Part shown: positions 1 through 51,734 of the stretch, piece by piece
Position numbering within the stretch: the first letter of the stretch is position 1
Layout of the letters: every line of letters begins with the position of its first letter
Assembly: GCA_013416795.1 (NCBI GenBank)
Contig: RQSC01001193.1
Span: forward strand, 1 to 51,734
Source of the DNA: Prasinococcaceae sp. CCMP 1430
Lineage: Eukaryota; Plantae; Prasinodermophyta
DNA length: 51,734 bases
Direction of reading: 5' to 3'
Program-made: the position numbers and the translations under genes
The notes under the pieces: generated by a model
Databases searched by the model: none
What the model was told of the DNA's origin: nothing
Seen by the model: the letters and a program-made list of their open reading frames with translations, nothing else

Positions 1-130
1 CCGCCCGCTTGCCCGCCCGCCCGCCGAGCGCGCGCGCGCTGGCCAGCCGAGAGGCTCGGCGGCGCACCGCCCCGACTCGCGCGCCGAGTGGCAGCGGGGG
101 TGGCTCACGCGGTAGGAATCTGCGTCGTGT

Positions 131-168
131 TGGGGTGGGGGTGGGCGTGGGCGTGGGGGTGGGGGTGG
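131..168 (+). repeat. G-rich (GTGGGG/GTGGGC)n tract, potential G-quadruplex
   Basis: Six or more G3-G5 runs with 1-3 nt loops. Confidence 0.6.
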
Positions 169-597
169 AGGCTGACCAGTGCGCGCGGGAGGAGCCGCCA
201 CACGAGCCGCCGCCACTTCGTGGTTCTCTCTACAAACCCTACTCGTAATTGAACCCTAAAGGCGGATTTGGGGATCCCACCACCGAATTCCCCATGGGAC
301 CATCATGATGGTGCTGCCATCGTGGTACTACTGGCCCATCATGACGGAATGAGGGGTGACAGGAATGTCTTGTGCTCGAGTCCCACTACCATCCCCGGAT
401 GGTAGGACTACTACTAGTCTAGCTCTAGACTAATAGTAGACTAGTGACTACATTAGTACTACGTACATTTACCGAAGGCATGATTGCCGGCCGGGGCCCT
501 GCTCGTCGGCGGGCGCTCGGGCAAAGGAGGTTCGGTTGCAGCGGTGGCAGAGTCGTCGCCCTCTGGTCGTGCTCAGTCACACACGGAGTCCCCCGGC

Positions 598-2346
598 CTA
601 AGAATCAGTGCCGGCGACCAGACGAACGTCCGTCTGCACGGGCAGCTGACACGCCGGGCACCGAGGGCCCGCGCCAAGCTCGGTGGACGTGGCCAGCCAC
701 TTATCCAAGCATTCCGCGTGGAAAATGTGTGCGCAGCCGCCAACCACGTGGAGCCGCTTAGCACGTCCCGACGTTGAAATGCCGTTCGAAGCGTCGTCGG
801 CATATATGCCAAGGTCGCCCCAGCATATGCCGCACTCTCGCGGCGGCTCCCTGCCGTCTTCCCGAAGCATTTGCACGACCTTGCGCACGTGCAAGCCGCC
901 GTCAGCCGGCGACTCAACGTTGCTGAGGCTGCATCGTACCGCCCTCAGGACCCCCCGTGCGCACGCAGCGAGCGCGAGGTTTTCGGCCAGCCTGAAGTGG
1001 TGCAGCGCTTGGCCGAGGTTGCTTTCTTGAGGGCTTCGGGAAAGATCTGTGCCATGCGCTGACACCCCCTCAGCGGCCTGATGCATGCGCACGTAGCTGT
1101 TTGCGATGTTGAGGTGCAAGCTGGCCGTGCAGCTCAGCCGATGGGTCGTCAGAATGGTCGGCGTGCTGCCCCCCAGCTTGTCAGCCTCGTTCCAGCGATG
1201 CGCGGACGCGAGTGCGGCCATGAACGCGACGAGTGCCAACCTGTCATCGTGCACGCCCGTGGAGCTGAGGACATTGCCGAGGTTGCAGAACGACGACATC
1301 TCCGCAGCAACGTCCCCAGTGCCAGTCGCGAGGACCAGGCATGCTGCGTACGCGCGTTGCGCCGATTCCATTTGACCGCGCGCGAAGGCCAGGCTGCCGA
1401 GGCCGCTCAGCGCCCGCGCGAGCATTCTGAGTTGCGTGTCGTCCAGGTGGCGCGTCGTGGCGGAGACGACGTCTCGCAGGCTCGATGCGCACTCGTCCAG
1501 CGTGTAGAGCACGTGCACCCCGTCCTCGTCGATGGTCGTCAGCATCTCAGTTTCCTCGGTACTCAGCTGCAGGAGCTCGTATAGGCTTTCCGCCGCCTCT
1601 GACTCCTGGCAAGGCGCGCTCTGCACGACGAGGGCTGCAATCACGAATGGCAGCACTTCAGCGCTGACTGGCAGACCGTGGCCAAAAAGCTGCGCCATGG
1701 CGCCGTCGACGGCGTCGCTGCGCGAGCGCTCCGCAGCCTCAGCACCGCCCACACTCGGTCGCAATCCACTGCGAGGCACCTTGGTTTGCTGCTCGCAGTA
1801 CCCGGCCCAATCACTTTTGGTCGGAGGCACCAGGACTCGCCTCACAACACTCATGTACGAGTTTCGACACGCGTCAAAGCAATGCCTCTCGCGAAGCACG
1901 TGCGCTCTCCCGAGCATTGCCTGGACGCGCAGGTCCTCAAGAGTCCGCGTTGCGTCCTCGCAGCTGCCATCTACTCCGTCCGGACACTCCTCCCCAGGCG
2001 AGCTGTTGTGTCTGCTTGCGTAGTCTGCGGCCTTGTCGAAGGCCTCGAGCGCGAGCTTCAGGGCGCTTCGGTCGAGCAGCGCCTGTCCCTTGTACAGCCA
2101 CTCCTCGGCCACGTCCACGCAATTCTTCCCAATCGTTGTCGACCCGTCGCGACCGCAAGGGGAGTCGCTGACCCCTTCATCAGCTTCACCCCCACCCGGG
2201 GCGCAGACAGCGCCGCCACCCGAACCGTGGTCGCCATTACCACTCGCCGCCGAGGCAGCATCTGTCAGTGTCACCGCGCTTGCTGCCGCCCCATGGCTGC
2301 CCGCCGAGCGTCCGCTCGCGTGCTGCAAGGAGTCCCTCGCCTCCAT
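598..2346 (-). CDS. TPR-repeat protein with C-terminal RING-H2 finger (putative E3 ubiquitin ligase), about 582 aa, single exon
   Basis: First in-frame ATG at 2346 (MEARDSL). The ORF-track extension to 2562 is the antisense of PCNA exon 1. TPR-like helices include YKGQALLDRSALKLALEAFDKA, LSGLGSLAFARGQMESAQRAY and FCNLGNVLSS. RING-H2: CGIC...CAHIFHAEC...CPAC. Confidence 0.8.
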   Translation of the reverse strand: MEARDSLQHASGRSAGSHGAAASAVTLTDAASAASGNGDHGSGGGAVCAPGGGEADEGVSDSPCGRDGSTTIGKNCVDVAEEWLYKGQALLDRSALKLALEAFDKAADYASRHNSSPGEECPDGVDGSCEDATRTLEDLRVQAMLGRAHVLRERHCFDACRNSYMSVVRRVLVPPTKSDWAGYCEQQTKVPRSGLRPSVGGAEAAERSRSDAVDGAMAQLFGHGLPVSAEVLPFVIAALVVQSAPCQESEAAESLYELLQLSTEETEMLTTIDEDGVHVLYTLDECASSLRDVVSATTRHLDDTQLRMLARALSGLGSLAFARGQMESAQRAYAACLVLATGTGDVAAEMSSFCNLGNVLSSTGVHDDRLALVAFMAALASAHRWNEADKLGGSTPTILTTHRLSCTASLHLNIANSYVRMHQAAEGVSAHGTDLSRSPQESNLGQALHHFRLAENLALAACARGVLRAVRCSLSNVESPADGGLHVRKVVQMLREDGREPPRECGICWGDLGIYADDASNGISTSGRAKRLHVVGGCAHIFHAECLDKWLATSTELGAGPRCPACQLPVQTDVRLVAGTDS

Positions 2347-2364
2347 CTCTGCCTGCGCCGCTGA

Positions 2365-3827
<1,463 letters not shown>

Positions 3828-4016
3828 GCTCCCCGTCATGGTCGTGACAGGGGGCCTTCCACCAGCACGCAGCAGAGGGGGTATCATTAAAAACACAAAA
3901 TGGAACACCGGGCACACGCGCGAAGCATGCGAACGGCTGCACGAGGCGGGCGTCCGGTCGCGGCCAATCCAGCACGTACAGTATATTAGTGGGTGCGCGG
4001 TGCGTGCGCGCGCGTC

Positions 4017-7000
4017 TCATTCGTCTGTCGTGGCGTCCGTGTCCATCGGCGCGGGCGCATCTTGCACGTCCTTCTCGTCGGCGGGCGCAGGCTCGCTCGC
4101 GTTCACCTCGGCTGCGCCAGCTGCCGCGGCGGCCACAGCGCCAATGACTGCGGCGTTCATGGCCTCCTGCTTGGCCGCCTCCTCCTGAGCCACTTCGCAG
4201 GCCTTGTCCGCTTCCTCCTTGGCCGCCTCGCAGGCCTTGGCCGCTTCTGCTGCCTTGGCCTCGGCAACGGCCTTGGCAGCCTCAGCGGCCCGGGCCTCCT
4301 TCGCCAGTCGGTTCTTAAATGCCTTGATGATGTGAAAGACGCCAGCGTGGCCCTTGGCGCGCTCTGCCAGCTTGATGGCAGACTCGACCGACACCTTCGG
4401 CTCCACGAAGCCGGTCACCTCCAGAGCGAGTTCGGTGAGCCTGTCGCCCTCAGCGCCGAGCCGCTCCCTGATGTAGTACACGGCTCCAAGCGCCTGCAGA
4501 GCGCTCTCGAACTCAGCGAGGGCGTCTTCGCGCGCGGGGTAGCGTCCCTTTTCGCGCACGATCGCGCACATCTCTTCGAAGACCTCGCGTGCCATGCTCG
4601 CCACTGTGTCGCCGAGTGTGCCCATGAGCGCGCGCACAGGCCGCGTGCGGAGCCTCGGGCTCGGGTAGCGCGCTGACACGTCGCGCATGACCTGTGAAAT
4701 GAGGTCCAGTCGCTTGAGCATCCAGCGCTTGCCAGGCTCGTCTGCGGCCGGCAGCGCGCAGATGTGCCTCTGCGTCGCCTGCAGGAAGGATGACTCCACG
4801 CTCCAGCCGCCGCTTGAGTCACCTTCCGGGTCCTCGCGCTCCACCTCGTCCGCGTGTCCCTCGAGGTGCTCCGCTGGTGAGTCGCGGGCTCCACCTTGCT
4901 GTTTGCCTTGCGCATCCTCCCTCGCGGAGGCCGCACCCCCGTCGCTGCCGCCCCCTCCCGCAACCTGCGCCTCCCCTTCCAGCCGCTCGCTGGCATCGAA
5001 GAACTCGTCCTTTGCGTCGTCGCCCGGGCGATCGCTGCCATCCGCCGCGTCTGCCTGTGAAGCATCGCCCGCCGCTCTGGGAGCGCCGGCGGGAGCAGCT
5101 ACGTCCGCCACCTCCGGCTGAGCCTCGTCGGCACTGGCACCAGCCTCGGAGGTGGGGGCAGAAGCAAGCTGACCCGCTGCTGCGGGTCGGACCAGCGGGG
5201 GCTCGGTCGGGGGAGCGATGCTGGCGCACGCGAGCGCAGGCTCCCACCTGTCGGCGCGCGCCGCAAGCATGCCGAAGGATGTAGCCGCAAAGAGGCGCTT
5301 GGCTGCGGCAAGCGCAGAGCCCAGCGCGTCCGCGCCGCGCTCGCCCTTCACGCAGCTCCAGTAAAACTCGAAGGCCATCGCATCGATGGCATCGTGGTCG
5401 TCGCTTCCCTCAGTCGCGTCGAGCGCGCGCGCGAGCGCCGCGCCGTACGCGCCCTTGAGCATGGCAGTCATATCTGTGAGCACGTTGTAGTAGTCTCCCT
5501 TGGAGCTGATCACCGAAATGAGTTTTTCGAGCGTCTGCAGGGATTGCATGTGGCCCTCGGCGCCACGCTCGGCGAGCAAGCGGACGTACAGCGCGATGCA
5601 CTTGCGCAAGCAGCCGATGAATTTGCGTGAACTCTCGCCGCGAAGTATCAGCAGCAGTGGGTGTGCCGCCGACCACGGTGCCGCCCCCGGACTGCCATCG
5701 TCTGACCGCTTCGAGGCGGTGGCGCCCTCGGCTTCTCCGGCCCCAGAACTGTTGCGCGCAGCCTGTTCGTAAACCTCGCGCCTGTGCTCCGCTCGCTTCT
5801 TGCGGCCGCCGGCAGCACCAGAAAAGATCGACCCCTCCGTGATCTCCCACATATTTATGCCCGTGTATCCGCGGACCACGAAGAGCGACACCAGGTCGTC
5901 GATGCCCGCTTCGATCGCGCCCGACACCGCTGCCTCGCTCGTCGGATCGGGAACGCTCAGTGGCGACAGGCGCGCGAGTGCGAGCCTGTAGGCAGCCTTG
6001 TGGAACCATTTGGAGAAGCTCCACACCTTGGCCATGGCCGCGATGCCATCCGCGTGCATACGGCGCGCCAGGTCCTTGGCCTTCACGCCGCGGCAAGCGC
6101 TCTGCTCGCAGCAGTACTCCGCGGCGATTTTCGCGACCGCCCTGAGTTTAGCATCGTCGCCATCCTCCGCCGCACGCTCGAGCATCTTGAGGCGGGTCGC
6201 GTGCATCGTATAAAATGGTTCGACGATGCCAGGGGCCATGCGCGCGGCCTTGGCGATCGCATCGAGCGCCTCCGTGTGCTCCCCAAGCTTGCTGTGCAAC
6301 TTGCCGCAGTAGTATCGCCACAGCCACCCCTGGTCGATCCCCCTCCTGTCCGGGGCGATGCGCTTCAGGTATTCCTCATCAACTATGGGCGGGTTGTTTG
6401 AGGCTATGTCGAAGGCGGCGAGCGCGAAGCGTACCGTCGCCACGTACGCGGCCTCGCCCTTGCCGGGCAGCGGACCGAGCATGTCGTGCACAGGCGGCAC
6501 GCGCTGGAGCATGTCGTAGCTGGCCAGTCCAAGATACTCGGCGACCGTCGCCATATCCATGCCCGGCTCGGTCGATCCTGTCGCTTTGATCATCGCCAGC
6601 GCCCTCAGCAAGCAGCGGCGGCTCCTCCTGCGGAACGTCGCCACGCGCTCCCGCATGAAGTAGCCGTCAGGGAACCACTCGTCAGCACCATCGCGCTCCC
6701 ATGAGGCGCAGTCCATCACCTTCGCAGCATCGTTGAGTATGAGATCGAGCGCGTCGTCGTAGACCTTCGCCAGCGACAGCCAGCCCAGGATCCTCTCGGA
6801 GTTGAAGAGCAGGTCGCTCTTCAGCATGTCAGACAGGGGCTTGACGAAGTCTTCGTCGTGGCGATCGTGCATGACCTGCGCGACCTCGGAGTTTTGGATT
6901 GGATCTTCTGCGTTGAAGCACAGCCAGTGCAGCGTCGAGTGGGTGCCGGCGTTCGGGTCCTCCGCGCGCGCGTCACTCACTCCGCGGGCATCCCAGGCGC

Positions 7001-10000
7001 GCGGGAAGTTCAGGGTGACTGATTCCGCGATGGGCTCTGAGCCAGTGATGCGAGGCAGCATGTCCGCACCTAGCTCCACCTCGTCGACGCCTTCCGCGTC
7101 AAGGAAGGTGTCAAAGTCGAAGAGCGATGAGTAGTCCGCAACGACGGTATCGAAGTGATGGCGCACCGCCTTCATCACGATTGCGAGCCTGTACATCCTC
7201 CCTGGCGGGGCACTCTTCGCCGTAGGGACAACAAAGTGCTGGAACAAGTCTGCTGCCTCTCGCCGCGTTGCTATGTTTATGTCTTCGAGCTTCATGTCCT
7301 TGGTGACGAGGTTTTCCTTGTCGCGAAGGACCTCCACCGATGTGTCGAGCGTCACGCCGTACAGGGGCTTCAGACACTTCGCGAGCGCGGCGTCCACCAC
7401 TTCCTCCACCTCGGTGACAACCTCGATGGCATCCTCTGGCTCGATTTTCTGCGAGCGTCGCGTTTTTCGTGACTCGGCCGCCGCCTCAAGGGCCTGCAAA
7501 CGTTTCGAGAGCGCGCCCTTGCGCTGCACCAGGCGCCCGAGCATGTGGCGCAGAAAGGCCGCGTTGCGGGACTTGATTGCACCACCGCCGCTGTTGGTAA
7601 GTAGCTCCTGCAGCATCAGCAGCAGGCGGGTCTCCCTCCGCGACGCCTCGGCGAGGGATGTGTCCTGAACCTCCAGGGCCAACGCCGCCAGCGAAGAGAA
7701 CGCCAGCGACGCGTCAGAGAGCGCAGTCGCGTCCGTTCCGAGGTTGATCGCCCGCGCCCTCTTCTTTTTGATCGTGTTCGCGCCCTCGGCCATGCGCGCA
7801 TCGATCGCATCCATGACGCGCACCATAAGATCGCGTACGACCTTGAGAGGCACAGCCGCCACGCGCGCAGCGGCGCGTTCGCCGCCATTCTCGGCAACGA
7901 GGGCCACGGCGCGCCTCGCGCTCTCCGACACGGCCCGCAGGACCTCGCCGAGACTTGGCATGTTGGGATGCGACAGGCTCACAGACCGGCGCTTGGCCTT
8001 CTTGCTAGCCTCGCGGCTCACGCGGGTGAGCAGTCCGTCAAGAGTCACCAATTCGAGGAGAAGGCTGCGATCGCCGAACAAGTTGTCGAGTCCAGTATCA
8101 CCGTCGCCTTCCGTCTCAGCGTTCTTTGTGACGCCCGAGAGCGACTCGAACGCCTTGATCGCAATCCACAGCATCTGGGTTTCCTCATCGGTCGTAAAGA
8201 CATTCGAGAACAAACGCGACTTGGATCCCTCCGCGCGCAGGAACGGCCCGAGGTCCTCGAGCATAGCGCGTTCCTGGCCATTCTTGAGCAGCTCCTCCGA
8301 GTTTTGTAGGACTTGCCTGATCTCCAGCTTGCTCAGATATTGGCGGACGACCTCCGGCCTAGGCCCGCAACCGCCGAGGGAAGCCACCGACTCGTCCGGC
8401 AGCTCACCGCCCTCGCCGAAAAGCAGCTTAGCACACTCTTTGAGGTGCATCACGCCGAAATTGAAGTTGCTTTCGTGCATGGCCGCGCGCCCACAGAGCC
8501 AATGCAGCGCGGCCGCCGCCGTGTGAGTGGCCGGGACGCCGAACATGCTCACGGGCAGGGTGTCGACACCCTCGTCGGAGGGGCCTGAGCCCGCGGCGTC
8601 GTGATGCGCGAGCATAGACGCCACTGCCGCGGCCACCGACTCGCTCGCCTTGGAAACGTGGGCTTTCTCTTTCGCAGCCCACTTCTCAGATCTGTCCTCC
8701 GCCCGCTGGTCTTCGTCGTCCTCGTCCTGGTCCTCTTCGTCAAAGGCGATTTCCTCCATGATCTGCTCATCCTTAATGGCGCGCACGGCTGCGATATGGC
8801 ACTCGCCGAGGGCGATCAGTTCCTCGGTATCCCACGAAAAGCCGCCAGCCCCAGCTCCGCCGACCCTGTCCAGGGCGAGCGCCAGTTCGGCGAGGACGGC
8901 TGCAGTCGCAGACTCGTGCGCGGCACCATCGGCGAGAGCACTTTTCAGCACGCGCGCAGCAGCCACCGCCGAGCAGCACTTATTTTCGTTCAGAGCCTCG
9001 ATGCACGATTTGACCGACGCGGCGTCGTGCTCCTGCGGCCGAATCTGCGCGGCTGCATCCGAGGCCGAGGCCGGTTCGGCGGCATCGGAGCCAGCCTCCG
9101 CGGGCGTGTCCTCGGGGGCGCTGCCCGTCTCCGCGTCGACCGCCTCCTCGGGAATGAACGAGGCGAGGGTCTCCTTCGCCGTCTCGACGGTCACAGGCAC
9201 GGCCGCCGCTTTGGCGATCTCTTTCGCCTCCTCTGCCTCACGCACTTCGCGATCACGCACACGGGAAGACTTGCGACTCGGCTCGGGCTTGGACTTGGCC
9301 TTCTTGCCCTTGCCTTTGCCCTTCTCTTTCTCCTGTGCGGTGGGTGCTCGCGCATCGGACGCTTGACGCTCCTTCGGAGCACTGTCGCAGTCCATGTCCT
9401 GCGCATCGGCGCCCGTACCAGTGGCGCCGAGTGCGTCCCCGGCGGGCACCGCCTCGCCTGCCGCGCCGGGCGCTGCGTCGCCGGCGGCGCCAGACGGAAC
9501 AGAGCCCCCAGGCTTCGATCCACCCTCTCCGGGACGTGCAGCTACGTCATCCCCGGTGAGCCGGAGCGCGATCACGCTAGCGCCGTCTTGCCCTGCGCTG
9601 GCACCCCGCAGCTGCTCGACCATCGCCTGCGCCAACGCGGCCCAAGATGCCGTGCACACGCCGACGAACACCTCGGGAACGGTCTCACGCACGTGCGTGG
9701 GGGTGGCCGGCGCGATGGGTTCGGCGTGTTTCGTCTTGGCGCGCTTCGCGGGCCGGGCACTGTGAGTCTTCGCAAGCGCTTCGAACGCGGCTTCGGCGCC
9801 GCCCTCGAGAGCATCCAAGTCGACGGGCGCCGGGTGTCGTGGGTTCATCCTGCGCAGCTTCGCCAGTGCCGCCCTGGCCGCCGCCACGTCACCGACGGCC
9901 GCCGCCGTGCGGCAGAGCCCCTCGAGGACGAGCCAGCTGCTGCCACCAGTGCACAGACAGGCGTTCTCATAGCAGTGTCTCGCCACATGCGGTTGCGCTG

Positions 10001-10373
10001 CTTCCTCGGCGAGCGCTGCCGTGCGTCGCCACAGCGGGCCGTCGTTCGGGTCGATCTCGCAAGCCTCCAGGCTGAAGGCGAGCGCCTCCTCCGGGCGACC
10101 GCCCTTGGCGGCAATTTCCGCGAGGTTCCTGCTTGCCAGGAAGCGCAGCTGTACGATCACGTTCGACTCGAGCGCGCGGCTCTCTTCGGTGCGGAGCTCG
10201 GCGCGCATCTCGCGAAGCACTCCATCGGCGACCGCCTCGTCGCCGGCGACGCGCGCTGCCATCGCCTTCTCATACGCGGCCGTGGCGGCCGCCTGCCGCG
10301 CCTCGGCGCTCGGTCCGCGCTGCTCCGCGGCGGGGACCACCGCGGGCGCCTCATTGATGCCGCGGAAGCCCAT
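4017..10373 (-). CDS. CABIN1: Calcineurin-binding protein 1 (CABIN1; HIRA complex subunit)-like, about 2118 aa, apparently intronless
   Basis: First ATG at 10373 (MGFRGINE). N-terminal TPRs (LRFLASRNLA, EIDPNDGPLWRR, ARHCYENA). C-terminal CABIN1-like blocks: SDLLFNSERILGWLSLAKVYD, WLWRYYCGKLHSKLG, EPFYTMHATRLK, WFHKAAYRLA. Confidence 0.85.
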   Translation of the reverse strand: MGFRGINEAPAVVPAAEQRGPSAEARQAAATAAYEKAMAARVAGDEAVADGVLREMRAELRTEESRALESNVIVQLRFLASRNLAEIAAKGGRPEEALAFSLEACEIDPNDGPLWRRTAALAEEAAQPHVARHCYENACLCTGGSSWLVLEGLCRTAAAVGDVAAARAALAKLRRMNPRHPAPVDLDALEGGAEAAFEALAKTHSARPAKRAKTKHAEPIAPATPTHVRETVPEVFVGVCTASWAALAQAMVEQLRGASAGQDGASVIALRLTGDDVAARPGEGGSKPGGSVPSGAAGDAAPGAAGEAVPAGDALGATGTGADAQDMDCDSAPKERQASDARAPTAQEKEKGKGKGKKAKSKPEPSRKSSRVRDREVREAEEAKEIAKAAAVPVTVETAKETLASFIPEEAVDAETGSAPEDTPAEAGSDAAEPASASDAAAQIRPQEHDAASVKSCIEALNENKCCSAVAAARVLKSALADGAAHESATAAVLAELALALDRVGGAGAGGFSWDTEELIALGECHIAAVRAIKDEQIMEEIAFDEEDQDEDDEDQRAEDRSEKWAAKEKAHVSKASESVAAAVASMLAHHDAAGSGPSDEGVDTLPVSMFGVPATHTAAAALHWLCGRAAMHESNFNFGVMHLKECAKLLFGEGGELPDESVASLGGCGPRPEVVRQYLSKLEIRQVLQNSEELLKNGQERAMLEDLGPFLRAEGSKSRLFSNVFTTDEETQMLWIAIKAFESLSGVTKNAETEGDGDTGLDNLFGDRSLLLELVTLDGLLTRVSREASKKAKRRSVSLSHPNMPSLGEVLRAVSESARRAVALVAENGGERAAARVAAVPLKVVRDLMVRVMDAIDARMAEGANTIKKKRARAINLGTDATALSDASLAFSSLAALALEVQDTSLAEASRRETRLLLMLQELLTNSGGGAIKSRNAAFLRHMLGRLVQRKGALSKRLQALEAAAESRKTRRSQKIEPEDAIEVVTEVEEVVDAALAKCLKPLYGVTLDTSVEVLRDKENLVTKDMKLEDINIATRREAADLFQHFVVPTAKSAPPGRMYRLAIVMKAVRHHFDTVVADYSSLFDFDTFLDAEGVDEVELGADMLPRITGSEPIAESVTLNFPRAWDARGVSDARAEDPNAGTHSTLHWLCFNAEDPIQNSEVAQVMHDRHDEDFVKPLSDMLKSDLLFNSERILGWLSLAKVYDDALDLILNDAAKVMDCASWERDGADEWFPDGYFMRERVATFRRRSRRCLLRALAMIKATGSTEPGMDMATVAEYLGLASYDMLQRVPPVHDMLGPLPGKGEAAYVATVRFALAAFDIASNNPPIVDEEYLKRIAPDRRGIDQGWLWRYYCGKLHSKLGEHTEALDAIAKAARMAPGIVEPFYTMHATRLKMLERAAEDGDDAKLRAVAKIAAEYCCEQSACRGVKAKDLARRMHADGIAAMAKVWSFSKWFHKAAYRLALARLSPLSVPDPTSEAAVSGAIEAGIDDLVSLFVVRGYTGINMWEITEGSIFSGAAGGRKKRAEHRREVYEQAARNSSGAGEAEGATASKRSDDGSPGAAPWSAAHPLLLILRGESSRKFIGCLRKCIALYVRLLAERGAEGHMQSLQTLEKLISVISSKGDYYNVLTDMTAMLKGAYGAALARALDATEGSDDHDAIDAMAFEFYWSCVKGERGADALGSALAAAKRLFAATSFGMLAARADRWEPALACASIAPPTEPPLVRPAAAGQLASAPTSEAGASADEAQPEVADVAAPAGAPRAAGDASQADAADGSDRPGDDAKDEFFDASERLEGEAQVAGGGGSDGGAASAREDAQGKQQGGARDSPAEHLEGHADEVEREDPEGDSSGGWSVESSFLQATQRHICALPAADEPGKRWMLKRLDLISQVMRDVSARYPSPRLRTRPVRALMGTLGDTVASMAREVFEEMCAIVREKGRYPAREDALAEFESALQALGAVYYIRERLGAEGDRLTELALEVTGFVEPKVSVESAIKLAERAKGHAGVFHIIKAFKNRLAKEARAAEAAKAVAEAKAAEAAKACEAAKEEADKACEVAQEEAAKQEAMNAAVIGAVAAAAAGAAEVNASEPAPADEKDVQDAPAPMDTDATTDE

Positions 10374-11073
10374 CGTGGTTGCCGGCCCGCGCGCCCCCGC
10401 ACGCTGCGCAGAGCACGAGCAACCCGCGCGGCGCAACAGGAGCAGGCGGAGCGCGGCGCCGCGCGGTTTCGACGAGCAGCGGCAGCGGCGGCGGCGGCGG
10501 CGGCGGCGCCACCGGGGGAGGGGGGGGGGGAGGGGGGCTGCGCGCAGTGTGGCACGCCAACGCAGCGTTTCGAATGCGAATGCGCACCGTCGATGCCGTA
10601 TGAATTGAATTCCATTCTTTGGGCTGCAGCAGGCAAATTGCTTTGTTTTTTCAGTTTTGGACTCTTTTCTCTGTTCTTTCGCGCGCGTTTTCGGCCTCGG
10701 GTGCGATTTGATGAAGGACGCGCCGCAGAATGCTCTCCCGTGGGTACTTTTATCGTTCGTTTGAGGGTTTTATTCCGCGGCTGTTGTGTTCGGTCGCGTT
10801 CGGCGCGAATCGATGCGGCGGCGCGTTTTCGCGTTCGCGCGCGCGCGGGCGCGGGTGGGGTGGGGTGGGGTGGCACACGTGCGGCGCGGGGCGCCCCCCC
10901 CCCCAACCCCAACCCCAACCACCTCCCCGGCCGTCCCGCTCCGCGCTTCTCGCGCGTGCGCCGACGGCTGTGGTGCGCGAGGGGGGTGAAGCGCGGGGGC
11001 GCGGCGCGGCAGTACCTCGAGCACGCGGCGGGCCCGCGCGGCCTCGGGGCGCCGCGCGGCTGCCCTGAGCGGC

Positions 11074-12349
11074 ACGAGCTGCGCGCGCGCGATGTCGTGT
11101 GCGTCGGCCGGCCCAATTTCAAGCTCGTCGCGGGGAAGCCCGAGCCGATGCCCAATGACGAGCTCAAGGTGCGTCGTGCAGCCTCTGCGCTAGCCGCCGC
11201 GCCGCAGGCGGCGCACGCTGACCCCCGCAGCGCGCGCAGGAGGGCGACATGTGCATAAACACGCTGGACGCTGCCCGAGTGAGCGGTGGGGCGCTCCCTG
11301 AGCCCACGGCCGGCATGAGCCGCGTGCAGGCACGCATCGTGCTGCAAGAAGACGGCACGCACGTGCTGGAGAGCGCATCGCTGTGCGGAACGTACGTCAA
11401 CGGCAAGAGGATCGACCCCGGCAGTGCGCCACTCAGGCACGGAGATATTGTCGTGTTTGGTGGCGTGGGCACGCGCGTCGAGCGCGGTGGTATGTTGCCC
11501 GACACCGAGCGGACGCCCGCGTTCGCCTACAGGTACATGGTCGAGGGCGAGCGCGCCGCTGCCCGCGACGGCGACGCGCCAGGACCGGCCGATGCTGCGA
11601 CTGAGACCGCGGCGGTTGGTGTTGCGGACTCGATCGACGGCGCACGAGCGAAAGGAGGCACTAGCAACAAGCATCTGCTCGACGATGGCGGTGCCCAAGG
11701 GAGCCTCCCGCTGCCCTCATCGCAGCGCGTCGAGGCTCCCCAGCCCATCGATGCGGATGGTGCCACGCCGTGCGGCGAGCGGGCCAAGCAGCCCATGGCC
11801 AACGAAGCGGAGGAGCTTGACGGTGACGGCCAGAAGCAGCAGCAGACGGAGAGAGCGCACCAGGGCGGCGGAGAGCCTCGGATGGTGAACGACAAAACAC
11901 GATGCGACGAAGACGATGGGCCAGGGCTGGTCGGCGAGCAGCGCCACGCATCCCATGGGGATCAGGTGGGTGAGCCGGAGACGGGCGCTCTGCCCGACGT
12001 GCTGCCGGCGCAAGACGCGTCTGGCACTGGAGCAATGGCAGGTGGCGCGCCCACTCTCCCCTCGCAGCCCTCGCAGCCATCACAGCGGCCGCAGACGCGC
12101 ATGGGCCCGCCGACGGCGCTCGTTGCGGAGGCGCAGTTGCCTTTCGACGAGGACGAGTACGCGCTCGGCGGGCCAATTACTCGCTCGGCGGTCGCGGAGG
12201 CGGTCCTGTCGGGAGACAGCCTCGCCCAACTGCGAAAGGTCTTGAATATCCCCGAGCCCACGGCCGCACAGAGGGCGAAGCGGCGGCGCGTGTCGGCTGC
12301 TACCGACCCTGCAAGCCTCGGCCCGCCAAAGTCGGCGGGACAGGAATAG
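11074..12349 (+). CDS. FHA-domain protein with low-complexity C-terminus; intron 11169..11239; true start unresolved (given start is approximate)
   Basis: Removing gtgcgt...cgcag (11169-11239) joins VVCVGRP...NDELK to EGDMCINT...MSRVQARI...SLCGTYVNGKRI...LRHGDIVVFGG, an FHA-like sequence. No in-frame ATG is visible upstream of the GR motif. Confidence 0.7.
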
Positions 12350-12391
12350 CGTGGGGCGCTGGGCGTGTGGCCCACGCTTTTGCGTTAGAGT

Positions 12392-12400
12392 AAACCCTAA
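12392..12400 (+). promoter_or_regulatory. Telo-box (AAACCCTAA) upstream of Y14
   Basis: Exact motif about 185 bp before the ATG. Similar motifs at 234, 252, 15092, 18951(-), 24280, 24698(-) and 31864(-). Confidence 0.55.
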
Positions 12401-12584
12401 TTAATACCCTTAACATATCTTTCAAGAGCCCCAAGCGCCTCAGAGCGCTGCGCAGAGCAGCGCCATACCCAGCGCGGTGTGCACCTCCTGGCCGGTGCGG
12501 CCTGTGGAGCCGCAGGCGCGGGCACCTGTGCCGACAACGACGGCGACGACGAGGTGGACAGGTGGCGCCGGCGTGGTCGTGACG

Positions 12585-13342
12585 ATGGCGGCGCCAGGCG
12601 GTGGCGCCGGCGCTGTGCAGCGACGCGGCCGCGGCTTCGAGCAGCGCGAGGGCGCGAGGACGGGGGCGGCAGCAGGGTACGACCGACTCCCCGAGCGCGG
12701 CGGGCGCAAGGTAAGCATTGCTGTCGCATGTGCTCGTGTGCTGGCGCTCGCACTCGCGTGCTCCTGCGCGCGCGACAGTGCGTGACCGCGAAGCACGGCG
12801 CCTGGCGCACGCGCGTCCTGGCCACTCTCTGACACCGTGTCATGCCGCATGCATGGCACGCCCACGTGCGGAACGGTCACACAGGGCGTGGGCGCCAATG
12901 TCGCGGAGTCGGCCAACGGCTGGGTGCTCGTCGTCACGGGTGTCCACGAAGAGATGCAGGAGGACGACCTGCAAGACGCCTTTGCTGATTACGGCGAGGT
13001 ACGCGCGATGCACATGAACCTCGACAGGCGGACGGGATATGTCAAGGGGTATGCGCTGCTGGAGTTCAAGGTGAGCGAGCGAACGCGCCGCCTCGAATCC
13101 AAGCACGCACGTGATGGCCGCTCTGCACCATCCTAACTTGCGCACGTGCCTCTTCACCCCCTCTTGCCCGCGCCCCTGTCACTTTTCTCTCCTAGGACTA
13201 CTCTGAGGCCAAGGAGGCCAAGGAGGCGATGGACGGCGCGAGAGTGCTGGGAAAGGAAATCAGCGTGGACTGGGCGTTCGTTAAGCATCCAGCGAGGCGA
13301 AGGCGAGGCGGCGCTGAGGCGGGGCAGTCTTCAGCTGAGTAA
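12585..13342 (+). CDS. RBM8A: Exon-junction complex RRM protein Y14/RBM8A; join(12585..12710,12885..13070,13196..13342)
   Basis: [45 protein letters not shown] and ISVDWAFV match Y14. Two GT-AG introns are in phase. Confidence 0.95.
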
Positions 13343-13435
13343 TAAGAGTTGAGTCTACAGTATGTCACAGAGTTTGCGGCCTGGGTGTGCGCAGGTCCTT
13401 GTCGCGCCAGAGAAGGTACGAGCGGCCGTGCTATC

Positions 13436-13987
13436 CTACCGTCGCCAGGGTTGGACCTTGGAGGCGTAGCCGTCAGCGACTGCATTGCTGGCTCGTGCGC
13501 TACCCTCGATCGACTCCACAAGGCGCACCGCCGACTTGTCGCGCTCGAGTTCCTCCCTCGCGTAGCTGTCCAACAGCCGCTGGCTGCCCTGCTTGCAGAG
13601 CGTGTCCACGCACAGGTTGCGCCTGTCGAGCGCATCGCGTACTGTGGCGTCCGTCGCAATGCACGGGCCGCATACTAGCGCGAGCGACACACCGCCGTTG
13701 CCTCGATGCCGCACGTGGAACAAGCCCCGCTGCACCTCGGCCTCGGAGCGTCTACAGCGCGCACACGAGCTGCCGGCGTACATCCGCACCCACGGCCGCC
13801 GTCCGAGCGCGGCGCGCTGGCGCGCGCTGCGCGGCATAGCAGCCGTGCACCTGCGGCGCAGCACGAGCTCCGCCGCCTCCGCCCAGGCGCGGCACACGCG
13901 CATCGCGCTGAGCACCTCGGCTCCGGGCAGGTGCTCGAGCACCAGCGCGACCACCTCCGGTCGCAGGTCTGCCACGCAGCAGCCCAT
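13436..13987 (-). CDS. Small F-box protein (183 aa) with N-terminal MGCC and two CxxC motifs
   Basis: F-box-like DLRPEVVALVLEHLPGAEVLSAMRVCRAWAEAA directly after ATG 13987. CARC and CGPC lie downstream. Confidence 0.7.
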   Translation of the reverse strand: MGCCVADLRPEVVALVLEHLPGAEVLSAMRVCRAWAEAAELVLRRRCTAAMPRSARQRAALGRRPWVRMYAGSSCARCRRSEAEVQRGLFHVRHRGNGGVSLALVCGPCIATDATVRDALDRRNLCVDTLCKQGSQRLLDSYAREELERDKSAVRLVESIEGSARASNAVADGYASKVQPWRR

Positions 13988-14115
13988 CGCCTGCCCCGCT
14001 GACCAGCACGTCGCTGCGCGACGACACACACCCGTGGCCGGCGCGGCTCTGGCCACCCGATCGATACGGCCACCAAGAGACGCCCTGCACGCGCACGCGC
14101 CCAGTGTCTCGATGC

Positions 14116-14180
14116 CAGACGGCCGTGCGGCCGCGCGGCCGCCTGGCAGACGGCCGTGCGGCCGCGCGGCCGCCTGGCAG
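14116..14180. repeat. Perfect 31-bp tandem duplication upstream of the F-box gene
   Basis: cagacggccgtgcggccgcgcggccgcctgg at 14116-14146 and 14147-14177, followed by cag. Confidence 0.9.
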
Positions 14181-14524
14181 CGCCCGCTCAGGTGGCCGCG
14201 TGCACGCGCGGCCCCTGCGAGCGGCGCACGCGCAGTGTGGCGCTGCGGAACCTGCCAAAGGCATCTGAGAACGGAGAATCGAGTGGAGTGGCGCTGGCGG
14301 CGCCTCACCCCCCTGCCCGCGCGCGTGGCGCGCAGCGTTCGTCTGGCAGTCAGAGGCTCACGCACTCTCTCGGGGTAAGCTCGACGCAGAGCCCTGCGTG
14401 ACGCCCTGCGTGAGTCCGCGCGTGTGTGCGGCACGCTGGCACGGCCTCGCAGGTGTGCACCCGGGTAATCAACAAAGGAGACAAAATTTTTAGTGCCGCT
14501 GGAGCGCGCACTCGGCGGCTGCGC

Positions 14525-15379
14525 TCAGTGCTTATCTGCATGCTCCGGCAGGTGCTGCGCGGGGCGCAGGGCGGAGGCGGTGCCAGGACGGAGCGCGGCA
14601 AACGCACGCGCGTGCGCGGCGACCATGTCAGCCATCCAAGTGGCCGCGGCGGGGGAACTCGCAGCGCTCGAAGGCGCGCGCCCAGCGAGCGAGGCGCAGG
14701 CGCAGCGCGCGACGCCGGAAGCGACTCACCATGAAGTGCATGTCGCCCAGGAAGCTAACCCTCCAGTTGTTGTAGCCCTTGTAGAACACCCAGCTCCTGT
14801 GTGGTGCGCGTGACGGCCGAGTCGGGGATGGCGAGGCAAAGGGCGGTCGAGGCAGGGCGTCGGTGCAGCAGCGGCGGCGTCAGCCGACGCAAGGAGCAAC
14901 ACAACAGAAAAGGACGACGGAGCGAGCGTCCCAACCTCCAGCTCTGCCGGCCCGCCGCTCGGCCGCAGCGGGCGCCCGCGCACCCACAGCGACTCGTTTT
15001 CATCTCGACGCTGGCGCGCTGGGCATGGCGCCGTACACCACCACCACCACGAGCTGCAGGCCGGCGCTCGGCCGCTCGAGCACTCATTGCGAACCCTAAT
15101 ACCCCTCACCCCACCCAGCACCGGGCGCATGTACACCTCGGCGCGGCGCGACGCACAGCGCGCAGCGCGGGGTCGCCACCCCCGGGCGGCAGCGCGACGC
15201 ACCACATGGTGGCCCCCACAGCGAACGCAAGCGTCTTCATGGTCGGGCTCGCCTCGTGCAGCGTGAGGCCCGCGTGCGTCACCGAGGCGTGCGGGCCCTG
15301 CTCGCCGCCGGCGGGCGCGCCGTACGCGCGCGTGAGCCGCCGCGCGGCGCGCGAGGCCCGCCGCCGCGCCGGAGAGCAT
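14525..15379 (-). CDS. NDUFB2: Mitochondrial complex I subunit NDUFB2 (AGGG)-like; exons 15379-15203, 14796-14730, 14554-14525; frame break in exon 1
   Basis: Not present as one ORF in the track. The spliced product VTHAGLTLHEASPTMKTLAFAVGATMWSWVFYKGYNNWRVSFLGDMHFMHLPEHADKH resembles recalled plant NDUFB2 (ITYKGVTVH...AVMWFWILYRAKQDGPVVMGWRHPW). Donors gtgcgt and gtgagt, acceptors cag. The ATG at 15379 is out of frame by one base. Confidence 0.7.
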
Positions 15380-15824
15380 GTCCGTCGCCTTCGAGCCGGA
15401 CGAAGGGGGGGGAGAGAGAGAGAGAAGGCGGGGCGGGGAGGGGGGTGCACCCGCCCGACCGCGCCCACGCCCCGCGCGCCGAGTGGCGCAGGCGCAACAG
15501 CCAGCGATTTTGATTTAGTTAGAATTCACGCATCTCGAATCCACACGGAAAAGGAAAATCACGAGAGAATCGCACTCTAAATCTCGCCTCGCCGTGGTAC
15601 GAAGGCGATTTGACCAGCCGCAGGAGCACGCCACGCCGCATTGGAAGTTCCTCAAACGAGCGGCGTGACCTGAGCGAGGTGGAGGTCAAAAAGCTCCTCA
15701 CGGATCCGCTTACGTTCATTTTCACCTCGATGCCGCAGGCGCGCGGAGCGTCCCAGAGAGCGCTATTGGGGCCGCGCTCGGACGCGCGGCGCCATAACTG
15801 CGACGCCCGAGCGCGCGCGCGCGC

Positions 15825-15826
<2 letters not shown>

Positions 15827-15920
<94 letters not shown>

Positions 15921-15921
15921 N
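15827..15921. repeat. Poly-C run (about 94 nt) ending in an n (probable scaffold join)
   Basis: Seen directly. The true length is unreliable. Confidence 0.85.
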
Positions 15922-16536
15922 GGCCGAGGGTGGCGTATGCGCGCCGCGTGGGCATCGCCGAGGCGCAGCGCGCGACACGCGCACGCGCGCGCGGGTGCGC
16001 GCGCGCGTGCTCGCTGGGCGCCCTGTGCCCTGTGTGTCCGCGCTGTGCCGCGCGCGCCGTGAGAGTGCTCGGCGCCGCGCATGCCCGCCCTCGGGAGGGT
16101 GCGGGGGCATTCGCGCGGGCTGGCGGGCGAGCCTGCGCGCACGAGCCTGCGCCGTGGCGCAATCGCACGCGGCCGTTCGCAGAGGCCGGGAGCGGGTCGG
16201 CTGCGGCACGGGCTGCAGGCGCAGCGGCCGGCCGGCCCGCCGCATAGGAGGGGGTGAAAAACTGCGCCTGCGTGTGCAGATGGAGCAGGCGTAGGGTGGC
16301 GCCGCGGCACCATGCGCGGATGGGCGGCACGCACCCGCCGCGCGGGTGGTCGCGTCGCGGCTTGCCCTGGGCGGTAGCAACGTGCCAGCGCGCACGCCCG
16401 CTGACCCATGCGCTGGTCGTGCGACCTCATGTTGGGCACCTCGCTCCTGACCGCGGTGGGCGACGCTATGGCTGCGTTTGCCAACGCCCCGTTGCGCTGC
16501 GCATCACCTGCGCGTTCGCAACATCGGCGCACACAG

Positions 16537-17220
16537 GCCATGAAGAAGGTGTCGTCCATGACCCAGGGCGACCAGGAGCTCTCCGTGGAGGAGCGGAACC
16601 TGCTGTCGGTGGGCTACAAGAACGTGATCGGCGCGCGCCGCGCGTCGTGGCGCGTGATGTCGTCCATCGAGCAGAAGGAGCGCAGCAAGGGCGAGGATGA
16701 CAACGCGTCGCGCGTTGCGGAGTACCGCGCGCGCGTTGAGGAGGAGCTCAAGGGCATCTGTGACGACGTCCTTGAGACGCTTGACAGCCACCTCATCGCC
16801 AACGCGGTCAACGAGGAGTCCAAGGTGTTCTACCTCAAGATGAAGGGCGACTACTACCGCTACCTTGCCGAGTTCCAGCAGGGCGACGAGAAGAACAACA
16901 GCGCCGAGTCAAGCCTCATGACGTACAAGAAGGCAAGCGATATTGCAGGCAACGCGATGAACCCCACGCACCCCATCCGCCTTGGTCTCGCTCTCAACTT
17001 TTCGGTCTTCTACTACGAGGTCCTCCAGTCGCCCGAGAAGGCCTGCAACCTCGCCAAGACCGCGTTCGACGACGCCATCCAGGAGCTCGACACGCTCTCT
17101 GAGGAGGCCTACAAGGACTCGACGCTCATCATGCAGCTGCTTCGCGACAACCTGACGCTGTGGACCTCGGACAGCAAGGATGACTTGGGCGCCGCTGAGG
17201 GGGAGCTCGAGGAGGCCTGA
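16537..17220 (+). CDS. 14-3-3: 14-3-3 protein, main exon; 5' exon(s) not resolved
   Basis: [66 protein letters not shown]-like [19 protein letters not shown]. Acceptor cag at 16534-16536. The expected N-terminal LAEQAERY segment was not found. Confidence 0.97.
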
Positions 17221-17496
17221 GCCGCCTCAGCATTTCTAGGCACGCAGCAAGGGGGATTCAGACAGAGGGCGAGCGCCACGCGCTCGTGCCACACATGTGG
17301 CATTGAGATGCGGCCGGCGCCCCGCACAGGGACACACTTACACACACAGACACAGAGGCTGGCCGCGCGTCGCCGCGGCAGCTGGCACATGCTACGTCCA
17401 TAGCAGGGGCAGCCGTATTCGCGCGCGCCGTGTCGCTCGCTTGGCGGAGGGAGCGGCGGCGCCGTGCGTGGCTCTGTAACAACACAATGTTCTTTC

Positions 17497-18606
17497 TCAC
17501 TGGTCGGTGATCTTCACGCCTGGCACGGTGTAGTTGAGCGTGCCGCGGCCCCCATCGACGTATATGGTCTCACCCGTGATATAGGAGGCGTCGTCGGACA
17601 GCAGGAAGCCCACCGTCTTGCCGATCTCCTCAGGTTCGCCCACGCGGCCCATGGGCGTTCGCGCGAGCACCTTGTGCGGCACGCTCTCGCCGTTCACTGC
17701 GGTAGCGAGCGCGCGGGGTCGCGCAGGGGCCGCCGAGGCATGCGCGAGATAGGGGCGGAAGGAGGGTGAGAAAAGGGGCGCAGCATCGGCACCACGCACA
17801 GGAAAGAGGATGCGTCGTGGGTGAGCGGGACGGGGCGGCCATGGGGGAAAGAGAATGCGATGCGGGCACTCGCGCGCTGGCGGGGGGGCGCGCCACTCGC
17901 GAGGAGGCTGCCGCGGCGCCGCTGCGTACTCAGGATGCCGGATCGGCACCGATGTCTCACCTTCCTTGAACACTTCTGTGGCGATGGAGCCCGGTGCAAC
18001 GGCATTGACGCGGACGTCGCTTTGCGCGAGCTCGAGCGCCGCGCAGCGCGTGAGCTGCGCGACGCCACCCTTGGCCGCGCAGTAGTTTGCGATAGTCGGA
18101 ATGGTGAGCTTGTCGTTCACGCTGCTCATGGTCACGATGGCACCACCCCGGGGCTGCTGCGCTACCATCTGGCGGGCGGCGACCTGGACGGAGAGGAAGA
18201 CGCCCTTGAGGTTGACGTCGATGACGCTGCCAAACTCCTCGTCGGTCATTTCCAGAAACGGCGCCGCGCGCACGATGCCCGCGTTGGCGACGAGGCAGTC
18301 GAGGCGGCCGTGCTTCTCGACGGTGTGGGCGACGGCAGCCTCGACGCTGGCCCTCTTCGCGACGTCGCACGCCACGAACGTGGCGCCGGAAGCCGGCACC
18401 TCCGCCGCGAGTGCCGCCGCGGCCGCCGCACCGCTCTCCGCCGCAACGTCGCTCAGCACGACCTTAGCGCCGCGCGACGCGAGCACCCTGGCCGTCGCGA
18501 GGCCGATGCCGCGCGACGCACCCGTCACGAGGCACACCTTACCCGTGAGCAAAGCCACTGCGGGGAGAGGTGGGGGTGGGGCGTGGGAGGGCGCGCGGGC
18601 GCTCAC
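17497..18606 (-). CDS. Classical short-chain dehydrogenase/reductase; complement(join(17497..17696,17961..18606)), 281 aa
   Basis: VTGASRGIG, NAG, YCAAK, VNAVAPG and TGETIYVDGG. The 264-nt intron 17697..17960 (gtgaga...cgcag) is in frame and stop-free. Confidence 0.9.
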   Translation of the reverse strand: MSARAPSHAPPPPLPAVALLTGKVCLVTGASRGIGLATARVLASRGAKVVLSDVAAESGAAAAAALAAEVPASGATFVACDVAKRASVEAAVAHTVEKHGRLDCLVANAGIVRAAPFLEMTDEEFGSVIDVNLKGVFLSVQVAARQMVAQQPRGGAIVTMSSVNDKLTIPTIANYCAAKGGVAQLTRCAALELAQSDVRVNAVAPGSIATEVFKEGETSVPIRHPEYAAAPRQPPREWRAPPPARECPHRILFPPWPPRPAHPRRILFPVRGADAAPLFSPSFRPYLAHASAAPARPRALATAVNGESVPHKVLARTPMGRVGEPEEIGKTVGFLLSDDASYITGETIYVDGGRGTLNYTVPGVKITDQ

Positions 18607-19159
18607 GCGTCAGCCAGATGGATGCGCTGCGCTGCGCGCGCGCGACTCTCCCTTGCCGCGCGAGGCGCGAGGCGCGAGGCGCGCGCGCAGGCCGCGCAAG
18701 GCCGCGCGCAGGCGCGCACGCACTGATTGCCGCGCGCCGCGTGCCGGTGCTGCTCGCGATCGGCTCCGGCCGTCGGGGGGCTCGAACCTCGGCGCCAGGC
18801 GCGCGCGGTGTGCCTGAGGCCACCCACCGCCCACAGCGCGCTGCCGGCGCCACGCTGGCGCAGAGGCGTGACGCGGTTTGGGGTTGTAATTTGGGTTTGT
18901 TACGCGCGCGGGCGTGGCAGAATAGCATTGGCAAGGACTGAATCCAGACCTTAGGGTTACTATTGCCCATCACACCGCATGCGAGTCTCGAAAGGGCTGG
19001 CACGGGGCGCGGGCGGGCGTGGCGGCTGGGGAAAGCAGGCGCGGAGGAGAGGGGCAGAGTGCGCCGCGTGGGCCGCGGGTCCTCTTACGTGCATGCAGCT
19101 GCAGAGTTTTGTACAGTTTGGGAGGGGGGCGCGGCGCTGCGCCCCAGAGGGGGGCCACT

Positions 19160-20420
19160 TCACGGCTCGGAGCTGCCGATCGACAGGAAGCTCTCCATTG
19201 CAGTGGCCGCGGCGGGCGGCCATTTGCGCGTGTCTCTGATCCACTCCATGTCTCGGTAGCGCGTGTCGCTCACCCGGTTCCACTCGTCCTCCGCCTCGGC
19301 CTCGAGCCCCTCGGCCCACAGCATCGCCGCGAGGGCCGCGCGCGCGTCGGGGAACTCCGGGTACCGCCGCAGGAGCGAGCGCGCCCTGCGGATGGCGTCG
19401 CGTCGCTCGTCGAGCTGCCAGAGCGCCAGCGCCTCGTTGACGCCCGCGAAGGCGAACTGCGGCGCGAGGAAGGCCGCGCGCCGGTAGTCCTCCGCGGCCT
19501 CCTCGTAGCGGCCCAGCCCGGACTTGGCGTTGCCCAAGTTGTTCCACGCCGCCGGATCCTCTGGTGAGACCTCAAGCACAGACTCGTAGTCCTGAATGGC
19601 CAGCGCGTACTTGCCCTGCGCCTCGTAGACAACGCCGCGGTTGAGCACCGGATCAGGCGCCCAGGGCGCGATTGCGATGGACTTGTCGTAGTCGCGCAGC
19701 GCGTCGTTGAGTTTGCCCATGCGCGAGCGCACGTTGCCGCGGTTTCCCAGCGCGCGGGAGAGCAAGTCGTCCCTCCACGCCGCGCCCTTGAAGTCGTCCC
19801 CAGAATACGATTCGACGATCCTCGTCCACACGGCCTCCTCCGCCTTGGCGTCCGGTGCCGACAGCGCTGCGGGGGCGGCGCGCGCGCGCGGAATCCACGG
19901 GCGGGGCGCGGGCGTCAGCGAGAGCGCGCGGGCGCGGGCGCGCGGCTCAGGGGGCGGCGCGGTCGCTTCCACCCACACGCGCGCCTCTCCTGGCGGCGAG
20001 ATCAGCGCCCGTCCTCGGGCGGCAGCGCGCGCGCGCGCGACGCACCGCGCGAGAACAGCTCGGTCGCCTGGAGAAGATCCTTGTCGGCGGCGTCGTACGT
20101 CGACTGATCCGGCGCCAGCGCGAGGTCAATCGAGACCTTCTCCGCCAGCGCGCACCGCCCCGTCATGCTCACCCCGGCCGCTGCCGCGTACAGCAGCGCG
20201 CGCCTCGACGCCGCGAACGCGGGCAGTGGGTCGCCGTACGAGGCGTCCGCGAGCGCCCCGCGGTCGTCCTCGGAACCATCCTCCTCGACGACCGGGATTT
20301 GCTCCTCGCCGTCCGAGTCGGCCCCGGGCGGCGCGCCGTCCTCCAGCTGCTGCGGGGAGCCCTGGCTGCCCGCCGTGGGCGCGGCGACGCACTGCAGTCG
20401 CCAGCGTCTCCGCTGCGCCC
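19160..20420 (-). CDS. Cyanobacterial-type TPR protein with a twin-arginine thylakoid-lumen signal; intron 19867..20045; start unresolved
   Basis: TPRs ALGNRGNVRS, PVLNRGVVYE and AAWNNLGNAK. C-terminal DARAALAAMLW...RYRDMEWIRDTRKWPP. Signal SRRALLYAAAAGVSMTGRCALA. Confidence 0.8.
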
Positions 20421-21061
20421 CTGCGGCGTGCGTCCGCCCGCCCGCTCGCGCGGCGGCAGGTCGTATGAGGAGTGGGTGAACTGGGAGCTGCCCGCCGGGG
20501 GGGCGGTGAGTGCCAACCAGCTGCAGCGCGAGGCCAACGCCTTCGTGCAGCAGCTCGCGAAGGACGGCGCCGTGCCGGCGNGCGCGGCGGCGGCGGCGCG
20601 CGCGCGCGCGCGCGCTCTTTTTTTTTCGCGCTCTTTTTTTTTTTGCCGCCCGCCGCCGCCTTCCCAAATTCGCTGCGGAACCCTCCGTCTTTTCCCCCCC
20701 GCGCCGAATCCTTTGGAACACCGTCCCACATCGCGGAATGTCCGTTTCATTTTCTTCCGCCGCATTTTCAGGCGCCTAAAAAAGGATTTAAAAGAAGAAA
20801 AAAAGCAAAACCGTCCCGGCATCCTTTTTCCCTCCTTTTTTCCCCCCTCCCCCCCGCCGGACGCGGACGGGGCCGGGCTGGTGGGGCGAAGTCAGTCGGA
20901 CCGGGTCAGACCGGGTCGACCCGGACGGACACCCCCGAGATCCCCGGTCACGGCGGGGAGGGTCGGCAACGTCCCAGGGCAAGGGTACCCCTCCGTCCTC
21001 ACACACTCAAATAAATACAACCCCGCGGTTCCAGCACCGCACAGGTCCTCACACGCTCCCA

Positions 21062-22447
21062 TCAGCCAGGAACCTCAGGCTTTTTTTTTTTTTTAAATTT
21101 TTCCCGCCCGGAGCCCGTCCGGGGAGGTGCGGGCGCCCCCGCGCGCGCGCCTGGGGCCGCGCGTTGGCGCTGAGCTGGCACGCCGGGCGTCGCGTCGCGC
21201 GCGACGAGCGCGTACTCGCCCTCGGGCTGGCCAGCGGGCACGGGGCCCAGCGCGCCGATGCGCACAGAGCCGCGCTCCGTTCGGAACTCGCCGAGCGCGA
21301 CCGCCCTGGGAGGCGCCGGTGCCTGCTCGTCGCCCGCATCGTCGGCGGCGTTGCCGTCGCTGGTGTCGCCAGCCTCGGCGCTTTCGCTTTCGACCTCGAC
21401 CTCAACCAACGACTCGAGCCACTCTTCCTCAGCGCCCACTGCGGGCGGCGAGGGCACCAGCAGCATGCAAACGCGCCGGCCGGACTCGCCGACGGCCACC
21501 TCGGGCTGAGAAGGCTCCACCGGGCCAGCCTCGTCATCGCCCTCGTCGTCCTGGGCCGCGGCGGCGCCGTCGGTGCCCGCGGCTGCGCCATTTGCCTGCG
21601 CGGCGGGCTGAGCGGACGGAAGGAGGCACTCGATGACGATGGCGCTCGTGGGCTCGAGCATCTCTCCAGCCACGACGCTCAGCGTGGGCGCGCCTGCGCC
21701 CTCGGCATTGGCGTCGGCTTGGTCACCATCGCCCGCGGCGGGACTCAAAGCGAGCGCGAACCTATCGGGCACTGCCTCGAAGTGCCCTCGCACGAAGTCG
21801 CCCTCGTGCGTGAGCCCCGAGTCGCCCGAGGTGCGTGTGCCGCACCCGTGCGGCGCGTCTGCGTCCCACTCGCCCTCGTACGCGTCGCCCGAGGGCGTCT
21901 CCATGCGCCCCTGGCCGCTGCGAACGCCGCATTGGAACGCACCGGTGTACACTCCGCCGGAGCCATCGGCGCCGAAGGTGAGCTTCCCTTCGCCGTGCGG
22001 CAGACCCTCCTCGAACGCTCCATCGTAGACGTCGCCGTGGCGCGCGCTCAGCGTGCCGCGTCCGGATCTCCTGTTGCGGAAGAAGCCGCCTGAGTACTTC
22101 TCCGCGCCATCCGCGGACACGTGCGTGCCTTCGCCGTGCATCTCGCCCTCGACGAAGTCGCCCTCGTACGTTCGGCCATCGGCCCACGTCTTGCGCCCGC
22201 GGCCGGTGATTTCGCCCTCGAACATGTCGCCCTCGTACACCGTGCCATCGCCGAGCTCGAACCTTCCCCGGCCGTGCTTGAGGCCGTGCGCCCACTCGCC
22301 ATCGTACTTGAAGAACGCATTCGGGTAGACATAGCGGCCGGTGCCGTGGCGGCGCGCGTCGGCGCCGTAGTCGCCCTCGTAGCGCGAGGCGAGCGCCGAC
22401 CCCACGAGGGTCGTGCCACGCACCGCGGAGTGGGCGGGAGCGGCCAT
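21062..22447 (-). CDS. MORN1: MORN-repeat protein, MORN1-like; 3' end uncertain (low-quality sequence)
   Basis: About 8 YEG/YxG MORN repeats. YVYPNAFFKYDGEW, GEITGRG and later ESGRRV match recalled MORN1 features. Confidence 0.75.
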   Translation of the reverse strand: MAAPAHSAVRGTTLVGSALASRYEGDYGADARRHGTGRYVYPNAFFKYDGEWAHGLKHGRGRFELGDGTVYEGDMFEGEITGRGRKTWADGRTYEGDFVEGEMHGEGTHVSADGAEKYSGGFFRNRRSGRGTLSARHGDVYDGAFEEGLPHGEGKLTFGADGSGGVYTGAFQCGVRSGQGRMETPSGDAYEGEWDADAPHGCGTRTSGDSGLTHEGDFVRGHFEAVPDRFALALSPAAGDGDQADANAEGAGAPTLSVVAGEMLEPTSAIVIECLLPSAQPAAQANGAAAGTDGAAAAQDDEGDDEAGPVEPSQPEVAVGESGRRVCMLLVPSPPAVGAEEEWLESLVEVEVESESAEAGDTSDGNAADDAGDEQAPAPPRAVALGEFRTERGSVRIGALGPVPAGQPEGEYALVARDATPGVPAQRQRAAPGARAGAPAPPRTGSGREKFKKKKKPEVPG

Positions 22448-22675
22448 TCTTCCCGCCGCCCCCGATAGTCACGCGCCAGGGCTGGGGAAGAGGGGAGGGA
22501 GGAAGGGTCGGGGGGGGGAGGTGGGGATGCGGAGGGCGAGCCGCTCCGCCGAGCCGCGGATCCCCCTCCGCGATCGCGGCCCCGAGCGCCCCTCCCCCTC
22601 CCGGCGCGACCGGGCGCTCGCCCGCCGTGCGCCCTGTGGCGCCCGATGCGGCACGCGCCTTGCCAGCACACACAC

Positions 22676-24366
22676 ACTAAGAAGGGGTTGCGGGTTAAAA
22701 GTTCGCAAACTTTGTGCGCATGCGGTTTCATATCCGAATGGGGGCCGTGTGTGGACCTCAAAATTCGTTCCGTGAAACCCTTTGTGGGTTAAAAGTTCAT
22801 AACTTTTCAATCTGATTTCATATTAATTGCAAACCCTTCACTGTTTGGGTTGCGTCGCCCTGCGATTTCGTAGGTGCTTTCCGCAGTTTTTGCCCGGCCG
22901 CACCTGCCTTCGATTTGACCTGCAGGTTTGGGTTTCGGACGCGCGCGGGCACGGCGCACGAATTCAACCTGCGACGCCGCGATGCGCGCATGCGTTTCCG
23001 TATGCCGCGACGTTTTTTCGCGCGGGACGCTTTCACGGACGTCAGCGATAAATGGCGCTTTCCGCATTTCGCGCGACCTTTTTAATGAACGGAGCGGCCG
23101 AATGGGCGGGCGAATTCCGAACCGGACGAAATCCATTAAGAAGGACGGCTTCGGCGCGGAGGAGGCCAGTGGCTTCGGCGCGAAGAAGAGGTGCGGCGCT
23201 CGCTTCCCTTACTCCCCTCCCACTGTCGGCGAGCATGCGCTGCCTCCTGCGGGCGCCGCTGACGCCGCGCGTGCGCGTTGTGCGACGATGGCCTCGCGTA
23301 TGGCCTTGGCCTTCGCACGCACCTCGCTCTCGGCACGGCCTGGGAACAGGCGCGACAATGTGGGCCAGTCCACGCCGCCAGCGACGCGCGCAGCGGCGAG
23401 CTCCTCGACGAGGACCCGAGCTCACCCATGCGCCAGTTGGCCTTGCGGGCCTTGACGAGCTCGGCGTCGGCTGCCGCGGCGTCGTTGTAAGCATCCTGTT
23501 GGCTGGCGACCTCGTCGCTGGTGAGGAAGAGGCCAGTTGCACGCACGCGCTTCCCCCTGGGGCGCTTCGCCTCGGGCGTCACTGCAGCGGGTGAGGCAAC
23601 CTCAGCGCCGCCGTCCGCGGCGCTCGCTGCTGTCATACGGTGGCGTGAGGGGCGCATGCGCGCGCCAATACTTGAGGCACTTGTGGCCGCCAACTTTCTC
23701 AGCGACCTGCTGCCACGTCCCGCGGGGAAAGTGGCCGCCTGCTGCAGCACGCCGCTGGTACGCCTCCCGGATGCCGCGTTCCATGCGGACATCGCGGGCG
23801 GCGCCCGCCTTCTTGCGCCTGGCGGCGGCGGCGGCGGGCACGGTCACCATCGCGACCCTTTGCCACCTTTCCCCGCCGTCGCGGCGGGGGGGCGTCGTCC
23901 AGAAGGGGGCGCGCACGGCGGGGGTGGGGAGGGAGGGCGCGCCGCGCCTCGCCTCTGCCGTCGCGGCGGGGGGGCGTCGTCCAGAAGGGGGCACGCACGG
24001 CGGGGGCGGGGAGGGAGGGCGCGCCGCGCCTCGCCTCTGCCCACCCGCCCACCCCCCCTGCCACTGCCAAAACCCGCGCACCTGTAGAAACGGCATGCGG
24101 TCGCCGCGTGCCCGCGCGGCGGCACCGCCCGCCCGCGCCCCCCAGAGAAAAACATGCGGAACAACACCACGAAAAGGGCTCACCCCAAATGTCGTGCATT
24201 ACAAATCCCAATATTAACCCTGCAATCTCGCCCCCACACCGCGAATTCGGGCGGCTCCGCGCAACTTTACGAAAGGCCCAAACCCTAAAACCCAAAAGTC
24301 ACAGATGCATTTTCATCTCCGCGAACTTTTAACCCCGCGAACTTTTAACCCGCAACCCTTCTTAGT
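22676..24366. mobile_element. 1691-bp non-autonomous DNA transposon-like element with 30/31-bp terminal inverted repeats
   Basis: Left 22676-22706 actaagaaggggttgcgggttaaaagttcgc is the reverse complement of right 24337-24366 except for one homopolymer indel. The core gggttaaaagttc recurs at 22786-22798 and as a 16-bp tandem at 24320-24351. The ends are AT-richer than the flanking genes. Confidence 0.8.
23875..24041. repeat. 82-bp near-perfect tandem duplication inside the TIR element
   Basis: Units start at 23875 and 23957 (gccgtcgcggcgggggggcgtcgtccagaagggg...gcctcgcctct). Confidence 0.9.
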
Positions 24367-24892
24367 ACGAGTCTCTCACTAGTAGTACTGGACTAGTCGC
24401 CGCCCTTCGTTGTGACGGCGCTGAGAAGGGCCTCGGAATGATCGCCCGTGGGCGATGCGATCGGCGCTCTGCTCTCCGCGAGCGCGCGGAAGGACGAAGC
24501 GCATGTGTTTTGTTTGAAATCATCGCCCTCGCCAGGCGGATTTACGCCCGCCTCAAAATCGTTCCAGCGCGCGCGCCGCTTGGCAGGTGCGCCCAGTTTT
24601 ACCCGCGCCACTCATAGAGCATTTCCGCACCTCCGCCGCTGCAGCGAGGCGAGGCGCCGTCGGTCGGTCGGCGAGGGGGGGCCAAAATTCAGCCGTGTTA
24701 GGGTTTCGGGACTTTTTCAATGGCATTTGATATGCATTACATACTGTACGTACTGTACCGTATCAGTTTGCACTCGGGATCTGAGTTGGTTAGGGTGTAG
24801 GGTTCATGGTCAGGATTGGCATGGCTCGCCCGAACTGCTTCGGCTGAGGCCTCGGAGGGCGTCAGGTCAGAAGAGGGCGCACCCGGGTCGAA

Positions 24893-26590
24893 TTGGGGTT
24901 GAATCAGGAGTTAAATGAGGGTGTGCTTTGGCATCGTAAGGTATCTTCTCGTGCATGCGTGGATAACGCCCCTCTGCTGCGTGGGAGCAGGGGGGGCGCC
25001 GCCTCCCCTCCCCTCCCCTCCCCTCCCCCTCCCCTCCCTTCCCGTCCGCTTCCTCTCCCCTTCCCCTTCCGCTTTGTTGCCGGTCGCCGCGGCGCAGCGT
25101 GCGGAGCCGCGGCGGGGCGCGCCACAGCGCGCGCGGGGGAGCGGGGGTGCTATGAAGGGGGCGTCGATGGCGGCGACGGCAGTGGGGGCGCCCTCGGCGC
25201 GACGGCCGTGGCGTTCACGGCCGTGGGCGCGCTCTGCGCGGCGGGCGACGTACCCCGCGGCGAGGCGCTCGCGTTCGCGGTGCCGACGGCGGTGTGTTGC
25301 CTCGCGCCGGCGGTCATGTCGGCGGTCGACACTGCCTTCGTGGGCACGTGCAGCGGCGTCCTGGACCTCGCGGCGATGGGGCCCGCCGTGATGGTGGCGG
25401 ACCTGACCGCCATTGCCCTCGGGTGGCACAGCGGCGCGACGCTCAACTACGGCCTGCGCGCCCCGAACGACGCGGCCAAGCGACGGGTGTTCTCGGCGAG
25501 CCTGGCCATCGCGGCCATGATGGGAGTCGGCGTGATGGTGTGGCACCTGTGCGCCGCGGAGTCGCTCGTGGGCGCCTTCCGCCCGAGCCCCGAGCTGGTG
25601 CCCGCCGCCGCGGAGTACGTGCGCGTGCGTGCGTGGGGCCTCCCGCTGCTGTGCCTCTCCAACGCCTTCTACGGCATGTGCGCCGCCCGAAAGGACGCCG
25701 TGACCCCGATGCTCGTCGCGGGCGTGAGCTGCGCCGTGAACGGCATCGGCGACTGGCTGTGCGTGCGCGTGTGGGGCATGGGCGTGGGCGGCGCCGCATG
25801 GGCCACCATGCTCAGCCAGGCGTTCGCGCCGCTCGCCTACCTGTGCATCCGCTCGCTCCGGCGCGACCTGCAGGGACTGCGGTGGCCCGCGCGCGCCGAC
25901 TTCGCGCCCTTCGCGCGCTTCGCTGCGCCAGTGCTCTTCGTGACGCTCAGCACGCTGTCCATGTTTGCGGTGCAACAGTGGTACGCCTCCCAGCTGGGCG
26001 TGCAGCTGGCGGCGGCGCACAAGGTGGCGGTGGGCGTCTTCGCGGTGGCAGCCTTCCTGGGCGACCCGCTCAGCCTGACCGCGCAGGCGTACCTCCCGGG
26101 CCTCATCAAGCGCGCCGATGGCTCCGCGAGGCGCTTCGCGCTGTGGCTGTGCGGCGCGAGTGCGGCAATGGGCGCGGTGGCAGGGCTGGCCATCACGCTC
26201 TGCCTGACAGTGTTCGGCGCGAGCTTCAGCGCCGACGCGGAGGTGCGCGTTCTAGCGGCGGCGGTCGTTCCGCAGGCGGTGCTGAGCGTCGTGGTGATGC
26301 TCCCCGCGCGCGCACTCAACGGCGCGGCGGTTGCGTGTGGCGATCTCCTATTCTACGCTGGTGCCACGGCAGTGAACGCGCTGGGCTTCGCGGTAGCCCT
26401 CGGCGCGCTCCACGCGGTGGGCGGGCAGGGCGCGCAAGGCCTTGGGGGCATGTGGTGGGGCACGGTGCTGTTCTACGCGCTGGGCCTCGTGCAGTTCGCT
26501 CTGCGGCTGCTCGCGCGGCGCAGGAGCCCGCTGTCCGCGGGCGCCGGAGTTCGCAGGGTGGCTGCGGCCGCATCGGCCAGTGGTGCATAG
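24893..26590 (+). CDS. MATE efflux family transporter, EDS5/DTX46-like; true start unresolved
   Basis: About 12 hydrophobic segments. VMSAVDTAFVG...LAAMGPA, AAEYVRVRAWGLP, KDAVTPM, VNGIGDWL...GVGGAAWATMLSQ. The ORF-track start is a TTG and no in-frame ATG was seen. Confidence 0.88.
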   Translation: MGLNQELNEGVLWHRKVSSRACVDNAPLLRGSRGGAASPPLPSPPPPLPSRPLPLPFPFRFVAGRRGAACGAAAGRATARAGERGCYEGGVDGGDGSGGALGATAVAFTAVGALCAAGDVPRGEALAFAVPTAVCCLAPAVMSAVDTAFVGTCSGVLDLAAMGPAVMVADLTAIALGWHSGATLNYGLRAPNDAAKRRVFSASLAIAAMMGVGVMVWHLCAAESLVGAFRPSPELVPAAAEYVRVRAWGLPLLCLSNAFYGMCAARKDAVTPMLVAGVSCAVNGIGDWLCVRVWGMGVGGAAWATMLSQAFAPLAYLCIRSLRRDLQGLRWPARADFAPFARFAAPVLFVTLSTLSMFAVQQWYASQLGVQLAAAHKVAVGVFAVAAFLGDPLSLTAQAYLPGLIKRADGSARRFALWLCGASAAMGAVAGLAITLCLTVFGASFSADAEVRVLAAAVVPQAVLSVVVMLPARALNGAAVACGDLLFYAGATAVNALGFAVALGALHAVGGQGAQGLGGMWWGTVLFYALGLVQFALRLLARRRSPLSAGAGVRRVAAAASASGA

Positions 26591-26685
26591 CGAGCCCAAC
26601 CCCACCTCGGAAAGCAAGTAATATTATTGTTCCCCTCTCGCCGCGGGCCAGCGTGCACGAGTGTGCGGTCGTGCGGGAAGTGCGC

Positions 26686-29600
26686 CTACTGCTTCTTGCC
26701 GCCGCGCGGTCCACCCTTGAGGTTGTGCCAGAAGCCCTTCTTGCTCGGAGTGCGCGCGCTCGGTGACGGCTTCGGCCTCATCGAAGCGACGGCAGCAGAG
26801 CTCGATGGCGTGCCCGGCGCACCGACGACGCCCGGCACCGACAGCGCGGCTGACGCTTTTGGCAACGGGCTCCCGGGGCTCGGCGCCATCTGGGCGTGAT
26901 AGTTGCTGGGTGCCGGCGACGGCGGCACCGCCGAAGCGCCCTCGGCACGCAGCCTCTCCACGCCGCCGTTGAGAGCCCTGCCCGCGGCACCCACCTTGTC
27001 GGCGCCCGCCGCCGGCTTGGCGGGGCTCGCCTCGCCCCCACCTGGGGCGGTAGCCGGCAGCGTAAAGGGGGGGAGAGTGCCCTCAGCCTCGCTCCCGACG
27101 ACGGGCGGCACACCAATGCCGAAATTGTTTTCGCCACGGACTGCCGCGAGCGCGGCCGTGCCGGTGCGCCCCGACAGACCGTCGAAGCCCACCAAGGGAC
27201 CGTTGCGGCCGTCCCATGAATCCACGCTGTTCCTGTGGCTGACGGCGCTGCCCGTTTCGTCTCCCGAGCCCACATCGCCGCCGCCGTCGCTGCTGCTGCC
27301 ATCCTTGCTGCCGTCCCACCACTTGTTGAGCACGCCGAACGATAGCTTCTTGCTCATGACCGACTGCTCCACATCGTCGGCGCCGTCGACGATCTCAGCA
27401 AAGGCCTGCAGCACGGCCAGCGCGTCCTCGGAGTTCCCGACGTAGTATTTGCCGAGTGAGGTGCGCCTCCCCACCGTCACGGTGTAGAGCTTGGGCGCCG
27501 GCCCGAACAGGTCCGTCCGCCATGTCATACGCCTGCGCCCAAGCAATGCTGCCGCGCGTTCGGCCGTCGCACCGTTCGCCTGGTCGTCACCGGTCGAAGT
27601 GCACGCCGTGAGCAGCTCCATCTTGACCATTGGCCACTCATCCTCGCTGATCTGCCTGCCGTGATACGACACGCGAAACTCGTTGAGTACTTCTGCGCCC
27701 TCCGTGTTGATTAGTGCCTTGTGAACCGAGAAGCCCAGCCGGCCCATAGCTGTTGTCAGGTCACGCAGCAGCTCCGACCGATCCTTGCCCCTGATCTTTA
27801 CGATGGAGTAGGCCCCGCCGCCTTCGGAGGGCTGCGCTTCAGGCTCGCCGTTGCTAAGCGAGATGTCGTACGCCGAGGACGACGAAGACGCCATTGACTT
27901 GGGCGCGGCGCCGTCAGCCGCGAGCTCGCCGGCCTCCGCGGAGGCGGGCACATCTCCGGTACTGGGCGCGAGGGACGCTGCCATTTGGGCATCGAGCGCG
28001 GCCAGCGGCCTCGGCGGCGACGGCGGATCCGCACTGGCTGCGCCGAGATCTCCGGCCTCCGCCGCCGCGCTGGCTGGGCTCGCTTCGGTCGCATCGCACT
28101 CGAAGTAGCTGAAGAGGTCCTCGTCCTTGCTGAGAAAGTGCCCCATGACGAACACGTAATCGAAGAGCGACGTTCTGGGGCAGGCGCTTTGGGGCGCGCT
28201 CTCCGCGCCCATCTGCGCTCCGTCCTCGGGCCCGTGCACAGATTTGTCGCCCTCGTGCAGGTGGGGCGCAATCTCGCTGAGGATTTTCTCCAGCGCGATG
28301 CCCTTGCTGATGCCAACGGGGCGCACCTCCACACTTCGCGCGCCCTGGAAAACGTCCACTGCAGAATTCGAAATCGGGCCCGTCCACAGGTGCTGGAGCA
28401 TGTCGCGGGCCTGCGCGCGGCCGAACTCGGGGTCGCTGTGCTTGTACGACCATACGATGGACGTCTCCCTCGTGTGTACTGTCGAGCGCGGCGTGCGCTC
28501 ACAGAAGTAGTCCATGACCATCTGTACGCTCTCGATCCAGCCCAGGTTGAGCGTGCTCGGGTGGTGGATCGCGCGCCAGACAGCGCCACGCTCGGGGGGG
28601 CGCAGGAATACGCCATTTTCCGCCGCGAGCCACACCGGCAGGTCACCCATGAGATCCTCGATCGTGTGTCGCTCCGAGCCCGTGAACACGAGCACCGTGG
28701 TGCAGGGGTCCGCGGCAAGCCGTGAGAGCAGCTCCTTCGCAGCCGGGTGCATGCGCGTGCGCCCCTTGACAGTGTCGTACCTCCGCTTGCCGTCGCGCTG
28801 CTCCATGGAGCTGGTCGTGAGCGTGCCGTTGTAGCCGATGAGGACCAGCCGACGCTTTGCTCCACTGAAGGCGTCGACAGCCTCGTTGTACGGGAGTGGC
28901 ATCGTGTACGACGCCGTTCGTAGCTGCTCCTCAACGTGCGTGTCGTTGAGCTCGCTGACAAAGTTGTCCGCCCACGCCTGTGCTGTGTGGGCGACCACGT
29001 GTGCGAAGTTGTGCCTGTGGCGCTCCTCGCGCTCCTCTTCGGACATCGTGAGCGCCTCCTTGATCCCGTGCGACATGTCGGTCACGTCCCACGGGTTCAC
29101 GAGAATAGCGCCGGCGCCCAGGCTCTGCGCAGCGCCCGCGAACTCGCTCAGCATCAGCACACCCTTCTTGGAGCCCGTGTGGCACGCCACGTACTCGTAG
29201 CTCACCAGATTCATGCCGTCGCGCAGCGACGTCACGAGCGCCAGGTCGGTGACCGCGTACAGAGCGCACAGCTCGTGGAAGGGCATCGAGCGATCAAGGT
29301 GGTGGATCGGCACGCTGTCCAGCGTGCCGAAGCGCCCGTTGACTCGCCCCACGATCTCGTGCACCTGGGAACGCAGCGCCTTGTATTCAGGCACGTCCAC
29401 GCGCGTGGGTACCGCGATCTGCACGAGCAAGACGCGCGAGCGCCACTCGGGGTTCTCCTCGAGGAACTTCTCGAACGCCAGGAGCTTCTGTGGGATGCCC
29501 TTGATGACGTCGAGCCTGTCCACGCCGAGCATGACTTTCTTGCCCGCGAAGCGCTCGCGCAGCATGTGCACGTGCTGCCGCACGGGCTCCGTCCGCAGTG

Positions 29601-31301
29601 TTTGCCAGAACCTCTCCGGATCGATGCCGATGGGAAAGGCGCACACGCGTATCACACGCCCGTTGTCCTCGACGCCGGCCGGCGTCCCCTCGAGCCCCAG
29701 GATGCGCGTGCAGGCGCTCACGAAGTGGCGCGCGTAGTCGTACGTGTGGAAGCCCGTGAGGTCGGCGTGCAGCACGCCGCGCAGGATCTCCGAGCGCAGC
29801 GGCAGCGTGCGGAAGATCTCGCTCGACGGAAACGGCGTGTGCAAGAACCATCCCACCTTCATGCTCGGGCGCATTTCTTTCAGGTATTGCGGCAACATGC
29901 ACAGGTGGTAGTCGTGGCACCACACGACATCTCCCTCCCTGTACACCGTGAGCACCGCGCGGCTGAAGAGCCGGTTCGCCCGCTGGTACGCAGACCACTG
30001 TGAGCGCGCCGTCTGCGCAGCGTCAAGCTTCTCATGCGTGGGCAGCGGGATGTAGTGGAAGAGCGGCCAAAGCACGTTGTTGCTGTAGCCATTGTAATAC
30101 AGCTCGTACGTGCGGGCGTCCACGAACACCGGCAGGCACCCCTTGCTCGCCAGCGCCGCCGTGAGCTTCCGCTGCTCCACCGGGTCGCTCACCTCGACGC
30201 CTGGATGGCCGATCCACGTCGTGTCGTAGTTGTCGCGCACACCCATCAGCGCGCTCACCAGCCCGCCCGCGTTGCCTGTGAGCTTCCATCCGCCGTCCGG
30301 GCGCCGCTCCGCGCTCACCGGCAGGCGGTTCGCCACCACGAGGAGCCGCTGGCGGGGTTGCGGCGGGGCACCCAGCGGCAGCGATCCATCCGCCCCGTGC
30401 GCCGCGCCTCCGCCGACGACGCTGGCGGTGCGCGGCGAGCTCATTGCGCCGACGCGGCCCCCTTGGACGAGGCTGCCCGCTCGCACGCGCACGGACGAGC
30501 CCGAGCCGTTCGAACTCGCGAGGGAGCCGTTGTTCTGCAGAGCACGCAGCGCCTGCTGCGCCTCGATGAGCCGTGAGAGATCCTCCGCGCTCGAGCTCGG
30601 CGTGGGCTGCGCGAGGTCGTCGCCGCTGGACGAGGTGCGCATGCTCCGCCCCACCGACGCCGAGCGGCGCATGCGCTCCGAGATGAGGCGCTCCACGCGG
30701 CTCGTCGAGATGTAGTTGCTCCTGCTCCGACCGGCGCCGGGAGGAGCGGCGGGGCATCCGTGTGTCAGCACCACGAGGGCACACTCGCCCGCGCATGCGC
30801 GCGCGCGCGCGCACGCGCGAGGCAAGGGGGCGGCGCTAGCGCCACGCACATGTTGGAGAGCGACTGGTCCGACGGCAGCGACGCGGACAGCACCGACGCC
30901 GTGCGGGGCAACCCCGGCGTACCCAGCAGCTCAATGCCGTTCCCGCCTCCACCCCACGCCCCCACGAGCGACGCCACGCTGCCGTCGCGGCTCATGCTCA
31001 TGTTGCGCGCTTGCTCGAACGACAGCCTTGGCGCGAACGCGCCGCCCGCCGCCGCCGCGCGCCCATCCGGCGTCGAGCGCCGCCGCTCCCCCAGCAGGCC
31101 GGCGAGGCTGCCTGACGAGCCCACCCCGCCATGCGCCGCGTACACGTGGTCGTCCACGCCACCTCCTGCGACCGCCCCCTTGAATATTTCCGCGATGCCG
31201 CTCATCGAGTTGCTCGCCGGGCCGCTCTCGCTGCCGCCAGCGCTGCCACCCCCATTGTCACCCTCGACGGCGATGCCAGGCACGATGAACGGGCGCGACA
31301 T
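26686..31301 (-). CDS. TPS1: Class I trehalose-6-phosphate synthase (GT20 + TPP-like HAD domain) with an inserted ACT-like domain; complement(join(26686..30721,30850..31301)), 1495 aa
   Basis: SRVERL N-terminal motif, RLLVVANRLP, VWCHDYHL, GWFLHTPFPSSE, GVDRLDVIKGIPQK, RDGMNLVSYEYV, LSEFAGAAQSLG, and GYNGTL (degenerate HAD motif I). Intron 30722..30849 (gtgcgt...gcag) joins the two ORFs in phase. Confidence 0.95.
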
Positions 31302-31985
31302 GGCGCCGCCGGCCGCCGGCGCGCCCCGCCGGCGTGGTGTGCAGCGCCCTGCGTACCGCCGCGCCGCACAGCGCGCTCGCCCGCCTCCGCACCGGCGCGA
31401 CGACGAGGTCCCACGGTCCCAGGCCGCGGGTGCGGACGTGGGTGGGTGGGGTGGGGGGGGGGTGGGGGGGGACTACCCCTTTGTACCTGTCCCCCCCCCC
31501 CACCGCGTCCCCGCGCGTCCGCCCGCACCGCACGCTCGCGCCCCCGCACGCGCGCGCGTCCCACCCCCAAAAAAATGCGACACGCACCCCAAAAAAAAAC
31601 GCCGGAGTAGAACGCGGCGCCCGGCCCGGCATTTGACCCAAAAACGAGTGCGTCCCGCGCGGGCACCCCGCCCTTTCATGCTCCTCGTCATCCGCAAATG
31701 ATCCGCCGTGCAGCACCACCGACGGCACACGCGGGAAAAAGGGTTGCAAAACGACCAGAAAGGGAAAAAAAAAAAAACGTTTGGGTGTTGTGCGGTGCTG
31801 CGCGGGGCGCTGCACAGATCGAGAGATTCACACGGCCTTCGTGCGCTTATTGGGGTTTGTTTATTAGGGTTTGTAACAAGGGCGTGGTGTGTGCGCGCGC
31901 GCGCGCGCGCGCTGCGGGGCGAGCGGGCGGCGGGGTCGGGCGTGCCACTCGGCGGCCGGGCGGCGCAAGGCGCGCCTGGCGCGGA

Positions 31986-32020
<35 letters not shown>

Positions 32021-32061
32021 CGTGCGTGCGCGTGCGTGTGTCCGCGCGCGGGGGGCGCCCG

Positions 32062-34231
32062 ATGGACTCGCCGCCGCTGTCGCCGCGAGGCGGCGGGGCG
32101 ACGTTCAGGGGTGGCGGGGAGGGGGGCTCGCGAGCGCAGGAGCAGCAGCAGCAGCGCGATCCCGAGGACGAACGGCACCAGCAGCAGCGGCGGCGGCAGT
32201 GGGAGGATGAGGACCACGAGGGGAGAGAAATGAGATGGCAACAGCGGCAGGAGGAGCGTGGCAGCGATGGAGAAGGGGCGCCCGCGCGAAGTCGGCACGT
32301 ACGCCCCTCGCAGCCTTCTGGCAGGCGCCAACGACCACAGCTCGCGGCGCGCTTTGCCGAGTCTGGCGCGCTCGCGCTCGCGGCATGCTTCGCGTTCTAC
32401 GCCGCGCACATGCACCGCGCCGTGCGTGTGGCCGGGGGCGGCACGGGCTGCGCTTCCGCGCTGCTCGCCGCGCAGCCGCTCGCAGCCAGCGCCGACATTG
32501 TCGAGATACGCGTCATGCCGTCGGCCCTGCACGGCCTAGCGGACGTACGGGCGCACCTGGGCGGTGGTGGCGGAGGCAGCGGCGCCAGGCGCGTGGCAGC
32601 GGCGATGACGACGCTCACGGATGCGCTCTCGCCGCTCACGCAATGGAGGACGCTCTTCAGTGGCGGCGACGGGGCGGGAAGACGAAGTGAGCGCGCACGG
32701 CACGAGAGCCGGAGCGGCAGGGGTCGCACGGGCGGCAGCGAGGCGTTGCTCGAGGCCGCCGCCGTCGAGGCCTGGGAAGGTGCCGACCCATCCGACGTGG
32801 ATGCGCCCGCTGTCATCATCGATTCGCTCGCGAACGCGTGGCACGAGCTCGGCTTGGAGCGGTCTGCGCTCGGCGGCGGCGCGGAGGAGGGCGCGCCCCT
32901 GTCGTCGCTGCCACGCGCGGGTGCGTCTTCCACTGTGCTGCCGCAACCGGACTTCGGCGCTGTGAATGCGCGCAATGCCGCGGCGCTGCGCGAGCGCGTA
33001 CCGGCTGGGCTCGAGTGGCTCGCCCGGGGCGACGAGAGCGTTGACGCCGCGCTGCACGCATTCGATGAAGTCTACGTGTACGCTGCCTCCCGGGGATACT
33101 TCCAACTGAGTGTGAACGCGAAGGAGAAGCACGGCATTGAAACGGTCGTCGCTGGCCTGCCGAGCGATTTGGCGTGCTGGGGCGGCACCATTGCCGAGGC
33201 GGCGATGGAGGCGCTCAGCGGCTACGAGAGCGCTCTCTTCGTGGCGCTCTTGGCTGTCCGCGGGGCAGAGGGCGACCTGTTCTCGCACACGAGCTGGCTG
33301 ATGCACTCGCTGGGAGAGGGGGGCGCGGCGCAGGAAATTCACGGCCTGGTCGCTGCACTGGGCATCCAGGGCGGGTGGGCACGCACGGCGGAGTGGCTGG
33401 CCAACAGGGCGGTGCTGGTGCTTACAGCTCTCTACGTACTTGTTGGGACGGCGCTCGCGGTTGGCATCACACTTCGAGAGACCCAGTCACGCATACTGCG
33501 CCTCGCGGTGGCCACGCGTGACGCGGGGAGCGTGCGCTCCGCGCCTCCGCCTGTGCCGCGTGTGTCGCCGGCGCTCGTGCGCGCGCTCGGAGAGGAGCGT
33601 GCACAGGCCCGCGCACGCGAGCAGGCGCGCCACAGCCACACCCTCATGCGCTCACGCCTCATGCGCTCGTGCATTTCGCACGGCATCGAGTCGCTCGTCT
33701 TCGTGCCACTCATGCTCGGCACACTCCTCTTCCTGCACGAGTTCTTCGCGCGTGACCAGGTGCTGGCGTTCTTGGTCCTGACGCTGACGTGGCTGGCAGA
33801 GTACGTGCGCGCGTGACAGTGAGCCCTCGCGTGAGCGCGTGCGAACGCGCGCTCGCCCAAACGTGTCGCTGACAGTGCCCGACCGGATTGCCTTGATTTG
33901 CGCGACCAGTCTCTACACCCTATTGTACGCTCGCACGTCGGTCACCTCCGCGTACTTTTCGCGGCTCTACTTCGTCTACAGTGCCGCCTTTCATGTGTAC
34001 GCGCTAGCAGTGCCCCACGGCTTCACGTACAGCGCCTTCTTTGCGAGTGCCTTCCTCAGCGTGCATGCCGCGATGTGGCTTTTCAGGCGCATCGAGAGGC
34101 AGAACACGTCCGAGAGGCAGCGGAGCCTCGAAATGGGGGGAGTCCCCGTGGTCGGTTTCGTCCCATTCACTGGGTTCCTGCGAATGTCGGGCGAGCGCAT
34201 CGACATCTCGGTGGAGAGCATGCGATTGTGA
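32062..34231 (+). CDS. TMEM259: Membralin (TMEM259)-like ER membrane protein; join(32062..33800,33910..34231)
   Basis: YAASRGYFQLS, TLRETQ, GIESLVFVPLMLGTLLFLHEFF..DQVLAFLVL, and the spliced WLADLYTLLYART...AYFSRLYF match recalled plant and animal membralin blocks. Confidence 0.85.
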
Positions 34232-34296
34232 CTCGTTTGCGGGTGTGATAATTGTTTCATACTGTATATACTTCGATGCAAGTCTACAGCGAGGAG

Positions 34297-36709
34297 CTAG
34301 GGCCCTCCGGGGACGTCCGTGCACAACGTGAGCACCTTGACGAGCGTGGCATTGGCAAGCTGTGAATCGCGATCGCCGTGTCGGCCCGTCACCTCGCCGT
34401 CGTCGGACACATGCGGTGCGCTCATGCGCTCGTAGCCCAGCCAGAGCTCGCGCCTCACGAAGAGCGTGCTGCGACGCGTGATGGCGTTGAAGAAGCTCGA
34501 GTGCACGAGCTGCACGCCGTAACTGGCCACGCCCCCCAGATAGTAGTCGAGCGCTGTCCGCGTCCAGATCCCCTGCGGATCGCGCCCGCCTGAGGCGACG
34601 CACCCTGAGCGCGCGCTGCACGACGCCTCGTCCGCGCGCGTGCGCATGTGGCCGAGCGTGCCATACGTCGGTGCCATCGCGTGGCCGTGCAGCGGCGATG
34701 CTTCGTCCGCGCCCATACGCGCATAAATTGCACTGAGCGAGGGCACGTCCGTCAACAGGACGATTCCCCACCTCTCGCTATCTCCCCCGCCTGCGGCACC
34801 TTGCGCGAGTCGTCCCGCACAAGTGAGGCCCGCGTGCAGCGGACCCGCCCCGCGCCCGCTCGCGTCATCCGCCGCCTGGCCGCCGGCCGTGTGCGCCGGC
34901 ATCGACCACGTCTCGTCTTTGCCCAATGAGCACGCCCGCGCGAGCGCTGCCGTTGGCGCCTCGCCGGCCTCGAGCGGGTCGGGATGCTCGGGCCCTCGGC
35001 AGACGGCTTTGCATCCCACCTCGCTCCATGCGACGCACGGCTGCCTCCAATCGCCCGCCACGGGCTTTTCGCGGCCGCTCGGCCCGCACGCTGCCATCAC
35101 ATTCTCGAGGGCTGTCCGGGCACGTGGGGCATGGGCGCGAGGAGGGTCAGGTCTCTGTTAGGCGCACGCTATGCGCGCACGCTCACGCAAGGCTACGGGG
35201 CGCTCGGCGGGCAGAGAGCCGTCGCAAGTGCGCGCACCTGCTAGGTGCGCCATGTCGTTCTCCCACGGGCACTGGAGCGGCACGCCCTCGGCCGCCTTTC
35301 CTAGGATGTCTGCCACTGCGCCGTGCCGCCGCTCGCCGATCCAGTCGGTGACGCCCAGCCGCGAGTGCACATACGAGATGCCATCCCACTCATCGGCGAG
35401 CTTTAAATACGGCGCGAGCAGACCCTGAAAGGCAGGCCTCGGGCGAAACATGGCAAAGCTTAGGCAGCCCAATTCCATTCGCTCTGGCTCAGGTAGCGCG
35501 TCGGAACTGCGCTCGCCCTCCTTGCGCCAAGGCGTGGCATAGTCAGGGTGGAAGGCGACCGCGTTGTGCAGCCCCCACATTGCCGCCAGCCGCAGCGTGA
35601 CCACCGGCGCCGCATCGATCTCCGGCGAGCGCAGGTAATCGAGCGGTTCTGGCAATCCTTGCATGGCGCTGTCCCAGCCGAAGCGCTCGCGCGCGGCCTC
35701 GGCATACATGCCCATCCACTGCTCGCGCGAGTGCTCGCTGAACGCCACTAGCCTTCCACTCTGTACGGTGTGCCCCATCGATAAGCCCTGCTCCGGCGGC
35801 GGCGTGGCCGTCGCGTTGGCGTAGAGCATGCCCCAGTCGTCGACCCAAAGGTGAACGTTTGAGTCGCCGTCGATCGCCCCAAGCCGCGCCTCCACGTCTG
35901 CTCGCGTGCCGGCGTCCCACTGCCAGTCCATCCCCATGAAGCCTCGGAAGTAGTCGCCCATGTCGAAGAGGCAGTGCTTGGTGCTGAGCTCGCAGTCGGA
36001 CAGGCGGAGGTACACGGCGCGGCGTGTCGTCGCCGCGAGCGTCCACACGGGCTCCCACATACTCGCCTGGGCCCGGCAGCCGCGATGAGTCGGTGAAAGC
36101 GCGCGCGCATGTGCATGCGGCGCGCGCGTCGAAAGCACCGGGCAGGGGACGCGCGCAACCGCGTGGGCGGGTTGGCAAGGCGCGCGTGTCAGCTCACGAA
36201 GTCACGTTCCAACGGGCGCGCACACGTGACCACGTCCGCCGCGAGAGGCAAGCGGGTGGGAACCTATGCGTGGAATCATGGCTGCTCGCGCACCGTGTTG
36301 CCGATGCCATGCCAGCGCAGCAGGCCGTCGACCACCAGCGCGCGCCTCGGCGCGGCGTACTCGGGCGCGGCGTACGCTGCCAGCATGCGGTGCGTCGTCG
36401 CGCACTTGGCGCAGTACGCCTCGACCTCTTTCTTCGCCCATTTCCGCTCGGCGAACGCTGGGTCGTCGTCGCGCCCGCCGAGCAGGTCTGCCGTGTCGCA
36501 CGCGCGCCTCCAGTCGAGGGCGCCGGGCGCGCGTGCGCTACCCGCACCCGTGTCCACGCCTGCCCGGTGGCCCGCACGCCCTGCTCCCACCCCTGCGCGC
36601 TCCTGCGCCCCCGCGCCCTGCGCGAGCGCGCCTGCGAGCACCGCAGCGAGCGCGAGCGCGGCGGGCAGGTGTCAAGCCTCGCTGGCAGGGAGGCCACGCG
36701 CAAATTCAT
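34297..36709 (-). CDS. Putative secreted/Golgi fucosyltransferase-superfamily (GT-B) glycosyltransferase; introns 36067..36293 and 35112..35237; frame break near the start
   Basis: Signal-like LPAALALAAVLAG, GIGN...LAATTRRAVYL, HSRLGVTD, IVLLTD and ALDYYL...LVHSSFF resemble fucosyltransferase motifs I-III. Both introns join in phase. Confidence 0.55.
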
Positions 36710-37091
36710 CACCTCCCCACCCACCCACCCACCCACCCCGCCCGCCCACCCGCCGCCGCCAGCGCGCCGGCGGCGGCGTGTGGCTCGCGCGCCTCGCAAA
36801 GGTGGGCGCGCCTGCAGCTGCCGTGACGCGCCGGGGAACGGGAACGCCTCGCCATCAAAACGAATGGACGTTTGGGAACGGGACGCGAATTGAAATTCTC
36901 CGAGACTGGTCCTGATCGAGGGCAGAGGCGCTCGACGTGACGCATTCCATTCACGGCAGGCGCGGGGTCTCGCGTGTGTGTCTAGCTAGACACGCACGAG
37001 GGTGTAGCGCTACGTGCACACATACATGGGACGCGGATTGCGTTGTGTCGCGGTGTGATGGTTACGCACGCGCACGTGCCGGCGCTCAGGC

Positions 37092-37920
37092 TCAGGGCGA
37101 GGCGGCGTAATCAGCGACGGCGGCAGCGGCCTTCGGGGCCCAGCCTCCAGCGCGCGCCTGTTTGTACCCCTCCGCCGCAGCCGCGATCGTCGCCTTGCCG
37201 CCAAGCGGCGCCGCGACCTCGTCGGCGGCGTCGGCATCACCGGCAGCGAACAGGAAGCCCGCGAGGGCGGCACGCATGTCGCTCGCGGCCTCCGGCGGAG
37301 TCTCCGGGTCGGCGATGGCGTCGCGCGCGCTCTTCGTGGCGAGTTCGGGGAAGCCCAGCTCGTACTGCGCGAGCGCTGTGTACGCGCGCGCGAGCTGTGC
37401 CACGCCGCTGTAATCGTCGAGTTCTGCCTCCTCGTACGCGTCAATGGCACCGTCCCAGTCGCCAGCGGCACCACGGGCGTTGCCAAGGGCGCACAGGGTG
37501 AATCCTGAGGCGTAGCTGAAAGCCTTGCGCTCGAGCTCCGCGGACTTCTCCAGGTCGCTCGCGGCGCCCGAGTAGTCACCCACCTGCAGGCGCAGCACTC
37601 CGCGGTTCGACCATCCCGCGGCGTTGGACTCGTCGATGGCAATGGCTCTCGTCCACGCCGCTTCGGCGGCCGTCACATCACCCTTTTGCGCGAGCTGCGG
37701 GATGGAGCGAGGCGGCGGTGGGGAGGGTGGATGGGAAACGTCAGCGATGGTCAGCACCTGCGCTAGGAGGCGCGCCGGCGTGGCCACGGCGACGCGCGCA
37801 TACCTCGAAAGCCTCGGTAAACGCCGCCTGCAGTTCCTGCTGCTTCCCTCCGAAGAGCGACGCCTCCGCAGGCCGCGCGGCCACGCCCGCCACCGCGGCC
37901 GCGCCGCCGAGCAGCGCCGC
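37092..37920 (-). CDS. Second lumen-type TPR protein, likely paralogue of 19160-20420; intron 37695..37803; 5' end lost in the gap
   Basis: AAGWSNRG, LGNARGAAGDW, DMRAALAGFL and W-x-P near the C-terminus. Hydrophobic signal ending AEA before SLFGG. Confidence 0.75.
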
Positions 37921-38201
37921 NNNNNNNNNNNNNNNNNNNNNNNNNNNNNNNNNNNNNNNNNNNNNNNNNNNNNNNNNNNNNNNNNNNNNNNNNNNNNNNN
38001 NNNNNNNNNNNNNNNNNNNNNNNNNNNNNNNNNNNNNNNNNNNNNNNNNNNNNNNNNNNNNNNNNNNNNNNNNNNNNNNNNNNNNNNNNNNNNNNNNNNN
38101 NNNNNNNNNNNNNNNNNNNNNNNNNNNNNNNNNNNNNNNNNNNNNNNNNNNNNNNNNNNNNNNNNNNNNNNNNNNNNNNNNNNNNNNNNNNNNNNNNNNN
38201 N
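37921..38201. other. Assembly gap (281 n) hiding the 5' ends of two divergent genes
   Basis: Run of n, seen directly. Confidence 1.
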
Positions 38202-39719
38202 GGCGCGCGCCGCTCGCGCTGCTCCTCGCCGCCGTGGCGGCCGCGGCGGCCAGAGCGGCGGCCGCGCCCCAGGACGCAGAGATCAGGGAGGACGTCACCA
38301 ACATCCTCACCACGTTGCAGCGGGGAAGTGCGACTGGGGCGAAGGCGGGCGCCTCCGCCGCCGCTGGCGTGGGAGAGCGTGCTGTGGAAGTTGCTGGGAC
38401 TGCGGTCATCGGTGGCAACCGAGAGGGCGCGGACGTGGGCGCAGACGCTGCTGGCGAGTCGGACGCAGACGCAGGCTCGAGCGAGGGCACAGGCGCACAG
38501 AATTTTGGTCACATCTCGAGACAGCAGGGAGCAACACTGGACGCCCAGGACCAGGGCTTGGAAAATATATTCGAGTCTGCTTCGCGCGACGACTACGAGG
38601 GTTGGCTGTGGGATGGCCCGCACCAAGGCTTCACGCAAGGCCGCCGTGGTCATGGCCTGATTTTACTGCAGCATGTTCGCAAGGCTGGCGGCACGACGCT
38701 GTGCTCGATGTTGCGCCAGAACATGAACGCGACCGGCGCTGACTGCATGTTGAACACTCGCATAGTTGGCATCACCAAGTTCTACCGCACGCTTGCGTCG
38801 TTTGCCTCGCCGTTCAAGAGCCTGCAGGATGTTCGGGAGTTCATGGCCCAGAAGCGGCTCGAAGCGGCGTCCTCGGAGGACGGTGGCGTCCCCGCCTATG
38901 CGGTGCCGCACGATGTGAGCGAAAGCGATCACCAACAGTGGGTGTTCTTGACCTCCATGCGAGATCCCATCGACAGGATCGTCTCAGCCATGCGCTACGA
39001 GGGATATGGATATCGGCGGGCGGTGGACCGAGCTAAGCGAAACGGCATAAATGCGCCAGATCTCTTTCAGTGGGTGCTCGACTATGGTTCCTATCGCCCC
39101 GGACACCACGCCTTTGGTTGCCACCTCGACAATTACCAGACGCGTGTATTCGCGCGCGCGTGTGGCGAGGAGCGAAACATGACTCAAGCTGACTTTGACA
39201 AAGCCGCGAAGGCTGTCAAAAGGTGCGTTCGTGTGTCGATCGCTGATCCTGGGGACATCACAGTCGACGCGGACGTACGACGCTCGTACAGTGCGTCCTG
39301 TTACTTTCAGTGCTGACCTGTCCATTCCACCCCCTTCCTTCCCTCCGCCGCGCACGCACACGTCACACGGCAGCTACGACATCTGCTTCGTGATCGAGTG
39401 GCTGAGCGAGATGGCGCCGCTGCTGAAATACCTGCTTGGCTTGGAGCACTTGGATGCCTCGCCGCGCAACGTGCTTGCTGCGGGCGGGCCCGACTGGGGG
39501 CATGGGCGCACCGACTTCGTGGCCGAGCTTGGGAGGAAGCGCGCGCTCGAGAGGTCGAGCACGACGTCGCACGCTAGCAAGCTCTTGACGAAAGAGCAGC
39601 TTGCGCGGCTGCGCGAAGTCCACTCGTGGGACGTGAAGCTGTACCGCGTCTGCCAGCGGAGCGCCGCGGCGCTGGCAAAGAAGCACCTCTTCCTGCCGTA
39701 CGTGCGCCACCATCTTTGA
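38202..39719 (+). CDS. Golgi-type sulfotransferase (Sulfotransfer_2-like); join(<38202..39222,39374..39719)
   Basis: 5'-PSB-like LQHVRKAGGTT and 3'-PB-like RDPIDRIVS motifs. N-terminal hydrophobic LALLLAAVAAAAA. The intron gtgcgt...gcag is in phase. Confidence 0.78.
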
Positions 39720-39779
39720 TCGGAGTCACTATTATAGCTCCGGTGTTTATACAGTATAGTACAGTTTGCTAAAAGGCCA

Positions 39780-41655
39780 CTATTGCGCAAACCTCCACTG
39801 TATGTGATACCTGCAGAAGCTCTCGACAGCGGGAGAGGCGGCGCGCCACAGCTCCTCCAGCGCCGTGCCCTTCTGCCCGCTCGCGCCATCGCGCCCGCCG
39901 TCCATACCCTCGAGGAGTAAGCGCTCCTTCATGCTCACGCTGCTCCGGAACGTCCACATCGCGGATCGCAGCACCGCTGCACTGTCCTCGCCCATGCCGC
40001 GCGCTGCAGCCGCCGCCCTCGCCGCGGCGGCCACCGAGCCCTTCTCCAGCACCGCTTCCACGACATTGCTGACGTGAAAGTCTGGGGGCGGGCACATGGG
40101 AAGGATGCGAGCGTCAGCACAACACCCACAACACGAAGCTCGGCGCAGCCGCACTCGCACAGCCAAGCGCGCGCGGCAGCGCGGCTAAGTTGCAGGCGCG
40201 GCACGCACCGACGGCGGCTGGGAGGCAGTCCACCGGCTGCAGCGCGCCGATCGATCGCAATGACAGCAGCGCGGACGGCTCGGCCTCCGCGGGGCAACGC
40301 GCTTTCGTCGGCGTGCCAGTGGCGACGTCGCCATCGTACGCACGCTCGAGCCAATCCATCCAGTCGCCCTTGACGTCGCAGCTAGAAGCGGGGGCGATGC
40401 CACACTCTGCCGCGCCCAGAGCCGACCGGAAGAGCACGGAACCGCAAGAGAGCTGCGCTACCGGCGGTGGCTCCACGTCGCGGTCCAGCAGGCGACGCTG
40501 CCAGAGCGCCGCCGAAGCCTCCATCATCGCCACGTCGCCGTGCATGCCGCCCAGCGCCTTGCGCAGCAGCAGCGCGCGCACAAGCAATATTCGCTTCGCG
40601 ACGCCCTTGTCCCCAGCTGCCGCGGCCGCTGCGGCGCGCTCATTTAACGACGCAAGCGTAGGAGGGGAGGTGTCGCCCTGCGTGGGCATCGCGACAGGGT
40701 CGCGCACGCGCACCTCAGCTAGCTGCGCTGCGATGCTGATGGTCTCGTGCAGCATGGCCGCCGGCGGGCAATAGCCCTTCCCTTGCGCCGCAGCCATCCA
40801 GCACAGGAAGGGCATTGACGGATGCAGCACGGCGTCTTCGATGACGACAACAGGTAGCCGGCGCACGAGCTGCCCGACGTCCGAGCACGCGATGTGCCAC
40901 GCCGCGCGGGTCGTCGCCGCCGATCGACACCGCCTGACCGCCTTCTGCAGCACGGACTTGGCAAGCGCCGGCGGCACGCGCGGGCGCACCGCCGGCTCGG
41001 CCTTCTGCACAGCCTGCGGATCAGGCGCAAAGTCGGTCGAGAGCGTGAGCACGCACTCCCCCGCCGAGCTCTCCTTGATGACCATCGTCGCGGACCACGC
41101 CGACGCCGCGGCCGCCTCGCACTCGGCCTTCCCGCTCGTCCACGAGCATTTCCAGCGGCCCGTGGCCGCGTCACGCCCGAGGTGGAATCGCTCGCGCCGC
41201 GTCGCAGCCTTGCGCGCGCCCGTCATGAGCGCGGCTAGCGCGTTGCCCTTGGGCTTCTTGCGCCCCTCGGGCGACGCGGTTGGCGGCGGCACGCGCGAAG
41301 CAGCCGGCGGAGCCTCCTGGCTCTCGTCGCCGCCGGTGCTATCACGGCCGGCGTCCGCGCGCAAGCCGGAACCCGGACGATGCGTCTGCGGCGTGACACC
41401 CTGCGTGGCCAGTTGCGTCTGTGTCTGCGTCTGCGTCTGCGCCTGCGAGCCGCCGTCGCAGCCGGCATCGAGGTGCGCGTTGATGAGCACGTCCGGCACT
41501 GACCTCCCGCAGCACGGGCACTGCACGAACGACGCCCGCGCAGGCGGCCGCGGACGCCGGTCGTGCGGCGGCGCGCCGGCGGTGGCATCCGCGGCGGCGT
41601 GCGCGTCGCGCGCGCGCTTGCGCGCGCCCTGCGAGGGGATCAGGAAGCGCTCCAT
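39780..41655 (-). CDS. UBZ4 (Rad18-type) zinc finger + MgsA/WRNIP1-like helical domain protein; complement(join(39780..40081,40209..41655)), 582 aa
   Basis: VQCPCCGRSVPDVLINAHLDAGC. KSVLQKAVRR...LVRRLPVVVIED. Spliced AAVDFHVS. Confidence 0.7.
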
Positions 41656-41793
41656 CGCCACCCGCGGCAACACCCTCCACCCACCCACCCGCCCACCCAC
41701 CCCGAGGGGGGCAACACCCGCGGGCGCGGCGCGCTGTGACGGTGTGCGCGCGCGCAAACGCGAACATTTCGAATATTCCTCGCACGCAAAAAT

Positions 41794-43731
41794 TCAGAAA
41801 CCCTGAATTATTATAACCCTTATTAGTTGCACGCCACCGCGCGCTCGCCACACGCGCGCACGCAGCCACGCACACAGCCGCGTGCACGCACGCACGCACG
41901 CACGCACGCGCACGCACGCACGCGTCCTACTCCCGCGCGAGGCCGCGCGCGCGCACGCGTGGGGCGAAGCGCCGCTGGCGCGGCGTGGGGGGCGCCGCAG
42001 GCTCATCGTCGGCCCGCCCGAGTCGCAGCACGAGCGCGGCGCCCAGCCCAGCGCGGCCGCAACGCGCGCCGCGCCCGCTCGCGCCCCCGCGAGGTTGAGG
42101 GCGTCGGGCCCCAGCTGCAGGGTTGCGTAGGCACCCATGACGTACAGCTGGGCGCCCTCGGCCCATCGTAGCTCGGGGGTGAGCCCAGGGAGGCCCCCTG
42201 GCGTCCCTCCGCGCGGCGGGAGCGGGCTGTCTGGCGCCGCGAGTGGCCCCAGCACGGGGTCAGCACGGACGTCAGCGTCGGAGCCCGTAGCCAGCCACAC
42301 GCGGTTGCAAACGAGGGTTGTGCCATCGCTCAGCTCGAGGCGCCATGCGCCCGCTCGTCCTCCGCGTCTGTCGGAGGCTAAGTCCTTGCCGCTCCGTTGC
42401 GCGGGCGCAGGCTCCCACGTGGCCGCCCAGACCTCGACGTCCTCGCGAGCGTCGAGACGGCCCGCTTTTGCCTCGGCGCGCACGCGCGCGACCAGCTCAG
42501 GCGAGGCGGTCGCGCATCTCCGTGCGGCGCGCGCGGCTGCCAGCCGCGCCTCGGCGTCGGGTTCGGACCAGTAGGCCGCGAGCCGCACGTTGCGACCGAT
42601 CGACATCCACGGGTCGTCCAAGTCGAACTGACGAATCTCAATTTCCCGCCGAGCCACAAGCGTCGCTCGGGCGTAGCCCAGGCGCGAGCGCGCCGCCAGC
42701 GCCAGGTGACACGCGGTCAGGGCGCCACCGATGACGCACACTGTCTCACCGGCATGTGAGGCGACCGACGCCGCGCGGCCAGCTTCGAAGAGGTCGTGCG
42801 CGTGAGCTATCGCCCCCGGCGGGGCGCCCGCCGCTTCCGCCTGCGCCTTGGCCTCCAAGGCCCACTCTGGCCACCTGGGGGCCGCCGCAAATCCGCCCGC
42901 GAACACCACGCGCTCCGCCTGCACGGTCTGAATGCGGGGAGATCGCTGCGGCGCCTCCGCACCTCTGCCGCCCTCATCGGTGGCCGCCACGGCGTCGCGC
43001 TCGGTGCCGCTCTCGTTCGCTACGGGCAACGCCACGTCGACCTCGATCCACCGCCCCCCCTCGCCTGCCCCCGGGCGCAGGGCCGTGACTGTGCCCCGCG
43101 CGAGCGAGTCCCCGAGGCGGTAGCGCCGCGAGATCTGCTCACAGTGCGCGTTGAAGAGCGCAGTCGAGGGAGCGTCGAAGGGCCCGTGAAAATCGGGGCG
43201 CTTGTTCAGCCCCTTGAGCTGCACCCAGTGATCGAGCCTGCCCGAGCCGCTGCGCTCGGAGACGGCCACCACGGGGGGGCCGTCGAAGCGCTCGGACGCG
43301 ACCGAGAGCGCGTCCATGTCAGTGGGGTCGAGGTGGGTGAAGCGCGTCGAGCGCAGGTGTTCTATGCCAAGCAGGTCGAACGCGGACTGCCACCGCGACA
43401 TCCACGCCCCTCGCGGGTCGACGACGATCAGATCCTCCGGGTCGAGGGGCGCGTGTGGGGTCGCGTACATGGCCTTGATGATCTCGTGCTTGGCGCGCTG
43501 CCTCTCGCGCTCCTCGTTCTTCTTGACGTGGTAGTAGCGCCCGTCCTTCGCCTCGCGGAACATGGCACGGTTGCCCGGCCACTCGGCCCAGCGGTCTACC
43601 AGCGGCTCGCGGAGCCGCGCGCACAGCGCCAGAGCGTGCGGGCCCGCACCCACTACAAGCAGCCGCGTGCGCGCGGGCAGGCGGGCGCCACAGCCGTCGC
43701 GGGCGTCGGCATTCGGAGGCGCAGGGGACAT
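41794..43731 (-). CDS. FAD/NAD(P)-dependent oxidoreductase (N-hydroxylating monooxygenase-like flavoprotein superfamily); C-terminus uncertain
   Basis: LLVVGAGPHAL, HLRS, VIGGALTACHLA, WLATG, and LYVMGAYATLQLGPDALNLAGAR. Confidence 0.75.
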   Translation of the reverse strand: MSPAPPNADARDGCGARLPARTRLLVVGAGPHALALCARLREPLVDRWAEWPGNRAMFREAKDGRYYHVKKNEERERQRAKHEIIKAMYATPHAPLDPEDLIVVDPRGAWMSRWQSAFDLLGIEHLRSTRFTHLDPTDMDALSVASERFDGPPVVAVSERSGSGRLDHWVQLKGLNKRPDFHGPFDAPSTALFNAHCEQISRRYRLGDSLARGTVTALRPGAGEGGRWIEVDVALPVANESGTERDAVAATDEGGRGAEAPQRSPRIQTVQAERVVFAGGFAAAPRWPEWALEAKAQAEAAGAPPGAIAHAHDLFEAGRAASVASHAGETVCVIGGALTACHLALAARSRLGYARATLVARREIEIRQFDLDDPWMSIGRNVRLAAYWSEPDAEARLAAARAARRCATASPELVARVRAEAKAGRLDAREDVEVWAATWEPAPAQRSGKDLASDRRGGRAGAWRLELSDGTTLVCNRVWLATGSDADVRADPVLGPLAAPDSPLPPRGGTPGGLPGLTPELRWAEGAQLYVMGAYATLQLGPDALNLAGARAGAARVAAALGWAPRSCCDSGGPTMSLRRPPRRASGASPHACARAASRGSRTRACVRVRACVRACTRLCAWLRARVWRARGGVQLIRVIIIQGF

Positions 43732-43911
43732 CGCGTGCAGCGCCAGCCGAGCCCGTAGGGCCCGCCCTGAGAGGCCTACGGGTCAGGGCCGGCCACGCGC
43801 GCCGCACGCTGGTGGTTGACCCCGCTGGAGCAGGGTTCGCACGTTGCGGCGGCGCGCGGCGGCGGCAGAGGGGTGGCGAGTGGGTTGAGGGATGGGGGTG
43901 GCGCGGGGGGC

Positions 43912-45340
43912 ATGCGACCACGAACGCTTGCCGCGGCCGCGTTCGGATGCGGGGCGCTCGCGGCGGCTGCCGCGGGAGCCGCGCGTGACGACAGGGTGCT
44001 CAGCAACGAGCTCGCGTTCCTGCGCGACCTGCCGAAAATCTTCAGAGGTGAGTGTGCTGGGGCACCGCGCGATCGGAGGAGCTTGCCTGCGAGCGGCCGC
44101 TGACACTGCTGCTTGCTGCCGTCGCCACACGCACCGACGGCGCGCGCGCGCGCATCCGCGCGCCTTCCCACGATCTCTCGCTCTCTCTTGCGCACGCTCT
44201 GGGCGCGCGTGTGCAGGCAAGTGGGAGGGGCCCGGCCTGCACCCGCTCAACCCGGGCACGCTCATCGACCTCGTGCGCTGCGGCCCGGCACTCGAGTCGG
44301 TCGAGGAGTTCGCGCGTGCCAAGCTTCCGTGGGGTTGCAGCTCGTCGATTGCGGTGGTCGATCTGGACACCGGTGACCACGCGTTCGTCAACGCCACGGA
44401 GGTCTTCCCGGCCGCGTCGACCATAAAACTGCCAGTGCTCGTCGCCCTCTACGAGGCGGTCGACAGGGGTCACGTATCAATGGCCGAGGCGCTTGAGCTG
44501 CGCGAAGAGCTCCTTGGCGCGCACAGCGGCGGAATGCAGTACCGCCCGCTGGGTACGGAATTCACGGTGGGCGAGACCGCGCACCAGATGGCCGCCGTCA
44601 GTGACAACACTGCGACCAACATGCTCATCGCCAGGCTCGGTGGCTTCGAGACGCTCAACCAGCAATTCAAGCGCTGGGGTATGCAGGACACCGTGCTGCG
44701 GCAGAAGTTGCCTGACCTCGACGGCCACAACACGACCTCTGCGCGAGATCTCGCGTACTTGCTCACGCTCGTCGACACTGGCCACATCCTCGGGCTGCGC
44801 TCGCGGGATCGCCTGCTCCTGACAATGACCGAGTGCTCCAACGAGGCCATGCTTCGATCGAGCGTGAGGCCCGGGGCGCACGTGGCGAACAAGACAGGTG
44901 ACATCGGGTTTGTGGTGGTGAGTGTACACGTGCGCCGCTCCAAGCAAGCCTCACACGCGTGACCGTTCCCCCCTCGCGCGCGCGAGCTGACGTGCCGCCC
45001 CGCACCTGTCTCACGCCCGCACGCTCGCGCGCGCGCGCGCGCATTCCAGGGCGACGCGGGGCTCGTGACCACCGTCAAGGGGCGGCGCTACGTGGCGGTG
45101 GGCTTCGCGCGCCGTCCGTACAACGAGGAGGCCGGCAGCCGCTACCTACGCTCGGTGTTTGAGCGTGCGCACGACGCGCTCGACACGCAGCACCCTGACG
45201 CGGCCGTCGCGGCCATCGAGTATCCTGTGGTGGGCACGGCGCTGTACGACGAGTTCGTCGAGGCCATGCGCGACCGCTCGCCCGACGGCGTGCGGCATCG
45301 AAAGGAGGTCGTTGAGCGTCGCATGGCAGGGCGCTGGTAA
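43912..45340 (+). CDS. Class A beta-lactamase-fold serine hydrolase, cyanobacterial PBP-A type; join(43912..44047,44217..44917,45050..45340), 375 aa
   Basis: SxxK (STIK, 44417-44428), SDN (44600-44608), KTG (44891-44899) and PDLDG in the omega-loop region. Two in-phase GT-AG introns. Confidence 0.9.
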
Positions 45341-45445
45341 AAACAATTTTCGCTACTATTGGACACTATCTATTATCCCACCATTGCACGCTGCGCGCAG
45401 GTGCTGCGAACGGGAGAGCATGCCCACTCGCACGAGCTCGCGCGC

Positions 45446-46517
45446 TCAATACTCCCTGACGAAGCGCTCGATGAGCGGGTTGACGATTTGGGGCGCTTCG
45501 TCCATCGGGCAGTGTCCAAGACCTTCGAGCTCGACGAACTCGCGCACCATGTCCGCGTAGTACTCCCTGCCCATGTCAACCAGCTCCCACGGATCCTTGG
45601 TGCCCCATCCGAACATCACCTTCTCCTTGGGGAGCTTCTCGAGCAGGTCCTCCGGTAGCGGGCCCGTGCTGTACGAGATGAAGTCAAGAAAGACAGCGGC
45701 GGAGCCTGGGCGCAGCCCCGGCTGCAGCATGCGGTCGACGAGGTCATCGTCAACGGTCGCGGGGTCGGCGTAGGCCTCGCGCAGCACGTTGCGCAGCGCG
45801 CGTGGCTGCGCTATCTGCGCATAGAAGAATTCGCCCACGGGGGTCTCGCGGAGCACCTTCTGCAGAACGCCGACCGCCTTGGACACCAGCGGCGGCTGGC
45901 GCCGCACGTTGAGTCCGCGCAGAGAGATGTTCAGACAGAGCACCGCGCGCACTGCCTCGTCTCCGCCGTCAACCGCCGCCTGCAGGCCCGCCACGCCACC
46001 CACCGAGTTGCACACCAGAAGCACCGGCCCGCCCGCCACCTCGCGCGCGAAGTCCACGAGCTGCGCCCCCCAGTTCTCGAAGTTGTACAACGCATTCACA
46101 CCGCCCGACTCGGCGGGCACAGGCTGGTCCGAGTAGCCGTAGCCGAGCAGGTCGATGGTGAAGACGCGCCTGCCGGTCGACTCCGCGACGGCCCGAGCGT
46201 TCTTCACCCAGTGGTCCGCGTTGCCGCCGAATCCGTGAACCATGACAATGGCGGGCTCGTCCCCGGCGCCTGCAGCGTCGCCGCCCGCGCTCTGGTAGCG
46301 AATGCGGTGGCCGCGCCACTCCCACCACTCATCGGGCAGGCGCAGGTCGCGCCGCGCGCCTGGCAGCTCCCGGGGCGGCGCCGTGGCCGTTGCCGCCGCA
46401 GCCGCGACGCGGCCACGCGGGCGAACGTGGGCCGCGAGCGGGCGATCGCGCACCAGCGCGCGCCCGGCACGCGCGAATTCTAATGCCGGAGCAGCAGCGA
46501 GCGGCGGATGCGTGCAT
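45446..46517 (-). CDS. Alpha/beta-fold hydrolase (pheophytinase-like plastid family); start needs an intron (46360..46453) or a frame correction
   Basis: VHGFGGNADHW, IDLLGYGYSD, CNSVGG, FGWGTKDPW and LGHCPMDEAP. Confidence 0.88.
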
Positions 46518-47149
46518 AGAACATCAATTATGACGATCTATATACCCACGGGAACGTCTCTTTCGCAAATGGCACGCGCCAAAGTCGAAAACGGAGTATC
46601 AGCTGGCATTGCACCTGCATGTGCCATCAAGTCTGATGGCATGGCCCAGCGGGCATCGGGCGAACAGCCATCAGCGCGCATGCGGCCCCGCGCGCGGCCA
46701 TCAAACGGAATGCGAGCGTGCCGCGCGCCGATCCAGTGCGGCGCAGCGGGAGGGCGCTCCATACGGCGGCGCGTTTTTTCTCGCCTCGCGGGCGCGCGCC
46801 GCATCACAGCGCGCGCGAGGCGCGCGCTGGGACGCGTGCCGGGCGCCCGCGGGGTGGTGTGTGTGTGGTGGGAGGAGGGATTGGGCGCGTGGGAGCCACT
46901 CGGCCTGGGCGATAGGATCGTGTTCCCCCGGCTTCCCCTCCACGCGCGCGCCGCGCTTCGAGTGTCGGGCGCCCCATTCGTTCTCACGCGGCCTGTTTTT
47001 TCTCGCACGCGCAATCGTGACAGGGGCATTTGTTCGCTGACGGCCTCGGGGGTGCACTCGAGTGCGCCCCGCCCCACGGCCGTATCAACACGGTGCCGCG
47101 TGCACCCCCCTGCGTTGTTGCGCGACCTGCGTCCGCGCGGGCGCAGGAG

Positions 47150-49900
47150 ATGCAGCAGGGAGGTATGCTCAAGCAGCGCGTGCTGGCGTCCAGCCCAGCC
47201 ATGCAGGCTGCGACGACCCCCGCGACAATGGCGCATCGCAATGTGGCGAGGCGCGTGGCGCCTGCCACCGCGGCGCCCAAGCGCGCAGGGCCATTCATGC
47301 GCTCCGTCGCGCCGACTGGCACGCGCGCGCCCGTGCAGCAGCAGATCAAATCCGCTGCCACGACTTTCGGAGTGCAGCGCGCGCAGCGCGCCGACTGCGG
47401 GCTCACATCTCTGCGTGAAGAGGCCATGCGCATGAGCACTGAGCAGGTGTCCGCGCTGAGCAAAATCGATGACCTGACGCAGCAGTACAAAGATGCACAG
47501 ACCGAGTGCAAGCACCAAAAGGAGCTGCTGAAGGCAGCCGAGCAGCGCAATGTCAAGCTCGAGGGTGATCTCAAACAGCAGGCGAAGGCATTCGTTGACA
47601 TCAAGGGAGATATCGAAGGTGCCAGCTTCAAAATCGCGGACATGGGCGCTGCGCTCGGCGAGGCTGACAAGAACATCAAAGAAGCCGACGACCGTGCGAA
47701 ATGGTTCGATGCGCGGCTGAATGCTGCTGCTGGGGCGCACGCCGGCATCGTCGACAAGTGCAAGAAGCTCGAAGCGGCGCACGCCAACGTGCAGGGCGCC
47801 ATGAAAAGGTTGGAGTTGTCGCATGCGTCAATGACCAAGGAAAACGAGAAGCTCAAGGCGCGTTCCGACTCGCTGCAGACAGCAGCAGATACGGCAAAGG
47901 CGGACGCAGCTGATCAGCGCGAACGCGTTGCAGCTCTCGAGGCCCAAATCATCGAGCTTGAGCAGCACGCCCATGAACGGCTTTCGTCTGCAGCCGAGCA
48001 CGCCCGCGGGCTTTCGAACGAGCTCGCCGAGGCCAAGGCGGCTGGCGACGCTGCAGCCGCTCGCGCAGAGGGAGCAACCAAGGAAAGCAACATCCTGAAG
48101 GACGAGCTGGCGGACATTGATGCTGAAGTCAGCAGACTCAAAGCGGAGCTCAATGGCGCTGAGAACACGCTCGTTTCGTGGCAGACCAAGCACGAGGAAG
48201 TCGTCAAAAGCTTCGACGCTCTGAAGATCGAGGCGGAAGAGCGTGGCAAGTTGCTCGAGGCCTCTGAAGGGCGCGAGAAAGAGGTCAAGGACGCGCTCGC
48301 AAAGTCAGAGCAGAGCAAGGCCGACGATGCTGCGCGTGTGGATGCCGGTCTGAACGCCGCGCGGAAAGAGGTCAGTGACAAATACACGGCCATGATTGAT
48401 GAGCTCAACGCCGAGCATGCCGCCGAGCTGAAGAGGGTCAAGGACGAATGCACGCAAGCGCAAAAGGATGCGCTTGACCAGGCCGACGGCGCCCGCGACG
48501 CCGCGGCGGCGGTGGCGCAGACCACGCGCGAGCGCGAGGATGCGGTTGCGCGCGTCGCCGGTCTCGAGGAGGAGCTAAAGCGCGCGCGTGAGGACCTCGA
48601 CGCGAAGGCCGCGGCCGCGATCGCGCGGAACGAATTGCTGGAGTCGACCACGGCTGAGCTGAATGCTTCCAAGGAGACTGCCGCCGAGGCTGCTGAGACC
48701 ATCAAGAAGCGCGACGACGAAATCTCACAGCTGCGCGGCGCGATCGACCAAAATGCGGCGGATTACGAGGAGCTCAAGAAGTCTTCGCGTACCGAGCTCG
48801 CTAAGATGACTGCCGCCTACGAGGAGCTCAAGGCGTCTGCGCAGAAGCGCGCCGCTGCTGTGCCGAAGAAGATGCCCTCCCTTCTTTCGCCACAGAACGC
48901 AAAAATATCGTCGGCGCGCTTCACCCGCGCCTCCGCACGTCACCCGCGGCTGCTCTGCGCGGCAGGAATCGGTGATCTGGCCGATGTCGTGGCAGCAGAT
49001 GGCGCCGACGGGATCCTCACCAGTGCCAACGATACGCGCGGCCCACCCCCCGGAGTTCGCTTCGATGCTAATTGCCCCCAGCCCCCGGACCGGGGAGACG
49101 CCGCCGGCGGTGCTGCAGCTGCGGGCGAAGCCGATTTTACTGCGTTGGACGGCGCTCTTGATGCTGATGACATGGGCGGAGAGGACGACGGAGCTGACGA
49201 TGCGATCGATCCCGATTCCTCGTGCGGCGTGGAGCCAACAGCAGCAGAGACCGAGGATGCCATGGCAATCCTTCTCGGAGGGTACACCCCTGTCGAAGAG
49301 GGCAAGCGCGACCGCCGCGCCACGCGCAAGGGCGAGAAGCGTCCCGCGCCCGCGGCGCGCGGGTACGGCGTCACAACGAAGCCTTCTCGCACCGGCAAGG
49401 CTACTGGCAACCAACGCCACCCCGCAGATGCTTACGTCTCCACAGGCGACACCGACGACGCGCGCCTTCCTGGCAACCACAAGGTGCTTCGCCGTAGGGA
49501 GGGCATCGAGGGTGCCGAAGTCGAGAACCTCATGGAGCGCTTCGAGCAAGCGGAGGGCTCGTCGGGTGAGAGCCCCAACGTGATCGCCGGCGCTGACAAA
49601 GGCGACAAGTCGACAGCACGGGGTGCCAAGAAGGCCGTCGCCGTCGCAGCGCCGAAGCCACGTGGTGCAAGGAGGGGGCAGCAGCCACCGCAGAAAAAGC
49701 GCCAAGTCGCGCAGAAGAAAAAGCCGGCCGCCGCCGCCGACAGCGAGCACCGCGCGCAGCCCACCGCCGCCGACGCACAGCGTCCCTCGAAGCGACCCCG
49801 CGTGACGATTGCGACCGCCAAGCGCGGCGTCAGGAAGAAAATGAGCCAGGATCCGTACGACCTCGACACGCTGAGCATGTGCGATGCATTTGGCTTCTGA
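47150..49900 (+). CDS. Long coiled-coil protein resembling the synaptonemal complex transverse filament ZYP1; upstream exon possible
   Basis: About 500-aa heptad region, then a basic disordered tail ending DPYDLDTLSMCDAFGF. The start of the coil aligns by eye with recalled plant ZYP1. gcgcag at 47141-47146 may be a splice acceptor. Confidence 0.6.
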   Translation: MQQGGMLKQRVLASSPAMQAATTPATMAHRNVARRVAPATAAPKRAGPFMRSVAPTGTRAPVQQQIKSAATTFGVQRAQRADCGLTSLREEAMRMSTEQVSALSKIDDLTQQYKDAQTECKHQKELLKAAEQRNVKLEGDLKQQAKAFVDIKGDIEGASFKIADMGAALGEADKNIKEADDRAKWFDARLNAAAGAHAGIVDKCKKLEAAHANVQGAMKRLELSHASMTKENEKLKARSDSLQTAADTAKADAADQRERVAALEAQIIELEQHAHERLSSAAEHARGLSNELAEAKAAGDAAAARAEGATKESNILKDELADIDAEVSRLKAELNGAENTLVSWQTKHEEVVKSFDALKIEAEERGKLLEASEGREKEVKDALAKSEQSKADDAARVDAGLNAARKEVSDKYTAMIDELNAEHAAELKRVKDECTQAQKDALDQADGARDAAAAVAQTTREREDAVARVAGLEEELKRAREDLDAKAAAAIARNELLESTTAELNASKETAAEAAETIKKRDDEISQLRGAIDQNAADYEELKKSSRTELAKMTAAYEELKASAQKRAAAVPKKMPSLLSPQNAKISSARFTRASARHPRLLCAAGIGDLADVVAADGADGILTSANDTRGPPPGVRFDANCPQPPDRGDAAGGAAAAGEADFTALDGALDADDMGGEDDGADDAIDPDSSCGVEPTAAETEDAMAILLGGYTPVEEGKRDRRATRKGEKRPAPAARGYGVTTKPSRTGKATGNQRHPADAYVSTGDTDDARLPGNHKVLRRREGIEGAEVENLMERFEQAEGSSGESPNVIAGADKGDKSTARGAKKAVAVAAPKPRGARRGQQPPQKKRQVAQKKKPAAAADSEHRAQPTAADAQRPSKRPRVTIATAKRGVRKKMSQDPYDLDTLSMCDAFGF

Positions 49901-50357
49901 GGGGCCCTGCCCATCAAAGACGACACCGCAGCGCTCACCTGAGCTGCGCGGCTGCGCCTGCGCCCACTACTTACCACTCCGAATTCGCAGTGCGACTCCC
50001 TCTCTCTCTGCACAACCACAGGCCACTACACTGATTGGCGCACCGACTCACTTCCCGATCTGCAATGCACGCAACACAAGACATTCCGGAGCTGCATTCA
50101 CCAGTCTGCATGATGAAAAGCCAAGCCAACTCTTCTTGACGAGCGCCGGCGACGCGCCCAGCATCACATCGACCCGCACGCCCAGGCCGGGCCCGAGCCA
50201 CCGAGGCAGACGCGCGGACGCCTGGACTTCCAACACGCGTACGCGGGCTGGTGACGACACGGGTGGCCACACATACAATTGAAATCGCGGGCGCGCGTTC
50301 GCATATGATTTAACCTCGACTTGTTGTCAACGGCAGCGCCGCGTCACGGCGGCGGCG

Positions 50358-51734
50358 CTACCGCGTGGTGTCTATCGTGGCCGTGTCGTCCTCGGACTCC
50401 TCATCACCCGCCGTGATAGACCTGAAGAGCTCAGCGTACATCTGCTCGCGCTTGACCTCGAGCGTGTCACAGAAGGCCTTGTACTTGGCCAGACGCGCAC
50501 CGTCGGCCCTGCTCATGGCCGGCGCTTCGACCCACACCGCCTTCATCACAATCATCGACGCCAACCAGGCGGCCGCGGCGGCACCCAGCCGCTGCACCGC
50601 CGCGGGACCGAACGGCACGCCGGCCTCCGCGGCGCTTACGCCGAGCGCGGCGGACACGTACCCCGGCAGCTGCTGCAGCACCGCGACGGCCTCCTTGGGA
50701 CCGTGTGCATCGAGCAGCTCGCCCACCGCCGGCAGCCGCAGCAGCTCCACCAGCGAGAGCAGCAGGGTGGTGGCCAGCAGCGCGAGCGACAGGAGGTAGA
50801 GCGCGACGCCGTAGCGGCGTACGGCCCCGTTGGAGGCGCGCCTCGCGTCGTTGGCCGCGAGGCGCTCCTCGACGGCCGCCGAGACGGCCCTCGAGTCTCC
50901 CTTGAGCTGGACGAGGTTCGTCTGCACGGTCTGCGTGATGGTCTTGTCAATCAGCGCCACCAGGTCGTAGATGCCGTTCGGGATCGACTTGGCGGCCTCC
51001 GCGCGCGGGTCGCCCTCGGGCAGCGGGCGGTAGATGGTGGGCAGCTTGAGCGCGAAGTTGTCCGTGTTGGCCAGCCGCGCGCTGAGGTTCTGCGTGATCT
51101 GGATGAGCACCGTCTGGCGATCCACCTCGGACTCCACCTGGTCGGCCTTGGAGACGAAGAAGCGCATGCGCTCGTAGTGGGTGCCGCTGAGGCGCTCGAC
51201 GACCTCCATCGTGCGCTTGCACAGCGCCTGGCCAATGGGATCGAAAAGGACGAGGATCAGGTCGACGTGCTCGGCCAAAGCGCAGATGGCGGCTTCGACG
51301 TCCATCCCGTACTCCATCGACCCATCAACAAGCCCCGGCGTGTCAATGAGGTCGCACGCCTTGAAGCTGTGTGCAGTGGAGGGCGAGATCTCCGTGGTGA
51401 GGCTATCGACGAGCCCCTCGACGCCGTCGACGGTCGCGGCGAGGTGCGGGAAGAAGAGCTTGGTTGCCTCGCCCCTGAGCGTCTCGCGGCGCGCGCCGTG
51501 CGACACCAGCGTGAAGCCGCGCGTCTCGATGGCCACGCCCTCGCGCTGCACGCTGTCGCCGCAGTACCAGTTGATGAGGCTCGACTTGCCGGCCGAGTGG
51601 TTACCAATCACCATGACCGTGACCTTGCGGCGCGGCTGCGTGCAGCTCAGCTTGGCGCCGGCGAGCAGCGGGTCCGCGGCGATGCTTGCGAGCGCGAGCG
51701 GCAGCTCGCGCCCCCTGCGGGCGGGCGCGGCCGC
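50358..51734 (-). CDS. Dynamin/EHD-superfamily P-loop GTPase with two C-terminal hydrophobic segments; 5' partial
   Basis: GNHSAGKS, DTPG and SKAD motifs. The frame is open to the window edge. Hydrophobic YGVALYLLSLALLATTLLLSLV and AAAAAWLASMIVMKAVW. Confidence 0.78.
   Translation of the reverse strand, partial: AAAPARRGRELPLALASIAADPLLAGAKLSCTQPRRKVTVMVIGNHSAGKSSLINWYCGDSVQREGVAIETRGFTLVSHGARRETLRGEATKLFFPHLAATVDGVEGLVDSLTTEISPSTAHSFKACDLIDTPGLVDGSMEYGMDVEAAICALAEHVDLILVLFDPIGQALCKRTMEVVERLSGTHYERMRFFVSKADQVESEVDRQTVLIQITQNLSARLANTDNFALKLPTIYRPLPEGDPRAEAAKSIPNGIYDLVALIDKTITQTVQTNLVQLKGDSRAVSAAVEERLAANDARRASNGAVRRYGVALYLLSLALLATTLLLSLVELLRLPAVGELLDAHGPKEAVAVLQQLPGYVSAALGVSAAEAGVPFGPAAVQRLGAAAAAWLASMIVMKAVWVEAPAMSRADGARLAKYKAFCDTLEVKREQMYAELFRSITAGDEESEDDTATIDTTR

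Follow-up and report, generated by a model that had tools for sequence, protein, structure and literature searches.

The trehalose-phosphate synthase (TPS) of Prasinoderma coloniale, assigned to the class I type, carries a GlnD/ACR-type ACT-like module inserted into a loop of its phosphatase-like (HAD) domain. The gene is encoded on the minus strand of the window, i.e. the whole stretch of 51,734 nucleotides that was analyzed. Trehalose 6-phosphate (Tre6P) is a central sugar-status signal of green plants, while the regulation of TPS1 itself is poorly understood; the Prasinodermophyta are the deepest-branching green phylum. As to its function, the insert is tentatively proposed to act as a pairing module, which is considered the most likely role, at somewhat less than even confidence.

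Gene model and host enzyme

The gene (PRCOL_00005333) comprises two coding exons. Exon 1 (30850..31301, minus strand) starts with the ATG at 31301 and encodes a low-complexity N-terminal extension; the corresponding ORF (30765..31301) begins with MSRPFIVPG, and the same start is found in the database proteins P0003 and P0010. The following intron of 128 nucleotides (30722..30849, minus strand) has GT..AG boundaries in the sequence, and the 128-base skip was seen in transcript contigs from two runs of two studies (contigs X1 and X2, both of which splice 30850 to 30721). Exon 2 (26686..30721, minus strand, stop codon included) is a single open frame covered by transcript contigs, and contains the entire TPS domain, the phosphatase-like domain, the ACT-like insert and the C-terminal tail; record 2 of contig X1 aligns without gap on 26632-30720, and record 5 of contig X2 on 27049-30352. 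The ACT-like segment is exonic, because spliced transcript contigs of the two studies pass across it uninterrupted and retain it without a joint; the preliminary description had referred this point to cDNA. The full-length form was taken from database protein P0010, and exon 2 alone was used for the sequence searches.

The glycosyltransferase family 20 (GT20; TPS) domain (28945..30348, minus strand; ORF residues 168-635) is complete, with a Pfam match (PF00982) of 595.8 bits over profile positions 2-472 of 473. It is followed by a trehalose-phosphatase-like (TPP-like; HAD) domain, which is matched up to motif IV (28096..28761, minus strand; ORF residues 697-918; PF02358, 132 bits, profile positions 17-205 of 235). 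According to the translation, motif I of the TPP-like domain reads GYNGT (versus DxDGT) and motif IV reads GHFLSKDED (versus GDxxxDED); since both motifs are degenerate, the phosphatase-like domain of the P. coloniale TPS is probably inactive. The great majority of the best named matches bear the name 'alpha,alpha-trehalose-phosphate synthase [UDP-forming] 1' and come from plants and algae; by the names of these matches and by its domains, the host is assigned as a class I-type (TPS1-type) TPS. The enzyme shares with the AtTPS1 type the N-terminal extension, the full GT20 domain, the TPP-like HAD domain with degenerate motifs, and a long insertion at the same loop, which follows motif IV and precedes the last strand; over the TPP-like region, it is 45-53% identical to class I TPS of land plants and streptophytes.

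Position, sequence and predicted fold of the insert

The ACT-like domain (beta0-beta1-alpha1-beta2-beta3-alpha2; 27598..27870, minus strand) corresponds to ORF residues 994-1084, to residues 925-1015 of P0001 and to residues 1102-1192 of the 1495-aa protein, as delimited by the predicted fold, structural and HMM matches, and conservation. It is located in a surface loop that separates HAD motif IV from the last core strand (LYTVTVGRR). An N-side low-complexity linker rich in Ala, Ser and Pro (27871..28098, minus strand; ORF residues 918-993) precedes the domain; a short C-side linker (27523..27597, minus strand; ORF residues 1085-1109; 29% identity to the sister species) leads from it to the re-entry into the HAD core (27385..27522, minus strand; 82% identity to the sister species), with the motif W-x-x-D/E-x-F-G-x-x-P-K-L, the last strand TVTVGRRTS, and a helix. 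The motif is also common to Prasinococcus and to the metagenome contig L006. The peptides quoted in the preliminary description were all found in one minus-strand frame: GHFLSKDEDLFSYFE upstream of the insert (28143-28099) and LYTVTVGRRTSLGKYYV downstream are the flanking HAD blocks, and YSIVKIRGKDRSELLRDLTTAMGRLGFSVHKALINTEGAEVLNEFRVSYHGRQISEDEWPMVKMELLTAC (YSIVKIRGKDR...MELLTAC) represents the 70 residues encoded by 27810..27601 (ORF residues 1014-1083). An ACT-like segment is indeed present at 27601-27810, where it had been placed, but the fold is somewhat longer (about 27598-27870), because an additional N-terminal strand (YDISLS) is part of it.

The match to the Pfam ACT profile (PF01842) is 22.1 bits (E 1.3e-4) for an 82-aa piece of the P. 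coloniale protein, 16.7 bits within the whole ORF, and 26.3 bits for the corresponding piece of Prasinococcus capsulatus; the P. coloniale and P. capsulatus pieces are below the gathering threshold of 27 bits, and the Pfam scan of the sister Prasinoderma piece gave zero PF01842 matches. Similarly, searches of PDB sequences with two- and three-sequence profiles gave weak matches (E 0.03-1), mostly to Rel/RelA ACT domains and to 1zpv, which are too weak to be relied on by themselves. In contrast, a search of 1.84 billion proteins with a two-sequence profile of the segment gave 112 matches with E-values of 1e-3 or lower, the best being 8.2e-13; those clusters that have a name are of ACR or GlnD type, and nine out of ten top matches scanned with Pfam have ACT or ACT-like domains at the matched positions (PF01842, PF22754, PF24931, PF24914 or PF24926). 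On these sequence grounds, the resemblance of the insert to ACT domains exceeds chance. Two candidates were discarded: P0161 is likely a spurious match, for which the Pfam scan shows neither an ACT nor an ACT-like domain, and P0183 is a prokaryotic stand-alone ACT protein adjoining ferredoxin genes.

The best sequence matches (E 8e-13 to 1e-3) are ACR proteins of Archaeplastida (e.g. ACR3, ACR6, ACR12-like) and their glaucophyte homologues, which share with the insert the pattern V-x-x-x-D-R-x-x-L-L...A-x-I-x-T-x-G...F-x-V and the ACT-like fold. ACR proteins are stand-alone proteins with two to four tandem domains, whereas the TPS insert is one domain within an enzyme. The GlnD-type matches are proteins of 790-930 aa with a C-terminal match, read as GlnD from length and match position alone; bacterial GlnD (PII uridylyltransferase) has C-terminal ACT domains of the same ACT-like lineage, which differ from the insert in being tandem and in being attached to a nucleotidyltransferase/HD enzyme.

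An ACT-like fold was predicted for the insert by AlphaFold2 (AF2) with a pLDDT of 89.5 and the topology E-E-H-E-E-H (elements E2-6, E21-28, H33-44, E46-56, E59-68 and H75-90). In the AF2 model, helix 2 is not followed by a strand, a departure from the canonical ACT topology, and the fourth strand is instead supplied from the N-terminal side; the alignment support for this extra N-terminal strand consists of three sequences. Nearly all of the top 50 Foldseek matches are ACT or ACT-like. In the VIA-wide comparison, the ACT-like domains of maize R (Z 10.9; 76 aligned residues, rmsd 2.6) and GL3 (Z 10.3) were aligned over the model range 1-90, and in the ESM Atlas, ACR/GlnD clusters were matched with TM 0.78-0.85 (83-87 residues aligned within 1-93). 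By AF2 topology, VIA Z-values and Atlas TM-values, the model has the topology of the GlnD/ACR/bHLH ACT-like domains. Thus, the GlnD/ACR-type identity that had been proposed from the letters of the sequence agrees with both the profile matches and the predicted fold. The ESM Atlas also contains ACT-like folds within other green-algal proteins (Mito_carr and EamA clusters).

Another combination of ACT and HAD folds is known from mycobacterial SerB2, a HAD phosphoserine phosphatase (PDB 5is2, 5jlp; Foldseek E 1.9e-3), in which serine binds at the ACT domain; SerB2 differs by its N-terminal tandem ACT domains of canonical topology on an active phosphatase, as opposed to a loop insertion in an inactive HAD domain.

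The sub-threshold Pfam scores and the weak PDB sequence matches would fit a segment that is no real domain, i.e. a linker matching a loose ACT pattern by chance, or a segment removed by splicing. This explanation is nearly refuted by the library-wide E-values down to 8e-13, by the confident fold with Z >10 to ACT-like structures, by conservation and purifying selection (see below), and by the retention of the segment in spliced transcript contigs and in the MMETSP transcript of P. capsulatus (P0259).

Distribution and conservation

The insert is found at the same site in four genes of Prasinodermophyta, two of Prasinoderma and two of Prasinococcus-type; the carriers beyond P. coloniale are a second Prasinoderma, P. 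capsulatus (P0259), and the Prasinococcus-like metagenome contig L006 (P0232 is the same gene as L006). Hence more than a single-species oddity, the insert is common to Prasinoderma and Prasinococcus. For Prasinococcus, there are also two putative truncated isoforms, P0053 and P0258. Relative to the sister species, the ACT-like part has 68% identity and a dN/dS of ~0.25, as opposed to 31% and ~0.7 for the N-side linker, and is under purifying selection; across three sequences, 22 of ~90 columns are invariant, and surface as well as core positions are conserved. In a test of the domain tree for a single origin of the four inserts (delta lnL 0.41, p-AU 0.49), a single origin was neither shown nor rejected.

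Wide occurrence in chlorophyte TPS1 had been named in the preliminary description as a point that would lower the novelty of the architecture; the insert is absent from the 117 other TPS proteins inspected, of chlorophytes as well as streptophytes. The same loop in AtTPS1-type and chlorophyte TPS is a low-complexity linker of 53-146 residues in most proteins measured (some are longer, e.g. 247 in P0099), whereas here it has 211-236 residues with a folded ACT-like domain. There was no ACT match in the loops measured for other chlorophyte and land-plant TPS, and the earlier statement that TPS1 elsewhere has a variable linker at this position, with no ACT domain, holds for these proteins. P0075 of Pyramimonas, with 95% query coverage, was considered as a second lineage and rejected, its 300-aa loop being low-complexity with no ACT signal. 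Word-index searches with the insert only, whose sensitivity is set by shared 5-mers, returned just the clusters of the genes themselves. The library of 1.84 billion proteins consists of 50% clusters, with TPS represented by proteins without the insert, and did not return the Prasinoderma TPS; because of these representatives, this search cannot prove absence of the insert in other TPS.

No description of an ACT domain in TPS was found in literature searches, and the ACT-like domain in TPS is a new domain combination. In a survey of 2023 (PMC10175843), GlnD, ACR and bHLH proteins were the only hosts reported for ACT-like domains. The host of the insert, a GT20 plus TPP-like TPS, is outside these contexts, and TPS represents a fourth one.

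An ACR-derived exon might also have been captured in a permissive loop as a neutral passenger, with no regulation, and be kept only as misfolding harms the enzyme. Such an origin would be consistent with the 53-247 arbitrary low-complexity residues that the loop accommodates in other lineages, and with the ACT-like folds inside the Mito_carr and EamA clusters of green algae; we regard it as unlikely, as the domain is kept at the identical site in two deeply separated genera, with invariant surface and core columns and the low dN/dS given above.

Possible function of the insert

The best solved matches over the full model, including the first strand, are the bHLH ACT-like domains of maize R and Arabidopsis GL3 (PDB 9c7o, 9c7n), with 12-15% sequence identity to the insert. 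These are C-terminal appendages of transcription factors, which dimerise and modulate DNA binding, whereas the domain described here is an insertion in a metabolic/signalling enzyme. According to PMC8202348, the bHLH domains serve dimerisation rather than sensing; dimerisation of such ACT-like domains as single copies is described there and in PMC10175843.

The DRPGLL loop has a role as putative ligand site in ACT-like domains (PMC10175843). Its counterpart in the insert, by alignment A5, is DRSELL (27766..27783, minus strand); Prasinoderma has DRSELL or DRQELL, P. capsulatus has DRNGLL, and L006, a relative of the latter, has DRNDLL. All four TPS inserts thus keep the residues D, R, L and L, and the Pro-Gly positions are SE, QE, NG or ND, for which reason the glycine of DRPGLL is considered unconserved among the inserts; many ACR repeats in alignment A5 are likewise without glycine.

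A lone ACT-like domain cannot make the paired ACT arrangement by itself, and a pairing module is therefore thought to be the most likely role; this reading is favoured by analogy to the bHLH domains as the best solved matches, and by the unconserved glycine. The ACT-like insert would pair either with its counterpart on another TPS chain or with an ACR-type protein that is free; pairing would set the oligomeric or conformational state of TPS, and hence its activity. A small ligand at the paired interface may gate pairing, though the evidence does not require a ligand. A homodimer prediction for the isolated domain (score 0.09, mark 0.32) counts neither for nor against pairing.

The insert could instead be an amino-acid or glutamine sensor, which binds an amino acid as GlnD does and allosterically ties Tre6P synthesis to nitrogen status. 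Sensing is kept in consideration because GlnD and ACR proteins, the nearest sequence relatives, are thought to be sensors (GlnD ACT domains are reported as small-molecule sensors; PMC10175843) and because the D-R-x-x-L-L core is invariant, with the glycine retained in P. capsulatus. However, Prasinoderma has SE or QE, and L006 has ND, in place of Pro-Gly; PMC10175843 gives the function of the ACR ACT domains as unknown; and with one domain per chain, a ligand site at an interface would still require pairing. We consider a sensor possible but less probable than pairing, and the stricter version, i.e. a working sensor for glutamine or amino acids that descends from GlnD/ACR domains and gates Tre6P synthesis directly, as unlikely.

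For the equivalent region of Arabidopsis TPS1, PMC9079074, citing Fichtner et al. 2020, reports phosphorylation and SUMOylation sites, whose location in the linker we infer by position. Under the pairing reading, the ACT-like insert would replace the regulatory role of the disordered, post-translationally modified linker of land-plant TPS1. The TPS1 orthologue of the deepest-branching green phylum has a folded, putatively regulatory module of nitrogen-sensor ancestry at a loop that, judged by position, appears to bear regulatory modifications in Arabidopsis TPS1; this points to the loop as an ancient control point, on which the insert offers a domain-sized, tractable handle. If the sensor reading were true, the Tre6P signal of Prasinodermophyta would be computed at the enzyme from sugar and nitrogen inputs. 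The enzyme would then be a hard-wired integrator of C and N, for which phosphorylation or SUMOylation of a disordered linker would have been substituted in later green lineages. Furthermore, the Mito_carr and EamA matches in the ESM Atlas hint at additional ACT-like fusions in green algae.

The TPS gene and its transcripts

The insert is located in a long open reading frame on the minus strand (26686..30849; 1387 codons), for which Pfam predicts a full glycosyltransferase family 20 (GT20) domain (ORF residues 168-635; 595.8 bits) and a trehalose-phosphatase domain (residues 697-918; 132 bits). With GYNGT as HAD motif I and GHFLSKDED as motif IV, the phosphatase domain has substitutions at both positions of a catalytic aspartate and is therefore termed TPP-like, as in class I TPS. 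Over this region, the best matches that bear a name are TPS1-type proteins from plants and algae (45-53% identity), and an identical public protein is listed as EP00793_Prasinoderma_coloniale PRCOL_00005333-RA.

Two transcript contigs (X1 and X2; two runs of two studies, same organism label) skip 128 nt at 30722-30849 (minus strand); the skipped stretch reads GT..AG at its ends on the gene strand, which identifies the contigs as cDNA-derived and the stretch as an intron. The coding sequence thus comprises 31301..30850 and 30721..26686 (minus strand; 1495 residues, identical to the stored protein P0010) with an ATG start codon at 31301; the automatic ORF start (GTG, 30849) falls within the intron. 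For the searches, exon 2 was supplied by reference and stored proteins were used as the full-length form. X1 is unbroken over 26632-30720 and X2 over 27049-30352, hence the ACT segment is part of the mature mRNA; the preliminary description had left to cDNA whether the insert (27601-27810) is exonic, and both contigs cross it without a joint. Metatranscriptome contigs X3 and X5 match adjoining parts of the gene, outside 27601-27810. An artefact, the last-ranked explanation of the insert, is regarded as highly improbable.

The public model PRCOL_00005333-RA (P0003, 1435 aa) lacks 60 conserved residues of the GT20 core (VTSLRDGMNL...SHGIKE; 29058-29237, minus strand); these are kept in X1, X2 and the stored proteins P0001 and P0010, so the gap is probably a false intron in the annotation. 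The extreme C-terminus, KKGFWHNLKGGP (26689-26745, minus strand), is kept in the sister species as KRGFWHELKGGP, behind a tail of approximately 230 residues that is only 36% identical; this end may represent a short linear motif. A convergent ORF for a MatE-family transporter (24893-26590, plus strand) lies downstream of the TPS gene; the same neighbour is found on a Tara metagenome contig (L001), and cut-off MatE ORFs on sister-species contigs.

An ACT-like domain in the TPP-like part

The peptide quoted in the preliminary description is present as an exact match (27810..27601, minus strand; ORF residues 1014-1083), in the same frame as both flanking HAD blocks. The Pfam ACT profile scores 16.7 bits on the whole ORF (residues 1016-1060) and 22.1 bits on the 82-residue piece alone, both below the cut-off of 27. 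A profile of the P. coloniale and sister-species segments, searched against 1.84 billion representative proteins, gave 112 matches at E<=1e-3 (best 8.2e-13), and of the ten top matches submitted to Pfam, nine have an ACT or ACT-like family where the profile aligns; P0161, which has none, is likely a spurious match. Named clusters among the matches comprise glaucophyte proteins, plant ACR proteins (ACR3-, ACR6- and ACR12-like) and short GlnD-type proteins; GlnD-length matches align with their C-terminal part. An alignment of 64 sequences has the GlnD/ACR consensus V-x-x-x-D-R-P-G-L-L ... A-x-I-x-T-x-G ... F-x-V, to which the TPS segment conforms.

AlphaFold modelling reached a pLDDT of 76.8 with two sequences only, and of 89.5 with the 64-sequence alignment (pTM 0.79; core blocks at least 95); the latter model has the order strand-strand-helix-strand-strand-helix, and the domain including its first strand spans about 27598-27870 (minus strand). 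Nearly all of the top 50 Foldseek matches are ACT or ACT-like domains. In an exhaustive VIA-align search, the ACT-like domains of maize R (Z 10.9, 76 residues, rmsd 2.6) and Arabidopsis GL3 (Z 10.3, 78 residues, rmsd 2.2) ranked first and second, with alignments that cover model residues 1-90 and thus include the extra first strand; these were followed by a large GDH ACT-like module, Galdieria 2nyi, PurU and aspartokinase regulatory domains. ESM-Atlas models of ACR/GlnD clusters superimpose on the insert with TM 0.78-0.85, and ACR clusters were also returned by a language-model search. With four lines of evidence in agreement, the insert is an ACT-like domain of the GlnD/ACR lineage. The ACT domain first proposed therefore stands in its GlnD/ACR-type fold and profile matches, but not as a canonical ACT domain, for the insert stays below the PF01842 gathering score and its strand order differs.

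Distribution and conservation of the insert

The same insert is found in a sister Prasinoderma, which is represented by marine metagenome contigs (Tara among them) that share the MatE neighbour. Between the two species, identity is 68% for the ACT-like part (dN/dS about 0.25) and 31% for the N-side linker (dN/dS about 0.7); for the TPP-like core, dN/dS is about 0.13. All of these ratios are rough because dS is near saturation. A neutral folded passenger, ranked third among the explanations, is considered unlikely.

A transcript of Prasinococcus capsulatus (P0259, 1103 aa) likewise carries an ACT-like domain at this position (Pfam ACT 26.3 bits, and four further ACT-clan families), with a shorter linker, the motif DRNGLL and 31-33% identity to P. 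coloniale. A metagenome contig of a Prasinococcus relative (L006, 44% GC) encodes an ACT-like exon followed by an intron of approximately 92 nt and the last HAD strand. All four inserts share a return motif, W-x-x-D/E-x-F-G-x-x-P-K-L, ahead of the final strand. A domain tree of few columns neither showed nor rejected a single clade of the four; from the insertion point, which is identical, and the flanking motif that all four have, a single ancestral insertion in Prasinodermophyta is inferred. In two shorter P. capsulatus transcripts (P0053 and P0258; 972 and 961 aa), the sequence diverges immediately ahead of the ACT-like domain or slightly within it, and the last HAD strand is missing; a retained intron, or alternative splicing by which the regulatory module is lost, could account for this.

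Among 117 other TPS proteins (including Pyramimonas, Coccomyxa, Dunaliella, Trebouxia, Mesostigma, Chlorokybus, Mesotaenium, bryophytes, ferns, seed plants and uncultured picoalgae), none scored above 5 bits in the loop with either ACT profile; the loops are of low complexity and mostly of 53-146 residues, few being longer. This bears out the expectation that land-plant TPS1 has a variable linker without an ACT domain.

Possible function and further fusions

ACT-type domains usually work as pairs, and each TPS chain has a single ACT-like domain. The closest solved structures are likewise single ACT-like domains, which dimerise and in this way modulate the attached bHLH (PMC8202348, PMC10175843). 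An amino-acid sensor, ranked second and rather doubtful, would agree with the GlnD/ACR relatives of the insert and the D-R-x-x-L-L invariant across the inserts; however, in the four inserts the Pro-Gly positions of the DRPGLL loop motif read SE, QE, NG and ND, which speaks against a conserved amino-acid site, and ACR domains are themselves of unknown function (PMC10175843). Considering the relatives, the DRPGLL variation, the single domain and the dimerising closest structures, we tentatively favour, by analogy, a pairing or regulatory module, ligand-gated or not. For Arabidopsis TPS1, one article (PMC9079074, citing Fichtner et al.) reports phosphorylation and SUMO sites; by position, these would lie in or beside the same loop.

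In a full-text literature search, no paper was found to describe a TPS with an ACT or ACT-like domain, in line with the preliminary description, which knew of none in TPS1; an automatic InterPro superfamily call on the UniProt entry is possible. ACT-like domains have been reported only in GlnD, ACR and bHLH proteins (PMC10175843). TPS and the ACT-like domain are each well known, and their combination is new.

In the ESM Atlas, the ACT-like fold was also matched inside chlorophyte clusters with Mito_carr and EF-hand (549 aa) and with an EamA transporter (704 aa; TM 0.84-0.85 over 85-87 residues for both). Judged from these models, ACT-like domains seem to be fused to further green-algal proteins, which suggests that they may have been shuffled onto several proteins, including those for transport, in early green algae. 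Three metagenome TPS-TPP proteins (P0054, P0062 and P0063; 1119-1173 aa) have an extra response-regulator receiver domain (PF00072) and are thus a further case in which a regulatory domain is fused to TPS.

Follow-up and report, generated by a model that had tools for sequence, protein, structure and literature searches.

A spliced nuclear gene for a PBP-A-type penicillin-binding protein in the green alga Prasinoderma coloniale and its probable descent from the plastid ancestor

PBP-A is described as the closest relative, among penicillin-binding proteins (PBPs), of the class A beta-lactamases, and the family has been called exclusive to cyanobacteria (Dorrazehi et al. 2024, PMC11189452). A gene on contig RQSC01001193.1 from Prasinococcaceae sp. 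CCMP 1430 (Prasinodermophyta) therefore raises the questions of how a protein of this type comes to be encoded in a eukaryote and what it might do there. The whole stretch of DNA that was analysed, here referred to as the window, covers 51,734 nucleotides (51.7 kb). We report that the spliced coding sequence of this gene is 1128 nt long and that its 375-residue product is identical to Prasinoderma coloniale PRCOL_00001612-RA (EukProt; P0002); hence the gene is annotated in a public genome, where it is a eukaryotic member of a known family that has gone unreported as PBP-A. The coordinates of the gene, its motifs and its immediate neighbours are given in Table 1.

Table 1. Features of the PBP-A locus, numbered from the first letter of the window
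Feature	Position	Strand	Remarks
ORF of 645 aa	41794-43731	-	divergent, 180-nt spacer; weak pyridine-nucleotide-disulphide oxidoreductase match
Upstream region	43732-43911	+	180 nt between the divergent ORF (start 43731, -) and the start codon
Exon 1	43912-44047	+	start codon, hydrophobic Ala/Gly stretch, linker conserved with the relative P0003; ends in phase 1
Hydrophobic stretch, residues 6-24	43927-43983	+	mean Kyte-Doolittle 1.75
Intron 1	44048-44216	+	169 nt, GTGAGT...CAG; missing in the relative's gene
Exon 2	44217-44917	+	bulk of the PBP-A / class A fold; all catalytic motifs
STIK (S113-K116)	44417-44428	+	exon 2
SDN (S174-N176)	44600-44608	+	exon 2
LPDLDG (Leu210 first)	44708-44725	+	exon 2
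KTGD (K271-T-G273-D274)	44891-44902	+	exon 2
Intron 2	44918-45049	+	132 nt, GTGAGT...CAG; missing in the relative's gene
Exon 3	45050-45340	+	last beta strands, C-terminal helix, ~50-residue tail, stop codon
Alpha/beta hydrolase	45446-46453	-	convergent, 105-nt spacer; neighbour of the PBP-A gene

Exon 2 alone matches the Pfam family Beta-lactamase2 (PF13354) with an E-value of 7e-53. Among all PDB chains the top match is PBP-A of Thermosynechococcus elongatus (Tll2115; 2j7v/2j8y) with E 6e-51 over 191 residues without gaps, which places it 37 orders of magnitude ahead of the next entries (E 5e-14 or weaker). An AlphaFold model, generated from 55 family members and with pLDDT >95 over the domain, superimposes on PBP-A with an rmsd of 1.0 Å and a TM score of 0.94-0.97, at 42% identity (about 42-46% over the catalytic domain); the next structural matches are beta-lactamases at 2.4-3.0 Å and 20-27% identity. 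Moreover, Ser61, Lys64, Asp123, Asn124, Asp160, Lys219 and Gly221 (PBP-A numbering; +52 gives that of the P. coloniale protein) are invariant in the 55-sequence alignment. Leu210 aligns with Leu158 of PBP-A, the only column in which the wild-type and L158E mutant chains differ, and this position is occupied by Leu in 54 of the 55 aligned family members. The original prediction, which was made from the letters of the DNA and claimed intact STIK, SDN and KTG motifs, PDLDG at the Glu166 site and a close likeness to the Thermosynechococcus protein with its Leu for Glu166, is thus borne out both by the reading of exon 2 and by the structural comparison. We conclude that the P. coloniale protein belongs to the low-molecular-weight penicillin-binding proteins, and among these to the PBP-A family, which is reportedly also the subject of Urbach et al. 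2008/2009.

The P. coloniale protein shares with Tll2115 the fold, SxxK, SDN and KTGD, the Leu at the Glu166 position and a hydrophobic segment N-terminal to the domain. In contrast to Tll2115, however, it is encoded in a eukaryotic nucleus by a gene with two introns and host codon use, its cytoplasmic N-tail is cut down to five residues in the annotated model, and it has a C-terminal tail of its own of ~50 residues, which is common to the P. coloniale protein and the Prasinoderma relative described below only. It also differs in having His148 (44522-44524) where Tll2115 has Glu96, the proposed discriminator for amidated stems. Of the 55 aligned sequences, 43 have Gly at this position, 10 have Glu and only two, both from Prasinoderma, have His; as a family marker Glu96 was dropped because it is found in some members only.

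The exon-intron structure could be verified by comparison with an 82%-identical relative represented by many contigs of marine metagenomes (P0003/P0271; loci L002-L004), in which the same gene is a single uninterrupted ORF. The relative's protein is collinear with the P. coloniale product through both exon junctions in the protein alignment, and the DNA alignment shows a 132-nt gap at intron 2. The global DNA alignment placed the gap for intron 1 wrongly, and this intron is based on the frame shift together with the protein alignment; the short exon 1 gave no match of its own with tblastn. Since the relative's ORF spans both junctions, the splice sites are confirmed and both introns prove to be peculiar to the lineage of P. 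coloniale, in agreement with the earlier reading of two spliceosomal introns in a nuclear gene. Both introns carry alternating (GC)n tracts close to their 3' ends (44130-44160 and 45025-45045). A mechanical ORF on the forward strand (43892-44962) begins with an ATG in another frame, 20 nt ahead of the true start codon, runs through intron 1 and continues in frame with exon 2; prokaryotic gene callers turn it into a 302-residue artefact protein (P0001; 16 member sequences in a public collection).

In a search of 1.84 billion cluster representatives the best match beyond the query and the Prasinoderma relative was a 538-residue protein from Mesostigma viride (P0121; E 4e-78), followed by P0122/P0267 from a further flagellate alga (E 4e-72), and cyanobacterial proteins appeared only after both algae (E 3e-65 downward). 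When one genome from each prokaryotic species was scanned, at least 586 relatives were obtained, and the best 80 of these are cyanobacterial except for three contigs from oddly labelled MAGs. The 120 best matches to a profile of the eukaryote sequences include no additional eukaryote with a name; P0122 is not among them either, so this list is no proof of absence elsewhere. The eukaryote sequences are 41-44% identical to each other over their full length, which is approximately as far apart as each of them is from cyanobacteria.

The source of P0122/P0267 is a eukaryote, and a 24-kb contig that carries a copy of 85% identity also encodes Ebp2, DRC10, a protein kinase, a P-type ATPase, FKBP, LrgB and DUF1995. 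This alga is GC-rich and intron-poor, and its PBP-A gene is intronless with a long basic N-terminal extension (L089 1-20606, gene 9458-10606; L001 3635-5200); among its other genes are flagellar (DRC10) and plastid-type (LrgB, DUF1995) families. An additional homologue of 460 residues (P0199) was detected on transcript-like contigs of ~50% GC from two sequencing runs (L091 201-1583 and L092 246-1628). It clusters with Mesostigma inside the eukaryote clade, and its motifs are altered (ADDN for SDN, KAG for KTG and Met for Leu158); judging from these replacements it may be a non-catalytic copy.

The phylogenetic analysis placed the eukaryote sequences together. In a 100-row tree rooted on four true class A beta-lactamases, four eukaryote sequences form one clade (SH-aLRT 99), and this clade lies within a 28-row group (99) that also includes Gloeomargaritales and a second Nostocales/Microcoleus paralogue clade. 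A careful 66-row tree, based on the catalytic domain alone, has a eukaryote clade of five sequences (99/98); the link to the Gloeomargaritales neighbourhood is supported at 95/26, i.e. with weak SH-aLRT support, and the order inside the eukaryote clade is weakly supported (84/48). When all 150 representatives were analysed using FastTree, P0199 joined the eukaryote clade, and the cyanobacterial neighbours included, weakly, a cluster with a Gloeobacterales MAG. The eukaryote branches are long and their composition is odd, and the branch to the beta-lactamase outgroup corresponds to 1.5-2.5 changes/site in the trees. As anticipated, no grouping with non-cyanobacterial lactamases was seen, the true beta-lactamases being a distant outgroup in both trees. 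The expectation that the gene should nest in Cyanobacteria held in part: the eukaryote clade is placed among cyanobacterial PBP-As by Gloeomargaritales, but strict nesting is favoured without reaching significance, and a constraint that keeps the cyanobacteria together with the eukaryotes outside is 22 lnL units worse and not rejected (p-AU 0.099). A constraint making the eukaryotes sister to Gloeomargaritales is 10.6 lnL units worse and is not rejected either (p 0.27).

Gloeomargaritales is the lineage held to be closest to plastids, and Prasinodermophyta and Streptophyta split at the base of the green plants. Our trees point to one old eukaryote clade that extends over Prasinodermophyta and Streptophyta and has its nearest kin among cyanobacteria. 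A single old clade with cyanobacterial kin that include the plastid-nearest lineage is the pattern predicted by endosymbiotic gene transfer, and in view of these sequence relationships the gene was most likely inherited from the plastid ancestor by this route. Among eukaryotes the gene has a scattered occurrence (Prasinoderma, Mesostigma and two or three further organisms), and together with the weakly supported branching order within the clade this would also suit an alternative in which a single algal lineage acquired the gene from a cyanobacterium at a later time, by horizontal transfer, and perhaps passed it on to other algae. The patchiness, however, parallels the known repeated loss of plastid peptidoglycan. 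A late transfer also sits poorly with a single clade that covers two phyla parted at the base of the green plants, with the low mutual identity of its members, which is about their distance to cyanobacteria, and with neighbours that are deep lineages (Gloeomargaritales and, weakly, the cluster with the Gloeobacterales MAG), as expected for plastid-derived genes. We therefore regard a late transfer as unlikely and favour inheritance from the plastid ancestor.

Where the product acts is a question for its N-terminus. Cyanobacterial PBP-As consist of a basic cytoplasmic tail, one membrane helix and the catalytic domain, in that order. The annotated P. coloniale protein starts with MRPRT, which is followed by a 19-residue Ala/Gly-rich and moderately hydrophobic stretch that aligns with the cyanobacterial membrane anchor; an N-terminal hydrophobic stretch had been noticed from the sequence and is indeed present. 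Upstream of the start codon, 47 open codons (43771-43911) contain no in-frame ATG, and an out-of-frame ATG is found at 43892. In the gene of the relative, the GTG start chosen by the prokaryotic caller is preceded, 48 codons further 5', by the first ATG in frame (L002 6626-6769), and the resulting 48-residue extension, which is Arg/Gly/Ser-rich and acid-free, precedes the same hydrophobic segment and resembles an organelle presequence. The proteins from Mesostigma and the P0122/P0267 alga have 140-190 residues ahead of the hydrophobic segment, with basic, Arg/Gly/Ser-rich N-termini. Three of the four eukaryote versions thus look like a presequence plus an anchor, an arrangement consistent with import and subsequent insertion into the inner envelope.

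With five residues before the stretch and no upstream in-frame ATG, the P. coloniale protein itself resembles one with a signal peptide or anchor rather than a transit peptide; possibly its 5' end is mis-called, or translation starts at a non-AUG codon, or this copy is sent elsewhere. A missing presequence does not refute a plastid location, since no transit peptide is predicted for the moss DipM, a nucleus-encoded peptidoglycan hydrolase of the plastid envelope that nevertheless gets to the surface of the plastid (PMC4015805). The annotated N-terminus could still mean that the same enzyme follows the secretory pathway via its hydrophobic segment and acts extracellularly or at the cell surface, for example on bacterial peptidoglycan or on peptides in the thick wall of the alga, and not on plastid peptidoglycan; P. 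coloniale has such a wall and in addition genes for bacterial-type surface-glycan enzymes (PMC7455551). The DipM precedent speaks against this alternative, and so do the N-termini of the related proteins: in the relative with 82% identity the corresponding segment is preceded by the extension rich in Arg and free of acidic residues, and Mesostigma and the P0122/P0267 alga have additional residues at this place. A further point against it is the full peptidoglycan pathway that both Prasinoderma and Mesostigma retain. We consider secretion of an otherwise unchanged enzyme improbable, and give a slightly smaller chance to the possibility that in P. coloniale the organelle-type presequence seen in the relatives has disappeared and the enzyme now serves the cell surface as a DD-peptidase, either secreted or fixed by a signal anchor. 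If this were true, a wall enzyme of the plastid ancestor would have been re-used by the host outside the plastid, e.g. on bacterial peptidoglycan or on its own unusual wall.

A plastid role presupposes a substrate. The genome paper reports a complete set of the ten core peptidoglycan-synthesis enzymes for P. coloniale as well as for every streptophyte alga (PMC7455551), and with the pathway kept in Prasinoderma and in Mesostigma, a streptophyte alga, the presumed substrate is present in both named hosts; a peptidoglycan layer in Prasinoderma is not yet demonstrated chemically (PMC10784329). The PBP-A of T. elongatus, the only member of its family for which penicillin binding and DD-peptidase activity are known, is a DD-carboxypeptidase and DD-endopeptidase that is inhibited by penicillin G and favours stems amidated on D-iGlu, with Glu96 as the proposed reader of the amide (PMC11189452). 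Every catalytic residue is conserved, and by analogy the chemistry of the T. elongatus enzyme is the best expectation for the P. coloniale protein; owing to the replacement of Glu96 by His148, the substrate preference cannot simply be carried over.

We suggest that Ser113 is acylated by stem peptides ending in D-Ala-D-Ala, as in T. elongatus PBP-A, and that subsequently the terminal D-Ala would be removed (DD-carboxypeptidase) and/or 4-3 cross-links would be cut (DD-endopeptidase). The N-terminal hydrophobic segment, a positional homologue of the cyanobacterial anchor, may tether the domain to the inner envelope of the plastid on the face of the intermembrane space, where its task would be to trim or remodel peptidoglycan that the alga produces with its complete Mur/Ddl/MraY/PBP set. 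The gene would then have been lost wherever plastid peptidoglycan was lost. The full synthesis pathway, the PBP-A identity and the ancestry together make a role in plastid peptidoglycan trimming, which we infer, well motivated. As a joint explanation, a nuclear PBP-A gene from the plastid ancestor whose product trims or remodels plastid peptidoglycan accounts best for the data, and we consider it probably correct.

The papers on plastid peptidoglycan consulted for this analysis name Mur enzymes, Ddl, MraY, a class A PBP, DipM, vanX/vanY and dacB, and no PBP-A-type protein (PMC7455551, PMC4015805, PMC6704402, PMC10784329). The original prediction had called the component little described in eukaryotes, and this agrees both with the omission of PBP-A from these gene lists and with the view of the family as restricted to cyanobacteria. 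That an alga should have a PBP-A is in itself no great surprise, because other wall enzymes persist in algae that have retained peptidoglycan. The known plastid peptidoglycan enzymes of Archaeplastida (class A PBP and DipM; dacB/vanY in Cyanophora) are likewise bacterial-type and nucleus-encoded in algae that keep Mur genes (PMC4015805, PMC6704402, PMC10784329), and DipM is a precedent for a hydrolase active in the intermembrane space. The P. coloniale protein, however, has a class A-like fold and belongs to another family than dacB (S11/S13-type), vanY (M15) and DipM (M23). According to the argument of one review, the enzymes of plant peptidoglycan synthesis are for the most part of non-cyanobacterial origin (PMC8227023); the cyanobacterial ancestry of the P. 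coloniale PBP-A is clearer than what is claimed for most plant Mur enzymes, and an ancestry pointing to cyanobacteria near Gloeomargarita contrasts with the other bacterial origin argued for those.

With the copies in Prasinoderma (nuclear and spliced), in Mesostigma and in one or more further algae, the PBP-A family now includes eukaryotes. A peptidoglycan-trimming enzyme would thereby join the few listed plastid-wall proteins, which in surveys are limited to enzymes of synthesis, DipM and a small number of carboxypeptidases. As such, the gene offers a handle on whether early-branching green algae maintain and remodel a plastid wall, on the stem-peptide chemistry of this wall (amidated or not), and on why beta-lactams disturb plastid division in such lineages.

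The P. coloniale protein shares the overall fold and the acylation machinery, including the three acylation motifs, with class A serine beta-lactamases (TEM, SHV, CTX-M, PSE/CARB), and could on these grounds be taken for a working enzyme of that class that guards the alga or its plastid wall against beta-lactams. In class A beta-lactamases, Glu166 is the general base that activates the deacylating water. The P. coloniale protein lacks it and has Leu210 instead, as nearly all aligned family members have Leu; it is 20-30% identical to the class A enzymes and scores 102 bits against the NCBIfam class A beta-lactamase model NF033103, well below the curated cut-off of 200, and the four true beta-lactamases in the trees, one of which is from Chroococcidiopsis, are the distant outgroup. 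Leu210 and the family scores rule out a true beta-lactamase, and a working beta-lactamase is, in our view, very improbable. Judged from its residues, the P. coloniale protein should be a target of beta-lactams and not an enzyme that breaks them down: beta-lactams would inhibit it by trapping it as a long-lived acyl-enzyme, because there is no Glu166-type base to activate the deacylating water.

The codon use of the gene had been described as host-like, and this proved correct: its GC3 is 0.84 compared with 0.79-0.92 in the other ORFs of the window, and its relative synonymous codon usage (RSCU) correlates with these ORFs at r = 0.93, as against -0.44 to 0.50 with the cyanobacterial homologues. 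Bacterial contamination or an assembly artefact, for which nothing more than the bacterial look of the protein speaks, is ruled out to near certainty by the two GT-AG introns that break the reading frame, by this codon use and by the eukaryotic genes that flank it on both sides in the 51.7-kb window, and orthologues occur on eukaryotic contigs of independent metagenomes.

The flanking ORFs in the window are eukaryotic in character and include RING, MORN, a TPS/TPP fusion, MatE, SDR, FHA, an alpha/beta hydrolase and a dynamin-like GTPase. The two immediate neighbours of the PBP-A gene have no relation to peptidoglycan, no peptidoglycan or plastid-division genes were found near it, and the window as a whole contains none of the peptidoglycan-synthesis genes. 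The PBP-A gene is the sole match in a synteny comparison with the relative's locus; the metagenome loci of the relative also hold Rft-1 and Solute_trans_a genes. Finally, the fusion ORF (26686-30849, reverse strand) is long and intron-free, and corresponds to a trehalose-6-phosphate synthase / phosphatase (Glyco_transf_20, E 7e-179, together with Trehalose_PPase).
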